Source of the DNA: Desulfatiglandales bacterium
Lineage (GTDB): Bacteria; Desulfobacterota; DSM-4660; Desulfatiglandales; Desulfatiglandaceae
Length of the DNA: 64,000 nt
NCBI GenBank assembly: GCA_963662465.1
Contig: OY759599.1
Coordinates: 6,752,001 to 6,816,000 of the forward strand
Direction: 5' to 3'
Shown: positions 1 to 64,000 of the stretch, one piece after another
Layout: the number at the start of each line of letters is the position of its first letter
Position numbering within the stretch: position 1 is the first letter of the stretch
Program-made: the position numbers and the translations under genes
The notes under the pieces: model-generated
What the model saw: only the letters and a program-made list of their open reading frames with translations
Database searches by the model: none
Told to the model about the DNA's origin: nothing

Positions 1-326
1 GCAGTTAGCAGACCTGCAACCTGACCACATCCGCTGACACTGGGCAGCGGCATAAGACCTATTAATCCTCGTAGGCCCTTCGCTTGTAATCGACGCTTAA
101 AGACATTCAGATACCTTCACCATATCATCCGACCCTAGCCCTTAACCGGGGAGGATTCCCGGAGGGGTTCTCCTGTCACCATTTGAACCCAATTCGGTAC
201 GTTGTCCGCAGGGCTTCACACCCCGTCATCAGCGCAACGGCAGCATGCCTGCGTAGGGTCCGGTAGGAACATACCGGGTACTATAACTACTTGAATACAC
301 TCAAACTATGCGACATCGTGTCGCAA
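1..326 (-). mobile_element. 5' part (domain I) of a group II intron, IIB/chloroplast-like type; truncated by the window edge; inserted in attC R'
   Basis: The minus strand starts TTGCGACACGATGTCGC, homologous to GTGCGACGTGATGTCGC of the intron at 28714-30939. The EBS1-like loop CTGCTAACT (bases 4-9) and EBS2-like ACAAGC (82-87) match the flanking exon GCTTGT-C-GTTGGC. Confidence 0.85.
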
Positions 327-411
327 GCCAACGACAAGCTCACCAGCGCCTCCTCCGGCCCCCGCTGGGACCGCTCAAGTATCAGGCGTCTGGTGGAGCG
401 TTTGGTTGGCC
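327..411 (-). repeat. attC site (main array family)
   Basis: Minus strand GGCCAAC-CAAACGCTCCACCAGACGCC...GGCGCTGGTGAGCTTGTC-GTTGGC; imperfect palindrome with R''/R' cores. Confidence 0.93.
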
Positions 412-645
412 GCACTCAGACCGCGCTAATAGCTCAGCACCGCATAGAAACTGGAGTGGCACTTTGCCTCATAGATAACGCCTTATTGCATTTGAAGATT
501 CACCAGCAATTTCGCGTTATTGAATAATTTCATAGGCTCAACTAAACGTCGCATAGCTCACCCTAAAAAGAACTTTTTCCTTATTCGTTCTTCCCATTAC
601 TTCCGCTTTGGCGCCACCCCACCCCAGAATCGCAGAAAGGACTTC

Positions 646-1071
646 TCATCCTCCGTGGTTTTCCCCATAACGAGCCACAAACGATTCAGGAGGATAAATA
701 TCCAGATCAGATTGTTTAAAGTCGGCTCCATTCCTGGTGACAATGATTGAAATGTTCGCCTGCTTTGCCGCCCCTTCCTGAACAGCATCCTCAAAATCAG
801 GCAAACCAGAATGAAGTGCATGAAGGATGACAGCTTTATCAACCGACACCACCTCGACGCATTGGAGCAAATCTTCGATCAAGGTCAATGTTTGGGCATG
901 CCCTTTTCCTTTTCGAGCAATGTAATACAGATCCGTAATCGTTGTCGCAGACATAAACAGGTCAATGTCCGAATTTTTTGCAACTTCAAAAACCTGTTCT
1001 GCAGGCCCAACAAACGGCTCCCGCTCCAGCATCACGTCCAGTAAGACATTGGTATCGATCAAAACGTTCAT
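646..1071 (-). CDS. PIN-domain (VapC-like) toxin
   Basis: N-terminal VLIDTNVLLD; DFEDAVQ and IVTRN-DF motifs. Confidence 0.88.
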   Translation of the reverse strand: MNVLIDTNVLLDVMLEREPFVGPAEQVFEVAKNSDIDLFMSATTITDLYYIARKGKGHAQTLTLIEDLLQCVEVVSVDKAVILHALHSGLPDFEDAVQEGAAKQANISIIVTRNGADFKQSDLDIYPPESFVARYGENHGG

Positions 1072-1337
1072 TGGTATTTTTCCCGCAAATATTCGTATTT
1101 TTCGGCATCAGCATCTATACCTTTCAGAGAACCTTTCCACTTCACGAGAAAGGTATCAATCGCTTTTGCTTTCGAAATATTCTGTTGCTTTGAAAGGTTG
1201 TTCTCTTGCCGTTGAAAAACTTGTTCTCTAGGGTAGGAATCTTCCAATTCCAGATCGCGCACAAGAACCTGAATCAAGTGATATTTCTCTTGACGAGAAA
1301 GTGTATGGATTTGTGTCTTTAATTTTGCCGTGAGCAT
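1068..1337 (-). CDS. Putative antitoxin of the PIN toxin
   Basis: Small ORF overlapping the PIN gene start by 4 nt; C-terminal WKGSLKG...YEYLREKY; start taken as MLTAK. Confidence 0.7.
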   Translation of the reverse strand: MLTAKLKTQIHTLSRQEKYHLIQVLVRDLELEDSYPREQVFQRQENNLSKQQNISKAKAIDTFLVKWKGSLKGIDADAEKYEYLREKYQ

Positions 1338-1505
1338 TTCAGCACCTCTCTTTATGTCTGTTCCTCGGTAAGTTGCCAAGGACATATCCCGTCAGATATT
1401 ATCATTATCCCGAGAAATGAGGATACATACAGGTGCGTTTTTCGTCAACTCTTTTGGTGATGGCATACCCTTCATTCCAATTCGCCGGGGCGCATGATGG
1501 GCTTT

Positions 1506-1624
1506 GGCCAACACCATTATAAGCGGGCGTTACACCAAACTTGAGTTTACGGTGAATTTGCCAAAATCGACAAATCTGAAATCGGCAACGGCTTATAGCG
1601 CTCCGCTTGATAAATTTGTTATGT
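1506..1624 (-). repeat. attC site (divergent type)
   Basis: R'' ACATAAC contains the stop codon of ORF 1619-2125; arms AAGCGGAGCGC / ACGCCCGCTT; R' GTTGGCC. Confidence 0.85.
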
Positions 1625-2125
1625 ATCTGAATTTAAATCTAATCTCATCTCTTTTGTAATTTGTAAAAATAAAGTTCGAAAACTCTCATATGCTTTTTCA
1701 GATGGTTCTTTATACTTTGCAGTAGGATCCGGGCTCTGTACCGTAGTGAATACTTGATCTCTGATTTTTTCTCGTTTTGGTGATGCTTTATGATGAAGAC
1801 TTGCCCATTCATCAAGAGCGATGCAAGTTTCTCCATACCATTCTGAGATATTTTGAGATGCAAGTATATGAACTTGTGCATTCATTTTGCTAAATTCATT
1901 GCCTAGATTTGCCCCGTCGATTTTGGTAGTCTCACGAACTGCTAACTCCAGCAATTCATATATCGTAGTGTACAGGACTTTCTTTTCATCTCTTCTTTCT
2001 TTATCAATCGAGAACCTTTGACCAGCCATGTCTGTTGCTTTTTTTAGCCTCCATGCAACGATTGCTGAAATTAAAGCAAACAATCCTGCAACTATAGCTG
2101 ATATAATACTAATGTAATCTTTCAT
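1619..2125 (-). CDS. Hypothetical membrane-anchored cassette protein
   Basis: 168-aa ORF with an N-terminal TM helix; fills the cassette exactly (R' GTTATGT, R'' ACATAAC). Confidence 0.8.
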   Translation of the reverse strand: MKDYISIISAIVAGLFALISAIVAWRLKKATDMAGQRFSIDKERRDEKKVLYTTIYELLELAVRETTKIDGANLGNEFSKMNAQVHILASQNISEWYGETCIALDEWASLHHKASPKREKIRDQVFTTVQSPDPTAKYKEPSEKAYESFRTLFLQITKEMRLDLNSDT

Positions 2126-2132
2126 ATTTTAT

Positions 2133-2192
2133 ACATAACGCCGCTAATCAGCCGCGCGGCTTTTTGCGTCGGTTGCATTAGCCTTGTTAGCT
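2133..2192 (-). repeat. attC site (short, 60 bp)
   Basis: AGCTAAC-AAGGCTAATGCAACCGACGC...GCGCGGCTGATTAGCGGC-GTTATGT. Confidence 0.9.
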
Positions 2193-2501
2193 ATATAAAT
2201 TAGTAATCGTAACCAAGAGAACGAGGATTCATAATTTTTTAATGATTATTCTTTGCTTATTAGGGCTTCCTATTGATCACGGTTGCACACTGACCCCCTC
2301 CCTGAAACCATAAAGGTATTCATTGCTGAAAAACCTGGGAACTGTTCGCAAACAAAATTAATTTCTCAAAATTATGACGTAAATGAACACATGCCTTGCA
2401 ACATAGCTGCTTCTTAATCCCATAAGCCAGGTTTTGTGAATTCCCCGAAATATCACATGCATTGAATTTCGCCGACCGCCATTTTCAATGCCAGTTTTTT
2501 A

Positions 2502-3095
2502 TCATGCAATATTGTTTGATTTTTTCCTATTACATTCTTCACATAAAAGTTCAATATTTCTTGCGGTATTGCTACCACCTTCTGAAAATGGAATGATATG
2601 GTCATACTCAAGGTTTCTTCTACTTCCACAATTTACACATCTTCCCTTGTCCCTTCTCCACACTTCTCTTCTGACGCAGGATGGTATGTGTCTTGAACTT
2701 TTCTTTCTAGTATTTTCCAGATCAGTTCTTAGATATTCAATACTTTTGTTCTTTTCCCTTTCTTCGATGAATCTTTCAATATTAAGATCCATCTGCCTTT
2801 CAAGCTGTTCTTTTGTTGCGCATTTCAATGTTTTTACTGAGACGGTTTTTGAATTATAATCCCTTGAAGCCTTCCTTAGCTTACGCTCAATAACAAGACC
2901 GCTTTGCAACCTCTCTCTTATAATACCGTTCGCATTAAATTGTTCTACCTGCTCCCCGCACTCCTTACGTCGCCTTTCCTCCTCTTTTTTCCTATCTATA
3001 TTCGTTCCTTCTTCAGACTTCTTTCTAGATAGCCTTCCCTTTTCTTTCTCAAATACTTGCTTTTTTAGTTTTTTTAAGTAATTCTCAACATTCAT
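2502..3095 (-). CDS. HNH endonuclease domain protein
   Basis: RDKGRCVNCG...EYDHIIPFSEGGSN...LLCEECNRKK. Confidence 0.88.
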   Translation of the reverse strand: MNVENYLKKLKKQVFEKEKGRLSRKKSEEGTNIDRKKEEERRRKECGEQVEQFNANGIIRERLQSGLVIERKLRKASRDYNSKTVSVKTLKCATKEQLERQMDLNIERFIEEREKNKSIEYLRTDLENTRKKSSRHIPSCVRREVWRRDKGRCVNCGSRRNLEYDHIIPFSEGGSNTARNIELLCEECNRKKSNNIA

Positions 3096-3109
3096 AATAA
3101 GGACTCATA

Positions 3110-3237
3110 AAGGGTGTTAAAACAATCAAAAATATTGGCAATAAAAACAGCATGTTGGGTTGAATTTGGACCAAAATCAATATGCAATGTAACCTGTTGA
3201 ATTTATAGCGGAAAACGCATATTGTTTTAACACCCTT
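3110..3237. mobile_element. MITE (128 bp)
   Basis: 17-bp perfect TIR AAGGGTGTTAAAACAAT; 5-bp TSD TCATA (3105-3109 and 3238-3242). Confidence 0.8.
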
Positions 3238-3646
3238 TCATAGCGACGGATTGGAGTGTCCCGAACACATTGCACTATTTGCTCAGAATTACATCTGATA
3301 CACATATAGAAAGCAGCGCAGGGCCTGGCATCATATTTGAGAGATTATTTCATTTGGGGCTTCGTCCCCATTTGCAGCTTGCCACAGAATGTTACCCGAG
3401 CAAATTGACCTTGCATAGTTCAACTTTAAAATGATCTTCTTGCCTTATTTTGTGGTTCCTGTTACTTCCGTTTACAGGCAAATATACACTAAAACTCTTC
3501 ATTTCGATCAGCCGGTACTCGTAGTGGCACGGTGAATTTGTTCTAACGCTAATCCATTGATTTGTTTGAATTGATGTGTCCTTCATAAGGTTTTGATATC
3601 AAAGGTTTACAAATAGAACAAATTTGCCCTGCTCGTAGTGGGCTTC

Positions 3647-3732
3647 GTCCAACGATAAGCTCACCAGCCCCTCTGACTCACTCCGCCAGGACCGCCAAAG
3701 TATCAGGGGTCTGGTGGAGCGCTGGGTTAGCG
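3647..3732 (-). repeat. attC site (main family)
   Basis: CGCTAAC-CCAGCGCTCCACCAGACCCC...GGGGCTGGTGAGCTTATC-GTTGGAC. Confidence 0.92.
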
Positions 3733-3895
3733 ACCTGTGTCTCATTTGAAGCTGATTTCCCTCTCCTTGTTTTCAACCATTTTGCCTATACTGGACGACG
3801 TCGTATTCTTGTGTTGGCCAATGGTTTTTCAACTCCTTGTTTTGTAGGGAGGGGATGGTTAGTGATGCTACTTCCTTCCTACCCGGATTCCGCAT

Positions 3896-6800
3896 CTACT
3901 TGCTCATCTTTACCACCGAACCCTCCCGAGCTTCAACTTTGCTCTTGACCACGATATTGCGCGACTTGAATGTGACTCGCGCACCCTTTTCAATGACCAC
4001 GGCGGGGCCGATGGTAAGAGACTGGTCGCCGGTACAGGTGCAGTCCGTACCCGCCGTAAAAGTTACATCGTGAACAATCGGGTTCACACCGGAGCAATCC
4101 GAGCATCCTGTGGTGGTGAGTGTCTTGAAGGATCGGTTTTCTCCGTAGGCTGTGCCAGCACTGTTTGCAGCCCATGCCCTGGCATAATAGGTGGTGTCCT
4201 GGATGAGGCCGGTAATGTGGCAGGTGAAACTACCTACTCCCGCGCCAGATACTGTCGAATGATCAGCAATGGTAGGTTCAGCGGTAGTATTCCAGCAGAT
4301 TCCCCGGGCCGTGATCTCGGGACCGCCGTCAGAGGTTACACTGCCACCCCCAGTAGCGGAGGTGGAACTGATGTCAGTGGGGACGACAGTGGAGACCGTC
4401 AGCTGTAAGGAAGGAATGGAATCTGGGTCCAAAGGATCGGAACCAGCCTGAATTTCAGCGTAGTCGTTGTAGGTATCGCCGTCCGAGTCCTGGACCAGGG
4501 GATTCGTGTTGTAGGATGCTTCATCGCCGTCGTTCAGACCGTCCCCGTCCGAATCGGGGTTGTCCGGGTTTGTGCCGCCTGTAGACTCCTCCTCGTCCGT
4601 CAGACTGTCATGGTCCCGGTCGTTGTTCTGCACCAGGTTTGAAAAGAAGCTCTCCGTGTCGTCGGTTTTTATGGCTGTTACCGCATATGTCATGGCTGTG
4701 GTGGAAGCGTCCGAGTTCCAGATATCGGCAGTATCATAGGATGTAGTTTCGGAAGCCACGGTGGCCACCCTTGAAAAATAAGGTTCCAGATCGCCCACGG
4801 AATAGATATTGTAACCCGTGACGTCCGCTTCCCCGGTGGACGACCAGTTGACCCGGGTCTTTTGGGTAGCGCCGGAGGTATAGAGATCGGCTCGCAGGTT
4901 GGTTGGCGCCATGGCAGGCAGGGTAACAGTGATCCTGGGTGTTGCCGAGGGATTGACCAATATGGTAAAGGTCTGGGTGGAAGACGGGCGGAAACCCTGA
5001 AAATTGTAAGACTCCGTGACGTCATCATCCATGTAGCCGATATCGAGATGAAAATCCCTTTGGGCTCCACCAAAGTATGTGATTTGGTACTTACCACTCT
5101 CGGGGTTTTCAACAGCCGTTCCGCCGCCGCCGGCATCAAAGGTGCATTTGGAAGCAGGAATCTGTTTCACGGGGAGGCCCGTATCGGGATCCATACCTGT
5201 TTTTCTAGTCTGGGGATCCGTAACGAGGACCCGCATATCCCCCCGGATCGAAACATAGAGTTGGGCAGCAGTCATTGCCTCGGCACTAGCCCTCGTCGGA
5301 GTCAATTGGAAGTCAGGATCCAAAAACGCTTTGATCTCATCAACAAAATCGCCGACCAGCTCAATGTGTTTCACCTTTGACATTTCCGTGTCCAGCATCG
5401 CCCACTCTTCCCCTGCCTCACTTGGAAATGTTGCGCTGTCATAGGGGACGGTGCCGTCCCCTTTCCCCCATTCCACATTGGAATCCTTCGGCTTTTCATT
5501 TTTTGGGATGCCATCCTCATACAATTCATTAGTGGCTCCCGAGACCCCCTTTTCGCGTGCAGTTAGCACCCATCTGATGGTTTCATCCTCCTTGTCGCCC
5601 ACAAATAATCTGGCCTCAACCTTTGTGCCGTCGGACCCGTCCTTGCTCATTACCGATGCGGGTGCATTGTACTTATCCGACCCCTGATTCAACTCCTTAA
5701 GCCAGGCGTTGATATTGCCAGTTGTTTCGACACCCCATGGAGAGCCTTCCTTTTTGAGAAAATTTTCGGTGTACATTAACTCCCGAAGGGATTGGGCCTT
5801 ATCGCGAATAAACGAACGAATTTTATCATGGTTACCCTTTTTTTTCCAACCCTTCTTATCGTATGTGACCTGCCACAGTCTCTCTATTGTCTCCATATAG
5901 GCGTTCAACAATGACTTCACCCCTTCATTTGTAATTTTATCAACGGTATTGGGATCGCCCCCTTCCCACATGTAATAGGGGTTGCATGATCCCAGATGGG
6001 GGGTGCCCACAAAGGCTACCTTATCAATATCACCTTTGTACCCGTCGATGGGGTCTTTGCTCTGAATGTAGGCACGCACCAGAAGCCCGCCCATGCTGTG
6101 GGCAACGATATGCACTTTGCCTGTTTTGGACTTTTTGAGGGCTTCCTTAATTCCGGCTCTAAGATATTTTTTGAAAGCTTTGTCGCATACCATCCGCCAA
6201 TCCCAGGGACATTCAACCACTGTAAAACCCAGAGCCTTCAAATCCTCTTCAAGGATTTGAAATCCCGTTGTTTTCTTTAGATGGATTTGGAGGTCTGATG
6301 GCTCGGGCACGTCCGCAGGCAATGTTGGAACATAAAACCGCAGATTCCAATCCGAAGATGATCCCATCATTCCCGGAACGAGAACAACCGGGGTGTCCTT
6401 TGTGCCGCAGTTGAGTGGGAGCAGGATATCATAAGCTGTAGATGGAAAAACATTGCCGACCACTTTCCAAACATTGACTTTTTCCTCCCCATCTTTCTCT
6501 ACCCTGATTTCGTATTTTCCACATTGCAGAGACCAGAACTCGAAGAAGCCCTGCGCATCGGATGCTATGTTTTGTTCTGGAACCGGGTTCCCCTCCACAT
6601 CATAGAGGCTGACCGTCGCTTGAGAAACCGCGTTTCCCTTGCAGTCAACAACTTTTCCCATTATGCCTGAAGTACAAGGGGTTGGGCCTGTCACATTGAA
6701 AGCGTTGCTGTTGCCGTCGGCACCGTACCCGTTGCAGGTGAGACGGTTCTTTCCAGAATTTTTAACCCGGACTGGAACTGTGGCCTGACCATTCACCAGA

Positions 6801-8209
6801 ACGACCTCTATTGGATCAACCGCGCCCAGTATGCTCCAAAGGCTGACAGCGCCGTTAAGCAGCAGTCGGTGGTTATTGGCATCAAATGCCGTGATGGTGA
6901 CATTGAACCGTGTGCCGACGGTCTGAGATGAAATATACGAAAATTCAAAATGAGCCAACCCATCGCCTTCACACACACAGCGGGCGTAATAGCTGGAAGC
7001 AACCTTATCGGCATAACCCACCGATCCGCTCTCGAAGTCCACATACCATGCCTGCCCCGAACTGTTTGAATAAGAGGTACTCGACCAGGTGTTCACCGAA
7101 CCGTAACCAAAGACCCCATCCACGGCGGCGTCATAGCGGTTTTCGTCCACAAGGCTTTCCAGTTCACGGATGCTGGGCAGACGCCAGTTGTTGACGCCCC
7201 CTTTTTCCAGTTTCGCGCAATAATCAAGCGCCGCCTGCCAGGGGAGGGGATCGCTGCCATCCACGCCTCTTACCTGCTCCCACACGAGACCGGTCACCGT
7301 GTCCGTCACCGTGCCGTCGCTGTTGTCCTGGAATTGTTTGGGGGGGGATATCCCTGTCGGACCACCCCGAACACAACGGGCATAATGGCCGGAACCTTCT
7401 TTATCGGCATATGCCACAGATCCGCTCTCGAACCCCACGTACCACGCTTGAGTTCGACTGGTTGAACAAGTGGTGTTCGACCAGGTGTCCAACGAACCGT
7501 AACCGAAAACACCATCGACGGCAGGGTCATAGCGGTCTTCGTCCACAAGGCTTTCCAGTTCGCGGATGCCGGGCAGACGCCAGTCGGTCACGCCGCTATG
7601 GTCCAGATTTGCGCAATAATCAAGCCCTTCTTCCCAGCTCACCTCGCCGCTGCCATTCTCACCCCTCACCTGCTCCCACATGAGACCCGTCTCAGTGTCC
7701 GTGACCGTACCGTCACCGTTGTCCTGGAACTGTTTCGGGGGGAGTGTCCCTGTGGGGCCACCCCGAACACAACGGGCATAATGGCCGGAACCTTCTTTAT
7801 TTGCATAACCCACAGACCCGCCTTCGAATCCCACGTACCATGCCTGAGTCCGGCTGTTCGAATACGTGGTACTCGACCAGATGTTCAGCGAACCGTAACC
7901 AAACGCTCCATCAACAGCGGGGTCATAACGGTCCTCGTCAACAAGGCTTTCCAGTTCACGGATGCTGGGCAGACGCCAGTCGGCCATGCCCCCACGTTCC
8001 AGGTCCTCGCAATAAGCAAGGCCATCCTCCCAGGTTACCTCGCCGCTGCCGTTCTCCCCTTCCACCTGTTCCCACACAAGACCTGTATCACTGTCCGTGA
8101 CCGTACCGTCGCCGTTGTTCTGGAACCAAGCCGCCGCAGGACCCCCGCCTAAAAACAAAATGATCGCGAAAAATATGCAAACACCGACCAGAATTCTTGT
8201 TTTTTTCAT
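3896..8209 (-). CDS. Secreted multidomain protein: 3x DUF1566/Lcl C-terminal, alpha/beta hydrolase (lipase-like), FN3-like, Ca-binding D-rich repeats
   Basis: Signal peptide MKKTRILV...AAA; three DNGDGTVTD..TGL.W / WRLP.I.EL.SL / WSS / RCVR units; AHSMGG nucleophile elbow; GDGTVP; DSDGDGLNDGDE. Confidence 0.88.
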   Translation of the reverse strand: MKKTRILVGVCIFFAIILFLGGGPAAAWFQNNGDGTVTDSDTGLVWEQVEGENGSGEVTWEDGLAYCEDLERGGMADWRLPSIRELESLVDEDRYDPAVDGAFGYGSLNIWSSTTYSNSRTQAWYVGFEGGSVGYANKEGSGHYARCVRGGPTGTLPPKQFQDNGDGTVTDTETGLMWEQVRGENGSGEVSWEEGLDYCANLDHSGVTDWRLPGIRELESLVDEDRYDPAVDGVFGYGSLDTWSNTTCSTSRTQAWYVGFESGSVAYADKEGSGHYARCVRGGPTGISPPKQFQDNSDGTVTDTVTGLVWEQVRGVDGSDPLPWQAALDYCAKLEKGGVNNWRLPSIRELESLVDENRYDAAVDGVFGYGSVNTWSSTSYSNSSGQAWYVDFESGSVGYADKVASSYYARCVCEGDGLAHFEFSYISSQTVGTRFNVTITAFDANNHRLLLNGAVSLWSILGAVDPIEVVLVNGQATVPVRVKNSGKNRLTCNGYGADGNSNAFNVTGPTPCTSGIMGKVVDCKGNAVSQATVSLYDVEGNPVPEQNIASDAQGFFEFWSLQCGKYEIRVEKDGEEKVNVWKVVGNVFPSTAYDILLPLNCGTKDTPVVLVPGMMGSSSDWNLRFYVPTLPADVPEPSDLQIHLKKTTGFQILEEDLKALGFTVVECPWDWRMVCDKAFKKYLRAGIKEALKKSKTGKVHIVAHSMGGLLVRAYIQSKDPIDGYKGDIDKVAFVGTPHLGSCNPYYMWEGGDPNTVDKITNEGVKSLLNAYMETIERLWQVTYDKKGWKKKGNHDKIRSFIRDKAQSLRELMYTENFLKKEGSPWGVETTGNINAWLKELNQGSDKYNAPASVMSKDGSDGTKVEARLFVGDKEDETIRWVLTAREKGVSGATNELYEDGIPKNEKPKDSNVEWGKGDGTVPYDSATFPSEAGEEWAMLDTEMSKVKHIELVGDFVDEIKAFLDPDFQLTPTRASAEAMTAAQLYVSIRGDMRVLVTDPQTRKTGMDPDTGLPVKQIPASKCTFDAGGGGTAVENPESGKYQITYFGGAQRDFHLDIGYMDDDVTESYNFQGFRPSSTQTFTILVNPSATPRITVTLPAMAPTNLRADLYTSGATQKTRVNWSSTGEADVTGYNIYSVGDLEPYFSRVATVASETTSYDTADIWNSDASTTAMTYAVTAIKTDDTESFFSNLVQNNDRDHDSLTDEEESTGGTNPDNPDSDGDGLNDGDEASYNTNPLVQDSDGDTYNDYAEIQAGSDPLDPDSIPSLQLTVSTVVPTDISSTSATGGGSVTSDGGPEITARGICWNTTAEPTIADHSTVSGAGVGSFTCHITGLIQDTTYYARAWAANSAGTAYGENRSFKTLTTTGCSDCSGVNPIVHDVTFTAGTDCTCTGDQSLTIGPAVVIEKGARVTFKSRNIVVKSKVEAREGSVVKMSK

Positions 8210-8354
8210 GATGCCCTCTTTTTCATCCGGGTAAACCCACCCGGTTACGCGCGGTCGTTGCAAATTTGTTCATCCAGTCCCTATCCGGTTACTTTCGACT
8301 TTCCGCCATCCCAAATAACCCAAATAACCAGGCGTAAAAAATCTGGCCCCAACC

Positions 8355-8942
8355 TCAATATCCGGCACGTACACAACGGACGCGGCAGCGTTCGTTAGCG
8401 TAGAGGTAGCTGTTCTTATTGGCAGGTCTCACTGTGCCGGTGCTGAAATTGACGCACCACGCGTGACCCGTTTCGTATATGGCGTTACTACTCGACCAGT
8501 AATCGTCTAAGTGACAGCCCGGGAAATACGTCTCATCAATGGCAGCAGCATTCGAATGATACCCATAATCCACAATAGAGAAGAGTTCACCTCGGGTAGG
8601 TATGCGCCAATCCGACTGGTTTGCCAGACTGAGTTCGTCGCAGTGGACATTGGCATCATTCCAATAGAGGTCAGAACTATTTCCTTGCTCCCACATCAGC
8701 CCGGTGTTCAAATCCGTCACAGTGCCGTCGCCGTTGTCCTGGAATGCGGGCTGAGGCCCGGCATGCTGAGCGTCCTGCCCGTAAAACGCCTCCCCGGGAT
8801 CAGGACACCGTGTTTCCGTTGAATTGTCATAGCACCTGTTCTGCCCCGTATCCGGAAGCTTGTAGTCCCCTGCAACCGCGTTACCCGGCAGTCCCCACAA
8901 CAACACCAGCCAATATCCCATCGCCACCATAACCCTTTTCAT
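8355..8942 (-). CDS. Secreted DUF1566/Lcl domain protein
   Basis: Signal peptide; LPDTGQ..CYD; DNGDGTVTDLNTGLMW; WRIPTRGEL; VRCVR. Confidence 0.88.
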   Translation of the reverse strand: MKRVMVAMGYWLVLLWGLPGNAVAGDYKLPDTGQNRCYDNSTETRCPDPGEAFYGQDAQHAGPQPAFQDNGDGTVTDLNTGLMWEQGNSSDLYWNDANVHCDELSLANQSDWRIPTRGELFSIVDYGYHSNAAAIDETYFPGCHLDDYWSSSNAIYETGHAWCVNFSTGTVRPANKNSYLYANERCRVRCVRAGY

Positions 8943-9422
8943 CGCACACCTCCTGTTTCCCGTCCTGTACCACTTCTGTGTGAGTGGCGTCTCTCCACGA
9001 TGTTCCTTATTCCCGTTACAAGGGCTCCGAACCCCGATGGTCGAGGCTGAAACCCTCTCTCACAAGAAAGACAAAAGACGGTTTCATTGTTCTTATTCTC
9101 AACATATTCTGTGTGTTACTCCAAAGGCATGCAACGTGGAATCAGCTTTTGGGGCTCGGAAAAAAATAATTATACATCTGGCTTTTCCTTGGCTGATCTA
9201 TTGCGTTGCATCCACCTGGGCCGGTACATATCTACCAATATGCACTGGCGTATTCGCCCTGCATACGAAACAAGATATGATAGAATCTTAAAGATTTATT
9301 TCTTACTGAAACCATAAGTTCTTGATAGTTCTTGAGTGATGTTTTCTTGAACTTTGAGGATTCCATTTGTCGCATTCCTCCAACTGGAAATAACCACTGA
9401 GGTGACCAGCAAAGTTTTTGCA

Positions 9423-9508
9423 AGCTAACGACAAGCTCACCAGCGCCTCCTCCGGCCCCCGCTGGGACCGCCGAAGTATCAGGCGTCTGGTGGAGCGTTT
9501 GGTTCGCA
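9423..9508 (-). repeat. attC site (main family)
   Basis: Near-identical to 327-411; R'' TGCGAAC, R' GTTAGCT. Confidence 0.93.
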
Positions 9509-9757
9509 GCAATAATTCTATCTGCTGCTAAATTCCTTACGAAGCGACCGCACAACCTTGTAGTTGGCTGACGCATGGCTATATTGACTCGCTTTGTGTC
9601 AGTGGCCTTAAATTTGAACAATTCCTATTTTGAAATTAAAAACGGCGTTATAGGGTCGAAAATGAGCCCTTTTCAAACACAAAAGTTTTTAGTTCTAGCC
9701 AGTTAGCGTAGGTGAACCAGATTCAGCCGATTCAAATTGGGAATCTGAAACGAATCT

Positions 9758-10243
9758 CTATTTTATTTTTCTTTGGTCACGAATCTCTATTTTATTTTTC
9801 GTCAAGGTGGTGTCCCACCTTATATTATCGGTAGGCAATTCGGTGCTTATGTTCATTTCCTTCCCACTGTTAAGGTTTTCTCCATCACTTCGAATAAAAC
9901 CAGCACGTGTATTGAACTTAATTTCAGCTATCTCGGCCCCTTTTAAGGTCCCTCGAATCATTTCATAGGTCTCGACCGGGTAATTCCCGTTTTGTAAACT
10001 GCCCATAACGAGGTCCCCTTCCTGAGTTATAGCTATGGTTCCATTAAAAGTCTTTCCGCAAGAACTCTTTGTAACAGCGTGCCACATACCGGATAGGTTA
10101 TAGACTAATGCTCCATTTGGAAGTTTAACCGTATTCGGCATATCAGCATTTAGTCTTACTCCATCCCGCATGGCGGAATTGCAGGCAACACCACATAATA
10201 AGATGAAGAAACCCATGACAAACCATTTTTTCATTTTAGACAT
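9758..10243 (-). CDS. Putative lipoprotein (paralog of 38301-38753)
   Basis: Signal peptide ending VAC-NSAMR. Confidence 0.7.
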   Translation of the reverse strand: MSKMKKWFVMGFFILLCGVACNSAMRDGVRLNADMPNTVKLPNGALVYNLSGMWHAVTKSSCGKTFNGTIAITQEGDLVMGSLQNGNYPVETYEMIRGTLKGAEIAEIKFNTRAGFIRSDGENLNSGKEMNISTELPTDNIRWDTTLTKNKIEIRDQRKIK

Positions 10244-10425
10244 GCTCCTTTCAGCTAAGACTGGGATCGAAAAACAATTCTACCATTCAAAATATCTCAT
10301 TAGAATTTTATTGACAAAAATATTGTAAGAGAGAGCGGGGAAAGGTAGATCACCCCCCGCCGCCGCCTCTCTTTTTAAAACCGGAAAACTCTTCAACAAG
10401 GTCACTTCAGAACCGCAAATTAAAA

Positions 10426-10998
10426 TCACTTTCCAGGCAGGCTATAGGTTGCCGTAACCTCCACAAGAGCATCACCTTTGCTTTCTCCGGCGAAGGGTTT
10501 GAGCATCCTGACCTTAAAGGTATTCTTTCCCTGAATGCCTTTGAACCGGCCCGTTCCGCAAATATATTTCCCCGTCCCATGTCCGGCTGGAAGTTTGCCT
10601 TCTTTGAGCTTTGTCATAACCCCTTCTACTTTTACCAGAGCCGTAGATCCATCTTTAAAGATAAGCTGGGAATATCCCTGAAAGGTTCCCAGTCCCCGAA
10701 CTATATCAAAGGTACATCTCAGAAGTTGCTTGGCTTTCTCGCCGTCTTCATATTCCACATCGCCTTGGCGCTCATAAAAACCGATGACCCGGCCCGGTGA
10801 ATCCGGTATGGGTATGGCCTGCATCTTGGTAATCCAGTTATTGACCTTGAAATTACGGGTTACTTCGCCAGCCTGCACGACGGATGTCAACACACACAGT
10901 GAAATGACGAGGGTCATGAAGCACAGTGCCCATGGATTCAGAATTCCCCTGCCGCTGTTTCTACCTGTAATGTTCATGCTAGTTTCTCCTTTTCCCAT
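10426..10998 (-). CDS. Hypothetical exported beta-rich protein
   Basis: Signal peptide ending VQA; C-terminal GTGRFKGIQG motif. Confidence 0.7.
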   Translation of the reverse strand: MGKGETSMNITGRNSGRGILNPWALCFMTLVISLCVLTSVVQAGEVTRNFKVNNWITKMQAIPIPDSPGRVIGFYERQGDVEYEDGEKAKQLLRCTFDIVRGLGTFQGYSQLIFKDGSTALVKVEGVMTKLKEGKLPAGHGTGKYICGTGRFKGIQGKNTFKVRMLKPFAGESKGDALVEVTATYSLPGK

Positions 10999-11168
10999 TT
11001 TTCAATTGTGGTTTAACATTTTCTGAGCCGCATGATCGAATTTCCTTTTTCATCACCTCCCTTTTCCTATGAATTCTCAAAAATCTGCGAAAATATTACC
11101 CATGGCGCAGTCTTGTTGACGGGTCTGACCGTCAACATTTTTTGGTTTCGCGAAAATGCTACTATCAC

Positions 11169-11254
11169 CGCGAACGATAAGCTCACCAGCGCCTCCTCCG
11201 GCCCCCGCTGGAACCGCCCAAGTATCAGGCGTCTGGTGCAGCGTTTGGTTAACC
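11169..11254 (-). repeat. attC site (main family)
   Basis: R'' GGTTAAC, R' GTTCGCG, conserved arms. Confidence 0.93.
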
Positions 11255-11451
11255 GATTGAGATTACGTTCTAAAAGCATTCAACTTCTACACTCATAGTG
11301 GCTTATTACGTTTGGAAGTTCGATAGGACTCCAGCGTACATTACACAATGGCATAGGTCTGAATGAATTTCACACAGCTTTGCATAACTGACAGAGTATT
11401 GAGCGTAAATTTGGATGCTTATTTCAAATAGCATGTGGTTTTTGCCACATC

Positions 11452-11775
11452 TTATGCGTTTACCAGTATTCCCTCTCGTCGTGCAGCTTCGATAATTGTA
11501 CTTTCATCGTCCGTTTCCCACCGCTGAAGACCTACGGGGACCGGTTCTATCCGGTTGTCTGTACGGGCTGCGGTCCGCCAAAGCATATTGACATCTTCCC
11601 GATTGTAAGATTCATCATATCGAGGTGACACTACCAGTAAGTCTATGTCACTCCATCTGTTTGTGTCTTTGCGAGCGTGGGAACCAAACAAAATTCCGAA
11701 TTTGACCGGAACGCCGAGCCGTTGAAGTTCTTTCAGATATTTCCTGATTGAGTTTATAATTGATTCTTCAGCCAT
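11452..11775 (-). CDS. Minimal nucleotidyltransferase (MNT antitoxin)
   Basis: LFGSHAR...SDIDLLV (GSx10DxD). Confidence 0.88.
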   Translation of the reverse strand: MAEESIINSIRKYLKELQRLGVPVKFGILFGSHARKDTNRWSDIDLLVVSPRYDESYNREDVNMLWRTAARTDNRIEPVPVGLQRWETDDESTIIEAARREGILVNA

Positions 11776-12134
11776 TCGAATATCCCTCTCGTTTTTTGCA
11801 GCAGCATGTCTGCTTCTTCACGGGACGGAACAGGTCCCCACATTTCGGGATAGCGCCCCTCAATGTTGAATGGATTCATTTCTGAAAGAAAATCAGAATC
11901 TTCCTGCCTAAAGGCAATTCCAGACAATTCTGCAAGCCTTGCAAGATTGTGTAGCCTCGGAGCAATATCCCTGCTGTTGCGGCAAACATGGGCTTTGAGA
12001 ACTTTCTCAAGTGTTAAATGAAGAAAGAAAAGTCCGTGACGGATTCTGTTGGACCTGATGAGTTGATCCGCCACTTCAAAATCTTCTTCCGCCCCGTTTT
12101 TCCAATACGAAACATGTTTCTCAATATTTACCAT
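11754..12134 (-). CDS. HEPN-domain protein (toxin of HEPN/MNT pair)
   Basis: FFLHLTLEKVLKA, PRLHNL, EGRYP motifs; overlaps the MNT gene. Confidence 0.85.
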   Translation of the reverse strand: MVNIEKHVSYWKNGAEEDFEVADQLIRSNRIRHGLFFLHLTLEKVLKAHVCRNSRDIAPRLHNLARLAELSGIAFRQEDSDFLSEMNPFNIEGRYPEMWGPVPSREEADMLLQKTRGIFEWLKNQL

Positions 12135-12181
12135 CTATTTTCGGCCTGTAGATATGGATATTTATAACACTCGCGACGTCC

Positions 12182-13327
12182 CTATTTGGTAGCCACGGCG
12201 ATCCAGTTGTAGCCAATGTCTTGGTCCGGTGTGTCACTTGTCGGTAACCTGATCGGTCTTCCACTATGTTCATATTCAAGGACCGTTGAAGGCAACGTGT
12301 CGACTCCGTTAAGAACATCATCCAGTAACTTTTCTTTGCCTGGAAAATTTGAGTCATCATAGATTGTAATTTTTGAAAAGCCTGCATTACTCAGAATATT
12401 GAACATAGTCTCTTTTGTTCTACAGTTCAGGCCCCAGCTTTTCATTGGGCTGGCCTTTGATCCAATGTGCTGAATAAGAAAACTGCCCAAAGGGGCTCTT
12501 GATTTCATGTTTTCATTGGAGGATGATAAAACTAAGACACCACCTTCATTCAGCTGCCTGTAGTCACTGCTAATCAAAGTTTGGGCTACAGCATCCTGAA
12601 GGCCACATATTACACCAATTTTCACAATAATGTCTGCGCGCTCACTGCTCTTGGTAAAACTATTTTGAACAAACTGAACCTTATCAGTTTCAATTTGTTT
12701 CTTCGCTTCCATATGGGAAGCAATTTGCTGACCTAAAGCTAAGGCCTCTGAGTTTGTTTCGTAATTCAGTAAAGCCGAAATCCTGCCATCCACCTTCGAT
12801 GCAGCATGCAAAGTATCCAATCCAACGCCAGAGCCAAGATTTTTCATGACTATGGGTCGATTCATTCGTGCGGACACGTCATTGACCACCATTGGAAGAA
12901 TGGCGTGGGACAAGGCAATATGACGCTTCCTTAAGGAATCACCCATTTCCATGGCCACAGCCATTTCCTCTACTTCCAAATTATGAGCAAGAATAGGGGC
13001 TCCAAAGTTAAAATCGTGTGTGTAATACAAAAGGGGCATACAATAGCCGGAATGCTCATTCCTCACTTCAGCGAAAATCTTTGTTTGTGACACAATCTTT
13101 TCCTGCGCACGAAAAACAACATCAGGATTGTCAGATAACAGATCCCTCAAGTCTACTCTTGCCAATTCCTGAAACAACTTGAAATCTTCTCGTTCCAGAT
13201 ATTCTTCCGGATTTTTGTCAAACCAGGAAGTATCAACCTGTGCAAAAATATCGGGGGGGGGGGGGGGGGGTAGATTTAGCAGCCATTCTAATTCTCCTTT
13301 CAACTCTTTTTTGCCTTCATAGACCAT
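12182..13327 (-). CDS. Hypothetical protein, possible SAM-dependent methyltransferase fold; 18-nt poly-C tract near the 5' end
   Basis: NLGSGVG motif I-like; LNEGGVLVL; poly-Pro at about codon 20. Confidence 0.6.
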   Translation of the reverse strand: MVYEGKKELKGELEWLLNLPPPPPPDIFAQVDTSWFDKNPEEYLEREDFKLFQELARVDLRDLLSDNPDVVFRAQEKIVSQTKIFAEVRNEHSGYCMPLLYYTHDFNFGAPILAHNLEVEEMAVAMEMGDSLRKRHIALSHAILPMVVNDVSARMNRPIVMKNLGSGVGLDTLHAASKVDGRISALLNYETNSEALALGQQIASHMEAKKQIETDKVQFVQNSFTKSSERADIIVKIGVICGLQDAVAQTLISSDYRQLNEGGVLVLSSSNENMKSRAPLGSFLIQHIGSKASPMKSWGLNCRTKETMFNILSNAGFSKITIYDDSNFPGKEKLLDDVLNGVDTLPSTVLEYEHSGRPIRLPTSDTPDQDIGYNWIAVATK

Positions 13328-13340
13328 ACTGACGCTGCGC

Positions 13341-14256
13341 GGTTAACGACAAGCTCACCGGCCCCCTGCACCGGGCTTTGCGATTACCCCGCCGCGTCCA
13401 GGGGTCCGGTGAAGCGTTTTGTTGTGTGCCGGGCACGGCACGTGTTCTTAAGGGTGCGCGTAATGTACCATGCTTCCGATATTTTACGCAAGTCCCAGAC
13501 CCAGCCAGGTAGTGGCGAAGGGTGTAGCGGTATCACAACTGGGTACCCGGTAACGGGCCTGGAGAGGCAGTGGCCTTGCCGCAGCAGGGCACCGCAAACG
13601 CACGGGGCGACGAACAGAAATCGAGTGAGGCGGGTCTGGTGGGACGAGTTCGCAACACAGAACAAAGTCCTCTAACTACTATAGGCCAGGCACGTATACT
13701 CGGCGCTCGTGTGCGGAAAGACACGTGTTTACCCCGGGAGGCCCGTTGCGTCTCGTAGGGAACTGCAACTGAAATCCACCGGAATATAAGGGAAAACCGG
13801 TAAAACAAAACCCTGGCGTCAGGAACATTTCGAGTCATAGCCCTGACGAGCCCGGCCTATTGGTCGGGAAACACAAACAAATGGACTCGACAGATTGCGG
13901 AAACCACGAGTGAGCGAACCGCAAGGGGAGCCCACCGCGTAACGGGAGTCAGCAGAGGGCATATTAAGCCGGAGAAACGAGCCCTGAATAAAGGGAAGCC
14001 TCACTCCGGTGAAGGCCCGAACGGTCCCACCTGCCGAATGGCAGGGGTAAATGGTCGTGGTTGTCAAAGAACGTGTACTTGTTGGCTTAATGCAGCAGTA
14101 GCTGAAAGGTCGATAACGTCGCATTCTGGAAAACCCGGTAGGGCGGAACCTGTTTTATCCGTGCCTGCTCTGACCAGCCGAATCGCCGTATACGGACCCG
14201 TATGTACGGTGGTGTGGGAGGGGGGAGCTGTGAGGCTCCTCCCTATCCCCATAACC
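13341..14256 (-). repeat. attC site interrupted in R'' by the IIC intron
   Basis: Removing 13424-14252 restores plus-strand GTT|AACC, complementary to GGTTAAC at 13341-13347. Confidence 0.88.
13424..14252 (+). mobile_element. ORF-less group IIC-attC intron, antisense to the cassettes
   Basis: 5' GTGTG; IIC domain I motifs (GGACGAGTTCGCAACACAGAACAAAGTCC; GGAAAGAC...TACCCCGGGAGG); DIII GAGTCAGCAGAGG; short IIC DV with CGC triad (14180 onward); DVI ending CTATCCCCAT; no RT ORF. Confidence 0.9.
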
Positions 14257-15354
14257 GCATTCTGATTTTCCTAATTGCACGGAATTGGTGAGTAAGGACG
14301 CGCACTTTGCTTTATACCTGGTGTATTAATCCGTTTCCAGGTTGGAGCCCATACTTAGCGCATCTCTAGATTTCAACTGATGAAATCGACGTCACACATG
14401 ACCCTTTTTAAAGGGTATTCTTCCTTATATGTTTTTCCAATGACTTTCGGTTAGGTAGTGCTCTCCGCAGCGTCACTCCGTTGCGGCAGAAAGGACTGCT
14501 GGTTAATTGCCCGCCAATATTTCATTATTGAGAAACCACTTTGAAATTCGGCTGTAGCTTCAAAGTCCCACCTCCTGATGCAAGTGGATTGTAAATTTCG
14601 CTAACTCCGTAATGTTCCGAGAAAGAGTTATTCCAACCACCGCTGATGGTAATAGTTCCCGCCTTTTTCCAGTTCGGTGACTCTAGAAAAGTATCGGCAT
14701 CGACCTTGATGAGCGAGCCATCTTGCGCCGCTTCCAGGGCAAGCTGAATCGTCTCATAACAAGGTTCTTGGCCACATTGCCCATCTGCATCTACATATAA
14801 AGTGGATGAATAAGAGGTAGTAAATGAGATATCATCGCCATAACCTGTTCCTGCTGAATTAGTTGCATAAGCCCTTAAATGATATGCGGTGCCAGGGGCT
14901 AAACCAGTAACCGAACTTACAAAACTGTCGGTCCCCGAACCTTCATTCGTTTTTGTAGTTAAAGCAACCGTGGGGTTTGGCGATGTGCTCCAACAAACGC
15001 CCTTTTGCGTTACAGATAATCCTCCATTTGATGAAATGTTGCCATCCGATATAGCACTGCTATCCGTTATGGAGGATATTGGAACCGTATTGACTGTAGG
15101 CACGTCATAAATAGTTATAAGTCCCTGGGAGGTCTGTTTTGAGGTATCATTAAGAGGTTCAATCTTGATAACAGAATTTACTGAGGCTGGTCCTGTCACT
15201 TTCCATTCATAAAAACCATCATTTTCTGTGGATGCAATGACGGTCTCAAAAGAATTGTTTTTTCCACCTTCCCTGGAAATTGATATCTTAACGTTTCCTG
15301 AAATGCTTTTAGTATCCCATTCCACGTTCATTTGGTTTCCGACTTTCCACCTAG

Positions 15355-17323
15355 CCTGAGTTTACGAATTAGCAAAAGTCAATCTTGTAACTTGCTGTTA
15401 TGTCTAAAAAATTTCACCACCATTTGTACCCCCTAACTTAGCAAATATTGTTCCATTTTGAATAGATCGAAAAGCCGTTTTTGGACTTCATCCATCTTGG
15501 AAACAACCGATTGCGCTGGCTGTTTATTTTTTCGTTTCGGAAATACATTGAGAACTTCTCGTATTCCGAAAAGTTTATTATGTAGTCTATTTATGGACAT
15601 AGGCATTGATGCTTCCTGAGTCCTTTTCATTATCAAGGCTCGAAGAAGCAAGGATAATGAACAATATAGTCCATGAACCTTTATCTTCTGGTCTGTCCAA
15701 TGAAACATGGGCCACCAGGTTCCAGTTTTTCTGTCTTTCATTTGTTTAAAAACGTTCTCAATAACATACTGGCTTCGATAAGTAACTATAATATCTTCTG
15801 TCGACCAGCTATGGTTGTCTGTTATGATGATATTTTTCCCCAAATATGTATCGGAAAGCTCAGCATAAGAGTTGGTGTCTAAATTATAGGCAAGAACCGG
15901 AATACCATTATGTTCAGTAACAGTTGTTTTGATTAAAGTCTTCATATGTTGACCGGAAAGAGTTGATGCTACTTGTTTTTTTATGGATTCCTTGGTCGGT
16001 GTTTTTCCTTTGGTGATTCTTCCCGCAACACGGTCTTCTAATTTGGTAGAAATAACTAAAAGTTTGCCAAGACATTTATTTATTTCATTATTAATGGATT
16101 TTATTTGTGAAGTATAAAGATTGTTGTTGAAGGAAACCACAACAGTCAGGTCTTTTCCATATATTTTTTTCTGTGTGCGAAATGCCTTAACCTGATCCAA
16201 TTTGGGATGTGAGAGGGGAACAAGACATTTATCGTTATTGGAAATTAAAGCTAAATCCTTATGATCATCCGGCTTGACTGAACCGACAAAATGAAAACCG
16301 GAGTCCCCTACGAATTTATTTAGGTTTTCTTGAGAGTTATTGCCTTTATCAAATACGATTGTTAAGCCATCGTTATTTGGTTTCCTATCTTTAAAGGCAC
16401 GGAAAAAGTTTTCAATTACTATTCCAAACTCTTTCGAATCATGCGTGTTGCCTTCAAACACATCAAAGTATAATGGAAAATGGTCCTTGCGTGTGCAAAA
16501 CAATGCATAATTGATTTGTCTGAGGTTACCGCGCCCCTGTTTATTTTTTCCTCTTTTTGCAAGAGAGCAACGTGTATTGAAAGATCCAATGAAAGAATAG
16601 AAATTAGTTCCATCATAAGATGCGCAAGACAAATCAATATCTTCTCGATCCAAGATTGAATTTACAAGTTTTAACCATGTTATTATTATTTTATCCTCCT
16701 TAATGGAAGACATGTTATCCCAAAAACGTTGGGAACTCAGAGACGTTTTATCCGCTTCAGGAAATACTCGAAAAAGAATAGTATCCTGAAACCATTTCCA
16801 CATAGAACGTTTACTAACAGCCTCTATTCCACGGTTTATCGCAGCCAAAGTCAAATAGAACCCAACAGATAATCCTTGATTTCGTTTAGATAAAACACTA
16901 TCAAGAATCGAGATCATATTGATTTCTTCAGCAATGTTTAAATAGGCTGCGGGACCACCAAGCTGAAATATCTCTGCATATGTCGGTTTTGGAGGTATTC
17001 CCTCTACGGCTGCAATTATTTTCGGTAAAGATCCTAAATATTTTTGCCATTTTCGTCGAGGCTTCCCATCTACCCGCTCACTTTCCTCAGCGTAATAATA
17101 GGTGATGCCTTTGATCTGTTTGCGAGTAATATATGCCATAAAACATGTATTCCCCCTCAAAGAATGCATTATTAGGGGGTACAAATATCACAAAAAACAC
17201 GTTTATGTCAAGCTATACCTGCATTTCATGGTTCATTAAAGTTAGGGGGTACACTTTAAATCTGTAACTATCAAAAAATACACGATTTATTTGATTAAGG
17301 TGCGGTTATTTCGTAAACTCACG
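15355..17323 (-). mobile_element. IS1634-family insertion sequence
   Basis: TIRs CCTGAGTTTACGAA / CGTGAGTTTACGAA; TSD CTAG. Confidence 0.9.
15433..17184 (-). CDS. IS1634-family DDE transposase (start probably MAYIT)
   Basis: YDGTNF, VFDKGN, YRSQYVIENVFKQMK. Confidence 0.88.
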   Translation of the reverse strand: MYPLIMHSLRGNTCFMAYITRKQIKGITYYYAEESERVDGKPRRKWQKYLGSLPKIIAAVEGIPPKPTYAEIFQLGGPAAYLNIAEEINMISILDSVLSKRNQGLSVGFYLTLAAINRGIEAVSKRSMWKWFQDTILFRVFPEADKTSLSSQRFWDNMSSIKEDKIIITWLKLVNSILDREDIDLSCASYDGTNFYSFIGSFNTRCSLAKRGKNKQGRGNLRQINYALFCTRKDHFPLYFDVFEGNTHDSKEFGIVIENFFRAFKDRKPNNDGLTIVFDKGNNSQENLNKFVGDSGFHFVGSVKPDDHKDLALISNNDKCLVPLSHPKLDQVKAFRTQKKIYGKDLTVVVSFNNNLYTSQIKSINNEINKCLGKLLVISTKLEDRVAGRITKGKTPTKESIKKQVASTLSGQHMKTLIKTTVTEHNGIPVLAYNLDTNSYAELSDTYLGKNIIITDNHSWSTEDIIVTYRSQYVIENVFKQMKDRKTGTWWPMFHWTDQKIKVHGLYCSLSLLLRALIMKRTQEASMPMSINRLHNKLFGIREVLNVFPKRKNKQPAQSVVSKMDEVQKRLFDLFKMEQYLLS

Positions 17324-19011
17324 CTAGAAGCCTGTGTTGGAAAAAGGATTTCAAGGTGCCCGGAAATAGTATTTTGCCCTCCTCTCACACAACGGATACA
17401 ATATTGATTTGCCTTTGACCTGCTATAGTCTAAGCCATCGCTAAAATAAACAGTGGATTCATTTGTAGGTTCTGATGTTCTTGTGGTTGAAGACCAATAA
17501 TGTGCTAACTCTGTTTCAGGAAAATAGTCTGTATCGATTGACGGATCGATTGACGTGTAATCTACAAGAGAATGAAATTCCTTAACAGCTGGCAATCGCC
17601 AATCATCATAACCTGCAAGATAACTATTTTCACATGTGGATAGAGCATCCTCGCCATTCAGGATACAGCTTTCAGTGCCTTTTTGCCACATCAGCCCGGC
17701 AGAAGTATCTGTGATCGTATCGTCCCCATTATCAACAAAATGACCGGATTTTTGAATCTGCTTTCCTCTTACTGCAAGCACGTAGTAGCTATCGGCCATC
17801 CTAGCAGTTTCGATGTCCCCATTTTCAAAGTTGACACCCAATGCATATCCGGCATTACCTGCGTCAAGAGTGAAAGACCAATAGAAAGAAGGCTCCATAT
17901 TGGAAAAGAAAATACTGTTTGCGGCAGGGTTTGTTTGCTCCCAATTGACAATTGAAAGCAATTCTGTGATTTTGGGAAGCCTCCAGTCGGAATATCCTCC
18001 AAACTGATTTGAATTGAGATTGGAGATCAAGCCATCTCCATAGTAAGAATCATATCCGGAGTATAGATTGTCCTTGTCGTGGATTGAATCGTCGTTTGTC
18101 TTTTTTTCCCAAATAAGCCCTGTGACATTGTCCTTTATCATTGCCCACGAAGCAGCTGAGTCTGGAAGAATAGCCCCATTTTCATCCATTTTGGTGTATG
18201 ATGGTGAATTAATTATATAACTGGCATCTTGGCCAAAAAACGCAGTGCCTGATTGGGGACATTCAATTTCGGTTGAATTGTCGTAACAGGTTGTCTGACC
18301 GGTATCTGGTATTGGAATTGAAAAAACTGGCTCTTCAAGAGTGATTTGATGCAAATATCTGTCATCATGAATATTCGCGAACCTAAATTCGCCGGCGGGG
18401 TCTTGAGTCCTCCATACATCAGATTTGAGGGCGCCAGCGGCGGCTTTAAGTGTAAAATTTCCGGTAGACTTTCCTGTTCGGATTTTTACTATGACTTGGA
18501 CATCTTCATTACCGCAATCGCTTTCAGACCCAATTCCCACCCAGATTTTGCAATTCTCCTCGGGGACATAAAGAGATTCGTATTCGGTATTTCTTTCAAG
18601 CGTGTAGGCTCCATAACCAGAAGCGATAGCCTCCAAAACCTCCCATTCGACAGGTATTTGGAGTACAAGACCGTAAACAGTAATATCGCATTCAGTCCCT
18701 TCAGAGTAACCAGCGATACGGACGCTGATTTCGTCATTGGTTAAAAAACAAAATGGGCCTGTAAAGCTATCTATAGTTAACTTGCAACTTGTTAAGACAA
18801 GCATAATTAAACACAAAATTAGGCAACATAAATTTTTCATATTAGAAAAATCTCCGATTAGAAATGAACAATAGCAGCCATTCTTGTCATCATGGGCCGT
18901 CTGATAAGAACCCTGAAAAACTTCGAATAGGATGCTTAACCTGCTTTTTTCTATTCTGTAGTCAAACGATATGCTCTATTTTTTCCTATATTTTCATGAC
19001 GCCTCCCGCCC

Positions 19012-19097
19012 GGTTAACGACAAGCTCACCAGCGCCTCCACTGGCCCCCGCCGGGACCGCCCAAGTATCAGGCGTCTGGTGCAGCGTTTGGTTGGCA
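19012..19097 (-). repeat. attC site (main family)
   Basis: R'' TGCCAAC, R' GTTAACC, conserved arms. Confidence 0.93.
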
Positions 19098-19577
19098 GCA
19101 CATAGTTCACTTAATAGCACGAAATTGCGGAGAAAATAAGAATCTCCTGACCGTTTTTCACTCGCCTTTTCACACATTGGGATTCCTAATATATCGGCAA
19201 AAGCCATCTCGCTGTTTAGGTAGAACCTTTCGGGTCGCACGGGTGTAGCCCGAGGTTTAATTAATGGGAAATAACTAAATCATCTTTACGCTAAAATATA
19301 ACCGATTATGGGTATTTAATGCTTTTGAATTTAGAATCTGCCATTGACCATAATAACTGAATGAACCCACCTTTTAATACCTCCAAATCATAAGCTTCAT
19401 CGTTGTATTTATATTTGAGCGGAATCATTTCTGTTGGCAAATTGTATTTCTTAATAAACGCACGCACAGAATTCGCTGGTATGCAATCCTGAGGAATACC
19501 AGAGTTATGATCCGAAATACTTATTTGATATTCATTTCTTGCTTTCCATAAGATACTGCTGCTTTGATAAATATTAA

Positions 19578-22312
19578 CTTATCGTTCGCGTTTTAAAAAT
19601 AAGTTCTGCAAATTTTGCCGAGGAGGCAGGCAGCACTTACTTGGCGGAACAACATCTCCACGATAAAATACGATATCAGAGGCATTGGTAGTACATCCCC
19701 GGTAAGGATACAGGCCCATAAGGGGAACAGGAACGAGCGCCTTGATAGATTGATTCGAAATTGTCGTAATTCATAGCTATTATTATTTTTTAATGGATTC
19801 AAAAACAATACGATAACATGCTGGAATAACGATGGACATTCACAGCTGTTTGTATTATATTAGTTTCCCAACATTACAACCACTTGAAATAACAGGGGAA
19901 CTATATGAACCGACATGTGACGCATGTGTTCATTTTCGCATCAGTGTGTTTTTTGGTTTGGTTTTGCAGTTTTTCAAAGGTGCAGGCATCACCTGTTTCA
20001 GCAGGTACTGGAAATAATATAAATGCCGGTGCATCATCAAATCAACAAACTGGTCAATCTGAAAATCAACCCAGACCTTTCGGTCAGAAGAATGATCGGC
20101 AGAAAATCCCAAAGCTTGAACGAAACAGGCTGGAAGAAGGTAAAAAATCAGCACCTGTAAGGAAACGAAAAAAAAAGAAAAAATCAAATAAAACGAAAAC
20201 TGCCAAGAAAAAGCGTGAGGGAACTCTATCATCGGATGATGATGCCTCTCACATTGCAAACAAAAGGAAAAAGGTCAAAAAGATTAACGTTACAGCAGAA
20301 AGAGTTGACGATATACCCCTATTGATAAAGGCCATGGTGAAAATGGGTATACAAGAAGCTATAGACCAACACATCCCAGTTCAAAAGAACCAAAGAGATT
20401 TGAGCTGGGGATGGACGGCTGTTATATGGTTGGCATATATGTTATCGGAGGGAGACCATCGCAAAGTAGTCGTCCGGGAATATGTATCTGGAATGCGGCA
20501 TACCTTAATCGAATTAACAGGATTGATAATCTCCGAAAATGATTTCACAGACGATCGTTTAGCGAATCTTGCCAGGTATTTAAGCGATAACGATATTTGG
20601 AGCAAAGTTGAAGAGAGAATAAGTGGCAATACGATTGAAGCATATGAGTTGCCGGAAGAAACTGTCAGGGTTGATGCTACGACTGTATCCGGCTACCACA
20701 AAACAGTTGAAGGTGGGATATTCCAATTTGGTGTTAGTAAAGACGACCCCAATAGACCGCAAATAAAAATCATGACGGGTTCGCTGGATCCTCTTGGGAT
20801 GCCGTTAGCCACGGATGTTGTTCCAGGGCAAATGGCCGATGACAAATTGTATGCACCTATCATAAGTCGCATTCACTCTATGCTCCAGAAACAAGGTGTC
20901 CTTTATGTGGGCGATTGCAAACTGAGTTCTCTTGAAAATCGTTTACACATTAAGGAAAAAGCGGAAGGACATTACTTATGTCCATTGCCTAATACTGGGA
21001 AAACCCCAGAATATATGGAGAAATGGATAGATGAAGGAAATTTGAAAGACAAAAAGAACGAGTTGATAAAGTACATCGTCCAAGACGATAAAGGTCAAGA
21101 GGAACTGAAAGCAAAAGGGTATGAGATAGAGCGTAACCAATCTGGTGAAATAAATGGAAAAGTGCTGAAATGGAAGGAACGCGTATTGATTGTAAAATCA
21201 CCAGCGTATGAAAAGCAAAAAGAACTGGGATTGGAACGACGGCTTAAAAGCGCCGAGGAAAAATTATATGCTCTGACACCACCAAGAGGCCCGGGGAAAA
21301 GGCAGATCAAAGAAAGAGAAAAATTAATAGAATCAGCAAAATCGATTTTGAAAAAACATAGGGTGAAAGATTTCCTTAAATATGAATATGTGCGGGAAGT
21401 AGAAAGTAAAACGAAATATATTGGTAAAGGTAGAGGGAGTGTCAAAAGAGAGAAAAAGGTTGAAGAAAGAATACGTTATCAAATAACAAAAGTGACACGG
21501 ATTAAGGAAGCAATAGATGCGGAGAAGAAGAAGTATGGGTGGAAGGCCTATGTTACAGATGTATCAAAGGAGCGACTTGATTTTATTGATGTAGTTAGGT
21601 CTTATCGAAAACAATACCGGGTTGAACGAATATTTAACCGACTGAAAAGTAGGCTAAACATCGCTCCATTTTACGTAAAAAGGGAAGATCAAGTTAAAGG
21701 AATAACGCATCTTCTGATGATAGGAGTCAGGGTAATTACTCTGGTTGAATTTGTTGTTCGCCGCTCATTAGCAAGAAGCGACGAAAAGCTTGTTGGATTG
21801 CACCTGGGAAATCCCAAGAAAGCTACGAACAATCCAATGTGTGAGAAGCTATTAAATGCTTTCAGCAAAATTACATTAACGATAATTGAAACAGGAGATA
21901 GTGTGATAAGACATCTAACCCCACTTTCTCAATTGCAACGTGAAATTCTAAAACACTTTGGACTTAGCACTTCTATATACGATAATTTAGAAGTTATGCA
22001 ATAGTAAAATATTATCGTCATAGTCCTTACAGGTTGTCACAATTGAAATACAGATTTTACGACAATTTATATGATTGTTGGAGATATGGAACGATGGTGT
22101 TTTACGCACGATCCATTCCATTTTCTGCCCTATTGTGTTGTTCCAATATTCGACGTGTGTTGTTTTTCAGGCTTTACTAACCCATGGATGCATGTTGCTC
22201 AAAAAGACTCCTGGTAGGCTTTCCGGAAATAACTTTTCCCCCTGCCAAGAGAGGTACCCTCTACCAGATTTCGAAATTAATCGAAGTGCAAATTTAAAAC
22301 GCGAACGATAAG
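19578..22312 (+). mobile_element. IS1634-family insertion sequence (second type)
   Basis: 20-bp perfect TIR CTTATCGTTCGCGTTTTAAA; 6-bp TSD TATTAA. Confidence 0.9.
19905..22004 (+). CDS. IS1634-family DDE transposase
   Basis: ERVDDIPLL, VRVDATT, SKDDPNRPQIK, VGDCKL, YRKQYRVERIFNRLK. Confidence 0.87.
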   Translation: MNRHVTHVFIFASVCFLVWFCSFSKVQASPVSAGTGNNINAGASSNQQTGQSENQPRPFGQKNDRQKIPKLERNRLEEGKKSAPVRKRKKKKKSNKTKTAKKKREGTLSSDDDASHIANKRKKVKKINVTAERVDDIPLLIKAMVKMGIQEAIDQHIPVQKNQRDLSWGWTAVIWLAYMLSEGDHRKVVVREYVSGMRHTLIELTGLIISENDFTDDRLANLARYLSDNDIWSKVEERISGNTIEAYELPEETVRVDATTVSGYHKTVEGGIFQFGVSKDDPNRPQIKIMTGSLDPLGMPLATDVVPGQMADDKLYAPIISRIHSMLQKQGVLYVGDCKLSSLENRLHIKEKAEGHYLCPLPNTGKTPEYMEKWIDEGNLKDKKNELIKYIVQDDKGQEELKAKGYEIERNQSGEINGKVLKWKERVLIVKSPAYEKQKELGLERRLKSAEEKLYALTPPRGPGKRQIKEREKLIESAKSILKKHRVKDFLKYEYVREVESKTKYIGKGRGSVKREKKVEERIRYQITKVTRIKEAIDAEKKKYGWKAYVTDVSKERLDFIDVVRSYRKQYRVERIFNRLKSRLNIAPFYVKREDQVKGITHLLMIGVRVITLVEFVVRRSLARSDEKLVGLHLGNPKKATNNPMCEKLLNAFSKITLTIIETGDSVIRHLTPLSQLQREILKHFGLSTSIYDNLEVMQ

Positions 22313-22948
22313 TATTAAATACATCAATATAATCGCTTAATATTTCGCGTTCATTATTTGTAAGCTTCATATCTTTTAAAATCAAAATTTCGGTTTTCAG
22401 ATTTTTAATAAGTTGTTCAAATCGTCCATAATTAATTCCGAGGCTTGTTTCACTCTGAATGGTTTTTAAAATCTTATATGATTCCTGAAATTTTTTTTTA
22501 TCCACTCTCAAATATTGATAATAAATAAAAATAGCTACAACTAGAAAAAAAATCCCACCAAAAATTATAAAAAAACGCATCGATAAAAATCTATGCAAAA
22601 ACAAAGTTTTAGATTTGTGAATGTCATCGGTTTCAAATTCTTGATTTCTATCTTTCCTACCTCTTTTGGCTATTTGATGTGTAAAGGCAGATTTTTTGGG
22701 TTTATTATTCGCTTTTTTTATCTCCTTTTCAGTCTTATTCTTTTTAAATCTCTCTTCGCCATCTTTCTTTGTTTTTTTTGAATGGAATTCTTCCCATTTT
22801 TTGAATATAATTCCGCATTTGGGACATTCTGTATTTTGTTTATCACTCTCAAAACCACAATTTGGGCAAGTCTTCATGTTGTCTTCCTAAATTGAAAAAA
22901 TGAGAAAGTTGTTAAATCAATGGTCACAGTACTTTCGAATGAATATTT

Positions 22949-23114
22949 GGCCTTGATCATCGTTTCGGCCATTAATCAATTTTTTCCTTCCCACAGCCTT
23001 CTGCGCCAAAGCCTGTGTGGAGATAACATCTTGATTATTCATACGACTTGTCCCCCTTATTTAAGAGGAGAGGCCAGTTGGGAATAAGCGGTGGCCGAAA
23101 CGATGATCAAGGCC
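22949..23114. mobile_element. MITE (166 bp), IS1595/ISL3-like ends
   Basis: 23-bp perfect TIR GGCCTTGATCATCGTTTCGGCCA; 8-bp TSD GAATATTT. Confidence 0.87.
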
Positions 23115-23165
23115 GAATATTTTAAAAGCGGAAGTGTAAATTGCGCAGATGTAACTCCCACACTT

Positions 23166-23879
23166 TTATGACTGGGCGGATGCGAGTCGGTGGCCGATGG
23201 ATTTAAAATATTCATTCGAAATTCCTTGTACTGCGGGATGTTTACAGATGATGTAGCTCGTTTCGCCGGTTTGTGCAATGTTGTATCCGCCGGGATCTGA
23301 TTTAAAAACAGCTTTTGAAATACTTTTCCAGTAGTGTGAATAAGATGTTCCGTAGAAGACAATACTCGCTGGTTTGTGCGATGCAATGGCTGCTGAAATC
23401 CGTGACGTTCGTACTGTCTCGAATTTACTTTGATATTTCTTTCGGGATTTGAAATCTGGACTGTCTGTCCATTTACCATAGTTCCATTGGTCGACTGATT
23501 TTGAAGGCAACGGAAAAAGTGGTGTTAGGCGATGACCACAGTCTAGGCGACCGAGTCTGGTGCGCTGAAACTCGCGAACAGACTCCGTATCTATTGGTCG
23601 ATCTTTAATGGCTAGAAGAATTCTTATTGAGGCAGCCCATGTTTTCTGAATCTTTGGATGGGAATCGAACCAGTGGCCGAGTCCGATTTCACGGCAATAC
23701 TCCTGTGCATCCTCAAGTTCCTGTCGGCCACGACTAAGCCAAGTAGACACACGTTTGGCAATCTCGTTTTTTGTATCACCGCCTCCCTCTTCCATACTGA
23801 TGAACCATCTGGATGCCGAGATGTCGCCATATCCATAAAAGTTTTCGCAAAAATCTTTTAACTGTAGAGAATCAAACAT
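23166..23879 (-). CDS. Hypothetical protein (weakly uracil-DNA-glycosylase-like)
   Basis: Start taken as MFDSLQ because the upstream part of the track ORF lies in a MITE; FYGYG..WFISMEEGGG and C-terminal KHP motifs. Confidence 0.65.
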   Translation of the reverse strand: MFDSLQLKDFCENFYGYGDISASRWFISMEEGGGDTKNEIAKRVSTWLSRGRQELEDAQEYCREIGLGHWFDSHPKIQKTWAASIRILLAIKDRPIDTESVREFQRTRLGRLDCGHRLTPLFPLPSKSVDQWNYGKWTDSPDFKSRKKYQSKFETVRTSRISAAIASHKPASIVFYGTSYSHYWKSISKAVFKSDPGGYNIAQTGETSYIICKHPAVQGISNEYFKSIGHRLASAQS

Positions 23880-23909
23880 ATTTAGTCCTTTCAACGCCAA
23901 GCCCACTAG

Positions 23910-24269
23910 TATCCCGTCCCAAAAGTTTTGACCACATATTTGGCAATGCATCTTCCAATAAGATGCCTCAACTTTAAACCCATATTCAATGGCATTCAGC
24001 AGGAAAAATTTTAATATTTTAAATGGTTATAAATTTTTTGTTTCACAAAATGGGTTCAAAGCAATGACATGCCCAAGGAGTTTGTGAAGACTTCAAACAA
24101 CACAAAAATAGAAACAACTTGTTTACTTTCATACCCTGATATCATCAGCAAAAGAATATGTATAGTAAAAATTAACCTCTTGTTGGATACTAAAGTTGCC
24201 AAATATTTTGAAATACAGATTGAAAACTTGAATTGCCGGAAAACAGGTCAGAACTTTTGGGACGGAGTA
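23910..24269. mobile_element. MITE / internally deleted IS (360 bp)
   Basis: 24-bp TIRs TATCCCGTCCCAAAAGTTTTGACC / TACTCCGTCCCAAAAGTTCTGACC; CTAG on both flanks. Confidence 0.8.
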
Positions 24270-24394
24270 CTAGCACTCTCATTGACGTTCCCATTACCTT
24301 GTGATCAAATATCTGGTTCCCAGCATCCTACCTAGTAAAACCGAGAGAGATTTTCAAGAAAAAGGAATTGACAAGCTTGGCAAAAAAACAGACA

Positions 24395-24482
24395 AGCCAA
24401 CGCTTGCCATAACCGGCAGCTAAAAGCATAGCGACAATAGGAGCGATGCTTTTAGCTGTCCGAGTTGATGGGATTGTTAGGG
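24395..24482 (-). repeat. attC site (divergent type)
   Basis: R'' CCCTAAC, long stem CAGCTAAAAGCAT / ATGCTTTTAGCTG, R' GTTGGCT. Confidence 0.85.
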
Positions 24483-25306
24483 AATTTTTTATACATATTT
24501 CTTTTTAACACACGTTTTAATTCGACTTCTGCCCATCTTTGTATATCAGCAAGCTTATTCAATTTAGATTCAATAATCAAAGCTGTTGAACCTGACTCAC
24601 TAAGAAACTCTCCTAAACCTTTGGTACCCTTCATAAGGTTACAAGTTCTACAAAGAAGGATCGTGTTATCCAAACTCAAAGCACCTCCTTTGGCAAACGA
24701 CTTCATATGATCGATATGAAGAGGTTCAGCGTATTTCTCCATACTCTCATCATGTGAAATATTGCAAATAAAGCATTTATCAGAAAATGCTAATCGTGTT
24801 ACAAGATATTGAAAAAGATCAAATTCATTATCTGCCACATTTCTCTTAATATTACGATCCAAGTTGCAGTCATTGCACCATGAAAAATACACCTTTTCTG
24901 GATCTTGTAACTTTGCAAAGCAATTTAAGTCTTTTACTTTCTTACAGTTGGGGCAATATTTTTCTTTAAGCTGTAAATTGAATCCATCTATTGGGGGAAT
25001 GCCGTGCTCAAGTTTCATGTGGTTTATAACAGCAGACCACTTAAACACCCTATTGCATATTGGGCACTTCCTATTAGCTCCCCCAGGTTTCATGCACTCA
25101 ATGCACTGAGTTCTGTAACCGTAATTATTGCTTTTATCAGACAAAAAGTTCGTTATCGGTAATGAAAGTTTGCATTTGCTGCAGAACTTTTCAGCAGTAG
25201 GGTGGTTAGCAAAATAGGAAATAGGATCTGTAGAATGGGCGGTTTTTAAGTGCTCTAACAAATCCCTGTTAGACTTAAGAATATTTCCACAAACTTCGCA
25301 TTTCAT
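24452..25306 (-). CDS. C2H2/Zn-ribbon + HNH endonuclease protein
   Basis: Several CxxC and C2H2 motifs; HIDHMKSFAKGG...LLCRTCN. Confidence 0.82.
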   Translation of the reverse strand: MKCEVCGNILKSNRDLLEHLKTAHSTDPISYFANHPTAEKFCSKCKLSLPITNFLSDKSNNYGYRTQCIECMKPGGANRKCPICNRVFKWSAVINHMKLEHGIPPIDGFNLQLKEKYCPNCKKVKDLNCFAKLQDPEKVYFSWCNDCNLDRNIKRNVADNEFDLFQYLVTRLAFSDKCFICNISHDESMEKYAEPLHIDHMKSFAKGGALSLDNTILLCRTCNLMKGTKGLGEFLSESGSTALIIESKLNKLADIQRWAEVELKRVLKRNMYKKFPNNPINSDS

Positions 25307-25319
25307 GATTATTTATGAC

Positions 25320-25407
25320 CCCTAACGACAAGCTCACCAGCGCCGTGCACGGACTACCCTTGGAAATCCGCATGGCATACGGCGTCTGGTGAAGTGTTTG
25401 GTTCGCG
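25320..25407 (-). repeat. attC site (main family)
   Basis: R'' CGCGAAC, ...GGTGAGCTTGTC-GTTAGGG. Confidence 0.92.
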
Positions 25408-25521
25408 ACTTCACAGCTTAATTTGAATAATGCCGATTTTGGTAGCAAAATGACATTATAGGATTGTAAACAGGTAGAAGTTCCATGTCCTATATGACGG
25501 AAAAACGGTAACCATTTAGCG

Positions 25522-28500
25522 TTATTGTTTTATTTTTAGAAAACAGCCATTTTCAATAATTGCACCACTTTTTACATTAACTTTTGGTGCTTTCAAGATA
25601 ACTTTGGCCCCGTTTTGGATTCTTGTTCCAGAGTCGATGGTGATGGATTTTTCGGCGGTGACTTCACAATTCGTTTCTGAATTAAATCTAATGTTCTTGT
25701 AGACTGGATTATCAGAGAGAGAATAGTAAGGAGATTGGCCTTTTGATAATCGAAACACAGTTGTCGCGCATGGATAAATCTGAACGACTCTTTCTGCAAC
25801 AAGGGTTTCACCTGAAAAAAACTTGAGTGTTACATCTTCCAAAAAAGCTTTCTCATTTAATCCGTTCAATCTGTAAGCAATCCCCCAATTACAGTTTGGA
25901 GAAGAATAGCTAAAATCCCTATCACGAAAAGTAAACACAGCATAATCTGGATGCTTAAAAAGATCGTACCAAAATAACGATTCAGGATTAATACCGAAAT
26001 TTCCGCAGTACTCCAAACTTGTTTCAATTCTTGTAATATTACCATAGCCAGAATCCCGACAGTCAACAATCAAACCACCACGACTTAGATCAACACCGGA
26101 TTCCGAATATACAACATGGTAAGTATCGTGGTACGTGTACCCGGTCTCCCTGGGAAATTCATCTTCAATTTCCATTGAAATAAGTGCGTCTTTCCCAACA
26201 GGAGTAGGCTCATTGCCAACAAATTTCGATATAAGCTCCGCAACCCTAGAGTCATATCGCATTTCATCATGGTCTATATACATCAGCCACAGGGGAACAC
26301 GAAGTCCTTCCGTGTTTAATGGTAGCAGGCTTGCGCTACTTATGGATACCACCCCATCGTCATGATTAGGAGCTTCGTTATGCGCTACTCCCGCCCAGAT
26401 ATATGTTTTCGTGCCGGCAACAACACGAGCGGCAATTTCGCTTGGAAATTCTTTGCCAACCATCTCTAGTAAATTTGGGCTGCCTGGGGTGAGTTCTTCG
26501 TAAATTGGTGCATGGGGATCCAAGTGGGTCCAGAGTCTCTGCGCCACAGCAAACGTATCATCCTCATAAATCCTTTGTGCACTGTATGACCCATGGTGCG
26601 GGGGACCAAACATGATTATCTTTCCAATATTAATGCTTGCCTCATCCGCATGGTCTATGCAATACTTTCTAACAATAACACCTCCATAGCTGTGAGTTGC
26701 AACGTTAAATTTCCTGCCGGGATAGAATCTCCCTACGTCCTTTATAGCAGACCTGAAAAGTTCAGAACAGGCTACTATGGTTTCTGTCCCTCGGTAATTG
26801 AATACCCAGGTGTTCTCAGTAGACTCTTTCTTCCTCAGATTGGACACGTTGTCTTCCCAATACCCAGACTGACCATTAATACCATGCACGATTAAGGTAG
26901 GCTCTTTAATGCCATCATATATCTTGTCCTGATTTCCTGAATTAGCGTTGTAAGGGGCCTCTAAGACGTAATTTCGGAGATCTCTATGGTTGGGGCTATA
27001 ACATTTCTGCCCATCAAGGGATAGATTTTCGGACCAGTCACTATCTTTCAAAACCCTAACATTTTGAATAATTGGTATTTTTATTTTGGAATTGTAATCG
27101 ATTGCTCTGTAATGCAAAGTCCACCAGGTAACCGAATTTTCATAGCCTGGATCGGTAGGGTAGAAAAAAAGATATCTTGTTTCATCGAGATTAAGGTGTT
27201 CGGTTTTTTCCCAAAAAAATGAATCGTTTCGCTTAAAGTCTTCCAAATCGGTGATATCCAGCGTAAGCCTGCCATTGGAAACATTGAAAGATTTCAAAAC
27301 ATAGCCTATCAATGTGGCTGGTTCAAAAATAAAAGCATAAGATAGGTCGCTGAAATAAGGGTAAAAATAAGTTTTTGGGTCAAGAACGCTTGATAAACTA
27401 GGAGGTGGGAGTTTCACATAAAGTTTCCCATTCAGCTTTTCATCATTTTCACCTTTGATATTAATTATGATATCTTTACTTACTTGTGGAGGTTCAACAG
27501 ATCCGTCCCGGACAGGCCAAACATAGTAATGGGTTGATTTGATATTATCATCAAGTTTTCCAGTGCGAACGTAGAGAATCGTTGCCCAATTGTGGTCTGT
27601 GGGGTGTGTACTCGACGACCAATAATATGGGTCTGACCCAAGATTTACAAAAGGATGTTCAAGGGGTAACGAGGGATGGTCTTGGGAAAAATCCGCTAGG
27701 GTTTGAAGTTCTTTTCTATTTGGTAGCCGCCAATCACCATAAGTTCCGGTATAGCCACTACAGGTGTAGTTTGAAGGGTTTGAATTTAGACCACTTACCG
27801 CATCCAATGCTTCTTGCCAAGTTTTGGTTCCAAAACAGTTGGCGTCTAGGAGCCAAATAAGTCCAGTCAGATTATCTTTAACCGTACCATCTCCGTTGTT
27901 TGAAAACCTCGGCTCAGGCCAATGTGCTCCCCGCTCTAAGTCACCATCGTCACCAGCTGCATAGCTTACTTTTTGACCAGTTTGCCACACCTGGGCAGGA
28001 GGCGTACTTAATCTTCGAACTGGCCAAGGATAGTAAGTAATAGACTTCTTTTGATAATGAGTGTGGCCATTAGGCATTTCCATCCCCCAAGCTACATCTT
28101 CACCGTTGGTTGAAGACCAATAATTGGACGATTTTACATCCTTAAATCCTTGACTATTAAGCCATACGGCTGAATCCGTTTCTCCCGGATTGGCCAAACT
28201 TTCCAGCTCATGGATATTGGGGAGGACCCAATCGCCATATGTCGCTGTATATCCACCGCAAGAATACTTTCCGGGATTTGCGTTAAGGTCGGCCACTGAA
28301 CCCAACGCCTCCACCCAATTTTTGGTTTGGAAGCAATTGCCGCTTTTGAGCCACATAAGGCCTGTCAAGTGGTCCACCACCGTTCCATCACCGTTATCCG
28401 AGAATCTTGGGTCTGGCCACACAACTCCTGCCCGGATGTCTCCATCCTGTCCGGTCCCCACGCAAGAAATTACGTTCCCAGTAGAATCATAGCAAATTTT

Positions 28501-28620
28501 CTGACCAGTTTCAGGAAGATCAACCGTATTTGCATATGACAGCTCTGAATATATTGAAGTCGATAATACCATACCAATTAAGAATACTATCATGGAAATC
28601 AAGATTTCATTTCTCATCAT
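25522..28620 (-). CDS. Secreted 2x DUF1566 + alpha/beta hydrolase protein
   Basis: Start taken as MMRNEIL (RBS AAGGAG); signal peptide; two Lcl domains; VHGING, THSYGG, DDGVV. Confidence 0.86.
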   Translation of the reverse strand: MMRNEILISMIVFLIGMVLSTSIYSELSYANTVDLPETGQKICYDSTGNVISCVGTGQDGDIRAGVVWPDPRFSDNGDGTVVDHLTGLMWLKSGNCFQTKNWVEALGSVADLNANPGKYSCGGYTATYGDWVLPNIHELESLANPGETDSAVWLNSQGFKDVKSSNYWSSTNGEDVAWGMEMPNGHTHYQKKSITYYPWPVRRLSTPPAQVWQTGQKVSYAAGDDGDLERGAHWPEPRFSNNGDGTVKDNLTGLIWLLDANCFGTKTWQEALDAVSGLNSNPSNYTCSGYTGTYGDWRLPNRKELQTLADFSQDHPSLPLEHPFVNLGSDPYYWSSSTHPTDHNWATILYVRTGKLDDNIKSTHYYVWPVRDGSVEPPQVSKDIIINIKGENDEKLNGKLYVKLPPPSLSSVLDPKTYFYPYFSDLSYAFIFEPATLIGYVLKSFNVSNGRLTLDITDLEDFKRNDSFFWEKTEHLNLDETRYLFFYPTDPGYENSVTWWTLHYRAIDYNSKIKIPIIQNVRVLKDSDWSENLSLDGQKCYSPNHRDLRNYVLEAPYNANSGNQDKIYDGIKEPTLIVHGINGQSGYWEDNVSNLRKKESTENTWVFNYRGTETIVACSELFRSAIKDVGRFYPGRKFNVATHSYGGVIVRKYCIDHADEASINIGKIIMFGPPHHGSYSAQRIYEDDTFAVAQRLWTHLDPHAPIYEELTPGSPNLLEMVGKEFPSEIAARVVAGTKTYIWAGVAHNEAPNHDDGVVSISSASLLPLNTEGLRVPLWLMYIDHDEMRYDSRVAELISKFVGNEPTPVGKDALISMEIEDEFPRETGYTYHDTYHVVYSESGVDLSRGGLIVDCRDSGYGNITRIETSLEYCGNFGINPESLFWYDLFKHPDYAVFTFRDRDFSYSSPNCNWGIAYRLNGLNEKAFLEDVTLKFFSGETLVAERVVQIYPCATTVFRLSKGQSPYYSLSDNPVYKNIRFNSETNCEVTAEKSITIDSGTRIQNGAKVILKAPKVNVKSGAIIENGCFLKIKQ

Positions 28621-28713
28621 GTGAGGTTCTCCTTCCTTAACGGCTGCTATTTCCCGAATACGCTTGAGCACATGAAGGCAACGGGCCAAACCGAGCACCG
28701 TCATGTATCGCAC

Positions 28714-30939
28714 GTCGAGTAGCCAGGGGATGTTGCCATCCCCCAGCCCTCTAAGAACCGTGCGTGCGCCGTTAAACGCACACGGCTCAAGCATTCCAAA
28801 GGCAAGCCCTTTCGGGGCTACCCGGTTGTGACGTTTTATGCTCTTTACGCCTGTCTGCCTTCTGCTGACTGCGTTGGGCATATCGTTTCCTGAAATAGTG
28901 TTCATATTTCGGATCGAAGGGGTTCGCATCCCCTCGAATTTTGACATGGCGTTTTATCTTGACGTCGTAAGCTTTCTCAAGTTCAATTCTAGCGGATTTC
29001 GCATAGCCGTCCTTGATCACCGCTGAAAAGGACCACGGACGAGATCCTTTTGACCAGTATTTATCCACCAGCCAACTCTTACTCTTGCCCGAATGTTTCC
29101 TCCTCATCCATTGCCAAATATAGCTGTAGATACGGTGATCTACAAGCCCGAAAGTTCTACCGGAAACCACATGCCTGTGGTAATTGGCCCATCCCCTGAT
29201 TTTGGGATTGAGCACTTTAATCAGGGTGTCGGCTCTTGATGCCGCATGCTTTCGGATCGTTTGCCGGATATTGCCTAAGAAGGCTTTCACGTTTTTACGA
29301 GAGGGCTTTATCAAGAGCTTCCCCTGGTATTTGCGTGGATTCTGTCCGAGAAAATCAAATCCTTCTTCTATCCTTGTGATCAACGTCTTTTCCGCTGAAA
29401 GCGAAAGTCCTCTTCGCTCCATAAATGCTTCAATTTCCAGCTTGATCTCATTTAGCATCTCTCTGGAATTCCCGGTGATGATGAAATCATCAGCGTAACG
29501 GATTACGTTTATCTTGGACCGTATATTGCCCTGGATTCTTATCGGGGCGGTACTTTTGGCTGCCGCTTCCAGACCATCCAGGACCATATTAGCCAATGTT
29601 GGAGAGATAATCCCGCCTTGCGGGGTTCCTCTGTAAGTCGGATAGAGCTTGCCTCCTTCCACATAACCGGATTTCAGCCATTTCTGAAGCGTCCGTTTAT
29701 CCATGGGGATATTTTCGAGCATCCATTGATGGCTGATTTCGTCAAAACAGGCCTTTATGTCTCCCTCCAAAATCCATGCGGGTGAGTAGCTCTTGGCCAG
29801 AGAAATAAAACAATGACCGATGGCATCCGCACATCCTCGATAGGCTCTGAACCCATAAGAGTTCGGATCGGCGGTGGTTTCCGCCACCGGATCAAGGGCC
29901 AGTTTGTGCAACGCCTGCATGGCTCTGTCTTTCATGGTGGGAATGCCCAATGGGCGTTTCTTGCCGTTTTTCTTGGGTATGTAAATTCGGCGCAGCGGTT
30001 TGGGTCGGTAAGTTCTTCGGTGCAGGTCTTTTGCCGCCTGCATTTTGTCAATGTGGGTGGACCATATAACTTTATCCACTCCCGGCGTGCGTTTACCTCG
30101 GTTGGAAGTAACGCGCTTGATGGCCAACAACTTGGCATAAAACGAATGGGTCAAAAGCCATTGTATTGCCTTAACCTTTCCCCATCGCTTTTCCTTCACA
30201 GCCTTTGCGATACGCACCTGCAGTCTTCTAACGTGCTCGCCGGCGGTTCTCCAGTTTATGGATTTCCACCAGTTTGTTCCGTCCAAAGGTGCACCAGTCG
30301 CCAAAATGGCCACCGTCATTTGCTTTCCCCTGTTTGAAGATTCTACAAATTATCTCGCAATGGAACACCGGTCAGAAGTCTGCTCTCTTTCGAGCCGGAT
30401 CATGTAGGTGATTACACCGTCAATCCGTATCCCCATCATTACAACGGGGCATTTGCTTTTTTCTGACATCCTTTACCCGCAACCCCATGGGCTCACCTTG
30501 CGGTTCGCTTTCCCCGTGGGGAGGATTACGGGCTTACCATGTTCCGCGTAAGTACCCGAGCAGGTTAGGTTCCGCCCGTACGCCGGTGGCACGACATCCG
30601 CGATGGAGGAGTTCGCAGCCCCCATACCTGGCCACATACCGTTTGGTCCAAGCCTTTCAGCATCTTAGGCTTGTTCTCGTGACGACGCTGCAGCGATTCA
30701 CATGTGTTAACCATACTGCTCAATTCTAGCTCCCTTACCGCATGATGCTTGCAGAGTTGAGGTCTCCTCACGGTTCCCTCTCCCGGAAGATTCCGCGGGC
30801 TTCATTGTCCCGAGAGCTTCACACCCCCGGATTACTCCGGACGCATGTCCCGGTAGAATACCTGTTGCAGAAAACAGGGTTTTGTTATATGGTTTATATC
30901 AATATACAAAACAGCTACTTACGCGACATCACGTCGCAC
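28714..30939 (-). mobile_element. Complete group II intron (IIB, chloroplast-like RT lineage) inserted in attC R', same sense as the cassettes
   Basis: 5' GTGCG; DV GAGCCGTGTGCG...CACGCACGGTTC; 3' CTACTCGAC; EBS1 GCGAAC (30611-30616); EBS2 ACAAGC (30669-30674). Confidence 0.93.
28787..30319 (-). CDS. ltrA: Group II intron reverse transcriptase/maturase, no HNH endonuclease domain
   Basis: INW...VRRLQVRIAKA N-terminus; RPLGIPT; GTPQGGIISP; YADD. Confidence 0.95.
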   Translation of the reverse strand: MTVAILATGAPLDGTNWWKSINWRTAGEHVRRLQVRIAKAVKEKRWGKVKAIQWLLTHSFYAKLLAIKRVTSNRGKRTPGVDKVIWSTHIDKMQAAKDLHRRTYRPKPLRRIYIPKKNGKKRPLGIPTMKDRAMQALHKLALDPVAETTADPNSYGFRAYRGCADAIGHCFISLAKSYSPAWILEGDIKACFDEISHQWMLENIPMDKRTLQKWLKSGYVEGGKLYPTYRGTPQGGIISPTLANMVLDGLEAAAKSTAPIRIQGNIRSKINVIRYADDFIITGNSREMLNEIKLEIEAFMERRGLSLSAEKTLITRIEEGFDFLGQNPRKYQGKLLIKPSRKNVKAFLGNIRQTIRKHAASRADTLIKVLNPKIRGWANYHRHVVSGRTFGLVDHRIYSYIWQWMRRKHSGKSKSWLVDKYWSKGSRPWSFSAVIKDGYAKSARIELEKAYDVKIKRHVKIRGDANPFDPKYEHYFRKRYAQRSQQKADRRKEHKTSQPGSPERACLWNA

Positions 30940-31024
30940 GCGAACGACAAGCTCAGCGGCCCCTCCACCGGCCCCCGCCGGAACCGCCAGACTTCCAGGG
31001 GTCCGCTGAAGCGCCTGGTTCGCC
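30940..31024 (-). repeat. attC site (main family); intron inserted after GTTCGC
   Basis: GGCGAAC-CAGGCGCTTCAGCGGACCCC...GGGGCCGCTGAGCTTGTC-GTTCGC. Confidence 0.92.
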
Positions 31025-31045
31025 AACCCCGGTTTTCTTAAAAGT

Positions 31046-31258
31046 TCAGCCAGTTGCAGCAATTTTTTCAGACTGTTCATCTAAAGCTCTGAGCGTTTCT
31101 TGGATAGCTATTACTTCCGTCTCATCAAAATAGGTCTCACCGCATTGGCTGCATACCCAAGCAGGAATTCTATCCATAGTGAGATGGTATCCCTTCCGAT
31201 CAACATGAAAAGGAGCAATGCCTTTTTCCATCTTTCCTTGACAGTAAATGCAGTTCAT
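31046..31258 (-). CDS. YgiT-type zinc finger (MqsA-like) antitoxin
   Basis: MNCIYCQG...IPAWVCSQCGE. Confidence 0.85.
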   Translation of the reverse strand: MNCIYCQGKMEKGIAPFHVDRKGYHLTMDRIPAWVCSQCGETYFDETEVIAIQETLRALDEQSEKIAATG

Positions 31259-31584
31259 GATCGTTTCCTCTTTTTGAAATCTGATTCCCATTCGCGGGGA
31301 TTGGGAATATACGCTGTAATGATGGCCAGGTAATCAGTTTTAGGCGAGCAAACGATGTGTATTGAGCGACCGTCTACACCCTGCCCCAAAATCAGGCAGC
31401 TATGCCCTCGCGAATCCCCCGGATAATCCTCAACCAATTCACCTTGCTCCACTGCCTTTCTAACATCAAGGGGACTTATCATTCTGTCCGGTCTGGACAT
31501 CTGCCGCACAGCATGCGGGAGGTAAATGATCCTCTTCCCCGCACTCTCTCGGGCTGACTTTATGGTATCAGAAACTTCATTCAT
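31255..31584 (-). CDS. DUF4258 putative toxin
   Basis: PHAVRQM, VEDYP, SCLILG, IHIVC, ITAYIP..W. Confidence 0.85.
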   Translation of the reverse strand: MNEVSDTIKSARESAGKRIIYLPHAVRQMSRPDRMISPLDVRKAVEQGELVEDYPGDSRGHSCLILGQGVDGRSIHIVCSPKTDYLAIITAYIPNPREWESDFKKRKRS

Positions 31585-31751
31585 AACAGACTCTCAAGAA
31601 ATTAGTGGCGCGAGATAAAATCTGGATCCAGTTTTCCAATTTTGATATTAAATTGGGCATCCCAATCCTTCTGAGTATAGACTTAAACGTATGCCATTGG
31701 GCGATAATGAAGGATGAAAGGATGCAATAATGTCAGCACGCACCATGCTTC

Positions 31752-33665
31752 TCATTTCAATCCTGCTTTGTGAAGACCCACTGTTAACTGTTTCCGGATA
31801 GCCTCATCTTTATAAGATGCAACAAGATGGCTGATACACGCGAAAGAAAAATCTGGATTTATTTCTATCACTTTCGACACTTCAAAACGAGTGCCGTCTT
31901 CGTCTCCCAAAATCGCATAAACAAAAGCAAGAAATATGTGACCATATAAAAATTTTGGTGCAATTTGAATTGCACTTTCAAACGCAGAAATCGCTTCATC
32001 ATACCTGCCGAGTCTCGTATAAGCCCTTCCAAGAACGGTAAAATACCAGGGAGGAGGTAAAGGATTTAATCGAAGTGCTTTTTTCAGTGATGTTAGTGCT
32101 TCATTAAATTGGCCAATTTTGAATAGATAATAGCACCGAATTACGTAAATGTCCGGCCAATTGGGATCCATTTTGATGGCCTTATCGAACTGTTCTAAAG
32201 CTTTCTCATCCTTTCCCACAAAAGTATAAACAGCGCCCATTGTTTCGTGAGCAAAAGGACAGGAGTTATTTACGGTTAGAGCTTTTTGGGCGAGTTCAAA
32301 TGCTTTTCCGATTGATTCCTTCGGAGTTTTACTCACGCACATTCCCACTTCGGCCAAATAGCCCCAAGCGAGATAGGCATATGCTGCCCCATAGTTTGGA
32401 TCTAGTTCGATGGCTTCCTGGCATTTTTGCATGGATAATTTGTTTCCCTCCACATCCCCCTGCCAACCGTAATACATAGCCTCAATGAACTTTAAATAAG
32501 CACCAACATTATTTGTTCCTCTCGCGCAAGGACCTACACCGATGCCACCAATTATCTTGATATGAAGAGATTGCGATATTTTTAATGCAATTTCATCTTG
32601 TAGGTCGAATATATCGTTAATATTGCGGTCATAAGTCTCCGCCCAAAGATGATTGCCATTCTTAGTATCAATGAACTGGGCCGTCACACGTATCCGATCC
32701 CCAGATTTCTGAATGCTTCCTTCAAGTACATAATGAACATTTAGTTGCTGTCCCAATTCTTTAATATTTACGGGCTTGCCCTTAAAGGTAAAGGTCGTGT
32801 TACGGGCGGTAACGGAAAGGTCTGGAATTTTGGCAAGTACAGTAATGATATGCTCTGTGAAACCATCGCAAAGATATTGTTGTTTTGGATCGCCAACCAT
32901 ATTGGTGAAAGGCAGAACAGCGATAGAATTCTTCTCAGACATTGGGTTCAGCGGTTTTTTCGCCGAATCAGACGAAATGCTTTTGAGGGGTGATTTAGCG
33001 TCTGTTGGAAGTGAGTTTTGGTTTGGATAAAGACGCCAAAATGCAAGAGCAGCTCCGAGGATTACAAGAACAACCATCACCACGACTTTTTTTCTCCCCA
33101 ATTTCAATTTTCTTTCCGGTTCTGCAGCATCCTCGTGATCTAAGGATATCTTGTAAACCTTTATCGGTTTAGCGATATTCTTTACTGTGTGCTTACCAAT
33201 AAAATGAAATCCTAATTCCAACTTGTTTTCGATTTGCTCATAACCGCTTCCAGAAATACAGATTCCACCACCATCAGCCAATGATTCGATCCTAGCAGCA
33301 ATGTTTACTCCGTCACCGTAAATGCGATCAGCATCTTGAATAACATCGCCAAGGTTTATGCCCATTCTGAAAATCATCCTGCGATTTTCAGGCAGTTCCT
33401 CATTCTTGTCCTTCAGAGCTTTCTGGATTTCAACCGCACACTGGACAGCATCCACTACACTGGCGAATTCAGAAAGAATATTGTCACCGGGAGAATCCAC
33501 CACACGCCCGCTGTGCCTTTGGACGATTGCAGAGAAAATTTCGCGGTATTCAGTAATGGTTTTGACCGTGGCAATCTCATCGTCGCCCATGAGGCGACTA
33601 TAGCCTTGAACATCTGCGCTAAGTATGGCTCTGAGTTTTCTTACAACTCTATTTGGTTCCATCAC
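31752..33665 (-). CDS. Class III adenylate/guanylate cyclase with TolB-like N-terminal and TPR domains
   Basis: ADVQGYSRLM, GDNIL, GDGVNIAAR; TM helix; SIAVLPFTNM; TPR repeats. Confidence 0.92.
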   Translation of the reverse strand: MMEPNRVVRKLRAILSADVQGYSRLMGDDEIATVKTITEYREIFSAIVQRHSGRVVDSPGDNILSEFASVVDAVQCAVEIQKALKDKNEELPENRRMIFRMGINLGDVIQDADRIYGDGVNIAARIESLADGGGICISGSGYEQIENKLELGFHFIGKHTVKNIAKPIKVYKISLDHEDAAEPERKLKLGRKKVVVMVVLVILGAALAFWRLYPNQNSLPTDAKSPLKSISSDSAKKPLNPMSEKNSIAVLPFTNMVGDPKQQYLCDGFTEHIITVLAKIPDLSVTARNTTFTFKGKPVNIKELGQQLNVHYVLEGSIQKSGDRIRVTAQFIDTKNGNHLWAETYDRNINDIFDLQDEIALKISQSLHIKIIGGIGVGPCARGTNNVGAYLKFIEAMYYGWQGDVEGNKLSMQKCQEAIELDPNYGAAYAYLAWGYLAEVGMCVSKTPKESIGKAFELAQKALTVNNSCPFAHETMGAVYTFVGKDEKALEQFDKAIKMDPNWPDIYVIRCYYLFKIGQFNEALTSLKKALRLNPLPPPWYFTVLGRAYTRLGRYDEAISAFESAIQIAPKFLYGHIFLAFVYAILGDEDGTRFEVSKVIEINPDFSFACISHLVASYKDEAIRKQLTVGLHKAGLK

Positions 33666-33794
33666 CGGCCTCCAAGATAATTGAGACTGAAAAAAAGACT
33701 ATGAGCAGGGCTGTACATATGGATTGTATCTATAATACGAAACGAATCTATAAATGCCAAATACCAAATTTGGGGGTTCTACGTCTTTGAAGGC

Positions 33795-35918
33795 TCTCAC
33801 GGTAGGAACGCCGGTCACCCAGCGCCCCCCGCACAGTCCCGGACGTGCGGTTTTCCCGCATCCGGTTCCTCGGTTGTACTCGCTTTCGCGCAAAGCATCA
33901 GCATTAGCAAAACACCTTTCGTGGCCGGGGTGCCGTCGGTAGCTTCGGTTTGGCGATCCCCAGGCGATTTATGGCCCGGTTGAAAGCCTTCCAGGTGAAA
34001 CTTCTCCGCTTACCCCCTCTTCGGTTCAGCCACTTAAACGCACAATCACTCGCCCATCGGTAAAAACGCCATAACGAATTGGCGTTCCCCACCACGCTGT
34101 AATAGTTGTAATGTCCGCGCAGTTTGCGGTTGAGCGTCTTTATGAACGCAATCCCCTTCAAATGTCGGTTTTCCTTCACCCATTCCTTGATGCGCCTGCA
34201 GGCACCCTGCAGCTTTTTACGGCCGGTGCGCTGCATGACTCTCACCTTTCCCTGTTTGTCATAGGTCCAGTAGGTCTCAAAACCCAAAAAGACAATCCGC
34301 CTGCGCATGCTCGGATCAAAACGACTGAATCGCATCATGGCGGTTTTATCAGGCGCTACACTGAGGCCAAACTTCAAAAGCCTTTCGGGCAGCACGTGGA
34401 AAAACCCTTTTGCCTCTTTTTTGTACTGAAAAGCACAGACAAAATCATCTGCGTACCGAATGATCATGGCGGCCCCTTTACAGTGGGGCTTCACCACCTT
34501 TTCAAACCATAAGTCAAGGGCAAAATGCAGGTAGACATTGGCCAAAACCGGCGATACAATCCCCCCTTGGGGAGTACCGCTGTCCGGATGGATAATTTTG
34601 CCATCCGTATCCAGAATGCCGGCTTTAAGCCATTTTTGGATCAGATTTAAAAACGGCGCATCATCAACTCTTTCCATGAGCATTCGCATCAGCCAATCAT
34701 GGTCCATATGGTCGAAAAAGCCTTTGATATCGGCCTCGACGACATATCCATATGATCCAAACTGAAGTTCAAAACGCAAATCATTGACAGCGTCTTTTGC
34801 GCTTCGGTTGGGCCTGTAACCATAGCTGACATTCAGAAAGTCAGCTTCGAATATGGCTGTCAGGAGTTTGGCACATGCCAATTGCACCAACCGGTCTTCA
34901 AGGGCCGGAATGCCCAAGGGGCGTTGTTTGCCGTTTTCTTTGGGGATGTAACTTCTGCGTACCAGTTTGGCACGGTAACGTCTGGTTTTCAATCGCTCCG
35001 CCAATGACGCGATATTGGCCTCAAGATTTCCTTCGTAGGCCTCGGCCGTCACTTTGTCCACACCACTGGCTGCATCCTTATTCAGGTCTTTCCAGCAGGC
35101 ACGGAGAAACGGCGCGTTCAGACACCGGTAAAGGTCTTGAAAGCGGTGTTTTCCATCAACTTTTGCCTTAATGGCTATTCCCTGCAGTGAGGTTGGCTCG
35201 TATTGTTCCAGCCCTACATTGTCCGGTGCGAGTTTCCTTTGCAGACTGCGTACTTCCGTCAGGTCCTTCCCCATGTGGTGGGCTTTCCCCACCGCTGAGT
35301 AGTATGCCTGATAAGACACCCCATTGGCGTATAGAGGGCCATCGGAGGTCCGATTTTCCTCCCACCCGGTTGTTCCTTTCAGCATTTCGGCTGTGTAGTG
35401 AACCACTGTTACTTTACCTCACCGTCAGTGTGAAATAAACTCCCTGGAGCCTTTGGGGCTTCCCGAGTTCTACGGCGCATCTCTTCCTGCATGCCACGGC
35501 CTGAGGACTCCGGCGGACCTCCACATCCTCGCCATAAACGGATGCTTCCGTGTTGCCTTCGGTGAACGTTCAAACCCTCGGCGTCCGCAATTGCTATTTC
35601 GAAGCTGTACCAGCACTTCAGGGTGCGCGATCACCCCTGCGGCCTACAGGATACTCTGCCTACGCTTAACCCATCTTGTTCGCTGCTTCCACCGTTAGGT
35701 GGGGTGAGTCCATCCGCCTATTTGCTCATCCCTGAGCGCGGCTCGTTTCCAACCAGCATATGAATGCCGATGTCCTACACCTGACAGACTGAACAACTCC
35801 GCCATGGGTCCAAGGCTCGATACGGGTGGGTGGCTAACCCTTACAGAAAGCCATTACTGATTTTCCTCCCGACAGGGACTTTCACCCTGCAAGATACGCC
35901 GAGCTTTCCTCGGCGCGA
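33795..35918 (-). mobile_element. Complete group II intron (bacterial class E-like RT) inserted in attC R' after GTTC; non-canonical termini
   Basis: Starts TCGCGCCGAGG; EBS1 GAACGTT (35565-35571) matches the exon AACGTTC; DV GAACCGGATGCGGGAAAACCGCACGTCCGG; ends CCTACCGTGAG(A); 3' boundary uncertain by 1 nt. Confidence 0.88.
33904..35406 (-). CDS. ltrA: Group II intron reverse transcriptase/maturase, no endonuclease domain; true start probably near 35200
   Basis: TSLQGIA.KA, RFQDLY, RPLGIPALED, GTPQGG, YADD. Confidence 0.93.
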   Translation of the reverse strand: MVHYTAEMLKGTTGWEENRTSDGPLYANGVSYQAYYSAVGKAHHMGKDLTEVRSLQRKLAPDNVGLEQYEPTSLQGIAIKAKVDGKHRFQDLYRCLNAPFLRACWKDLNKDAASGVDKVTAEAYEGNLEANIASLAERLKTRRYRAKLVRRSYIPKENGKQRPLGIPALEDRLVQLACAKLLTAIFEADFLNVSYGYRPNRSAKDAVNDLRFELQFGSYGYVVEADIKGFFDHMDHDWLMRMLMERVDDAPFLNLIQKWLKAGILDTDGKIIHPDSGTPQGGIVSPVLANVYLHFALDLWFEKVVKPHCKGAAMIIRYADDFVCAFQYKKEAKGFFHVLPERLLKFGLSVAPDKTAMMRFSRFDPSMRRRIVFLGFETYWTYDKQGKVRVMQRTGRKKLQGACRRIKEWVKENRHLKGIAFIKTLNRKLRGHYNYYSVVGNANSLWRFYRWASDCAFKWLNRRGGKRRSFTWKAFNRAINRLGIAKPKLPTAPRPRKVFC

Positions 35919-36047
35919 GAACGTTTTAGTTAACAGGCGAACGGGCAAGAAAGAAATATGCGACCAATCCACCCGGAAGCGTGATACGGAAAAATCAATT
36001 TCAATTTGCTCCAATGACCAGTTTGCCTGTTCAACGGCTGGTTGGAC
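35919..36047 (-). repeat. attC site of the IS91-like cassette (copy 2)
   Basis: GTCCAAC-CAGCCGTTGAACAGGCAAAC...GTTCGCCTGTTAACTAAAAC-GTTC. Confidence 0.87.
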
Positions 36048-36307
36048 AGACCCGCGGGTCACACGCACATAGGTTAATGGGAGCAGAATCGCCGCTATGG
36101 AGATTAAACGATCTTTGCAGCTACCGCATGACTTCTTTTTGACCCATCATTCCGGTCTAAGCCAGTTAAAAATGATAAAATTTCTTTTTTTGATCGCATG
36201 GTCCCGCTAAAAATGCCAAAATATCGTGTTATTAGGCAGTTTACCAAACACCTCGACATCAAAAACCTTTCACTCGACTAAAGACCTTTCGACTGCGCAT
36301 GCTTAAT

Positions 36308-37483
36308 CTATGCTGCTTGGGCATGTATCATGTCCTGGACTTTATTGAACCTCGGAAGCTCTCTTAACTTTTTGACCGGCGTCAATATTTCCAGAGTTAT
36401 GAGGCGTTTCCCGCAAACAGGGCAACAATCCGGTCGCTCGTCGCTTCGCTGTTGCCAGAGACTCTGCCAATCCAGGAATTCCAGACTTTCAAGAGGCGGT
36501 TGACCCAGTATTTCCCGGCAGAGTGCCAGTTCTTCTTTTGAGCTGTGATGATAGAGTCCGTATGAACGCACCATCACGGTATTCGCTAGGGGGACGTGTT
36601 GCAGATAGCGGCTGATAAAGGTTTGAATCGGCAGGGAGATGAGTTCCACCTTCTCACGACCGTAATTGAAGGTCACGTTCCCGTTTTCAATGCTGTAGAT
36701 GCGTTTGTTTGAAATTGGCCCGCCTCTCAAGTAACGCGCCAGGTAAATCAACACGCCTTCGCCGTATGAATAGGTCTCTTTGAGCTTGACGTTCCATTTT
36801 TTGCGGCGGCCCAGTTTATTGAAGAGGTTCCGGGCCTGCTGAGGCCCCATACCCTCGGGCAGAACCAGTTCGTTCCGATCCAGGGCTTTTCTCAAATAGT
36901 AGAGGTACTTGCCTCGAAATACCGCCCGGACGATGCCAAAGGGCAAAAGGAATTTTTTTGATGAAGCGATCCACTCGCCGGCGATCAGCCCACCGGCCGT
37001 TACCAGACAATGCAGATGCGGATGAAAGTCCAGTTTTCGGCTCCAGGTATGCAGTGAGGCGATGATGCCGACTTTGCCCCCCAAATGCTTCGGATCTCCA
37101 AGGAGTTCGGAAAGGGTTTCAGTGGCGCTTTTGAACAGCAGATTGCCCATAAGCTTGCGGTTCAACCGCCATAAGTCGTGCAATTCATCGGAGATGGTGA
37201 AAATAACATGGAAATGTTCGGTGTTTAAGATGCGAGCCTTTTGTTTTGCCAGCCAACGTTCCACCTGGGTAAAAGCGCAGAGGGGGCACATGCGATGTTT
37301 ACACGAGTTGTACCAGTGCATTTTGAAGTGACCGTCCGGGCACGCCTGCACGTGACCCCCCAGAGCAGATGTGCGGCAACTCATCAGACGGTGTGCCGCT
37401 TCACGAATATGTTCCGGAAGAAGATGGGTCTGATCATAGAGGGCATAGCCTATAAGAAAGATGCTCTGAATCGTCGCTTCCAC
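36308..37483 (-). CDS. IS91-family (Y2/HUH) transposase with Zn-binding N-terminus, as a gene cassette
   Basis: CRTSALGG, YNSCKHRMCPLC, HVIFT, HPHLH, YLARY. Confidence 0.9.
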   Translation of the reverse strand: MEATIQSIFLIGYALYDQTHLLPEHIREAAHRLMSCRTSALGGHVQACPDGHFKMHWYNSCKHRMCPLCAFTQVERWLAKQKARILNTEHFHVIFTISDELHDLWRLNRKLMGNLLFKSATETLSELLGDPKHLGGKVGIIASLHTWSRKLDFHPHLHCLVTAGGLIAGEWIASSKKFLLPFGIVRAVFRGKYLYYLRKALDRNELVLPEGMGPQQARNLFNKLGRRKKWNVKLKETYSYGEGVLIYLARYLRGGPISNKRIYSIENGNVTFNYGREKVELISLPIQTFISRYLQHVPLANTVMVRSYGLYHHSSKEELALCREILGQPPLESLEFLDWQSLWQQRSDERPDCCPVCGKRLITLEILTPVKKLRELPRFNKVQDMIHAQAA

Positions 37484-37543
37484 TGAAACCTCCTTTATTT
37501 ACTGGGAGTTACGACGTTAGTTCCCCCGCTGTCCAGCGGGTCT

Positions 37544-37629
37544 GTCCAACGACAAGCTCAGCGGCCCCTCCACCGCCCCCCGCCAGAACCGACAGATTTT
37601 CAGGGGTCCGCTGGAGCGTTTGGTTGTGT
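37544..37629 (-). repeat. attC site (main family)
   Basis: R'' ACACAAC, ...GCTGAGCTTGTC-GTTGGAC. Confidence 0.92.
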
Positions 37630-37631
37630 CA

Positions 37632-37850
37632 TCAGGAATGTGCTACAAGACGGAGTTCGTAAATTCGCCCGTATTTTGCTGCTAGAGCCAGATTCTTCTG
37701 GCGAAGCGCATCCCTAGCATCATCCAGTCTGTACGCATCTTCAAGGTGAATATAGGGCGACCAGCCTGTTTCATCTTCTAGCAAGTTAACTTCAACCTCG
37801 GCTACGTATTTGCCCTCATGGATATACTTTAATTTCTTCCGCTGTTTCAT
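37632..37850 (-). CDS. Small putative antitoxin
   Basis: MKQRKKLKYIHEGKYVAEVEV...; start abuts the DUF4258 stop codon. Confidence 0.72.
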   Translation of the reverse strand: MKQRKKLKYIHEGKYVAEVEVNLLEDETGWSPYIHLEDAYRLDDARDALRQKNLALAAKYGRIYELRLVAHS

Positions 37851-38188
37851 TATTTTCGCCTCCGGGTGAATGTGGCGTCCCAACGGTCGGGATCTGGGCG
37901 ATATGCAGTGACTAGAACCGCAGGTCTGGTTTGACGTTTGGGGACGCCCCATACTGTATGAATAGGCAGGCCTTTTAAATCCTTCTGTAAAAGCAGTGCG
38001 CACGGTCCCTTTGGATAGTTTGGGTATTCCTCAACTACCAAAGCATTTCGAACCCCTATGACAACCTCTTTTGCGGTGATGCCATCATCAGCTAGCTCAT
38101 CATAGCCGTGCTCAGATATTTGCACATCACCGGAAAGTATTAATGTGTTTAATTTGTAAATGAATTTAGACACTTGATAACTCATCAA
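37850..38188 (-). CDS. DUF4258 putative toxin
   Basis: ISEHGYDEL, VEEYP, PIHTVW, VTAYRPDP..W. Confidence 0.82.
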   Translation of the reverse strand: MMSYQVSKFIYKLNTLILSGDVQISEHGYDELADDGITAKEVVIGVRNALVVEEYPNYPKGPCALLLQKDLKGLPIHTVWGVPKRQTRPAVLVTAYRPDPDRWDATFTRRRK

Positions 38189-38300
38189 AACATATCAGTT
38201 TTTTGGCTCACAAAAAAATGCCCGCGTACCGACGTTCTTCACTGTATTAAAGAAGTTCTCATGCATTGCGCATGAGAACCTATAACGGAGCTGAATTCGT

Positions 38301-38753
38301 TTATCTCTTTTTCAATGTGCTAAAGATATCAAAACCTTCTGACGGTGATTCTGTGATTATCTCTAACGTTTTTCCACTATTAGCAATTTCACCTAAGCTA
38401 TTGACCCATCCATGTATAGTATTAAACTTAATTTCCTTAATGTCATTGCCTTTCAACTGACCCTTGATTTTTTGGGATTCGGTCATCGGGAAATTACCGC
38501 TCTCCAAATTTCCCACAAATTGGTTTCCTTCTTGTTTAATATTGACAACGCCGTTTAGCGTAGACACCGTCCCTACTTGAGTAGTGATATCCCATTTTCC
38601 ATTCAAATCGTAAACAACTTCTCCATTGGAGAGTGTCAAAGTGTTTTGCATTCCGGATTTTAATGCACGTGTTTGCGCGCCATTCCTCATGGCTGAATTG
38701 CAGGCTGCAGTACATAAGAGAACAAAAATGCAGATCATAAACAATTGTCTCAT
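38301..38753 (-). CDS. Putative lipoprotein (paralog of 9758-10243)
   Basis: Signal peptide ending AAC-NSAMR. Confidence 0.72.
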   Translation of the reverse strand: MRQLFMICIFVLLCTAACNSAMRNGAQTRALKSGMQNTLTLSNGEVVYDLNGKWDITTQVGTVSTLNGVVNIKQEGNQFVGNLESGNFPMTESQKIKGQLKGNDIKEIKFNTIHGWVNSLGEIANSGKTLEIITESPSEGFDIFSTLKKR

Positions 38754-38909
38754 CTAAATATTTACCTCCGTTAGAGTTTGTTTTGATTTTGTCAAAATAC
38801 TCCTGATTAAACCTTTCACTTATCTGCTGATTTCTAACGCTTTAGTCCCTCGTCTTCTAGGCGCATTTTTTTTATTCCTCACCTCCTTCCTTAATGTCAT
38901 CGAGGACCA

Positions 38910-39040
38910 CCACAACGTTTTAGTTAACAGGCGAACGGGTACGAAAAGACATACGACCAATCCACCCGGAACTGTGATAAGGAAAAATCAATTTCAAATT
39001 ACTCCGATGACCAGTTTGCCTGTTGAACGGCTGGTTGGAC
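38910..39040 (-). repeat. attC site of the IS91-like cassette (copy 1)
   Basis: Homologous to 35919-36047; R'' GTCCAAC, R' GTTGTGG. Confidence 0.88.
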
Positions 39041-39273
39041 AGAGCCGCGGGTCACCAGCACATATTTTATTGGAACCAGGCGCTCGGCTATGGAGATTAA
39101 GCGGCCTCCGCAGGTATCACAGGACGTTTTTTAACTCGTCATGGCCGGTTATGAATGATAAAATTCCTTTTTTTTGTTGCATAATCTTTCAAAATATACT
39201 GAAATATCAAGCTATTTACCTTTTTACCAAACACCTCGCCATCATACATCTTTAGGATATGCTCTTGTTTGAT

Positions 39274-40449
39274 TTATGCTGCCTGAGCATATATCGTACC
39301 CGGGTCCTTATTGAATCTCGGAAGCATTTTTGACTTTTTTACCGGTACAAGTATTTCCAGCGTGATGAGACGTTTCCCGCAAACAGGGCAACGGTCCGGC
39401 TGCTCGTCGCTTCCCTTTTGCCACAGGGTCTGCCAATCCAGGAATTTCTGGTTTTCAAGGGGCGGTTGACCCAGTATTTCCCGGCAGAGGGCAAGTTCTT
39501 CTCCCAGGCTATGATGATAGAGCCCGTATGACCGCACCATTACGGAATTCGGCAAGGGAACGTGTTGCAGGTAGCGGCCAATAAAGGTCTGAATGGGCAA
39601 GGAGATGAGGTTTACCTGCTCACGACCGTAGTTGAAGGTCACGTTCCCGTTTTCAACGCGGTAGATGCGCTTGTTTGAAATCGGTCCGCCTCTCAGATAC
39701 CGAGCCAGGTAAATTAAGACCCCTTCTCCGTATGAATAGGTCTCCTTGAGTTTAACGTTCCATTTCTTGCGGCGGCCCAGCTTATTGAACAGGTTCCGTG
39801 CCTGTTGGGGCCGCATGCCCTCGGGCAGAACCAGTTCTCCCCGGGAAAGGGCCATCCTCAAATAGTGGAGATATTTGCCTCGAAACACCGCCCGGACGAT
39901 ACCAAAGGGCAAAAGAAACGTTTTTGATGAAGTAATCCACTCACCGGCGGCCAACCCACCGGCCGTTACCAGGCAATGCAGATGCGGGTGAAAGTCCAGT
40001 TTTCGGCTCCAGGTATGCAATGAGGCGATGATGCCGACTTTCGCGCCCAAATGCTTTGGGTCTCCAAGAAGTTCGGAAAGGGTTTCTGTGGCGCTTTTGA
40101 ATAGCAGATTGCTCATTACTTTGCGGTTCAACCGCCATAAGTCATGCAATTCATCGGAGATAGTGAAAATAACGTGGAAATGTTCCGTGTTTAAAATACG
40201 GGCCTTTTGTTTCGCAAGCCACCGTTCAACCTGGGTAAAAGCGCACAGTGGGCACATGCGATGTTTGCACGAGTTGTACCAGTGCCTCTTTAAATGGCCG
40301 TCCGGGCAGGCCTGCACGTGGCCCCCAAGAACGGAAGTGCGACAAACCATGAGACTGTGAGCAGCATTACGTATATGTTCAGGAAGACAATGTGTCTGAT
40401 CATAGAGGGCATAGCCGAGAAGAAAGATGCTCTGAATCGTCGCTTCCAC
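39274..40449 (-). CDS. IS91-family (Y2/HUH) transposase, first cassette of the array
   Basis: Same motifs and length (391 aa) as 36308-37483. Confidence 0.9.
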   Translation of the reverse strand: MEATIQSIFLLGYALYDQTHCLPEHIRNAAHSLMVCRTSVLGGHVQACPDGHLKRHWYNSCKHRMCPLCAFTQVERWLAKQKARILNTEHFHVIFTISDELHDLWRLNRKVMSNLLFKSATETLSELLGDPKHLGAKVGIIASLHTWSRKLDFHPHLHCLVTAGGLAAGEWITSSKTFLLPFGIVRAVFRGKYLHYLRMALSRGELVLPEGMRPQQARNLFNKLGRRKKWNVKLKETYSYGEGVLIYLARYLRGGPISNKRIYRVENGNVTFNYGREQVNLISLPIQTFIGRYLQHVPLPNSVMVRSYGLYHHSLGEELALCREILGQPPLENQKFLDWQTLWQKGSDEQPDRCPVCGKRLITLEILVPVKKSKMLPRFNKDPGTIYAQAA

Positions 40450-40510
40450 TGATATTTCCCTTTATTACTAGTAATTTACGACGTTAGTTCCCCCGCTGTC
40501 CAGCGGGTCT

Positions 40511-40650
40511 GTCCAACCATTGATTATCAGGTCATTTTGCCCTGATAATAGGCCAATCCCTTTATTATCAAGGCATTTCCGCTTTGATATTGAATTATCA
40601 GGCAATTTTGCCTTGATATTGATGTTAAATCCTGTTATCAAGGCAAAACT
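40511..40650 (-). other. attI region (crossover G^TTGGAC at 40517/40516)
   Basis: Identity with the start of the second IS91-like cassette stops exactly at GTT; no attC palindrome; adjacent to the intI start. Confidence 0.8.
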
Positions 40651-40730
40651 TATTGGGGTCATATGGATCATAGGTTTACAATCCTTCCCTATTTTACAAT
40701 AACCGCTACAGTATAAAGAGATGAAATTCA

Positions 40731-41711
40731 ATGTCAACAAAAAACCAGAAACTAATGGATGATGTTCATTCGGTTATGCGGCTCGGGCATTATTCGATTC
40801 ACACGGAAAGATCCTATTGCGATTGGATTAAGCGTTTTATACTTTTCCATGGTATGAAATCTCGTAATGATCTTCAGGGCGCCGAAAGTAAGATCGAGCA
40901 ATTTTTGACCCATCTCGCTGTCAAAGGCAATGTTTCTCCTTCAACTCAGAATCAAGCCATGAACGCCCTTGTATTTTTGTATAAGAAGGTTCTCAAAGAG
41001 TCTCTTGATGGCAGGATTGATGCCGTTCGTGCGAAAAGAAAGCAAAACATTCCCGTGGTTCTCACCAAGGATGAGGTGGTTTCCGTGATCGCGCTCATGC
41101 AAGGAACACCGCAAGTCTTTGTGAAACTGCTTTATGGCAGCGGACTGAGGATGATGGAAGGCATACGGCTGCGCGTTCAAGATATTGAATATGACTTAAA
41201 GGAAATTACCGTGCGTTCGGGGAAAGGGAACAAGGACCGGATTACTACGTTTTCCGTTTCCCTGGCGCCCCTGTTGAAAAGCCATCTTATAAGGGTCAAG
41301 GCGATTCATGAGAAGGATCTTGCTGAGGGAAACGGCGCCGTTTATTTGCCCTACGCTCTGGAACGTAAATATCCCAATGCCGCCAGGGAATGGCAATGGC
41401 AATACGTTTTTCCGTCCGGCAATTTGTCGCGTGATCCCAGAAGCGGTCGGATCAGGCGCCATCATATTGATCCTTCCGTCATCAATAAGGCCATAAAGGT
41501 GGCAGCCAAAAAGGCGGATATTCATAAACGCGTATCCTCACACACATTCCGCCACAGTTTTGCAACTCACCTCTTGCAGCGCGGAACAGACATCCGTACG
41601 ATTCAGGCGCTTTTGGGTCATTCTGACGTTTCCACTACCATGATTTATACTCACGTCCTTCGGCAGGGAGGTCATGGTGTTGTAAGCCCCCTTGATGATC
41701 TTGATCTATGA
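40731..41711 (+). CDS. intI: Integron integrase
   Basis: [28 protein letters not shown], IntI-specific [17 protein letters not shown] insertion, [15 protein letters not shown]...TMIYTH. Confidence 0.97.
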
Positions 41712-43526
41712 CCGCAGCATTCGGATTTCTTTCACCGACTCAAGGACCTCCCACCGTTTGTAGGCTTTTTCAAGCTCAATTTCAAGGGATTCAAGTTTCT
41801 CCTTTGATCCGGCGATTTCGGCGCTGTCTCTTTTGTAAAACGCAGGATCAGACAGGTGTTTGAAGATCTCCGTATGTTCCTGTTCCAGGGATTCAATGAG
41901 GGAAGGAATGCTTTCAAGCTCCAGGTTTTCCCGGTAGGTGAGTTTTTTTGGGGTTTCCGACTTTGGTTTGGGTTTTTTTTCGCCATTTTTTCTGGATCTG
42001 GATGGGGTCTGGATACTATCCTTTTTTCCCTGTTTCAGCCAATCGTCGTATCCGCCGATGTATTCCGTGACCCTGCCGTTTCCTTCAAAAACAAGGATGC
42101 TCGTGACCACGTTATTCAAGAATGCACGGTCATGACTGACCAGCAGTACGTTCCCTTGATAATTTAACAGCAGTTCTTCCAGCAACTCAAGGGTCTCGGC
42201 GTCCAGATCGTTGGTGGGTTCGTCCAGTACCAGAAGATTGGACGGTTTCATGAAGAGACGGGCCAGCAGAAGCCGGTTCTTTTCTCCCCCTGAAAGGGTT
42301 TTAACCGGACTTCGCATTTGGTCGGGCGTGAACAGAAATTCCTTGAGATAGCCCACGGCGTGTCGGCTTTTACCGTCGATGATGAGGAAGTCTCCTCCCC
42401 CCGTGACGTTTTCAATCACGGATTTTTCCGGATCAAGTTGTTCTCTTGTCTGGTCGAAATAGGCGCAGTTAACCCTGGCGCCCAGCCTGATATGGCCTTC
42501 AGAGGGCGCCAGCGTCTTCAGGAGAACGTGAATGAGGGTCGTCTTCCCACAGCCGTTTGGCCCCATCACGCCGACCTTATCGCCTCGCAGGATGGTGGTG
42601 GAAAACCCTTTAAGAATGGGGTGGTCATCATATTGGTAGGATACATTTTTCGCTTCCAGGACGAGTTTTCCGGGTCTGTCGGCTTCCTGTGCCGTCATTC
42701 GCACCCGTCCGGTTTGTTCGCGGCGTTTCCGTTTCTCCTCGCGCATCTTAATCAGCGCATTCACTCTTCCCTCGTCACGGGTTCGGCGAGCCTTAATCCC
42801 CTTTCGGATCCAGATCTCCTCTTTGGAAATTTTCTTGTCAAACTGACGGTCGTGTTCTTCCTCAGACTCGATAAGGGCTCTTTTTCTCTCAAGATAGGTC
42901 TTGAAATCACATGCCCAGGACGTGAGGCGCCCCCGGTCAATTTCAATGATCCGGGTGGCCAGTTTTTCCAGGAATACGCGGTCGTGACTGACAAAAAGGA
43001 GGGCCTTTCGATACTGAAGCAAAAAATTTTCCATTAATTCAATGGAAGGGATGTCCATGTGATTGGTGGGTTCATCCAGCAATAGCAGGTCAGGGCCTTC
43101 CGCAATGGTCTTTGCCAGAAGGACCCTGCGCTTCATGCCGGCTGAAAGCGTGCCGAATTCAGCGTCCGGCGTGAGGTTAAGCTGGGTGATGACTTTTTCG
43201 ACCTGGGCTTGAATTTCCCAGACGCTCTGTGACTCTTCCGTGAGAACGTTTTTTAGACCGGAAGAAACAACATCAATAATTTTCCCTTCGGTATGCGGCG
43301 GCACTTCCTGGGAAAGGGTTCCCATCAGCAGGCCGGGCTTCCGAAATATGTCTCCCGCGTCAGGCTTGATTTCATTGTTGATCAGGTTTATCAGCGTGCT
43401 TTTTCCCGCGCCATTTCGACCTACCAGACAGATGCGCTCACCCTGTTCGATTTGAAGATTGACGTTGTCAAGGACCAAAGGCCCGCCAAACGCCACACTG
43501 ATGTTTTGAAGGCTTAGTATTGCCAT
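41706..43526 (-). CDS. uup: ABC-F family ATPase (Uup-like)
   Basis: Two ABC domains, [12 protein letters not shown] linker, C-terminal coiled coil. Confidence 0.9.
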
Positions 43527-43590
43527 ACGATCATATCCAACCGAATTTGTTGTATTTGAATTCTTTTCATTCTATTTCACCGGCTAAATG

Positions 43591-44181
43591 TTAATTCTCC
43601 GGCATTCCAAAAATATAGCCCAAATCAATTTGAACTTCTTCGAATGGCGGGATCCTTACAGGCTTAAAATCATTGGGTTCCTTACATTCAACGGAAAATG
43701 CCACATGATACTTATCATTTGAAAGACTATAAGCAATTAACGTTTTATCTTCTGGGGAAATGACCCAATAATGCGGCGTCTTATGTCGCTGCAATAACAA
43801 AAAATGATGAAACAAATCTTTCCTTTCATGTCCTGGTGAAATAATTTCGCAGACCCAGTCCGGCGCCACTTCCATGATGCCTGTAGGCCGATTCGGCACA
43901 CGCTCTTTTCGCCAGCCCGCCAAATCATGACTGGGACATTGATGTTCATTATATCGAACACTGATCTCAGTCATTATCCACCAGCCTCCTGAGCCGCTTT
44001 TACGTTTGAAGCTTAAAACCTCATCTGATAAACTCGACTGAATCAATGCATGCTCGGAACGTGCCATGGCGCGCTTGACAATCTCGCCATCAATTAATTC
44101 AACACGCTCGTTTTCCGACAACATCAGATCATCAACGGTTTTTAATTTTTTTGCTTCCAAAGTGTTGACTCCGGTTCTCAC
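43591..44181 (-). CDS. Uma2 family endonuclease
   Basis: ELIDGEI, APDWVCEIISP, HYWVISP. Confidence 0.85.
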   Translation of the reverse strand: MRTGVNTLEAKKLKTVDDLMLSENERVELIDGEIVKRAMARSEHALIQSSLSDEVLSFKRKSGSGGWWIMTEISVRYNEHQCPSHDLAGWRKERVPNRPTGIMEVAPDWVCEIISPGHERKDLFHHFLLLQRHKTPHYWVISPEDKTLIAYSLSNDKYHVAFSVECKEPNDFKPVRIPPFEEVQIDLGYIFGMPEN

Positions 44182-44230
44182 GGCCCGCGAATGTTTATTT
44201 AACTAATTGTAATCTTTAGCAATGCCTATC

Positions 44231-45520
44231 TTATTTCCAGGTCTCTTTCATGAAAAAGGTGCAAACGAGCGCCAAAAGTGATGAGATAAGCAGAATCAGA
44301 AGCAGGGCCGAATAGCCCTCAAGGGCGTATCCGGCATTTTCCGTTTTGGGATATGAATCCAGAACTTTACCCAGGAGGGGCATAAAGACGGCCCCTCCCA
44401 GAAATGGGAACAGGTTGACCATGCCCACCGAAGTGCCGGCGATTTCCACGGGAAACAATTCCTTGGTGGTGGTGAAACCGATCACCACGATGGCGGAGGC
44501 GCAAATGGCAAATATAAAGAAAAATGCGTATAATGCGGGTCTGGGAAGGCTTGCAGGGACCAGATATAGGCATAAAAGCAGGCTTGCAAGGATGGTGGTG
44601 CAGATCATAAATGGTTTTTTACGACTTTTGAGTACTTTATCCGACAAAAAACCCAAAAGGGGACTCCCGACAATCATGCCATAGGCGATCATGCTCAAGA
44701 TGGCGCCCGTTTCCGCCTGGCTCATGCCATAAACATGCATGAGATAGGGGCCGCCCCAGAGAGCGCCAAATCCAAAAAAAACGCCGCAGTCGAAAAAAAA
44801 CCAAATGGCCACCGGCCAGAAATATTTATGGGAAAGTACTCGCTTGGCGCCCTCAAGAAGCCCGATCTCAACGGGTTTTACATCCGATTGGGTTTCCATA
44901 TTTTCGATGGTGAGAATGGAGGGCCAGCCGCGATCCTCGGGACGATCTCTCACAACGAACCAAACGATTAACACCAGAAAGAGGGTGCAGCCGCCGATAA
45001 TGACAAAAGAGCTGCGCCATCCCATGCCTGCACTCATGAAGGCCAGAAGCCATGTGGCGGCCAGCGCGCCCACGCCGCCAACGGCGTTCAGGATGCCGGC
45101 CATGGAAGCGAATTCATTCGCGCGAAACCACTGACTCAGGATCTTCATGGTGGGGATGAACACCATGGAAACACCAAATCCCACCAGTATCCGACCGACA
45201 AAAGCGGTGTGGATATCCGGCGCCAGGCCAAAAACCACGCTTCCCGCGGAAGCCACCAGAAGGAAAACGGTAACCGTTTTTCGGGGGCCGATGGAGTCGG
45301 AGAGAAGGCCCGCCGGGAGCTGCATGGCGGCGTAGCAGTAAAAATAGATAGACCCCAAAAGACCCATGGCGCCGGCGGACATGTTGAAATCTTTTACAAT
45401 ATCGTCGGCCACCACGGAAAGGGAAAGGCGGTGAAAATAGACAAAAAAATATGCCAGGGCCAGAACCCAGAATATCAGCCACCGAAACCTTAACATTTTT
45501 TCAACCGAGTCCCTGACCAT
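44231..45520 (-). CDS. MFS transporter
   Basis: About 12 TM helices; GLLSDSIGPRK motif A. Confidence 0.9.
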   Translation of the reverse strand: MVRDSVEKMLRFRWLIFWVLALAYFFVYFHRLSLSVVADDIVKDFNMSAGAMGLLGSIYFYCYAAMQLPAGLLSDSIGPRKTVTVFLLVASAGSVVFGLAPDIHTAFVGRILVGFGVSMVFIPTMKILSQWFRANEFASMAGILNAVGGVGALAATWLLAFMSAGMGWRSSFVIIGGCTLFLVLIVWFVVRDRPEDRGWPSILTIENMETQSDVKPVEIGLLEGAKRVLSHKYFWPVAIWFFFDCGVFFGFGALWGGPYLMHVYGMSQAETGAILSMIAYGMIVGSPLLGFLSDKVLKSRKKPFMICTTILASLLLCLYLVPASLPRPALYAFFFIFAICASAIVVIGFTTTKELFPVEIAGTSVGMVNLFPFLGGAVFMPLLGKVLDSYPKTENAGYALEGYSALLLILLISSLLALVCTFFMKETWK

Positions 45521-45610
45521 GTGTATTTTCCTCTTTCCAATAACGTGGAAATTTTTCCGTGAAAGGTTGGTTTAGCGTCATGTGAAACGGGTGTTTTATT
45601 TAGACGCCAT

Positions 45611-46660
45611 TTATGGATTGGGTGAGAAAAGCACGCCTTGCCGGTTGTCGTCGGGCATCCTTTTTTCGGCGGTTTCCTGCGTTGCGGGTACGGCGTCCTT
45701 GAAGAAGTACTTGCTGAACATTCGGTTGAAATCCGTCCATGAACCTTCCTGTCGGTCCCGCTCCATAAAGCGTTCCAGGCCATTGATTTTGGCGTCCAGA
45801 TCATCCAGCAGATGAAGTGCAAAGGCTTCCAGGAATTTGGGCTCCTTGGGTGAACCAAAATTGTATTGACCATGGTGACTGAGGATCAAATGTCTCAGTC
45901 GCATGGCCAGATCATTGGGGAAATTTTTTAAAGACCTTAATTTTTCGTCCAGCATTGCCACGCCCAGAACAAGATGCCCAATCAGCCTGCCTTCATCCGT
46001 ATAATCAATTTTCAGCCCCTGGGAAAACTCCCGGGTTTTGCCCACGTCGTGAAGAAAGGCGGCGGTGATTAAGAGATCTTTATTGATGGATGGATAGTGG
46101 TCGGCTACCTGTGATGCCAGCCGGCACACTGACAGCGTATGCTCCAGTAGTCCGCCGATATAACCATGGTGAAAGTTTTTGGCCGCAGGCGCTTTTTTAA
46201 AAAGATCCATGAAATCTCGGTCTTTCCAAAATCGATCAATCAATGCTTTGAGGTGAATATCCGCAACCTGATTTAGAATCATTCTCAGGGATCGCATCAT
46301 TTCCGGGATGTCAAAGGGCGAGGTTTCCACGAAAATGTCAGGGTCCGGCATTTCAGCCAAAGGGTGAAGTTCAGAGACCGTCAACTGAACTTGACCCTGA
46401 TAAGTCACCGCTCGTCCATTGATTTCGACGACATCCCCTTCACGAAAAAGCGCCGATAAGGCGTCGGCCCCGTCCCAGACTTTTGCCGGCATTTCGCCTG
46501 TTTTGTCCGTCAACGTCAGACTCAAAAAAGGGTTTCCGTTGCGTGTGGTGGACAACCTTTTCGATTTGACCAGATAGCAGCCGGAAACCCTTGTTTCAGC
46601 TTCGATCTTTTCCACCCAGAGATGCCGATCGGGACGGAAATTTGCTGATGGTTCAGTCAT
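45611..46660 (-). CDS. OB-fold/HD-domain 3'-5' exoribonuclease (YhaM/Cbf1 family)
   Basis: PAAKNFHHGYIGGLLEHT, LHDVGK, ILSHHG; start taken as MTEPS. Confidence 0.9.
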   Translation of the reverse strand: MTEPSANFRPDRHLWVEKIEAETRVSGCYLVKSKRLSTTRNGNPFLSLTLTDKTGEMPAKVWDGADALSALFREGDVVEINGRAVTYQGQVQLTVSELHPLAEMPDPDIFVETSPFDIPEMMRSLRMILNQVADIHLKALIDRFWKDRDFMDLFKKAPAAKNFHHGYIGGLLEHTLSVCRLASQVADHYPSINKDLLITAAFLHDVGKTREFSQGLKIDYTDEGRLIGHLVLGVAMLDEKLRSLKNFPNDLAMRLRHLILSHHGQYNFGSPKEPKFLEAFALHLLDDLDAKINGLERFMERDRQEGSWTDFNRMFSKYFFKDAVPATQETAEKRMPDDNRQGVLFSPNP

Positions 46661-47948
46661 CAAATTCTCCTGCGGGGCCCTTATCCGAATCCAGTGTTGC
46701 GCTCCGTTTTCGAATTTTGTCTTCGGTCCACTGGGTTGGGTCCTCAATGCGAGCGCCTTTTGGTCCCATGTCATAAGATCCGGCCGCCAAAATCGCTTCC
46801 AGGGCCAGAGGGGCGGTATCCTGAGCATTGAACACCCGGGTTAACAGATGATAAACGAAATCCTCCACCCCTTTGGCCATTCGTTTTCGTATTTCAATGG
46901 GTTGCGCCAGTAATTTATTTTCAAAGGGCAGATTGAGTTTTTTATAGTTGCCGCCTTTAATTTCCCGTTCCTTGGCATAACCGACCATTTCCCGCCACAT
47001 GGCATCCGACATGCCCGCATCCGGCATTTTGATAAATTCGCCATTTTCATCCAGCATGGCATTTCCGAAATCATTGACCTTCACGCCCCATGAAATCATC
47101 TGCAGTGCTGTTGCCACATTGGCTTTGGTGGTGTGGGTATTTTGGGCAATATCCCTTAAGCGGTCGGAACTGTTGCCGGAAGTTCCGTGCTGAGCGCCGG
47201 ATATGTTGTATCGGGCCAGTGCCTGGTGGATTTCCAAAGTCAACGGCACCTGTATCCCCTCATCGCTCTGTTCGATGCCATGGGTGGTGCCGTTGTTGAG
47301 GGCGATCCAGTCGGGAAAAATATCGTGTGCATTCAACCCTTGAATCAGAAACAGGGCTTCGGCCGGGGTTGAGAGGCCCAGTTTTCCTTTGATCTCACCA
47401 ATTTCCGTTTCATAACCGGCCCATTTGGGCAGATATGAATTCAGGGCGAGATTGGCCAGAAGGTTATCCTCATCCGGCATATGGGACGCATCAATGGCAA
47501 TGGAGGTCATGCCCGCTTCAAACATTGTGGGGATTTCGATTCTGGCTGATGCCACGTCCTTGTCGCTTTTGATGCCGTAATGATCCGCATGAATGGCGAC
47601 GGGAACGGTGATGCTCAGTTCGTTCATGACGGCATCCGCCTGCCGGGCGAGGTTCCAGTAATTGACGGGACAGTAGGCATTGCCTCCGCCCTCGGATTTG
47701 GCGATTTCCAGAATAATGGCGGCATTGGCCCGTTGGGCTGCGCTTAATGCGCCGCGAATGACAAAGTGGTTTCGCCCGTTTGCCGCAATGGTCATGGCCT
47801 TGCCCTTTTTCATCAAGGCGCGATCAATGACCTTGCCGCTGACAATTAATGCCCTGGAATTGGGAAACAGTTGGACAATGTTGGGGGGACGACCGATTTT
47901 AAGTGCGTTTTCAAATTCTTCGGATACAGCTCCTTTTTTGAAAGACAT
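46653..47948 (-). CDS. fba: Class II fructose-bisphosphate aldolase
   Basis: IHADH, IDASH, ETEIGEI, GTTHG, QHGTSG, KANVAT. Confidence 0.9.
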   Translation of the reverse strand: MSFKKGAVSEEFENALKIGRPPNIVQLFPNSRALIVSGKVIDRALMKKGKAMTIAANGRNHFVIRGALSAAQRANAAIILEIAKSEGGGNAYCPVNYWNLARQADAVMNELSITVPVAIHADHYGIKSDKDVASARIEIPTMFEAGMTSIAIDASHMPDEDNLLANLALNSYLPKWAGYETEIGEIKGKLGLSTPAEALFLIQGLNAHDIFPDWIALNNGTTHGIEQSDEGIQVPLTLEIHQALARYNISGAQHGTSGNSSDRLRDIAQNTHTTKANVATALQMISWGVKVNDFGNAMLDENGEFIKMPDAGMSDAMWREMVGYAKEREIKGGNYKKLNLPFENKLLAQPIEIRKRMAKGVEDFVYHLLTRVFNAQDTAPLALEAILAAGSYDMGPKGARIEDPTQWTEDKIRKRSATLDSDKGPAGEFDD

Positions 47949-48121
47949 GGGAAACCTCCTTTATATTTTCAGCCGAAAGACAGATAAACCTAAAAGTTGG
48001 CAAGCACTAACGTCCATATAAACATCAAAAGATGTTAATTCAGTAATATTCTACAATTTAAAAACCAAATCAACAAAATAACCTGCCGGAAGTCGAAAAA
48101 TCGATTTGGCTTATTCGCGAA

Positions 48122-49537
48122 TTATGTGTTATTTTGCATTTTTTCAAGGCTTTGGGTTTCTTTAAGGATTTTTTCTTGAAGGGCGTTATTTCCGGAAGCC
48201 ATGCGTTTGGCTTTTTCGAAGTGGAACATGGCTTTTTGGAATCTACCGGTATTTTTAAAAAAAATGCCAAAGTTGTAATGGGCAAGGGGCAGGTTGTTTT
48301 CCCTGCCGTAACAAATGCCCAAATGGTAATAAACCTCATTTTTGACGGGCTTGAGATAAGACAGCTTTTCAAATATGCGAAGGGCTTTTTCGATTTTGTT
48401 TTGTTCTTCGTAAAGCGTGCCCATTAAAAAAAGCGCTGCTTTGTCCCCATGATCCAGGTCAAGCGCCGTTTCCAGAATCTGCATGGCTTTTTTGGTTTGC
48501 CCGTCCATTAAATAGGCTTCCCCCAGGGTTCTCAGGATGGGGGGGAATTCGGGTTGTTCCGTGCGGGCCTTTTTGAGGGCGCTGATGGCCTCGGGATATT
48601 TTGATTCTCTCATGAAAACAATCCCCAGTCCCAGTTGCGGCAACCATGCCTGGGGATTTTTTTCCAAAACATTTTGAAAATGTTTTTGTGCTTCATCGGG
48701 ATCTTTACAGATGGCCATGACAATGGTCTGGAATGCAGGAAAAAGTGCCGTCAGGTAAACAGCCTCTTTGCTTAAAACCGCCCGTTGGTCATTGCTGGAC
48801 AGCGATTCAAGATTGCTCATTCGCTCGGGGCCCGTGGGATGGGTCAACAGATATGCCGGCGTTTTTCCACTCCCCTGCCAGCTGCCCTTCTGGATTTTTT
48901 GAAGGGCGCTGATCATTGCTTTTGAATCAAAGGTGGACGGTTTGATATATTTATAACTCAACTGGTCCGCCTGACGTTCATCCTCCCGGCTGTAGTGATA
49001 CTGGGCCTGCAGCCCGGCGGCCATGGCGCCGGTGATCAACGCGGCTGCCGCCGGCCCTCCGACCAATATGCCCGCCAGGATGCCCGCCATGGTGCCGATC
49101 CCGATATTTTTGCTTTGATCGATCCGTTTTGACAGGTGTCTGGCGGCAATATGCCCGATTTCATGGCACATGACCGCCGCTAGTTCATCGACCCGGTCCA
49201 TGGCCTCAATGAGACCCGCATAGAAAAAAATGTGCCCGCCGGGACCGGCAAATGCATTGAGGGTGTTGTCGCTGATGATGTAGAACTGAAAAGGGAATGG
49301 CTTCGTTTCAAGGGGTACGAGCAGATAGTGTCCCAGATCATTGATGTATTTTGAGGCGAACGGATCCGAGACCAGTTCATACTGGCCGCTGATCTGAAGA
49401 AAAAAGGCCTGGCCCATGTTCCATTCGTCCTCTATTGAGAGGGCATGGGCTTTCGACTTGAAGGGAAGGGGAGTACTGCACAGTAAAACAGCGATCAAGA
49501 CCGAAATGGTTCGCCTTAAACGTAAATGGGCTTTCAT
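48122..49537 (-). CDS. M48 metalloprotease with TPR repeats (BepA-like)
   Basis: NAFAGPGG, HEIGH, EDERQAD, THP; start taken as MKAHL. Confidence 0.9.
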   Translation of the reverse strand: MKAHLRLRRTISVLIAVLLCSTPLPFKSKAHALSIEDEWNMGQAFFLQISGQYELVSDPFASKYINDLGHYLLVPLETKPFPFQFYIISDNTLNAFAGPGGHIFFYAGLIEAMDRVDELAAVMCHEIGHIAARHLSKRIDQSKNIGIGTMAGILAGILVGGPAAAALITGAMAAGLQAQYHYSREDERQADQLSYKYIKPSTFDSKAMISALQKIQKGSWQGSGKTPAYLLTHPTGPERMSNLESLSSNDQRAVLSKEAVYLTALFPAFQTIVMAICKDPDEAQKHFQNVLEKNPQAWLPQLGLGIVFMRESKYPEAISALKKARTEQPEFPPILRTLGEAYLMDGQTKKAMQILETALDLDHGDKAALFLMGTLYEEQNKIEKALRIFEKLSYLKPVKNEVYYHLGICYGRENNLPLAHYNFGIFFKNTGRFQKAMFHFEKAKRMASGNNALQEKILKETQSLEKMQNNT

Positions 49538-49557
49538 TTTTAACCTCCCCCCTGGTT

Positions 49558-49902
49558 TTATGTTTCGAAGGTTACCTCCGGGGCCTCGACCCAGAGCCCT
49601 TCCAGGTCGTAGAACTCCCTGATAGGTTGATAGAAAATATGGACGACCACTTCTCCATAATCCAAAAGAACCCACTGCCCGTCCTGTTCGCCTTCAATGC
49701 CGTAGAGCGGTGCATCTTTTTCCTTTAATGTTCTTCTCAGACGCCGGGCAATGGCCTGTACCTGCCTTGTGGAAGTTCCGCCTGCTATCAAAAAATAGTC
49801 CGCAACGGATGTCAAATTTTCTACGTGCAGGAGAACGGGATCAACAGCTTTTCTTTCCAGAATGGTCGCAAGGCATAATTTCGCTTTTTCGATGGAAGTC
49901 AT
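49558..49902 (-). CDS. rsfS: Ribosome silencing factor
   Basis: ADYFLIA, WVLLDYG, REFYDLEGLW. Confidence 0.93.
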   Translation of the reverse strand: MTSIEKAKLCLATILERKAVDPVLLHVENLTSVADYFLIAGGTSTRQVQAIARRLRRTLKEKDAPLYGIEGEQDGQWVLLDYGEVVVHIFYQPIREFYDLEGLWVEAPEVTFET

Positions 49903-50545
49903 CACTTCGATACAATCCTCTTTCAATAATATAGTCCCTGACGGTTTCAGGGACAAGGAAATGGATGGATTTATCCTCTTTTACCATGTTGCGAATATTT
50001 GTCGAGGATATTTCCATTCGGGTCGCCGTCATAAGGATAATCTTCCTGCCGGACGGGGCCTCAAAAAGAGTTGTGGTTTCTTTTTTCGACTTTTCGACGC
50101 CCAGGTCTTTAAAAATGGTCTGTAGTCCATGGTTTCGGAAACCTGGCCGGGAAAGAACAACAAAATGGGCATAGTCAAAGAGGCGTTTATAATCCCGCCA
50201 GGTCCTGATTTCCAGGAAAGCGTCCATGCCTAGAATAAAAAAAAGATCCGGGCTGGGACCGAAAATCCTGTGGAGTTCCAGCAGGGTTTCGATGGAATAG
50301 GAAAACCCGGGTCTTTTCCCCTCCAGGTCCATGGTTTCAAGCAGGTTTGAAGCATTCGTTCCCAACCGGGTCATGGCCAGGCGGTGGTGAAAGGGCGTCA
50401 CCGGCGTTGCGGTTTTATGAGGGGGCAGGGCAGAGGGGATCAAATAGACCTTTAGAAGCCCCAGATGCTGACAGATTTCTTCCGCTGAACGCAGATGCCC
50501 CAGATGAATTGGGTCAAAAGTGCCGCCCAGGATGCCCAGTTTCAA
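49841..50545 (-). CDS. nadD: Nicotinate-nucleotide adenylyltransferase
   Basis: GGTFDPIHLGH, PPHK, ISST.IR; TTG start. Confidence 0.95.
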   Translation of the reverse strand: MKLGILGGTFDPIHLGHLRSAEEICQHLGLLKVYLIPSALPPHKTATPVTPFHHRLAMTRLGTNASNLLETMDLEGKRPGFSYSIETLLELHRIFGPSPDLFFILGMDAFLEIRTWRDYKRLFDYAHFVVLSRPGFRNHGLQTIFKDLGVEKSKKETTTLFEAPSGRKIILMTATRMEISSTNIRNMVKEDKSIHFLVPETVRDYIIERGLYRSDDFHRKSEIMPCDHSGKKSC

Positions 50546-50555
50546 AAAAATACTC

Positions 50556-51812
50556 CTAGTTTCTGATTTGTCCCTGCCCGTAAACCACAAACTTGGTGGT
50601 GGTCAGTTCCTCCAGCCCCATGGGGCCGAAAGCATGGAGTTTGGAGGTGTTGATGCCGATCTCCGCCCCAAGACCCAACTGGTTGCCGTCGTTAAACCGC
50701 GTGGATGCATTCACCAGTACCACGGAAGAATCTACCTGCGTCAGGAAGCGCTGTGACCGTTCGTAATCATTGGTGACAATGGCTTCCGTATGTTGAGACC
50801 CATAGGCATCGATATGGTCCAGGGCCTCATCCATACTGCCGACGATTTTAACCGCCAGTACCAGGTCCAGGAATTCCGCGGGCCAATCCGATTCATCCGC
50901 GGGCGTTGCAGTGGGAATCAACGCCAGGGTTCTGGGACACCCCCTGATTTCAACACCGGCTTTCTGAAATTGTTTTGCCATTTCGGGAAGAAAGCCGGCA
51001 GCCGCATCCTCATGCACCAACAGGGTTTCCATGGCATTGCAGACGCCGGGTCGCTGGACTTTTGAATTAAAGCAGATATCTTTTGCCATTTCTATGGAAG
51101 CGGATTGATCCACGTATACGTGGCAAACGCCCTTGTAGTGTTTCAACACCGGAACCCGTGAGTGTTCCGTCACAAAACGGATCAACCCTTCTCCACCCCT
51201 GGGAATGATGACGTCAAGGTAATCATCCAGGCTGATCAGCGCATTGACGGAAGCCCTTTCGGTGCTGGGAACCACCTGAACGGCCTTTTCGGGAATGCCT
51301 GCTTCATGAAGGGCCTCCGCCATCAGTTTTCCTAAGATCAGGTTGGAATGGATGGCCTCGGAACCCCCTTTGAGGATGACGGCATTGCCTGCTTTAAGGC
51401 ATAATGCCCCCGCATCAACGGTCACATTGGGGCGGGATTCAAAGATGAAACCGATAACGCCCAAAGGGATTCGGACGCGCCCTACCAGCAGGCCGTTAGG
51501 TCGTTTCCTCATGCCCGTCACTTCTCCCACGGGATCGGGCAGCGCCGCAACTTCCCTGAGTCCGTCCGCCATGGAGGCGATAACCGCTTCATTTAAGGTC
51601 AGACGATCCAGCATGGCCGAAGAAAGACCTGCTTCCCTGGCGGCCGATAGATCTTTCCGGTTTTCGGCGATAATGGATTCCTTATGTTCCAAAAGCTTTT
51701 CGGCCATTCTCAGAAGGGCATCATCTTTTTGTGCGCTTCCCAGGCTTCGTAAACCCCTTGACGCCGTTTTGGCATCTTTGGCCATGGTCTCGATCAAATT
51801 TTCAAGCGACAT
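50556..51812 (-). CDS. proA: Glutamate-5-semialdehyde dehydrogenase
   Basis: [28 protein letters not shown]. Confidence 0.96.
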
Positions 51813-52972
51813 GCCTCATCTCCTTCATCTAAGTGCGCTGTCAGCACAAGATTATTTCGATGGATGACTTCGTCATCATGTTTAAACCCTAAAATAGATT
51901 CGATTTCAGCGCTCTTTGCCCCCATGATTTTTTTGATGTTTCCGGAGTGGTAGCTGACCATGCCCACTGCCACCGGTTGACCATCTTCATTGATCAGCAA
52001 TACCGAGTTGCCCAGACTGAATTGGCCCCGCACCTCTTTGATGCCCGATGGCAGCAGGCTTTTTCCATTTTCAAGAATGGCTTTCTCGGCCCCCCGATCG
52101 ATGATGATTTCCCCTTTTGGAGTCTTGGTAAAGGCAATCCAGTGTTTTCGGCTGCACAGGGAAACCGGTTCCGGCAAAAACAGGGTGCCTTCCGGCCGGC
52201 CCGCGAAGAGACGTCCAATAATGCCGGGTTTTAAGCCATTGGCAATGATGGTGGGTACGCCGGCAAGGGCTACTTTTTTAGCGGCTCTGATTTTACTTCC
52301 CATGCCGCCTCTTCCCAGGAATCCGGGTATGGCGCCGGCAAATTGCGTTATTTTTCGATTGACCTTTTCCACCACCTGTATAAGTGCGGCGTCGTCGTGA
52401 TCTCTTGGGTCTTTGTCAAACAGGCCGTCGATATTGGTCAGGTTGATCAGGAAATCGGATTCGGACAGGTTTGTCACCATGGCGCTGAGGTTATCATTAT
52501 CGCCGAATTTGATTTCATCCACAACGACGGTGTCGTTTTCATTGATAATGGGAATAATGTTCCAGGAAAGAAGCGTAAAGATCGTATTTCGTGCATTCAG
52601 GTAGCGGCGACGGTGGGTTAAATCATCACGGGTTAACAGGACCTGGCCTATTTGGTAACCGTGTCGCTCAAAGGCATTTTCCCAAGACCTGATCAGTTCC
52701 CCCTGGCCTACCGCGGCGGTTGCCTGTTGTTCGGATACCGAGCGGGGTCGATGGGTCAATTTCAATTTTCGGATGCCTGCCGCGATGGCGCCGGAGGAGA
52801 CCAGAATGATCTCCTTTCCGGATTTTTTAAGTGTGCTCATGTCGGCTGTCAGATGATCCATGACGGGTCTGTTGAGACCATCGGATGCCGTCAAGACCCC
52901 GCTTCCGATTTTGATGACAACTCTTTTTACCGATTTCAACAAGTCTTTTCTGGAAATGGTGTTTTCCGTCAT
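51794..52972 (-). CDS. proB: Glutamate 5-kinase
   Basis: [24 protein letters not shown] domain. Confidence 0.96.
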
Positions 52973-53982
52973 TTCGCTAGAATCTCTTTCCAGTTTTCAA
53001 AGATGAATTGAACTAAATCTTCGATTCCTTCACCGGTTAAGGCTGAAATACACATGGATTTTATGCCGATCCTGCCAAGGGCCTTGCGCAACGCTCTGAT
53101 ATCCTTGTTTTCAGGGCCGCAAATATCAATTTTGTTGATGACTGCAAAGTAAGGCTTTTTGGCAAGGGAATCGGAATAAGCTGACATCTCCTTCCTGAGC
53201 ATCAGAAAATCACTCAGGATGTCCTTTCCCGGTTGAGGCGTTGCATCCACCAGGTGCAATAAAAAGCGAGTTCGCTCTATGTGCCTCAAAAAACGGTGTC
53301 CCAGGCCGCGACCCAGCTGCGCGCCTTCCACGAGTCCGGGAATATCGGCAACCACCAGCGTCTGTGCGTCGTCAAAGGTCATGACGCCCAGATTGGGAAC
53401 CAATGTGGTGAATGGATAGCTGCCCACCTTGGGGCGCGCCTGTGTAAGGCGGGAGAGAAGGGTTGACTTTCCGGCGTTGGGAAGACCGACCAACCCCACG
53501 TCGGCCAGAAGCTTCAGGGTGAATTTAAGTTTCAGCGTCTCACCGGGGATACCGGGCTGCGCCATCCTTGGGGTCTGATGGGTCGATGTGGCAAAGTGCT
53601 GGTTCCCTTTCCCTCCCAAACCACCGGGAATGAGGACGATTTCCTGACCGTCAAGGACCAGGTCGGCAAGAACAAGGCCCGACTCAAACTCCTCCACGAT
53701 GGTGCCTACGGGCGTTTCCAAAATACAATCCGCGCCGTTTGCGCCGGATCTGTTTTTGCCGCTTCCCGGTGTGCCGTTTCGAGCGCTGAGATACCTTTTC
53801 GACCGGTAGTTTTCCAGGGTGAAAAGTTTACGGGTGCTTCTGATGATGACGCTCCCGCCTTTTCCCCCGTCGCCTCCGTCAGGCCCGCCTTTGGGGATAA
53901 ATTTCTCTCTCCTGAAACTGACGCATCCCCTTCCCCCATTTCCGGATCTGGCCGTGATGACGGCTTCATCTAAAAAAAACAT
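52969..53982 (-). CDS. obgE: GTPase ObgE
   Basis: FRREKFIPKGGPDGGDGG, GLPNAGKST, DIPG. Confidence 0.96.
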   Translation of the reverse strand: MFFLDEAVITARSGNGGRGCVSFRREKFIPKGGPDGGDGGKGGSVIIRSTRKLFTLENYRSKRYLSARNGTPGSGKNRSGANGADCILETPVGTIVEEFESGLVLADLVLDGQEIVLIPGGLGGKGNQHFATSTHQTPRMAQPGIPGETLKLKFTLKLLADVGLVGLPNAGKSTLLSRLTQARPKVGSYPFTTLVPNLGVMTFDDAQTLVVADIPGLVEGAQLGRGLGHRFLRHIERTRFLLHLVDATPQPGKDILSDFLMLRKEMSAYSDSLAKKPYFAVINKIDICGPENKDIRALRKALGRIGIKSMCISALTGEGIEDLVQFIFENWKEILAK

Positions 53983-54021
53983 TTATTATCTCTGGCGGGA
54001 GGGCAAAAAACGTATGGAAAT

Positions 54022-54276
54022 CTATCCGGCGTAAACACTGACTTTTTTTCGATCTTTTCCTAAGCGCTCATAGGCCACAATACCTTCAATCTTGGCAAAA
54101 AGAGTATAATCCCGACCTAATCCCACATTTTCTCCCGGGTGAATATGGGTCCCTCTTTGCCTGACAAGGATGCTTCCGGCAGTGACTTTCTGCCCGGAAT
54201 AGCGCTTAATGCCCCGTCTCTGACCGTTACTGTCTCTTCCGTTCCTTGAGCTTCCGCCTGCTTTTTTGTGTGACAT
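54022..54276 (-). CDS. rpmA: 50S ribosomal protein L27
   Basis: [14 protein letters not shown]. Confidence 0.98.
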
Positions 54277-54291
54277 GGTTTCCCCTTAGTC

Positions 54292-54609
54292 CTAAATACC
54301 TGATTCAATGCCGCTGATTTTGATAAGCGAAAATTGCTGGCGGTGTCCGTTTTTGCGTCGATATCCCTTTCGCCGTTTATACTTAACAACCAACACTTTT
54401 CGATGCTTGCCCTGACCGGTAATGCGGCCGGCCACTTTTGAATTTTCAAGAAACGGCTGTCCTACTTCGACGGTTTCGCCATCCGAGGTCAGGAGAACCT
54501 GATCAAACATTACCGTATCCCCCACTTCTCCCGGCAGTTTCTCGACCCGAAGTTCGTCGCCCTCGGCGACCCGATATTGCTTTCCGCCAGTCTTTATGAC
54601 CGCATACAT
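54292..54609 (-). CDS. rplU: 50S ribosomal protein L21
   Basis: MYAVIKTGGKQYRV, GHRQ. Confidence 0.98.
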   Translation of the reverse strand: MYAVIKTGGKQYRVAEGDELRVEKLPGEVGDTVMFDQVLLTSDGETVEVGQPFLENSKVAGRITGQGKHRKVLVVKYKRRKGYRRKNGHRQQFSLIKISGIESGI

Positions 54610-54686
54610 AGTTTAGTCTCCTTACTGATTAAAATGAATTGGTTACTATAAAGGCTCTCTTGATTTGAGTCAAGCATAAAAATAGT

Positions 54687-55649
54687 TTATGGTGATGCGA
54701 ATGGTTGTTTATTCTTGAAATCGGGGAGAAAGGAAGGCCGGTGCGTTGAGTAATCCGGGTAAGGTTCGGGAAACTGTACGAACATATGTTGAAATCCCAA
54801 TTGGTTGGCATGATCGTACACTTCCCCGAATTCCTGATCCGTAATGGTTCGGTTCAGTTCGGCATTTTTGTGGCGGACAACGGGATAATATTGAGACATC
54901 AGGCTGATGGGTAAATTCGCGCCGAACTCAATAAACAGGATGGTCAGTGCCTCAATGGAGTTCTCGATAGCGCCCGGAAGGATCAGGTGTCTCACCAGTA
55001 CTCCCTTGGTTGCAAGGGTCGATCCCGAAACTATGCAGTCCAGAAAGCCCTTTTGCCTGACCATTTCGGAAATGGCGGTGATTGCTTTTTGGGGATAGTC
55101 CGCACACCGGGAAAGCCGGCCGGCCAGCGCTGAATCGGAATATTTGAAGTCGGGCAGGTAGATGTCGGCATACTTTTCCAGACTTTTGAGCGTTTTCTCC
55201 GACTGGTATCCTGAAAAGTTATACACCGTGGGCAGAATCAGGTTCTCTCTTCGCAGATGGGAGACCGCCTGTATGATGTGGGGTGTGAAATGATCCGGCG
55301 TCACAAAATTCAGATTGTGTACCTTTTTTATAAGGATCATCTGTTTTATTTTTTCAATCAACTGATGCAAACCGATAACTTTTCCCATGCCGCCTCGGGA
55401 AATCTGGTGATTCTGGCAGAAAGTACACTGAAGGCCGCAACCTGAAAAGAAAACCGCGCCGGAGCCGTGGGTTCCCGTGATGGGGGGTTCCTCCCCGAAA
55501 TGCGGTCCCACATGGGCCACGCGAAGCCGAGCGGTTTCACCGCAGAAGCCGGAGTTTCCATGGGTCCTGTCCACGCGACAGGTCCGGGGACAGAGGTCGC
55601 AGGATCTGTAAATGGTTGCTAGATCCGGCGCCTGGTCGGAAAACCGCAT
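54687..55649 (-). CDS. Radical SAM protein (PflX-like)
   Basis: CDLCPRTC, HFGEEPPI, CGLQCTFCQN. Confidence 0.88.
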   Translation of the reverse strand: MRFSDQAPDLATIYRSCDLCPRTCRVDRTHGNSGFCGETARLRVAHVGPHFGEEPPITGTHGSGAVFFSGCGLQCTFCQNHQISRGGMGKVIGLHQLIEKIKQMILIKKVHNLNFVTPDHFTPHIIQAVSHLRRENLILPTVYNFSGYQSEKTLKSLEKYADIYLPDFKYSDSALAGRLSRCADYPQKAITAISEMVRQKGFLDCIVSGSTLATKGVLVRHLILPGAIENSIEALTILFIEFGANLPISLMSQYYPVVRHKNAELNRTITDQEFGEVYDHANQLGFQHMFVQFPEPYPDYSTHRPSFLPDFKNKQPFASP

Positions 55650-55921
55650 ATTCCTGTTCCTTCGTCAATTTCAAAAGAGAGGCAGTATGTTCGAAAGGGA
55701 ATCCCGTGTCAATTCGAAAAATCAAAATTGCTTTAGCATTGTTTTTTAACATTCGTTCAAAAAAGGGGCTTGACGAAGTCTGTTGAATGTTTATGGTTGA
55801 AGTGCTTTGGTAGCATTAAGGTGCTTGACATCAAAGGGCGTCGTTTTATAGAAGCTACGTGAAATGTTTCCGGTACATTGGAAAATTTCAAATGTTTTGA
55901 ATTCAGGAGGATTTATAAACC

Positions 55922-56308
55922 ATGAAAGATGGAAGAATTGCTATACCGAGCATGGGGGTTGGTGGTTTGGATGGAGAGAGGTCCGGCCATTTTGGTCATT
56001 GTGATGTGTTTACCTTCGTGGATGTGGAAGCGGGCGAGGTGAAGCAGGTTTCCACCATCCCGAATGAGAGCCATGTGCAGGGTGGATGCATGGTGCCCGT
56101 TAATTTGCTGGCCGGCCACAATGTGAAGGCCTTAATTGTCGGCGGCATCGGCATGCGGCCTCTGATGGGTTTCAAACAGGTTGGGGTGGATGTGTTTTAT
56201 GATGCGAGTCGTCCCCAGATCAGACCTGTGGTTGAGGATCTGATTGCGGGTAAGCTCCAGATGATCGATGATAATCAGGTGTGTGGCGGTGGCGGCGGTG
56301 GCGTTTGA
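55922..56308 (+). CDS. NifB/NifX family Fe-Mo cofactor-binding protein
   Basis: SGHFGHC, GGIG. Confidence 0.85.
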   Translation: MKDGRIAIPSMGVGGLDGERSGHFGHCDVFTFVDVEAGEVKQVSTIPNESHVQGGCMVPVNLLAGHNVKALIVGGIGMRPLMGFKQVGVDVFYDASRPQIRPVVEDLIAGKLQMIDDNQVCGGGGGGV

Positions 56309-56357
56309 GCAAGGGTCCCCATATATTAAGAAAAATTTGAGGAAGAAGGTCGTTTTT

Positions 56358-56795
56358 ATGGAGAATGAGAAACCCAAAGACGATGTTTATAAAATGCTTT
56401 CCGAGTCTGGATATGCGGATAAGGCCATTGAATACTTTCAAAACCGAAACAATCTGGGCGTCATTGACGGCGCCGATCACTGTACGGATTTGACGGGGCC
56501 TTGCGGCGATACCATGAAGATTACCATGAATGTTAAAGGCGATCGAATCGAAGATGTCAAAATACAGGTCATGGGATGTCCGGGAGCAGTGGCTTCAGGC
56601 AGCGCCGCGGTTGCGCTTGCTAAAGGGAGGACCCTGGATGAGGCTGAATCCCTGAGTTTGGATGAGCTATATCATGAACTGGAAAAAATGCCTGACCAGA
56701 AAGTACATTGCGCCCGTTTGGCCATCAAAACCCTTCAAAAGGCCGTGGCCCAGTATCGGGAACAGCATTTAAGCCGGGCAGTCAACGAAAATTAG
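56358..56795 (+). CDS. NifU/IscU-like Fe-S scaffold
   Basis: GPCGDTM, GCP, HCARLA; start taken as MENEK. Confidence 0.85.
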   Translation: MENEKPKDDVYKMLSESGYADKAIEYFQNRNNLGVIDGADHCTDLTGPCGDTMKITMNVKGDRIEDVKIQVMGCPGAVASGSAAVALAKGRTLDEAESLSLDELYHELEKMPDQKVHCARLAIKTLQKAVAQYREQHLSRAVNEN

Positions 56796-56803
56796 GAGGT
56801 CCC

Positions 56804-57163
56804 ATGAAAATTGCCGTGACATCCAAAGGCGTCGAACTGGATTCTGAAGTGGATCCCCGGTTTGGGAGGGCAGCTTACATCCTGGTGGTGGATTCGGAGA
56901 CCCTTTCATTTGAAGTCTTGGACAATAAAGAGAATGTGAACGCATTTACAGGCGCGGGAATCCAGGCGGCCAAAATGGTGAGTGAGAAGGGCGCTGATGT
57001 TTTGTTGACCGGTTATTGCGGTCCCAACGCCTTTAAAGCCATGAATGCCGCGAAGGTTGGCGTTGCCAACGACGCGACGGGTTCCGTGCGTGAAGCCGTG
57101 GCTGATTACGTAGCGGGGAAACTGCCCCTGGCTGAAGATTCAAATGTTGAAGGTCAGTGGTAA
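56804..57163 (+). CDS. NifB/NifX family protein
   Basis: MKIAVTS, DPRFGRA, GAGIQAA, CGPNA. Confidence 0.87.
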   Translation: MKIAVTSKGVELDSEVDPRFGRAAYILVVDSETLSFEVLDNKENVNAFTGAGIQAAKMVSEKGADVLLTGYCGPNAFKAMNAAKVGVANDATGSVREAVADYVAGKLPLAEDSNVEGQW

Positions 57164-57181
57164 AAAAAGGGAGAGGAAGCG

Positions 57182-57427
57182 ATGCCGATTTTTGAGTTTG
57201 AGTGTCTTGATTGTGGTCGGAATACGGAGATATTGATTGCGAGCAACGAAACCGATTTGGTGGCTTGTGGAAATTGCGGCAGCAAAAATCTCAAGAAATT
57301 ATTGTCGGCACACGCTTCCGTAAGTCCCACCGGGAGGTTCCCTGACAATGCGGCGGATCGCTGCTGTGGATCAGGCGGTCCTCCGTCTACTTGCGCCGGT
57401 CCCGGCAGTTGCTGCGGCCGGTCCTGA
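57182..57427 (+). CDS. FmdB family zinc-ribbon protein
   Basis: MPIFEFECLDCG...CGNCGS. Confidence 0.85.
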   Translation: MPIFEFECLDCGRNTEILIASNETDLVACGNCGSKNLKKLLSAHASVSPTGRFPDNAADRCCGSGGPPSTCAGPGSCCGRS

Positions 57428-57774
57428 TCCGGGGCCTGTTTTTTCGGCGTTTATTTCAATCGCGTATTTCGCAACTGAGCAATGCCGGTCGTATTTTGAT
57501 TGAAATTGTTTTCCGCTGTGCTGTACCCTTCACGTTCCCGATTCTTCTTGCTCCTGTTGTGATCCGGGGCTATAATTATCCTTTTTCTAACCCATCTCAA
57601 CGTTTATGAAAATTCGGGATTCAGTGTTTAATGCACTGAATTCCGAATCCTGGTTTCTGAATGCTTTGTTCAATTCATAAATTGCCGGAAAGGGGGTGAC
57701 GTGTTTTGATGGCGGCACGATGCTTAGGATAATGTCTTTATCCATCCGTTCACTTAAAAGCAAAGGGGGAACCC

Positions 57775-58818
57775 ATGAAAGATGTAACGCGAAGGGATTT
57801 CATGAAAAATGTGGCTATTGGCGGTGCTGTGCTGGGGCTTGGAAGCGCCGTGTTAAGCAAACCCGTAAAGGCGCTTGCCGGTGGGCAACATGATATTGGC
57901 CAATGCAAGAGCGTCAAAGTGAAATGTATTTCGGAATTGGGGTGGTTTGACAGCAAAGAGCTGATTGCACAGATGAAGGCAGCGGGAGGTCCCAAAACCA
58001 ACCAGTGGGAAATCCCCTGGGATCCCAAAAATGCCGCCGGCAGTTGTACGCTCATCGACATGGAAAGCCTGGATGGCAAGCACCACAAAATTCTCTTGGA
58101 CACGGGGTGGAACCGGGAATATATCGATGAGTGCTTCAAGAGAGAAGGCATCGATACCATGCTTAAGAACGGGGAGATCGAAGCGCTCGTTATCAGTCAC
58201 GAACACCTGGATCATTACTGGGGCCTGGAGACCACTCTCAAGTACAAGCCCGATATCAAGATCATCATTCCCAGCACATTTTATCCGGAAGGGATGTTTT
58301 ATCTGCGTGGCACGGAATATTTTACCCCGAATGCTCGGAACCGTGTGACTCACAGTGGAGAATTGGTCAAATGCGAGCCCGGAAAAGTCAACAAATTGTA
58401 TGATGGTTGTGCATTGGTTGCCTTTGATCTGCCCATTATAATCCGCGTCCGCGGTGAACAGTCCCTTTATTTCAATGTTAAGGATAAGGGGATGGTTTGT
58501 GTTACCGGGTGTTGCCATCAGGGCATTCTGACATTTGCTGATTTTGCGGCGGAAAATATTGCTGGCGGCGACAACATGTACGGCCTTTACGGGGGACTCC
58601 ACATTGCGCCTTTTGGTCCGGTGAATCCCGAACGGGAATACCTGATCAAGGGTATGGGCAATTACAATTTCAAGAAAATTGCTTGCAACCACTGTACCGG
58701 TCTTGCCGCCGTCAAAAAAATGGTCGAATTTGGATACCCAATGGTTAAGGGAACGGCCCGTTACGGGTCCAAGAGCGACCTCTACGTTGGGAATGGAGAT
58801 GAGGTCCTATTCGGTTGA
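57775..58818 (+). CDS. Tat-exported MBL-fold metallohydrolase
   Basis: TRRDFMK signal; SHEHLDH; TGCCH; GGLH; NHCTG. Confidence 0.88.
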   Translation: MKDVTRRDFMKNVAIGGAVLGLGSAVLSKPVKALAGGQHDIGQCKSVKVKCISELGWFDSKELIAQMKAAGGPKTNQWEIPWDPKNAAGSCTLIDMESLDGKHHKILLDTGWNREYIDECFKREGIDTMLKNGEIEALVISHEHLDHYWGLETTLKYKPDIKIIIPSTFYPEGMFYLRGTEYFTPNARNRVTHSGELVKCEPGKVNKLYDGCALVAFDLPIIIRVRGEQSLYFNVKDKGMVCVTGCCHQGILTFADFAAENIAGGDNMYGLYGGLHIAPFGPVNPEREYLIKGMGNYNFKKIACNHCTGLAAVKKMVEFGYPMVKGTARYGSKSDLYVGNGDEVLFG

Positions 58819-59051
58819 TGTTGCATGTTTATCTTTGGTTACCTTTTTCACACAGGTTCAGAGATGAATATATTTCAGCTTTCTGAACCTGTGTTGCATA
58901 TCCCCGCCTTGATGCATGGCACTTGACTTTTTCGAGAATGATGCATATCTATTGCGTGTCTTAAAGCTTTCCAAGATAGGAATTTCGGGAAACTTTTTTA
59001 ATATCGCTTATCAATTATTCCGGTTTGTCCGGTTGAGGAGACATCATAACA

Positions 59052-59918
59052 ATGGCGGATAATATGCAGGGTTGCGCCATGGGCAACCAAAATGAACAGC
59101 ATCAGTTGCAGGATAAAGAGATTGAACAAAGTCTTGCTCGCATCAAACATAAAATCCTGGTGATGAGCGGCAAGGGCGGTGTGGGCAAGAGCAGTGTGGC
59201 CGCTTATCTGGCGGGTGCTCTGGCCAAAAGGGGTAAAAAAGTGGGGCTTATGGACGTGGATCTTCATGGTCCCAGTATTCCCCGCATGCTGGGGCTTACG
59301 GGCAATATCCAAAGCGGCGTCAACGGTGAAAAGGCCAAACCCATCGAATACCTGCCCAACTTGCAGGTGATTTCCGTGGAGCCCCTCCTGGGAGAAAACA
59401 AGGATGCCGCAACTATCTGGCGGGGCCCTCTCAAGATCGGCGTCATTCGGCAGTTCATTTCCGATATTGAGTGGAATGATCTTGACTATCTGATTATCGA
59501 TTCGCCTCCCGGGACGGGCGATGAGCCCTTGACCGTTGCTCAGACCATCCCTGGGGCGGAAGCGTTGATTGTGACGACCCCTCAGGAAGTTTCCCTGGCG
59601 GATGTACGGAAATCCATCAGCTTCTGCCGCCAGGTTAATATGAAGATCCTCGGTCTGGTGGAAAATATGAGTGGCCTGATTTGCCCTCATTGTGGAAAAA
59701 CCATTGAATTGTTCAAGACTCACGGCGGCATGTTGACCGCTAAAAAAGAAAGCCTGAGATTCCTGGCAAGTCTGCCCCTGGAGCCGGAAGTGGTGATGCA
59801 GGGCGATGCCGGCGGTTTGGCGGTCCTTGAAAACGACAGTCTGGTTTTTTCCCGGGAATTCAACAAAATGGTGGATGAAATTGTGAATGTTTATGATCGA
59901 GAAGGCGGGCTTCATTGA
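59052..59918 (+). CDS. Mrp/NBP35 ATPase (Fe-S carrier)
   Basis: SGKGGVGKS, DVDLHGPS, WRGP, DSPPGTGD, CPHC. Confidence 0.92.
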   Translation: MADNMQGCAMGNQNEQHQLQDKEIEQSLARIKHKILVMSGKGGVGKSSVAAYLAGALAKRGKKVGLMDVDLHGPSIPRMLGLTGNIQSGVNGEKAKPIEYLPNLQVISVEPLLGENKDAATIWRGPLKIGVIRQFISDIEWNDLDYLIIDSPPGTGDEPLTVAQTIPGAEALIVTTPQEVSLADVRKSISFCRQVNMKILGLVENMSGLICPHCGKTIELFKTHGGMLTAKKESLRFLASLPLEPEVVMQGDAGGLAVLENDSLVFSREFNKMVDEIVNVYDREGGLH

Positions 59919-59972
59919 GATCGGGTGAACTCTTGGATTAATGGTTCATAGTTGTGAAATAGGAACATTGCA

Positions 59973-60416
59973 ATGGCTGATAATCTGACGGATGTGAAAA
60001 AATTGCAGCAAGAGATTCTGCTGAAAAATGACGGTTACGGCGTTCCGGCGTTTGAGCGATGGCTCAATCCTCGTTACCGGGGCACCCTGGATGATCCCGA
60101 TGGATACGCCCGTGTGACCGGCCCCTGTGGGGATACTATGGAGATTTTTCTGCGGTTTGACAAGGACCGGATCAACCAGGCGGCATTTGAAACGGACGGG
60201 TGCGGGTCTAGCGCCGTATGCGGGTCTTTTGCAGCGGAAATGGCCTTTGGAAAGACCCCGGATGAGCTTCTGGCGGTAACCGGAGAGGCAATCCTTGAAA
60301 AAATGGGGGGCGCGCCCGAAAAAGAGCAGCATTGCGCCTTCCTGGCGGGGGAGACCCTTCAGGAGGCGCTTGGCAACTATATGATGAAAATTACGTCGGC
60401 TGGAAAAGACGGGTGA
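59973..60416 (+). CDS. NifU/IscU-like Fe-S scaffold
   Basis: GPCGDTM, DGCG, HCAFLA. Confidence 0.85.
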   Translation: MADNLTDVKKLQQEILLKNDGYGVPAFERWLNPRYRGTLDDPDGYARVTGPCGDTMEIFLRFDKDRINQAAFETDGCGSSAVCGSFAAEMAFGKTPDELLAVTGEAILEKMGGAPEKEQHCAFLAGETLQEALGNYMMKITSAGKDG

Positions 60417-60420
60417 TACG

Positions 60421-61284
60421 CTATTCCCCTTTTTTGGGCTTTTTGAAAACCAGAAAACTGCAGAGTTTGCAGATATCGAAGCCCGGATAGGTCTCGCCCG
60501 TGCGTGGAAAAGATACCCCGCCGTCACGAATCGTTCGCTCCAGGGTCCAGTGAAAAGTCGGTTCAAATTGTCCATAGGGCCAGATGTAGTTCATTTCCCC
60601 CTGTTCGGTTTTTCCGGCTGTTTTGCTGCTGCTGCACATCTGGGTGACATTCGGCTTTTTCGTGACATAACATTGGGCGCATCCATGACAAATGGATGAG
60701 TTCATGGTCATGACCGTTTCAAATGGATGGGTATCATGGGCCGCGCACCAGTCGTTGGCCATATGGTACGATTGCAGTGGGTCGCACATGCCATGAATCA
60801 GGTCGGGTTCAAAGGGCGCGGCGTGCAGGGGGGCTGTGGCAAAGGCCAGCAAACCCGGCGGCAGGCGTTTTTTGGTCTTGAGAAATTTCTCGGCCTGTTC
60901 CCGGCTTTTGGTGTATTTTAAGTGACTCTTTATTTCCGCTTCATCGATCTCTTTCCAGCCTAACACGTATTTTGCATTGGAACACCCTAGCTTGTCTTTT
61001 GTTCCCAGCAGGACATCCCCCCGCTGCCGGGATGCGGCCACATAGTGACAGAACGTATAGGGTCTGAGTCCCACCTGATAATCAATATTGGCTTTGAAAT
61101 CCGCCAGTTCTGCTTCGTCGAAAAAATATTTTATCGCTACGGGATAGTATTTCATTTTCAAAAGGTTGCGAAGCCCGAATACAATGTCCGACGGGCTCAG
61201 TTTACCATCGTTTACCTCTGCATTTTCAAGCAATCCCTTCGCTAAACTTACATCATCCATCAAAAGTCGGGTGTCTAATGTCAT
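60421..61284 (-). CDS. DUF169 family protein
   Basis: YPVAIK, FCHYV..R, conserved Cys pattern. Confidence 0.7.
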   Translation of the reverse strand: MTLDTRLLMDDVSLAKGLLENAEVNDGKLSPSDIVFGLRNLLKMKYYPVAIKYFFDEAELADFKANIDYQVGLRPYTFCHYVAASRQRGDVLLGTKDKLGCSNAKYVLGWKEIDEAEIKSHLKYTKSREQAEKFLKTKKRLPPGLLAFATAPLHAAPFEPDLIHGMCDPLQSYHMANDWCAAHDTHPFETVMTMNSSICHGCAQCYVTKKPNVTQMCSSSKTAGKTEQGEMNYIWPYGQFEPTFHWTLERTIRDGGVSFPRTGETYPGFDICKLCSFLVFKKPKKGE

Positions 61285-61692
61285 CTATGATCTCCTGTCG
61301 CTGATTTTTTTTTAACCGCTTGCCCTTTTCATTTACATCTTCTGAGGTTGGCTATTGCAAATCCTATTTTAAGAACCGTTTAAAGTCAAACCACTTTTTC
61401 AATTGACTAAGGAACCTCAGTAATTCTATCAATCATTCAGCGCAATGATAATGCAGAGAGAAGTATTGCATTTTCTGGGAGCTATAGCGCTCAGATAAAC
61501 TGGTACAGGTCTGCTCAGATAAATTGATACACCAATTTTTTTTGGATTTCCCTACCTCTAAAGATAAAAACCCTTTACAGAAAAAGATACCCCTCGTAAT
61601 ACCCTATAATTTTGAGACCAATCAAAAAGAAAGAGGTATCACGAGGGTATGCCCAATTACATCAGTGACATAAGTGAGCAACTGGCTTTTTT

Positions 61693-62244
61693 ATAATAGA
61701 AATCCAAGGCCATTTTCAATTTATTTCTGGCTGGTACCGGGATGGAGAGGTCCGTGGTCTTGTTGCTCGCTATTATTTTGTTGTTCGCTCGGTTCTCAAG
61801 GAGAAACCCCACCTTAAAAACTGCCTGACTCGTTGCAAGCACTGCGGCATCTTTTTTATCACCCATCCCCGGAATGCCGGCCGAAATAATCTTGGTTGCC
61901 CCTTTGGCTGCCGGGAAGCTCACCGCCGAAAAAAATCCACGGAGAGAAGTACGGAGTATTACCGTAATAAAGAAGGCAAGGAAAAGAAAAAGGCCTTAAA
62001 CGAGAATCGCGGCAAAAAGGACAGCCCCCCGAAAGAAAAACAGGCGGAAACAATAGATGATGAACGTGAAGTGGTTGATGGCATTGTTCATCATGTTCGG
62101 ATGGTTACGAGCTTGATTGAAGGTCGTAATGTAAGCCTGGATGAAATTTATCGCATGCTGAACAATCCGATGAGACAACACAGCATCGACTCTGCGGAAA
62201 AATCGTTTTATGGTGGCCCTGGCTCTCGAAAAACTCCCCCGTGA
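61693..62244 (+). CDS. Cys-rich (Zn-finger-like) hypothetical protein; start codon uncertain; absent from the ORF track
   Basis: Open frame read by hand: ...CLTRCKHCGIFFITHPRNAGRNNLGCPFGCREAHRRKKS...KTPP*. Confidence 0.6.
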   Translation: MIEIQGHFQFISGWYRDGEVRGLVARYYFVVRSVLKEKPHLKNCLTRCKHCGIFFITHPRNAGRNNLGCPFGCREAHRRKKSTERSTEYYRNKEGKEKKKALNENRGKKDSPPKEKQAETIDDEREVVDGIVHHVRMVTSLIEGRNVSLDEIYRMLNNPMRQHSIDSAEKSFYGGPGSRKTPP

Positions 62245-62253
62245 GGAAGCAAA

Positions 62254-63150
62254 ATGGTCGATCAGATAGAAATTTCCAGTTTTGATTTACGATATGAGGA
62301 TTGCCGTTTGAAATCAGCAGGGACGGAAAGAGCCCTTTTGACCTCTGTGTCGGAAAACGGTATCCGGGATCCGCTCCAAGGGGTGGACATTGAAGACCAC
62401 AAAATTTTGCTCGATGGCTTCAAAAGATACCGGTGCGCAAAGAAATTGCATATCGAGATTGTGCCTTATCGGTCGATGGGGCGCGATGAGGCGAGTGGCA
62501 TCATTGATCTGATCCGGTTATCAAACACAAAATCCCTTAACATTCTGGAGCAGGCCCGTTTAATCGATGAACTGAAGCGAGGTCACCAGATGAGTCATTC
62601 AGATATCGCCGGACTGCTTGAAAAAAGCAAATCCTGGGTCAGCATGCGTTGCGGCATTATGGGTGAGATGAGTGAAACCGTGAAGAAAGAAGTTTTTGCC
62701 GGAAAATTTCCGGTCTATTCATTTATGTATACTCTGCGGGGGTTCATACGTATGAACACCGTTAAAAAAAGTGAAATTGATGAATTTGTTCGGTCCGTGT
62801 CAGGCAAAAAGCTGAGCATACGGGATATTGATCTGTTGGCAAATGGCTATTTCAAGGGTTCGGAGGAATTCCGGGAACAAATCAGAACCGGCAATCTTTC
62901 CTGGGGACTTGAGCGATTAAAACATCATAGCGCAATAAGCGATGGTCTGAGTAAGCGGGAAAAAACCCATTTGAAAACCCTCGAAACCATCTTGAGATAC
63001 ATACAGCGATTTATGGCGCAACAAAATGTTTCCTCCATGAGCAACGCATTTGCAGCCCAGGCCAACATGTTGTCGGGCGATATTATACAACTTTTTGATG
63101 CTTTTAAAATAGCAATGGAAGCCTTTCATGATACCACCGAACAAACGTAA
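62254..63150 (+). CDS. ParB/Srx-like protein with HTH
   Basis: NGIRDPL, LLDGFKRYRCA, IAGLLEKSKSWVSMR. Confidence 0.82.
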   Translation: MVDQIEISSFDLRYEDCRLKSAGTERALLTSVSENGIRDPLQGVDIEDHKILLDGFKRYRCAKKLHIEIVPYRSMGRDEASGIIDLIRLSNTKSLNILEQARLIDELKRGHQMSHSDIAGLLEKSKSWVSMRCGIMGEMSETVKKEVFAGKFPVYSFMYTLRGFIRMNTVKKSEIDEFVRSVSGKKLSIRDIDLLANGYFKGSEEFREQIRTGNLSWGLERLKHHSAISDGLSKREKTHLKTLETILRYIQRFMAQQNVSSMSNAFAAQANMLSGDIIQLFDAFKIAMEAFHDTTEQT

Positions 63151-64000
63151 AGCGATTTTCCTGCTGCATCAGGAGGGCATGGGCGTACGGGAGATCGCTC
63201 GCAGCATACACATCAGTCCCACCACCGTAATGGAAATTATCGGCCAAAAGGGCGAGATGCCTGAAATCCTACGTAAAGATAAAATCAAGATTGATTCGGC
63301 GCTTTTGGCAAATCTTTATGAAACATGTCAGGGCCGTGCGCAAAGAGTGTATGAAAAACTGACTGAAGAAGAAGGGATTGATGTTGCCTATTCAACCTTG
63401 ACTCGAATGCTCCGGGAACAGGGTTTGAGCCATAAAAAATCCGACCGGTGTCAACAGGTTCCGGACGTGCCCGGAGCTGAGATGCAGCATGACACGTCGC
63501 CTTATCGTATAAAACTGGGCAAAGAAATAGTGTTGGTCCAAGGAAGTCTTTTATATTTTCGGTATTGCAAAATTCGCTATCTGAAATTCTATCGTTCATT
63601 CAACCGGTTCCAAATGAAATGCTTTTTTCATGAAGCCCTTATGTACTGGCAATACGCGGCAGCGAACTGCATCATCGATAATACGAATCTGGCCCGTTTA
63701 CGGGGCACCGGCAAAGATGCCGTCATCGTTCCTGAAATGGAACGGTTCGCCAAACAGTACAGTTTCAAATTTGTATGCCATGAAATAGGGCATGCAAACC
63801 GAAAAGCAGGCAATGAGCGGGGTTTTTATACAGTGGAAACCAACTTTTTTCCAGGCCGTTCTTTTGAAAACCTTGAAGACATGAATCACCAGTCTTACAT
63901 ATGGGCGACTGATCGATCGGCCAACAGGCCCACCGGAAAGACGCGGCTGATCCCCTCCGTGGCTTTTGAATCTGAAAAACCATATCTCAGAAAAATGCCG
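63128..64000 (+). CDS. IS21-family transposase IstA (partial)
   Basis: MIPPNKRKAIFLLHQEGMGVREIAR HTH; PGAEMQHDTS, IIDN, ANRKAGNER (DDE). Confidence 0.82.
   Translation, partial: MIPPNKRKAIFLLHQEGMGVREIARSIHISPTTVMEIIGQKGEMPEILRKDKIKIDSALLANLYETCQGRAQRVYEKLTEEEGIDVAYSTLTRMLREQGLSHKKSDRCQQVPDVPGAEMQHDTSPYRIKLGKEIVLVQGSLLYFRYCKIRYLKFYRSFNRFQMKCFFHEALMYWQYAAANCIIDNTNLARLRGTGKDAVIVPEMERFAKQYSFKFVCHEIGHANRKAGNERGFYTVETNFFPGRSFENLEDMNHQSYIWATDRSANRPTGKTRLIPSVAFESEKPYLRKMP

Follow-up and report, generated by a model that had tools for sequence, protein, structure and literature searches.

An ORF-less group IIB1 intron behind an integron attC site in a Desulfatiglandales bacterium, and a lineage of relatives in which EBS1 AAC follows the GTT of the R′ box

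The 64,000-nucleotide stretch of Desulfatiglandales DNA analysed here (the window) opens with the 5′ part of a group II intron that lies in sense orientation behind base 6 of the R′ box of an integron attC site. We think it likely that this element is an ORF-less IIB1 (CL1) intron that found its site through pairing of EBS1 with the GTT of R′ and was probably moved by the reverse transcriptase (RT) of a full-length relative. Both of its ends could be placed, it carries no ORF, its EBS1, EBS2 and EBS2a are complementary to the attC, and a 3.2-kb element interrupts it. Across the lineage to which it belongs, EBS1 AAC matches GTT at registers +3 to +6. We presume the CL1 label from the likeness of these introns to UHB.I2; the RT tree held no named reference CL1 protein, and UHB.I2 was not among its rows. 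The RTs of relatives carry RVT_N, RVT_1 and GIIM domains and lie among introns with the IIB1 pattern of EBS2 and EBS2a. The genome is a single contig of 8.16 Mb, window base 1 corresponding to genome position 6752001.

The intron start TTGCGACACGATGTCGC that the first-pass annotation placed directly behind GCTTGT-C-GTTGGC was borne out, at window position 326 (minus strand). The part of this group IIB1 intron inside the window (1–326, minus strand; first bases TTGCG) belongs to domain I, and Rfam group-II-D1D4-7 (RF02012) matches positions 278–138 at 79.3 bits. The rest of domain I through domain V occupies the 460 nt to the left of window base 1 (genome 6752000–6751541), where a short domain IV without an ORF precedes domain V (genome 6751580–6751547; RF00029 at 45.8 bits, plus a match to a domain V model; AGC triad). 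Domain VI and the 3′ end, CUACCCGGC, have been displaced to genome 6748373–6748339 by a serine-recombinase element, without which the intron measures 821 nt. The domain I core, a domain V with the AGC triad and a domain VI with a bulged A are therefore all present, and a natural, uninterrupted copy of the same family (825 nt, genome 3333982–3334806) scores 57.2 bits.

The annotation had expected an RT and a 3′ end beyond the left edge of the window and had made its case for an intron depend on finding domains V and VI or an RT there. Domains V and VI were retrieved, with 3,167 bp of the interrupting element between them; an RT was not, since locus L001 15541–16326 has no ORF of at least 80 aa on the intron strand. 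An RT gene to the left of window base 1 is accordingly rejected; domains V and VI exist, so that the element still stands as an intron, in the form of a non-autonomous copy. An empty/filled pair of another copy fixes both ends: in this genome GTTCTC^GCGCCGAGG occurs without an intron at 6745352 and 6787917 and with one at 6379417, and insertion there is precise and leaves no target duplication. No empty allele of the window copy's own 3′ exon was found in the genome, and its first 3′-exon base is A, versus the usual pyrimidine. When EBS3–IBS3 was mapped, the best intron column covaried with the first 3′-exon base in 29 of 54 outside rows, and none was clear.

The 85-nt attC lies directly upstream of the intron start (window 327–411), its top strand being the minus strand of the window, and comprises R″ GGCCAAC (411–405), L″ (399–392), L′ (344–338) and R′ GTTGGC (332–327). 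Its bottom strand folds into the R″-L″-L′-R′ hairpin at −20.7 kcal/mol (z −2.06; 5 of 200 shuffles equal it), and the site retains this bottom-strand fold while carrying the intron. The array, which also holds a second intron described below, has an integron integrase gene (window 40731–41711, plus strand; TIGR02249, 454 bits against a cut-off of 265). A loose attC finder returned 1,260 mostly false candidates, and a motif filter plus a profile was used instead. In a set of 51 sites, confined to the dominant 75-nt attC type, 19 are occupied by introns, and a match to IBS2 did not predict which: GCTTGT is present at 13 of the 19 occupied and at 18 of the 32 empty sites. One empty attC, at window 9429 (minus strand), is a perfect target for the family of the window intron (GAGCTTGTC GTTAGC); the TTGCAAAA behind it mimics an intron start and is none. 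Similarly, GTGCGATAC behind the intron that begins at 28.7 kb was considered as a second intron start and proved to be a native cassette start (7/7 with the next R″).

Other features of the arrays were recorded in passing. The genome holds five matches over the integron-integrase cut-off (one partial), plus further fragments, and at least two kinds of putative attI. An IS91-family transposase (family assigned by scanning the L001 copy) occurs as a gene cassette with the start GTTGGACAGACCC in many copies, among them window 36308–37483 and 39274–40449 and L001 9743–10918; it also takes the first place after a putative attI, and eight copies stand in a row at genome 4.41–4.43 Mb. Two further group II introns are of other types. 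At window 13544–14252 (plus strand) an apparently ORF-less group II intron adjoins the attC at 13347 in the bottom-strand orientation, as IIC-attC introns do, and at window 33904–35711 (minus strand) lies a D1D4-6 group II intron with a 500-aa ORF, the same length as the RT at L001 7339–8841. The replication origin lies near genome 5,769,800 (GC-skew minimum; dnaA at 5,768,458), and 27 of 29 endonuclease-less introns are on the leading-strand template. A replication-strand bias of the introns themselves (27 of 29 against the fork) was rejected, as the orientation of the arrays accounts for it (46 of 51).

Intron 5′ ends number 29 in the genome, 14 of family A, to which the window copy belongs, 12 of family B and three of family C. 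The family-B intron compared in the first-pass annotation (window 28714–30939, minus strand) starts after GCTTGT-C-GTTCGC, inserted at GTTCGC|, and encodes a 510-aa RT without an endonuclease domain (30319–28787). That it shares the +6 register with the window intron was confirmed, and the agreement goes beyond chance, because 22 of the 26 family-A and family-B 5′ ends follow GTTNNN; of the other four, two are stacked behind another copy and two are irregular. Domain I identity is 63% between families A and B, and 90.5% between the window copy and a family-A copy at genome 450963 that has an intact 494-aa RT; the A and B RTs are 54% identical. Copies are about 94–100% alike. The eight full-length ORF-less copies differ at 11–38 positions in about 740 nt and retain the RT start region, and the genome thus combines dispersed, closely related ORF-less copies with an intact related RT, as expected of a trans-mobilised intron. 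Family C has EBS1 CGAACG, with one copy at +5, one irregular and one stacked. At a single GTTGGC attC, copies of B, B and A are stacked (genome 3329531, 3331757 and 3333982).

Domain VI is mosaic among the copies and some 5′ and 3′ flanks form non-native pairs, so the insertion record has been blurred by recombination. Domain V/VI ends have been exchanged between intron families at G000:C1 289760, 3353258, 4983327 and 441432, which is consistent with recombination at the domain V/VI junction, perhaps via the recombinase element, and would rejoin cassettes. Five family-B copies (genome 294147, 3337135, 3345271, 3348955 and 6844194) carry an insertion of ~310 bp at intron position ~1345, inside the RT ORF, seen as breaks in BLAST alignments. 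A truncated family-A copy at genome 2371487 (plus strand) begins exactly at the crossover (G|TTGCG), so that the R′ core is made up of the first bases of the intron; this is possibly a case of the integrase using a secondary GTT.

For the comparison with relatives, which came from other genomes and from metagenomes, the exon-binding sequences were assigned from a domain I profile with 170 near-full matches in the fetched loci, of which 139 external rows that included the 5′ end and 20 nt or more of exon were used (102 outside and 37 inside the attC clade) and the rest dropped. EBS1 corresponds to positions 3–8 of the 9-nt Id3 loop and makes five or six exon pairs in 86 of the 102 relatives outside the clade. 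In the window copy the loop CUGCUAACU (window 11–3, minus strand) holds EBS1 GCUAAC (4–9), all six bases of which pair, one as G-U, with IBS1, the first six bases of R′ (GTTGGC, 327–332); the intron follows base 6, which places it five bases past the G|TT crossover. Covariation in 87 non-redundant outside relatives places IBS2 at −9 to −13 and IBS2a at −14, recovering the 5-bp EBS2–IBS2 and the EBS2a–IBS2a pair that are described for IIB1 introns (PMC8643678). In the window copy IBS2 GCTTG (339–335) and IBS2a A (340), which span the end of L′ and the spacer upstream of the crossover (335–340, minus strand), face EBS2 CAAGC (86–82) and EBS2a U (88; together window 82–88, minus strand), with 5/5 pairs plus the EBS2a pair.

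These assignments uphold one part of the earlier comparison and correct another. EBS1 does differ as stated, GCUAAC in the window intron versus GCGAAC in the 30.9-kb intron (30616–30611). A conserved EBS2 ACAAGC, in contrast, fails: EBS2 is CAAGC in the window intron and CGAGA (30679–30675) in family B, where ACAAGC is found 6 nt beyond it as part of a helix (AAGCC/GGCUU, 5′ strand), a place at which 28 of the 87 non-attC relatives have it too. CAAGC of family A pairs 5/5 with GCTTG of this genome's dominant attC; CGAGA of family B makes four of five pairs, and the EBS2a pair is absent in all 11 non-stacked copies. The window copy therefore displays the 6-bp EBS1–IBS1, the 5-bp EBS2–IBS2 and the EBS2a pair (U-A) of a IIB1 intron, and the attC-linked relatives as a group do not display the EBS2 and EBS2a part.

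The attC-linked introns form one RT clade (SH-aLRT 99; 34 of the 54 rows of a quick tree), with hosts in Thermodesulfobacteriota, Acidobacteriota, Verrucomicrobiota and Chlorobiota. Within it EBS1 shifts in step with the point of insertion: it reads NNNAAC at +6 (nine rows), NNAACG at +5 (14 rows, six of them copies in two genomes), NAACGN at +4 (six) and AACGGG at +3 (two). Three rows, L133, L169 and L171, were assigned without an RT in the tree. The AAC offset equals the insertion register in 31 of 31 GTT-bearing relatives (10.2 on average in shuffles, with none of 100,000 reaching 31), and of the 102 CL1 relatives placed elsewhere a single one has AAC in EBS1. The count omits ten rows of the clade whose junction has no GTT; AAC persists in three of these. 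In L168 (G081), also among the ten and a close family-A relative, EBS1 CAUUAC pairs 6/6 with the exon GTAATG, a compensatory change in the otherwise invariant AAC–GTT core itself. A strict attC fold filter passed 10 of the 31 relatives' sites versus 1 of 70 controls; beyond those ten, attC status was judged by eye, and four of the 31 sites have less than 90 nt of flank. The suggestion that these introns are a family of attC specialists is upheld by the 22 of 26 copies at +6, the single RT clade and the complete tracking of the GTT register.

Families A and B fall in different subclades, and the AU test rejects a single +6 clade (p 4e-66, for a +6 group defined by register after earlier trees had been seen), so that their common register is either convergent or a retained ancestral state; on the RT tree the register changes at least five times. 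Outside the attC clade by its RT, a CL1-like intron of G408 has three copies (L220, L225 and L227) at GT|T of an attC R′ (+2), with EBS1 GCGUUU, and is possibly an independent origin of top-strand attC targeting.

We tentatively entertain the idea, an extension of the preferred reading and not exclusive of it, that this lineage recognises the attC as a hairpin structure, in the manner of IIC-attC introns, EBS1 setting the register only and EBS2 being dispensable. Along EBS2, Watson–Crick pairing is 77, 66, 87, 83 and 67% in 87 non-attC CL1 introns, with 93% at EBS2a, and falls to 22, 48, 37, 37 and 22%, with 41% at EBS2a, in 27 attC-linked relatives. Normal EBS2 pairing persists in nine rows of the clade that have no GTT (4.44 vs 2.85), and family B lacks a pair, EBS2a, that is reported as essential for IIB1 mobility in the account of PMC8643678. 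Against this, attC-linked relatives keep a small EBS2 excess over shuffles (3.26 vs 2.86, p 0.005), family A still pairs 5/5 with the dominant attC and has the EBS2a pair in the window copy, and a folded top strand would tie up IBS1 in the R box. Moreover, IBS2 lies upstream of the crossover, and integrase shuffling after insertion would therefore erase EBS2 covariation by itself. The loss of EBS2/EBS2a covariation may thus reflect reliance on the hairpin, or the replacement of the upstream attC by the integrase once the intron was in place. EBS1 pairs upstream of the crossover are retained at 16 of 18 positions in the +3 and +4 introns (counted by eye), which argues against shuffling as the whole cause.

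A second possibility, which we consider improbable, is a strict niche partition in which the variable half of EBS1 directs each family to an R′ variant of its own, so that the families do not compete. The first-pass annotation had proposed that the introns divide up R′ variants; a bias exists, and the strict division does not. GTTCG sites hold none of the 12 family-A copies and seven of the 12 family-B copies (Fisher p 0.005, on copies that are not independent), and divergence of EBS into families with different targets is known from the introns described in PMC2882425. Over the three variable EBS1 positions, 49 of 63 are paired versus 44.1 in shuffles (p 0.027), or 43 versus 36.9 when only Watson–Crick pairs count (p 0.008); for stacked copies the lowest site of the stack served as the target in scoring, and copies in one genome are not independent of one another. 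Position −3, to which the annotation had pointed, gives a weak signal here (13 of 21 pairs; shuffle 9.8, p 0.10; 13 of 19, p 0.045, once two possibly duplicate rows are dropped) and none in nine relatives elsewhere (5 of 9; shuffle 5.45), among which CCUAAC alone is found at GTTCGG, GTTCCG, GTTATG and GTTAAG. Family B occupies GTTGGC four times and GTTAGC once (5 of 12), both families share one stack, and family A, with three versions of EBS1, also occupies GTTATA and GTTCTC, the latter native according to its empty alleles. As worded, the partition is rejected, since the targets of A and B overlap. Position −1, next to the splice site, pairs in 27 of 30 +6 introns across genomes (shuffle 15.0, p 5e-5).

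Least probable, and in our judgement very unlikely, is that few real homing events took place and that the +6 copies arose by cassette duplication and recombination, the attC match being inherited from one old insertion: the mosaic domain VI, the non-native flank pairs, the about 94–100% likeness of the copies and a cassette (CAGACCC...) led by GTTGGA when empty and by GTTGGC in two filled alleles would fit such a history, but the 3′ exons differ among filled sites, one empty/filled pair is clean, four registers with matching EBS1 shifts occur in hosts of several phyla, and a loose contig end in run X13 (one contig) has the family of the window intron behind another site, ending GTTAGG.

The element that interrupts the window copy lies between domains V and VI (genome 6751540–6748374; 3,167 bp), has the core GTGGTTCTGAGGG on both sides and encodes a large serine recombinase (genome 6749417–6751510, plus strand; 697 aa, with Resolvase, Recombinase, zinc ribbon and HTH domains). 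Of the seven copies of the element, six occupy this domain V/VI junction in intact-looking introns, five of family A and one of family C; beside the seventh, an intron-like domain VI is present on a single side. The copies differ at 6–36 of about 3,160 nt (0.2–1.1%) and their host introns at 11–31 of about 740 nt (1.5–4.2%), with nearest neighbours that disagree with those of the element. Because two intron families are involved and the nearest neighbours are discordant, the element was inserted separately into existing introns, and spread of intron and element as one unit is rejected. What resembled a 13-bp target duplication around it is more likely a shared recombination core, as the family-C host differs in the left copy. 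Rfam also extends a domain VI into the left end of the element; by eye this lacks a proper bulged A and 3′ end, and it was treated as chance. A joint that skips the whole element occurs in contigs of three of four public sequencing runs (X1, X7 and X9) and matches element-free copies; X1 may come from the same source as the window. With 3.2 kb separating domain VI from domain V, the window copy is probably inactive until the element is excised. A literature search of sources other than subscription journals listed no report of a serine recombinase entering domain V/VI.

In the mechanism that we favour, excised intron RNA together with an endonuclease-less CL1 RT would reverse-splice into the top strand of the attC. 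Homing would depend mainly on the three AAC–GTT pairs and on the one that adjoins the splice site; the two variable EBS1 pairs in between would do no more than bias the choice of site, and families A and B would therefore overlap. The ORF-less copies would borrow a driver RT, the candidate by similarity being the intact 494-aa enzyme encoded at genome 450963, as in Thermosynechococcus elongatus, where mobilisation of ORF-less introns by driver proteins is established (PMC2882425). Because the target stays intact after insertion, further copies could stack on it. With the G|TT crossover upstream of it and the attC fold undisturbed, the intron would become part of the next, downstream cassette and travel with it. 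In four cases a putative attI precedes the copy, twice with an integrase gene at a distance of about 1.1 kb, and the three of these copies that have a readable EBS2 show no IBS2 match, a pattern that cassette transport would be expected to give. Sense orientation would permit splicing out of the array transcript; no exon–exon joints were found in the contigs of four public sequencing runs.

Detailed descriptions of attC targeting by introns so far concern class C alone. The lineage studied here would be a second one, which pairs as IIB introns ordinarily do, uses the opposite strand and lands just inside the downstream cassette; it would thereby gain renewable targets and, in the movement of cassettes by the integrase, a vehicle, likely with no block to expression. 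Its series of registers and its weakened EBS2/EBS2a pairing bear on how few pairs IIB homing needs and on whether DNA structure can substitute for them, with relevance to targetron design and to the proposal that introns help to assemble or rearrange cassettes. Taken as one joint claim, to which we give somewhat less than even credence, this would be a distinct and widespread IIB1 clade, ‘IIB-attC’, with a sliding AAC on GTT and EBS2/EBS2a largely dropped, probably reading the hairpin, riding as a spliceable cassette passenger, accompanied by ORF-less satellites and by a recombinase element that parasitises the intron core, and converging on integron sites from the strand and the end opposite to those used by IIC-attC introns.

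Known systems share parts of this picture. Published IIB introns at an attC are represented by UHB.I2 (Sonbol and Siam 2021, PMC7923331), a IIB1/CL1 intron, and our literature search, covering sources other than subscription journals, yielded none beyond it. Like the window lineage, UHB.I2 has no endonuclease domain, starts with UUGCG, follows the cassette orientation and lies at an attC end (PMC7923331); its printed Id3 loop GUAGAACGU, read by eye, gives EBS1 AGAACG, the +5 type, and the attC predicted for it extends 2 nt into the intron. It differs in being a single copy; its authors found the exons not to be conserved and speculated about a role of the hairpin, and the accessible text of that paper gives no AAC–GTT rule, register series or clade. 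TeI3/TeI4 of T. elongatus are alike in class (IIB), in the domain IV ORF deletion with remnants, in proliferation and in EBS-divergent families, which there go to unrelated targets (PMC2882425), whereas here all families share one recombination core as their target and are set apart by register and by loosely read bases. EcKTE56.groEL likewise represents IIB1 introns that have specialised on a single genetic context, which they reach by site-specific homing; its target is the groEL stop codon, not a variable, multi-copy recombination site (PMC12584367). The IIC-attC introns, such as S.ma.I2, are also a monophyletic lineage specialised on attC, although of class C, inserted in the bottom strand opposite to the cassettes at TTGT/T in R″, with a hairpin in place of IBS2 (PMC3001079, PMC7923331, PMC4424553), and known to impede transcription from Pc (PMC3001079). 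Judged by the bottom-strand TTGT/T site, short EBS1, lack of EBS2 and CGC triad of that class, the window intron is no member: it lies in the top strand, in sense, behind GTTGGC, with a 6-nt EBS1, an EBS2 and an AGC triad. The CL1 introns described here take the R′ side and the top strand, in sense, with a 6-nt EBS1.

Follow-up and report, generated by a model that had tools for sequence, protein, structure and literature searches.

Group II introns linked to integrons have so far been treated as a speciality of class IIC, whose members lie antisense to the cassettes and can block their expression. As described for S.ma.I2 and its kin (PMC3001079, PMC7923331), IIC-attC introns form an attC-specialised lineage with endonuclease-less reverse transcriptases (RTs) and enter attC at its R'' end, in the bottom strand (consensus TTGT/T); in these accounts they use a stem-loop and a 3-4 bp IBS1, with no EBS2. 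In the literature drawn on here, a sense IIB insertion behind an attC core has a single earlier report for this class: UHB.I2, a CL1/IIB1 intron known as a lone copy on a metagenome contig, LFIK01005957 (Sonbol and Siam 2021, Mob DNA 12:8, PMC7923331). Its authors observed no conservation of the exons, named no pairing of EBS1 with R', and speculated on a hairpin (PMC7923331). T.el4h/Th.e.I3 of Thermosynechococcus elongatus (PDB 6ME0) and EcI5 of E. coli are described as IIB1 introns with CL1 RTs (PMC8643678).

Here we describe an intron in a 64,000-nt stretch (the window) of the genome of a Desulfatiglandales bacterium. It resembles the IIC-attC introns in its attC-specialised lineage and endonuclease-less RT and, unlike them, sits at R' on the top strand and runs in sense with the cassettes, with a 6-bp EBS1, an EBS2 and a CL1-like RT that scores poorly against IIC RTs. 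With UHB.I2, compared by its published description, it shares an apparent IIB1 affiliation, an endonuclease-less CL1 RT, the orientation of the cassettes and a position immediately after attC, and the unusual 5' UUGCG of UHB.I2 recurs in a type 2 sibling found here (PMC7923331). The differences are that one genome holds 26 copies, together with relatives elsewhere, and that covariation and occupancy statistics indicate an EBS1–R' pairing. The sequence-only reading of the window held the known attC introns to be IIC and antisense, which was incomplete given the 2021 publication of UHB.I2.

The intron and its insertion point

28714..30939, minus strand: complete group II intron, 2,226 nt, with 5' GTGCG and 3' ...CGAC; ends shared by 12 copies in its own genome and supported by empty-site comparison
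30730..30879, minus strand: 5' portion of domain I, matching Rfam group-II-D1D4-7 at 122.5 bits (the gathering score is 34)
28714..28790, minus strand: domains V and VI (RF00029, 55 bits; pairing read from the sequence)
28787..30319, minus strand: RT/maturase ORF, 510 aa (Pfam RVT_N, RVT_1 and GIIM; TIGR04416, 362 bits)
30940..31024, minus strand: attC of the upstream (MqsA-like antitoxin) cassette, with R'' GGCGAAC (31018-31024), an imperfect hairpin and R' GTTCGC (30940-30945)
25321..28713, minus strand: 3' exon, the rest of the downstream cassette (Lcl_C-domain protein and attC)
40731..41711, plus strand: IntI, divergent from the cassette array (TIGR02249, 454 bits, cut-off 265)

On the minus strand the 5' exon ends in GAGCTTGTC-GTTCGC, the intron runs from GTGCGACGTG to GGCTACTCGAC, and the 3' exon begins with GTGCGATACATG. 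The element has the parts of a mobile ORF-containing group II intron, namely the 5' GTGCG at 30939, a domain V, a branch-point A bulged from domain VI at 28720 (7 nt from the intron 3' end), and the RT/maturase ORF. Its insertion point, after the sixth base of R' (GTTCGC) and 5 nt past the G/TT crossover, is fixed by a paralogous empty site: the cassette of copy c7 is found nine more times at 99.3% identity, always directly after GTTGGA, with an uninterrupted, intron-free junction. These findings bear out the earlier claims of a complete intron at this base and in the sense orientation of the cassettes. The further claim that the first G of the intron restores the R' heptamer is correct but trivial, as the seventh base is unconserved among the attC sites of the array.

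The surroundings are those of an integron, with inverted cores, an imperfect hairpin, repeats behind the cassettes and IntI nearby. The 85-nt attC upstream of the intron, with its G/TT crossover between 30945 and 30944, folds into a hairpin whose duplex has -16.9 kcal/mol; compared with 1500 random GTT sites this gives p=0.0007. The window has nine homologous attC sites on its minus strand, this one included, and an nhmmer profile finds 50 family members with GTT in the genome; the profile was used because a search with a 15-mer of the attC end (up to 3 mismatches) gave 159 hits, mostly by chance. The downstream cassette encodes a secreted Lcl_C-domain protein of 1,032 aa (ATG 28620, stop 25522), and the R' of its attC is GTTAGG at 25321-25326. 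Because the insertion point lies 3' of the G/TT crossover the intron belongs to this downstream cassette, as had been noted, and on structural grounds it could be the cassette's cargo and be moved by IntI.

The intron-encoded protein and intron class

A Pfam domain search of the 510-aa protein found no HNH or other endonuclease domain, in agreement with the sequence-only reading. The RT aligns with that of T.el4h (CL1/IIB1; PDB 6ME0_C) over residues 8-485 with 568 bits, against 144 bits for LtrA (IIA) and 109-114 bits for IIC RTs; as a control, another RT encoded in the window gives similar scores against all of these references. With one solved CL1 RT and proxy relatives as the basis of comparison, the intron is assigned by sequence to a probable IIB1/CL1 class. 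The proposal that it is not IIC is supported by the CL1-like RT and by an RNA whose EBS2 region covaries with the exon.

Pairing with the 5' exon

30603..30625, minus strand: EBS1 stem-loop (stem 30619-30625/30603-30609, loop CTGCGAACT), with EBS1 GCGAAC at 30611-30616
30940..30945, minus strand: IBS1, the GTTCGC core of R', with which the 5' exon ends (its final 6 nt); complementary to EBS1 at 6/6 positions
30675..30680, minus strand: EBS2 by homology, ACGAGA, in an unpaired segment immediately 5' to a conserved helix
30947..30951, minus strand: IBS2 CTTGT (exon -12 to -8), in the conserved L'/spacer part of attC
30649..30674, minus strand: conserved hairpin CAAGCC (30668-30673)/GGCTTG (30649-30654), holding ACAAGC (30669-30674)
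1..326, minus strand: 5' part of an ORF-less type 2 sibling of about 815 nt that continues beyond the window and starts TTGCGAC

The EBS1 stem-loop, ATGGGGG-CTGCGAACT-CCTCCAT, presents GCGAAC, the same sequence as the attC R'' core. Across 36 relatives all seven stem pairs covary, 28 of the 36 alignment rows have a loop that pairs with the 5' exon at 6/6 positions, and EBS1–IBS1 pairs average 5.67 compared with 3.94 +/- 0.15 when exons are shuffled. The earlier assignment of EBS1 to this stem-loop, complementary to R', is thereby confirmed. The same reading had named ACAAGC as EBS2, and this is rejected for the present intron: CAAGC is the 5' strand of a covarying helix (CAAGCC/GGCUUG, 98.1% of cells paired, both-sided changes in 4/6 pairs), and the ACAAGC motif is also kept in relatives without attC targeting. 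Of the two motifs that a folding of domain I had been suggested to check, the covariation upholds the EBS1 loop and places ACAAGC in a stem. ACAAGC is a true EBS2 only in the ORF-less sibling at 1-326, which follows an attC R' GTTGGC (327-332) and has EBS1 GCTAAC.

The homologous EBS2 of the intron is the adjacent ACGAGA, and its position covaries with exon positions -13 to -8 among the relatives, as in type 2 (ACAAGC/GCTTGT) and in loci L033 (AAGTAG/CTACTT), L041 (CTGCTT/AAGCAG) and L057 (ATCACA/TGTGAT). The longest EBS2 run averages 4.97 compared with 3.55 for shuffled exons (36 relatives), and both EBS positions thus covary with the 5' exon as in a IIB1 intron. Here IBS2 CTTGT pairs with ACGAG over 5 bp, one of them G-U; we note that EBS2 pairing is weak in this copy and that sites with a poor IBS2 are also occupied (c5, c12). 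The first base of the 3' exon differs between copies. EBS2 lies in an internal loop as in T.el4h and EcI5, the former of which likewise has an endonuclease-less RT, and, judged by eye, the U located two nt 5' to EBS2 and the A at exon -14 are consistent with an EBS2a-IBS2a pairing like that of these introns. To our knowledge neither T.el4h nor EcI5 targets integron sites.

The 12-nt IBS2+IBS1 sequence CTTGTNGTTCGC occurs at eight sites in the genome; all four in attC top strands are occupied and all four elsewhere are empty. The 12-nt sequence does not seem sufficient as a target; since the four matches outside attC top strands stay empty, targeting may also draw on the attC context or on one more pairing (IBS2a at -14). 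The same split (4/4 attC-borne, 0/4 outside attC top strands), together with the role for a top-strand hairpin on which Sonbol and Siam speculated (PMC7923331), speaks for a reading in which the attC hairpin is recognised as a structure, in the manner of IIC introns, with the EBS1–R' match secondary. We consider this unlikely, because copies also occupy hairpin-less attI-like sites with GTT and IBS1 (c12, t2c, t2k), the close relatives L033, L036 and L044 sit at non-hairpin sites with perfectly matched EBS1 and EBS2, the R' hexamer predicts occupancy, and a folded top strand would pair R' with R'' and hide it from EBS1.

Copies in the genome

The 26 related copies comprise 21 directly after attC R', two behind another copy, and three after an attI-like GTT site. 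Among the 12 copies of type 1, ten follow attC R', one lies behind another copy, and one, adjoining a split intI, follows an attI-like GTT site; for type 2, whose RT is 56% identical to that of type 1, the numbers are 11 of 14, one in tandem, and two at attI-like sites. Site occupancy follows EBS1 complementarity: type 1 occupies 5/9 GTTCGC sites and 4/41 with other R' hexamers (Fisher p=0.0055), and type 2 (EBS1 GCUAAC) occupies 4/11 GTTAGC/GTTGGC sites and 3/39 others (p=0.034).

Three of the copies match one another at 100% along all 2,226 nt, yet they reside in three different integrons with different 3' exons, which indicates recent mobility and, since the downstream cassettes differ, spread by retrohoming. 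It could be argued that cassette movement by IntI, with the introns as passengers, accounts for most of the spread, given that the insertion 3' of the crossover makes each one part of the downstream cassette and that the intron-bearing cassette c7 comes from a family itself amplified in integrons. This is improbable, as 3' exons differ not only in the three identical copies but in all others, those of c10 and c11 each occur once in the genome, and the nine near-identical relatives of the c7 cassette are intron-free.

Several copies are stacked, with c5 (100% identical) upstream of c6 (96.8%), followed by a type 2 copy. The flank of c12 is a 400-nt repeat; it has six full copies, of which two neighbour intI genes, and its motif has no matches in the window. 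At t2d the attC G is joined directly to intron TTGCGAC, and the sequence led us to consider that IntI may have made this junction. On the basis of GC skew (origin at ~5.74 Mb, DnaA gene at 5.768 Mb), 24 of the 26 copies lie on the strand that serves leading-strand synthesis as its template. Introns lacking an endonuclease usually have a different bias, and the pattern seen here is confounded with array orientation.

Relatives in other genomes

Relatives were tested for attC by an anchored duplex against a random-GTT null, a minimum-energy-fold criterion having missed obvious sites. Nine of 47 evaluable loci in other genomes follow an attC R', and all nine are in Thermodesulfobacteriota; the other 38, and 32 of 36 metagenome loci, are at non-attC sites. 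In RT trees (quick IQ-TREE and FastTree) one clade with support 97 has R' targeting in 8 of its 12 rows, and a score this low came from 1 shuffle in 500; R' targeting is, from these sequences, concentrated in one Thermodesulfobacteriota clade. The proposed specialisation of the lineage on attC stands on the 21 of 26 own-genome copies and these nine relatives; the suggested inspection of homologs' 5' exons came out in its favour within the genome and gave attC ends at 9/47 loci outside it.

Some relatives are, as their sequences show, retuned to other attC families: L035, L037 and L038 have EBS2 GGGAG facing exon CTCCC, and L041 combines EBS1 CTAACG and EBS2 CTGCTT with exon AAGCAG-CGTTAG. Relatives of the Vibrio/Shewanella type have a conserved 5' exon ending in TAAC-N12-TGTCC; that these are insertions inside attC was rejected, the joined exon flanks of nine loci having no attC-like hairpin. 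For L040, L047, L043, L049/50 and others, 5' ends were not identified.

As IIB introns home to any EBS1 and EBS2 match, and CL1 relatives from Vibrio, Shewanella and Chloroflexota mostly sit at non-attC sites, an ordinary IIB intron might merely have chanced on one repeat family, with no lasting tie to integrons. We regard this as very improbable: R' targeting recurs over divergent attC families and hosts (L035/37/38, L039, L041, L046/48, L051), with EBS2 retuned and even the EBS1 register shifted among attC-targeting relatives, it clusters on the RT tree, and two lineages 56% identical share the habit in one genome.

A model for insertion

We therefore propose, with a probability of roughly 85%, that this is an active or recently active, endonuclease-less IIB1/CL1 intron that retrohomes into the top strand of integron sites mainly through RNA-DNA pairing. 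EBS1 GCGAAC would pair with the R' core GTTCGC of the target, and EBS2 ACGAG, more weakly, with CUUGU in the conserved L' side of this attC family. The intron RNA would reverse-splice after the sixth R' base, 5 nt beyond the IntI crossover, and so come to lie in the 5' untranslated region that belongs to the downstream cassette, with the attC hairpin and six of seven R' bases left as they were. As the RT has no endonuclease, its primer is presumably a nascent DNA strand. Recognition would use the 5' exon only, so that an occupied site would stay a target, which would explain the head-to-tail stacks.

Because the intron is in the sense orientation it could be cotranscribed with the cassettes and spliced out, and the ligated junction would be GTTCGC/GTGCGATAC. 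The sequencing runs examined, four of 24 listed and all as contigs, were two metatranscriptomes, one DNA metagenome and one of the probable source organism; no joint across 28714-30939 occurs in the contigs of the two metatranscriptomes, and contigs cannot show absence.

Implications

Here an intron of a different class arrives at the opposite end and strand of attC by base pairing with its core, and integron sites emerge as a recurrent retroelement niche. The sense orientation, from which an intron can be spliced out, suggests low-cost residence. The finding bears on the growth of cassette arrays and on the automated annotation of 2-kb interruptions at R', and a natural IIB1 intron targeting every cassette junction could serve for tagging or probing integron arrays.

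Tentatively, the CL1/IIB1 clade may have co-evolved with integrons, its EBS1 copying the R'' core and its EBS2 retuned to the attC family of each host, so that the integron would serve the intron for landing and for transport alike. If so, EBS1 would read the one feature common to all attC and attI sites, splicing from cassette transcripts would keep the cost small, IntI would export the intron with its cassette, and tandem stacking would be expected. Integrons and these retroelements would then constitute a two-layer mobile system.

Organization of the focal intron and its integron

The focal intron sits directly after the R' core of an attC site, and the minus-strand features of this region are, in order:
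ORF 31046-31291, minus strand: end of a small antitoxin-like cassette, upstream of attC
R'' GGCGAAC 31018-31024 and R' GTTCGC 30940-30945, minus strand: attC, 85 nt, imperfect hairpin
30939 down to 28714, minus strand: group II intron, 2,226 nt
30730-30879, minus strand: group-II-D1D4-7 (Rfam, 122.5 bits)
28714-28790, minus strand: domain V/VI family (Rfam, 55 bits)
3' side of the intron, minus strand: GTGCGATACATG..., then a ribosome-binding site, then the Lcl_C gene
28620-25522, minus strand: secreted Lcl_C-domain gene, 1,032 aa, with its own attC

The intron ends, as read from the sequence, are 5' GTGCG and 3' CGAC, with a bulged A seven nt before the 3' end. Its 510-aa protein contains RVT_N, RVT_1 and GIIM domains (TIGR04416, 362 bits), and there is no HNH domain among them.

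A genuine integron surrounds the intron. On the minus strand, the R'-side motif GCTTGTCGTTnnn has 29 matches at no more than three mismatches (13.4 expected; maximum of 22 in 100 shuffles), nine of which align over ~85 nt as a single attC family, and an IntI divergent to the array is encoded at 40731-41708 (TIGR02249, 454 bits; cut-off 265). The whole genome is a single 8.16 Mb contig with eight IntI-like matches, in which the window corresponds to G000:C1:6752001-6816000. We note that IS91-like transposase genes (Y2_Tnp and Zn_Tnp_IS91) are present as cassettes at 36311-37483(-) and 39277-40449(-), directly after GTTGGA cores and beside intI. A 13-mer similar to an attC R' end, ACTTATCGTTCGC, forms an inverted pair (19577-19589(+) and 22301-22313(-)) flanking a gene for a 699-aa DDE transposase (19905-22004).

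The reverse transcriptase is probably of the CL1 class

The focal RT matches the T.el4h RT (6ME0 chain C) at 568 bits (E 1.7e-169; residues 8-485), with scores of 144 bits to LtrA (5G2X, IIA) and 109-114 bits to the IIC RTs 7UIM and 6AR1; the window's other RT (33907-35406), taken as a control, reaches 130-140 bits with each of the four solved RTs. These scores exclude class C, as the sequence-only reading had held in calling the intron non-IIC. Shewanella relatives of the focal RT are 53-55% identical to it, and a published report describes a Shewanella CL1 intron as 53% identical to UHB.I2, a CL1 intron (PMC7923331). Assignment to CL1 is well supported by the match to one solved CL1 RT and by proxy relatives.

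The window has another group II intron, of a third kind, at 33907-35905(-), with an Rfam D1D4-6 match and a 500-aa RT (33% identical) scoring near-equally on the solved IIA, IIB and IIC RTs. It apparently starts a few bases past an R'-like GTTCTC (~35907-35912), its 5' end, GCGCCGAGG, is unlike the usual GUGYG, and a second copy is present at L111 1339-3146.

Recognition of the 5' exon

Intron 5' ends were located by motif search in 48 of the 80 genome-contig loci (24 gave no match; eight had short flanks or false matches). Domain I was aligned in 36 rows, comprising the focal (type 1) intron, a sibling of a second type in the same genome (type 2; RT 56% identical) and 34 loci, with 14 near-duplicates or damaged copies omitted (L032, L042, L048, L070, L074, L080, L082, L085, L090, L092, L096, L097, L099, L110). 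The stem carrying the EBS1 loop has two-sided changes in all seven pairs, and in 28 of the 36 rows every one of the final six exon bases pairs with the loop (6/6, Watson-Crick or G-U); the mean of 5.67 pairs compares with 3.94 ± 0.15 in 1000 exon-assignment shuffles (maximum 4.44). The EBS1 loop originally proposed is therefore correct, and comparative evidence gives good support to a predicted mechanism in which EBS1 pairs with R'.

The sequence-only reading was largely right, its EBS1–R' pairing being borne out, but its EBS2, ACAAGC, is wrong for the focal copy. Here CAAGC forms the 5' side of the hairpin CAAGCC/GGCUUG, in which 98.1% of cells are paired and four of six pairs show two-sided change, and the ACAAGC motif is also found in relatives with unrelated targets. 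We place the real EBS2 directly 5' of this hairpin because that stretch tracks the exon: ACAAGC with exon GCTTGT in the type 2 sibling, AAGTAG with CTACTT in L033, GGGAG with CTCCC in L035, L037 and L038, CTGCTT with AAGCAG in L041, and ATCACA with TGTGAT in L057. The longest complementary run averages 4.97 (3.55 ± 0.16 when shuffled). In the focal intron this position reads ACGAGA, giving five pairs (one G-U) with CUUGU at exon positions -12 to -8.

Copies, occupancy and mobility

BLAST of the genome identifies 12 type 1 copies (prefixed c), ten of them directly after an attC R' hexamer. Copy c6 directly follows c5, and c12 follows ...ACTGGTTCGT, with which a 400-nt repeat ends. The genome has six full copies of this repeat, two lying ~0.7 kb from intI genes, and we infer that it is an attI-like region. 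Type 2 is represented by 14 copies or fragments, mainly ORF-less, ~815 nt long and starting TTGCG (one at window 1-326); 11 follow an attC R', one is in tandem and two follow the attI-like repeat end.

An nhmmer profile of the window attC family, which is blind to other families such as that of c5, finds 56 genome sites. Of these, 55 extend to the end of the model and 50 contain GTT; among the 50, nine hold type 1, seven hold type 2 and 34 are empty. Type 1 occupies 5/9 GTTCGC sites versus 4/41 others (p=0.0055), and type 2 4/11 GTTAGC/GTTGGC sites versus 3/39 others (p=0.034); occupancy thus tracks EBS1. The genome contains 2,851 GTTCGC hexamers and eight CTTGTNGTTCGC sequences: of the eight, all four in attC top strands are occupied, and all four elsewhere, one on an attC bottom strand, are empty. 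The A at -14 is missing in three of the four empty sites, but there are too few sites to distinguish an added base pair from an influence of the attC context.

The cassette downstream of c7 has nine further copies (99.3% identity), each directly after GTTGGA without an intron, which sets the insertion point immediately after the sixth base of R', as had been read from the sequence. This cassette is related to the IS91-like cassettes, and eight of the nine copies lie at 1,609-nt spacing at ~4.41-4.43 Mb. Copies c5, c10 and the focal copy share one 2,226-nt sequence (100% identity), yet reside in three different integrons with different 3' exons, which therefore points to recent spread by retrohoming. 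Among the copies in this genome no intron-plus-cassette unit was found at two places; transport as cargo of the downstream cassette, as put forward in the sequence-only reading, is a hypothesis. In the stack c5–c6–type 2 the youngest copy is closest to attC, as recognition via the 5' exon alone would yield.

Cumulative GC skew places the origin at ~5.74 Mb and the terminus at ~1.78 Mb, with a DnaA gene at 5,768,164. By this reading, in 24 of 26 copies leading-strand synthesis uses the strand with the intron sense sequence as its template. As intron orientation is set by the arrays, this is hardly informative on the priming route. Across the genome, cassettes of nearly all intron-bearing arrays read opposite to the direction of replication, such that attC bottom strands are the lagging-strand template.

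At type 2 copy t2d (G000:C1:2371474-2371500), attC ...GAGCTTGTCG abuts intron TTGCGAC and lacks the usual TTGGC pentamer, which could reflect deletion or recombination via the intron's own TT. Yet another intron type, with (T)TGCGACACGAAGTTGCTTTAAATAT at its start, is present at three sites (G000:C1:440321-440620, 4983328-4983627 and 3306436-3306735): behind the mini copy c2mini, behind an attI-like repeat end that adjoins an intI gene, and behind another attC. Its exact 5' boundary shifts by one base between sites.

Relationship to known attC introns

According to the published reports, IIC-attC introns lie antisense to the cassettes, having entered the R'' end (TTGT/T) of the bottom strand by means of the hairpin together with a short IBS1 (PMC3001079, PMC7923331), and one, S.ma.I2, hinders Pc transcription (PMC3001079). 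In strand, attC end, orientation and recognition mode, the focal intron mirrors them. The closest precedent is UHB.I2, a single CL1/IIB1 intron in sense orientation directly after attC (boundaries 5' UUGCG..GU 3'), for which the authors reported no conserved exon sequence and suggested, as speculation, a role for the hairpin (PMC7923331). The novelty of a sense IIB1 intron at attC is tempered by this 2021 report; we found no other report of a IIB/CL1 intron at attC among the papers listed from outside subscription journals.

The window also contains an IIC-attC arrangement, bottom-strand and antisense: an ORF-less intron on the opposite strand, 13424-14252(+) (Rfam D1D4-3 at 13544-13728; RF00029 at 14181-14252), starting GTGTGCC directly after ...GCGTTTTGTT, the R'' end of an attC with R' at 13342-13354. 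The 5' end of this type also lies beside the attC sites of c1, c8, t2d and t2i; there are thus attC sites with an intron at each end.

Distribution of R' targeting

In an anchored-duplex test against 1,500 random GTT sites (5%, -9.3; 1%, -11.9 kcal/mol), an attC-like hairpin ends at the insertion site in nine of 47 evaluable genome loci (L031, L035, L037, L038, L039, L041, L046, L048, L051; p from <0.0007 to 0.024). All nine are from Thermodesulfobacteriota, and none of the evaluable Vibrio, Shewanella, Photobacterium, Pseudoalteromonas, Chloroflexota or other loci passes. L041, L046 and L048 have EBS1 in a register offset by one base, and their introns follow GTTAG or GTTGG. Among 77 metagenome loci, 36 were evaluable and four pass (L154, L156, L176, L191); L155 shares the site, but its R'' is mutated.

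A quick IQ-TREE phylogeny of 46 RTs (49 of the 80 loci used; omissions L031, L032, L043, L044, L045, L049 (internal stop) and L051 (frameshifts)) places every attC-targeting row in one 15-row clade (SH-aLRT 94), within which the non-attC L033, L036 and L042 are nested. In a 77-row FastTree phylogeny, omitting L123 and L191 for stops, the attC label must change at least 6-8 times, yet the labels are clustered (one of 500 shuffles is equally low). Hence R' targeting centres on one clade and has been gained or retained in a few others.

Follow-up and report, generated by a model that had tools for sequence, protein, structure and literature searches.

A class E-like group II intron lineage at base 4 of the attC R′ core

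An integron array occupied by three intron lineages

The window, as we call the whole 64-kb stretch of DNA analysed here, contains a complete integron (Table 1). An integrase gene (TIGR02249 match of 453.6 bits) and an attI core head an array of attC sites with R″/R′ cores, L arms bearing an extra base, and spacers. There are 14 such sites: 13 score at least 10 in one scan, and one more, at 24413, comes from another. The original prediction counted four of the 14 as occupied, with three intron lineages converging on attC cores, and the array indeed carries a class E-like intron at 35922, CL1-like introns at 30945 and 332, and an IIC-like intron at 13347.

The class E-like intron lies in the attC of an IS91-like cassette and is co-oriented with the cassettes. 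Its 5′ end directly follows AAAAC-GTTC, so that it interrupts the top strand of R′ after base 4, as first proposed, and R′ resumes beyond it as GCC at 33794–33792, giving the core GTTC/GCC (slashes mark insertion or crossover points). The interrupted site, with 5/6-nt spacers and paired L arms, scores 13.25 and 12.9 in two attC scans; control sites have a median of 4.3 and a 95th percentile of 8.0. Free MFE folding of the 138-nt site was no better than that of shuffles (z −0.92). In this attC the extra base of L″ is a top-strand G; the sister attC has C there. IS91-family transposase genes are packaged as cassettes twice in the window (36308–37550 and 39274–40517), and at C1:4412446–4425229 a related unit forms 8 tandem copies at 1,609-bp spacing beside another intI.

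Table 1. Coordinates of the intron, its host integron, and neighboring introns in the window
Feature	Position	Strand	Remarks
Group II intron, class E-like	35918→33795	minus	2,124 nt; 5′ UCGCG … CCUACCGUGAGA 3′
RT/maturase ORF	33904..35406	minus	500 aa from GTG; YADD; no endonuclease domain
Rfam group-II-D1D4-6 match	35498..35711	minus	57.7 bits; gathering score 49
Domain V	33836..33868	minus	AAC replacing AGC triad
Domain VI	33795..33830	minus	predicted branch A at 33803
EBS1 (GAACGU)	35566..35571	minus	6/6 pairing with exon end ACGTTC
EBS3 (C)	35505	minus	pairs with G, first base of 3′ exon
Candidate EBS2 loop	35591..35598	minus	only 3 bp to present exon
attC of IS91-like cassette	35919..36047	minus	R″ GTCCAAC 36047–36041; R′ GTTC 35922–35919
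IS91-family transposase gene as integron cassette	36308..37483	minus	cassette starts GTTGGAC at 37550, ends GTCCAAC
Downstream cassette owning the intron	30943..33794	minus	cyclase/TPR, DUF4258, and small zinc-finger genes; R″ GGCGAAC 31024–31018
Sister attC	38910..39040	minus	empty; GTTG/TGG
attI core and integron integrase gene	40511..41711	plus	attI GTT at 40517 (minus strand); intI 40731–41711
Second lineage: CL1-like intron	28700..30939	minus	after R′ base 6 (GTTCGC/GTGCG); start coordinate approximate
Third lineage: ORF-less IIC-like intron	13425..14260	plus	R″, bottom strand; CGC triad; GUGUGCCGGGCACGG start; coordinates approximate

The element is a group II intron retroelement, with an RT/maturase ORF inside a six-domain RNA that includes domains V and VI (DV, DVI). 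It opens with TCGCGCCGAG (T1 at 35918) and closes with CCTACCGTGAGA, the last base being 33795, with GCC beyond on the minus strand. The ORF is intact; its product matches TIGR04416 at 356 bits (cut-off 300), and domain matches are to RVT_1 and GIIM only, making the protein En-less. Judging from homologs, the true start is likely the ATG at 35274. DV-DVI folds well (z −4.13); the Rfam Intron_gpII model gave no match to DV at its gathering score, and free MFE folding of DI-DIII gave no signal. DI contains two insertions (35700–35790 and 35845–35870; about 100 and 24 nt) that are absent in most homologs. The contigs of four RNA runs, which covered only small portions of the window and of which two may have some link to the genome's source, showed no exact exon-exon joint, a result that says nothing about splicing.

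The CL1-like intron at 30945 groups with a CL1A reference (UFBoot 100). Its end at 28700 directly precedes GTGCGATAC, which resembles another intron start, and a related CL1-like intron starts at 326. The IIC-like element, originally placed in R′, lies instead in R″ on the bottom strand. It follows TTGTT on that strand, one base beyond the published TTGT/T, leaving AAC beside the hairpin; the same start is found at R″ of five other attC sites.

Boundaries, exon pairing, and the ribozyme core

The intron ends, UCGCG…GA, break the GUGYG…AY consensus, and the boundaries were therefore tested four ways. The starts of the upstream cassettes in this array match the complement of the R″ that each carries (7/7, 6/7, and 7/7), and the end of the downstream cassette, GGCGAAC, predicts GTTCGCC, which is exactly the site rebuilt without the intron. 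At the 3.21-Mb copy of the intron the same prediction is unreadable because an IIC-like intron masks that site. EBS1 covaries with the exon: the window copy pairs GAACG with CGTTC, whereas a 93% sister copy at a GTTG site (C1:3214558) pairs CAACG with CGTTG. A single DI column covaries with the base that opens the 3′ exon: 54/60 cases are Watson-Crick pairs, and all four pair types are represented. This tally draws on the 66 ends that could be parsed by pattern (parsing failed for 3 more), less 6 that lacked an EBS3 call. At one homologous locus (L110) an intron end abuts an intron start directly in a tandem junction, and at another (L105) an 11-bp target duplication lies one base past the intron end. 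Contigs of two RNA runs, which may not be independent of the genome, diverge at 33795. Shifting both ends one base earlier (CUCGCG…GAG, site GTT/AGCC) was rejected because EBS1 covaries with base 4 and EBS3 with base 5, and also because the downstream R″ predicts GTTCGCC. At the level of sequence comparison, these results establish the boundaries, the register, and the EBS1 and EBS3 pairings.

The loop GGT-TTGAACGTTC-ACC, which had been singled out for its complementarity to the exon end, lies at 35576–35561 and is indeed complementary, but EBS1 within it is the 6-mer GAACGT (35571–35566) rather than 7 nt long. A 7-bp EBS1 was rejected, since the homolog alignment puts the seventh base at the stem-closing position. 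From positions −1 to −6, EBS1 and IBS1 form Watson-Crick pairs at 67, 75, 74, 76, 71, and 47 of 76 loci and G-U pairs at 7, 0, 0, 0, 4, and 17. Everything upstream of G/TT changes on cassette shuffling, so the present 6/6 match need not be that of the insertion site, and the poorer pairing at −6 fits such shuffling. Pairing of EBS2 to the L′ region averages 3.86 against 3.32 ± 0.13, a value reached in 0/1000 permutations that ignore kinship; in a subclade at IS4 ends, described below, it is not above permutation (142/1000 reached the observed value). Exon recognition is of the IIB type, with EBS1 and EBS3 identified by covariation and a weak EBS2.

The sister attC reads AACGTTG and is empty, as originally noted. 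Its vacancy had been ascribed to the mismatch at the last base, an explanation we reject: an identical attC at C1:3745983–3745856, whose AAAACGTTC/GCG makes it a perfect target, is empty as well. Among 46 main-family attC sites (16/62 HMM hits had no structural call and were excluded), 11 read CGTTC/G and do not carry this intron. Base 4 belongs to the downstream cassette and not to the sister attC itself, and the sister site perfectly matches the CAACGT variant present in the same genome.

Both the ends and the catalytic core are unusual in this clade. Of the 66 parsed ends, 62 combine U1 with a penultimate G and four combine G1 with A; no mixed form occurs. The complete U1/G(n−1)/A(n) pattern is seen in 61, and two of the four G1/A forms (L006, L084) are nested in separate subclades. 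Such paired changes would be a natural test of the contact between the first and penultimate nucleotides which, like γ-γ′, is described in the accessible text of PMC4238363. Since 63 of the 66 ends terminate in A and J2/3 has no conserved U, the γ-γ′ pair is probably non-Watson-Crick. The CL1-like introns of this genome repeat the end pattern: all 7 UUGCG copies end in GGC and 6/7 GUGCG/AUGCG copies in GAC, ends being paired by proximity. The consensus for the catalytic triad is AGC or CGC (PMC4424553); here it is AAC, opposite G, in the window intron and in 78/79 matches (loci with at least 58% RT identity), and AGC in five class E references.

Class assignment and homolog survey

In an IQ-TREE tree of 42 RTs and 424 columns, built from a subset of 63 representatives plus one F reference, the window clade (UFBoot 97) has as its sister a group containing four references labelled E by Miura et al. 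(their Table 3). Joint support with the class E references is 82 (UFBoot, IQ-TREE) and 0.95 (FastTree, 63 representatives), and references for A, B, C, D, F, G(g1), CL1, and ML fall outside the combined clade. The window IEP also has no endonuclease domain, in keeping with class E. On this tree we assign the intron as class E-like, a placement to class and not to E1 or E2. Its ancestry is separate from those of the CL1-like introns at base 6 and the IIC-like introns at R″, as the original prediction had it.

For the survey we fetched 148 loci; with the window and its sister copy these make 150. A plus-strand RT match was present in 131 of them, the 5′ end could be recognised in 89, and 85 had an RT of at least 44% identity. 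The loci are kin collected with peptide patterns of the query, and the counts are to be read as tallies, not independent trials. Among the 85 junctions, the window included, 52 follow GTT or GTTN and 26 are in IS4 end-repeats, 1 nt from the edge; the other 7 lie elsewhere. Of the GTT junctions, 49 are at base 4, which is A in 40, G in 7, and C in 2; the remaining 3 are at base 3, and in two of these (L007, L098) EBS1 has moved by one base to AACGGG. Grouped by 85% RT clusters and singletons, GTT junctions occur in 30/38 groups and IS4 junctions in 5. The original prediction would have been undermined by homologs lying mostly outside integrons; the flanks instead put most of them at attC cores, the exception being the third of junctions (26/85) that forms a nested subclade retargeted to IS4 ends.

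An attC-type hairpin scoring at least 8 lies upstream of 28 of the 43 junctions that have a GTT/GCT core and a flank of at least 100 nt, against 19/340 control GTT sites. Two earlier scanners overlooked short sites (17/39 at score ≥8), after which a more flexible scanner was written; its threshold of 8 was picked once the control distribution was known, and the 14 window sites score 9.7–13.4 in it. Fifteen of the 43 junctions fall below this threshold, and L093, L096, and L164 are clearly not attC. Five further genomes, four of which contain an integron integrase, yielded 31 copies of the 5′ pattern. Of the 30 examined (6 repeat earlier loci), 26 follow GTTN or GCTA and 16 have a hairpin score of at least 8, compared with 10/150 controls. 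In one complete genome, 15/19 examined copies follow GTTN or GCTA, 10 of them with a hairpin. As far as sequence can tell, the lineage is enriched at attC. The 5′ pattern had no match in viral contigs, and plasmid relatives did not exceed 46%.

With 512 occurrences of the exact 7-mer target in this genome, the preference for attC must rest on more than EBS1 and EBS3; the missing determinant could lie in the IEP, the hairpin, or survival. Survival could in principle carry the whole pattern, if the intron retrotransposes into any NCGTTN/G and its copies persist mainly in non-coding, weakly selected, and often duplicated arrays. Partial matches number in the thousands per genome, 15/43 junctions have no scored hairpin, and several copies sit at non-attC CGTTA sites, all of which this account would accommodate. 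We nonetheless think it improbable. Intergenic DNA offers far more matches than attC, yet 3/3 independent insertions in this genome and 10/19 in another are at attC-type sites; EBS1 has kept its complementarity to the attC consensus from 45% to 100% RT identity, and the fit of EBS2 to L′ exceeds permutation.

A second alternative is structure-guided targeting as in group IIC-attC introns, in which the protein or the RNA would recognise the folded attC hairpin, on the top strand, and EBS1 would only set the register. It would explain an enrichment at hairpins above what seven bases give, and it agrees with two statements in the accessible parts of the literature: EBS2 of class E is dispensable for splicing in vitro (PMC3753933), and a role has been proposed for upstream structure (PMC7923331). 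Against it, the lineage retains a full 6-bp EBS1, compared with 3–4 bp in IIC, and its IS4 subclade switched to a hairpin-less target through changes in EBS1 and EBS3. We consider this alternative unlikely, though a less remote prospect than survival; hairpin recognition could also coexist with base pairing and might be the missing determinant.

The IS4 subclade (support 100) is nested inside the window clade. Its EBS1 is AAUGGC or close to it, its EBS3 is mostly G, and its insertions lie 1 nt into the right inverted repeat, either of IS4 elements or of 110–200-bp derivatives. Upstream flanks match a transposase in 7/26 cases and a 110–200-bp derivative in 8/26; in 11/26 the flank is too short or has no match. 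Members of this subclade (L011, L023, L102–L133, L140) insert at the last base step of the right inverted repeat, in IS4 elements and MITE-like derivatives alike, and EBS3 tracks the terminal base, L109 and L140 having C:G. Basal members of the clade (L024, L046, L018, L041) have canonical ends and lie at attC, so that attC targeting looks ancestral to the odd ends. Another retargeting is seen in one genome (G209; L179, L181, L182), where an altered EBS1 (UUACGA, UGACGA) accompanies a non-attC repeat ending GTAA/ATAA. The TCGCG start also occurs in a separate class E branch (L054, L055; 39–40% RT identity), which is not at attC.

Possible movement with cassettes and a model for homing

This genome holds three independent class E insertions, every one at base 4. 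The window intron and its downstream cassette (about 4,980 nt) recur with 100% identity at C1:6740378–6745353, and the identity of the two copies stops exactly at the GTT of the far attC. Differences at 12 sites distinguish the IS91 cassettes preceding the two copies; at every one of them the second cassette agrees with a third IS91 cassette copy, behind which the site is empty. The simplest reading suggests that IntI excised the block at the occupied attC and reinserted it behind another IS91 cassette, although gene conversion after block duplication could also have produced the 12 differences. Because the two identical copies represent a single insertion duplicated with its cassette, we considered whether the intron is a one-off at a chance 7-nt match, spread by duplication alone. 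The independent attC insertions at C1:3214558 and C1:6379419, together with dozens of homologs at the same base, leave almost no room for this, and multiple precise insertions imply past mobility of the lineage.

The 93% sister copy has EBS1 CAACGT at its GTTG site, and its RT is disrupted by a 319-bp insertion with TTATGCAAAG-type repeats (C1:3215916–3216234). At the third insertion, C1:6379419, GTTC-TC runs into a CL1-like intron, and GCGCCGAGG follows it. Sequence order shows that the base-6 lineage entered two bases inside the base-4 intron; this gives the order of events, and the two registers collide. This class E copy (C1:6379419–6374783, minus) is split 2 nt past its 5′ end and is degenerate, with its ORF deleted; the CL1-like intron inside it itself carries a 703-aa ORF on the opposite strand. 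By cumulative GC skew, the window and 3.21-Mb copies run against replication, a sample too small for interpretation.

These data are consistent with a model, to which we assign a probability of about 0.78, in which an En-minus class E (IIB-like) lineage homes by base pairing at base 4 of R′. For homing it would use the top strand of attC at its conserved right end, where the intron RNP would reverse-splice between R′ bases 4 and 5, EBS1 reading six bases ending in GTTN, EBS3 reading base 5, and a weak EBS2 reading the L′/spacer region. The RT would then copy the RNA, presumably primed at the replication fork. Inserting 3 nt behind the G/TT crossover, the intron would leave the hairpin and GTT intact and become the 5′ end of the next cassette, and we infer that IntI, acting at the occupied site, can move both together. 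Shuffling would retain TTN and exchange only the upstream attC, so that an EBS1 matched to the attC consensus (N)CGTTN would stay paired. The model supposes that the intron splices and reverse-splices and that an extra determinant makes it favour attC over other matches. The lineage appears to live in integron arrays and travel with cassettes. A broader reading, which we hold to be evenly balanced, makes the attC core a harbour shared by unrelated classes through register, with base 4 (at times 3) taken by class E, base 6 by CL1, and R″ by IIC. The rewired-core class E introns, placed just past the crossover, would leave the site able to recombine and be carried as integrase cargo, and changes in EBS1 and EBS3 would have retargeted them from attC to IS4 ends.

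In the accessible parts of the literature, attC homing is tied to class C and the bottom strand, other classes appearing as isolated cases. Group IIC-attC introns (S.ma.I2 and relatives; PMC3001079, PMC7923331) are likewise attC-specialised and En-minus. As those texts describe them, they combine a class C IEP with a IIC RNA, insert at R″ on the bottom strand in opposite orientation to the cassettes, and recognise a DNA hairpin with a 3–4 bp EBS1; the window intron belongs to a different class, lies on the top strand at R′ base 4, and has a 6-bp EBS1. UHB.I2 (PMC7923331, accessible text), found after attC, is also on the top strand, co-oriented, and with non-canonical ends (UUGCG..GU), but is of class CL1/IIB1; the CL1-like introns of this genome lie at base 6. 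The compact, IIB-like group IIE ribozymes Cl.be.I2 and others share a dominant EBS1 and weak EBS2, but in the available portion of PMC3753933 have canonical splice sites, in contrast to UCGCG…GA and the AAC triad of the window clade. RmInt2, which enters ISRm17 inverted repeats (PMC4615759, accessible portion), is an En-minus precedent for the IS4 subclade, but is RmInt1-related and described there with no attC link.

Class E introns at attC are foreshadowed in print by bare mentions, and the accessible texts of these give neither register nor lineage. Sonbol and Siam (2021; PMC7923331) reported class E fragments H.ha.F1 and H.ha.F2 in a Halorhodospira halochloris CALIN. Like the window intron, these are described as co-oriented in an attC cluster with a putative attC upstream; in the accessible text, unlike here, they are 5′-truncated and come with no register, EBS pairing, or lineage survey. 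By eye, H.ha.F2 shares 46/72 identical residues around YADD with the window branch and the start of H.ha.F1 matches the DI-DIII text of the window clade, which would place both on the same branch. The 5′ end listed by Miura et al. lies 222 nt upstream of H.ha.F1, in line with the 223–234 nt of most homologs, so the 5′ end of H.ha.F1 may be intact but missed. Consensus-breaking ends may account for such introns being annotated as truncated. One sentence in the accessible part of PMC9229058 places class E and CL1 introns in Shewanella integrons, where an IS91-like element forms a cassette, and says nothing of insertion site, orientation rule, or mechanism. Within the accessible literature that was searched, we found neither a class E lineage homing to R′ (register, pairing, or lineage) nor UCGCG intron ends.

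If the model is correct, a widespread class E lineage reading the top-strand core by base pairing would have struck a different bargain with the integron: the crossover is kept, the orientation suits splicing from cassette transcripts, and retroelements gain a route to spread with cassettes. Natural variation in base 4 (G or C), in register (3 or 4), and in target (attC or IS4) would supply test cases for the target rules. Class E-type DVI also occurs fused to foreign upstream sequence at C1:2366510–2366565, where the upstream part is a CL1-like DV, and at C1:6823197–6823242, chimeric 3′ ends that perhaps arose by recombination at the DV/DVI junction.
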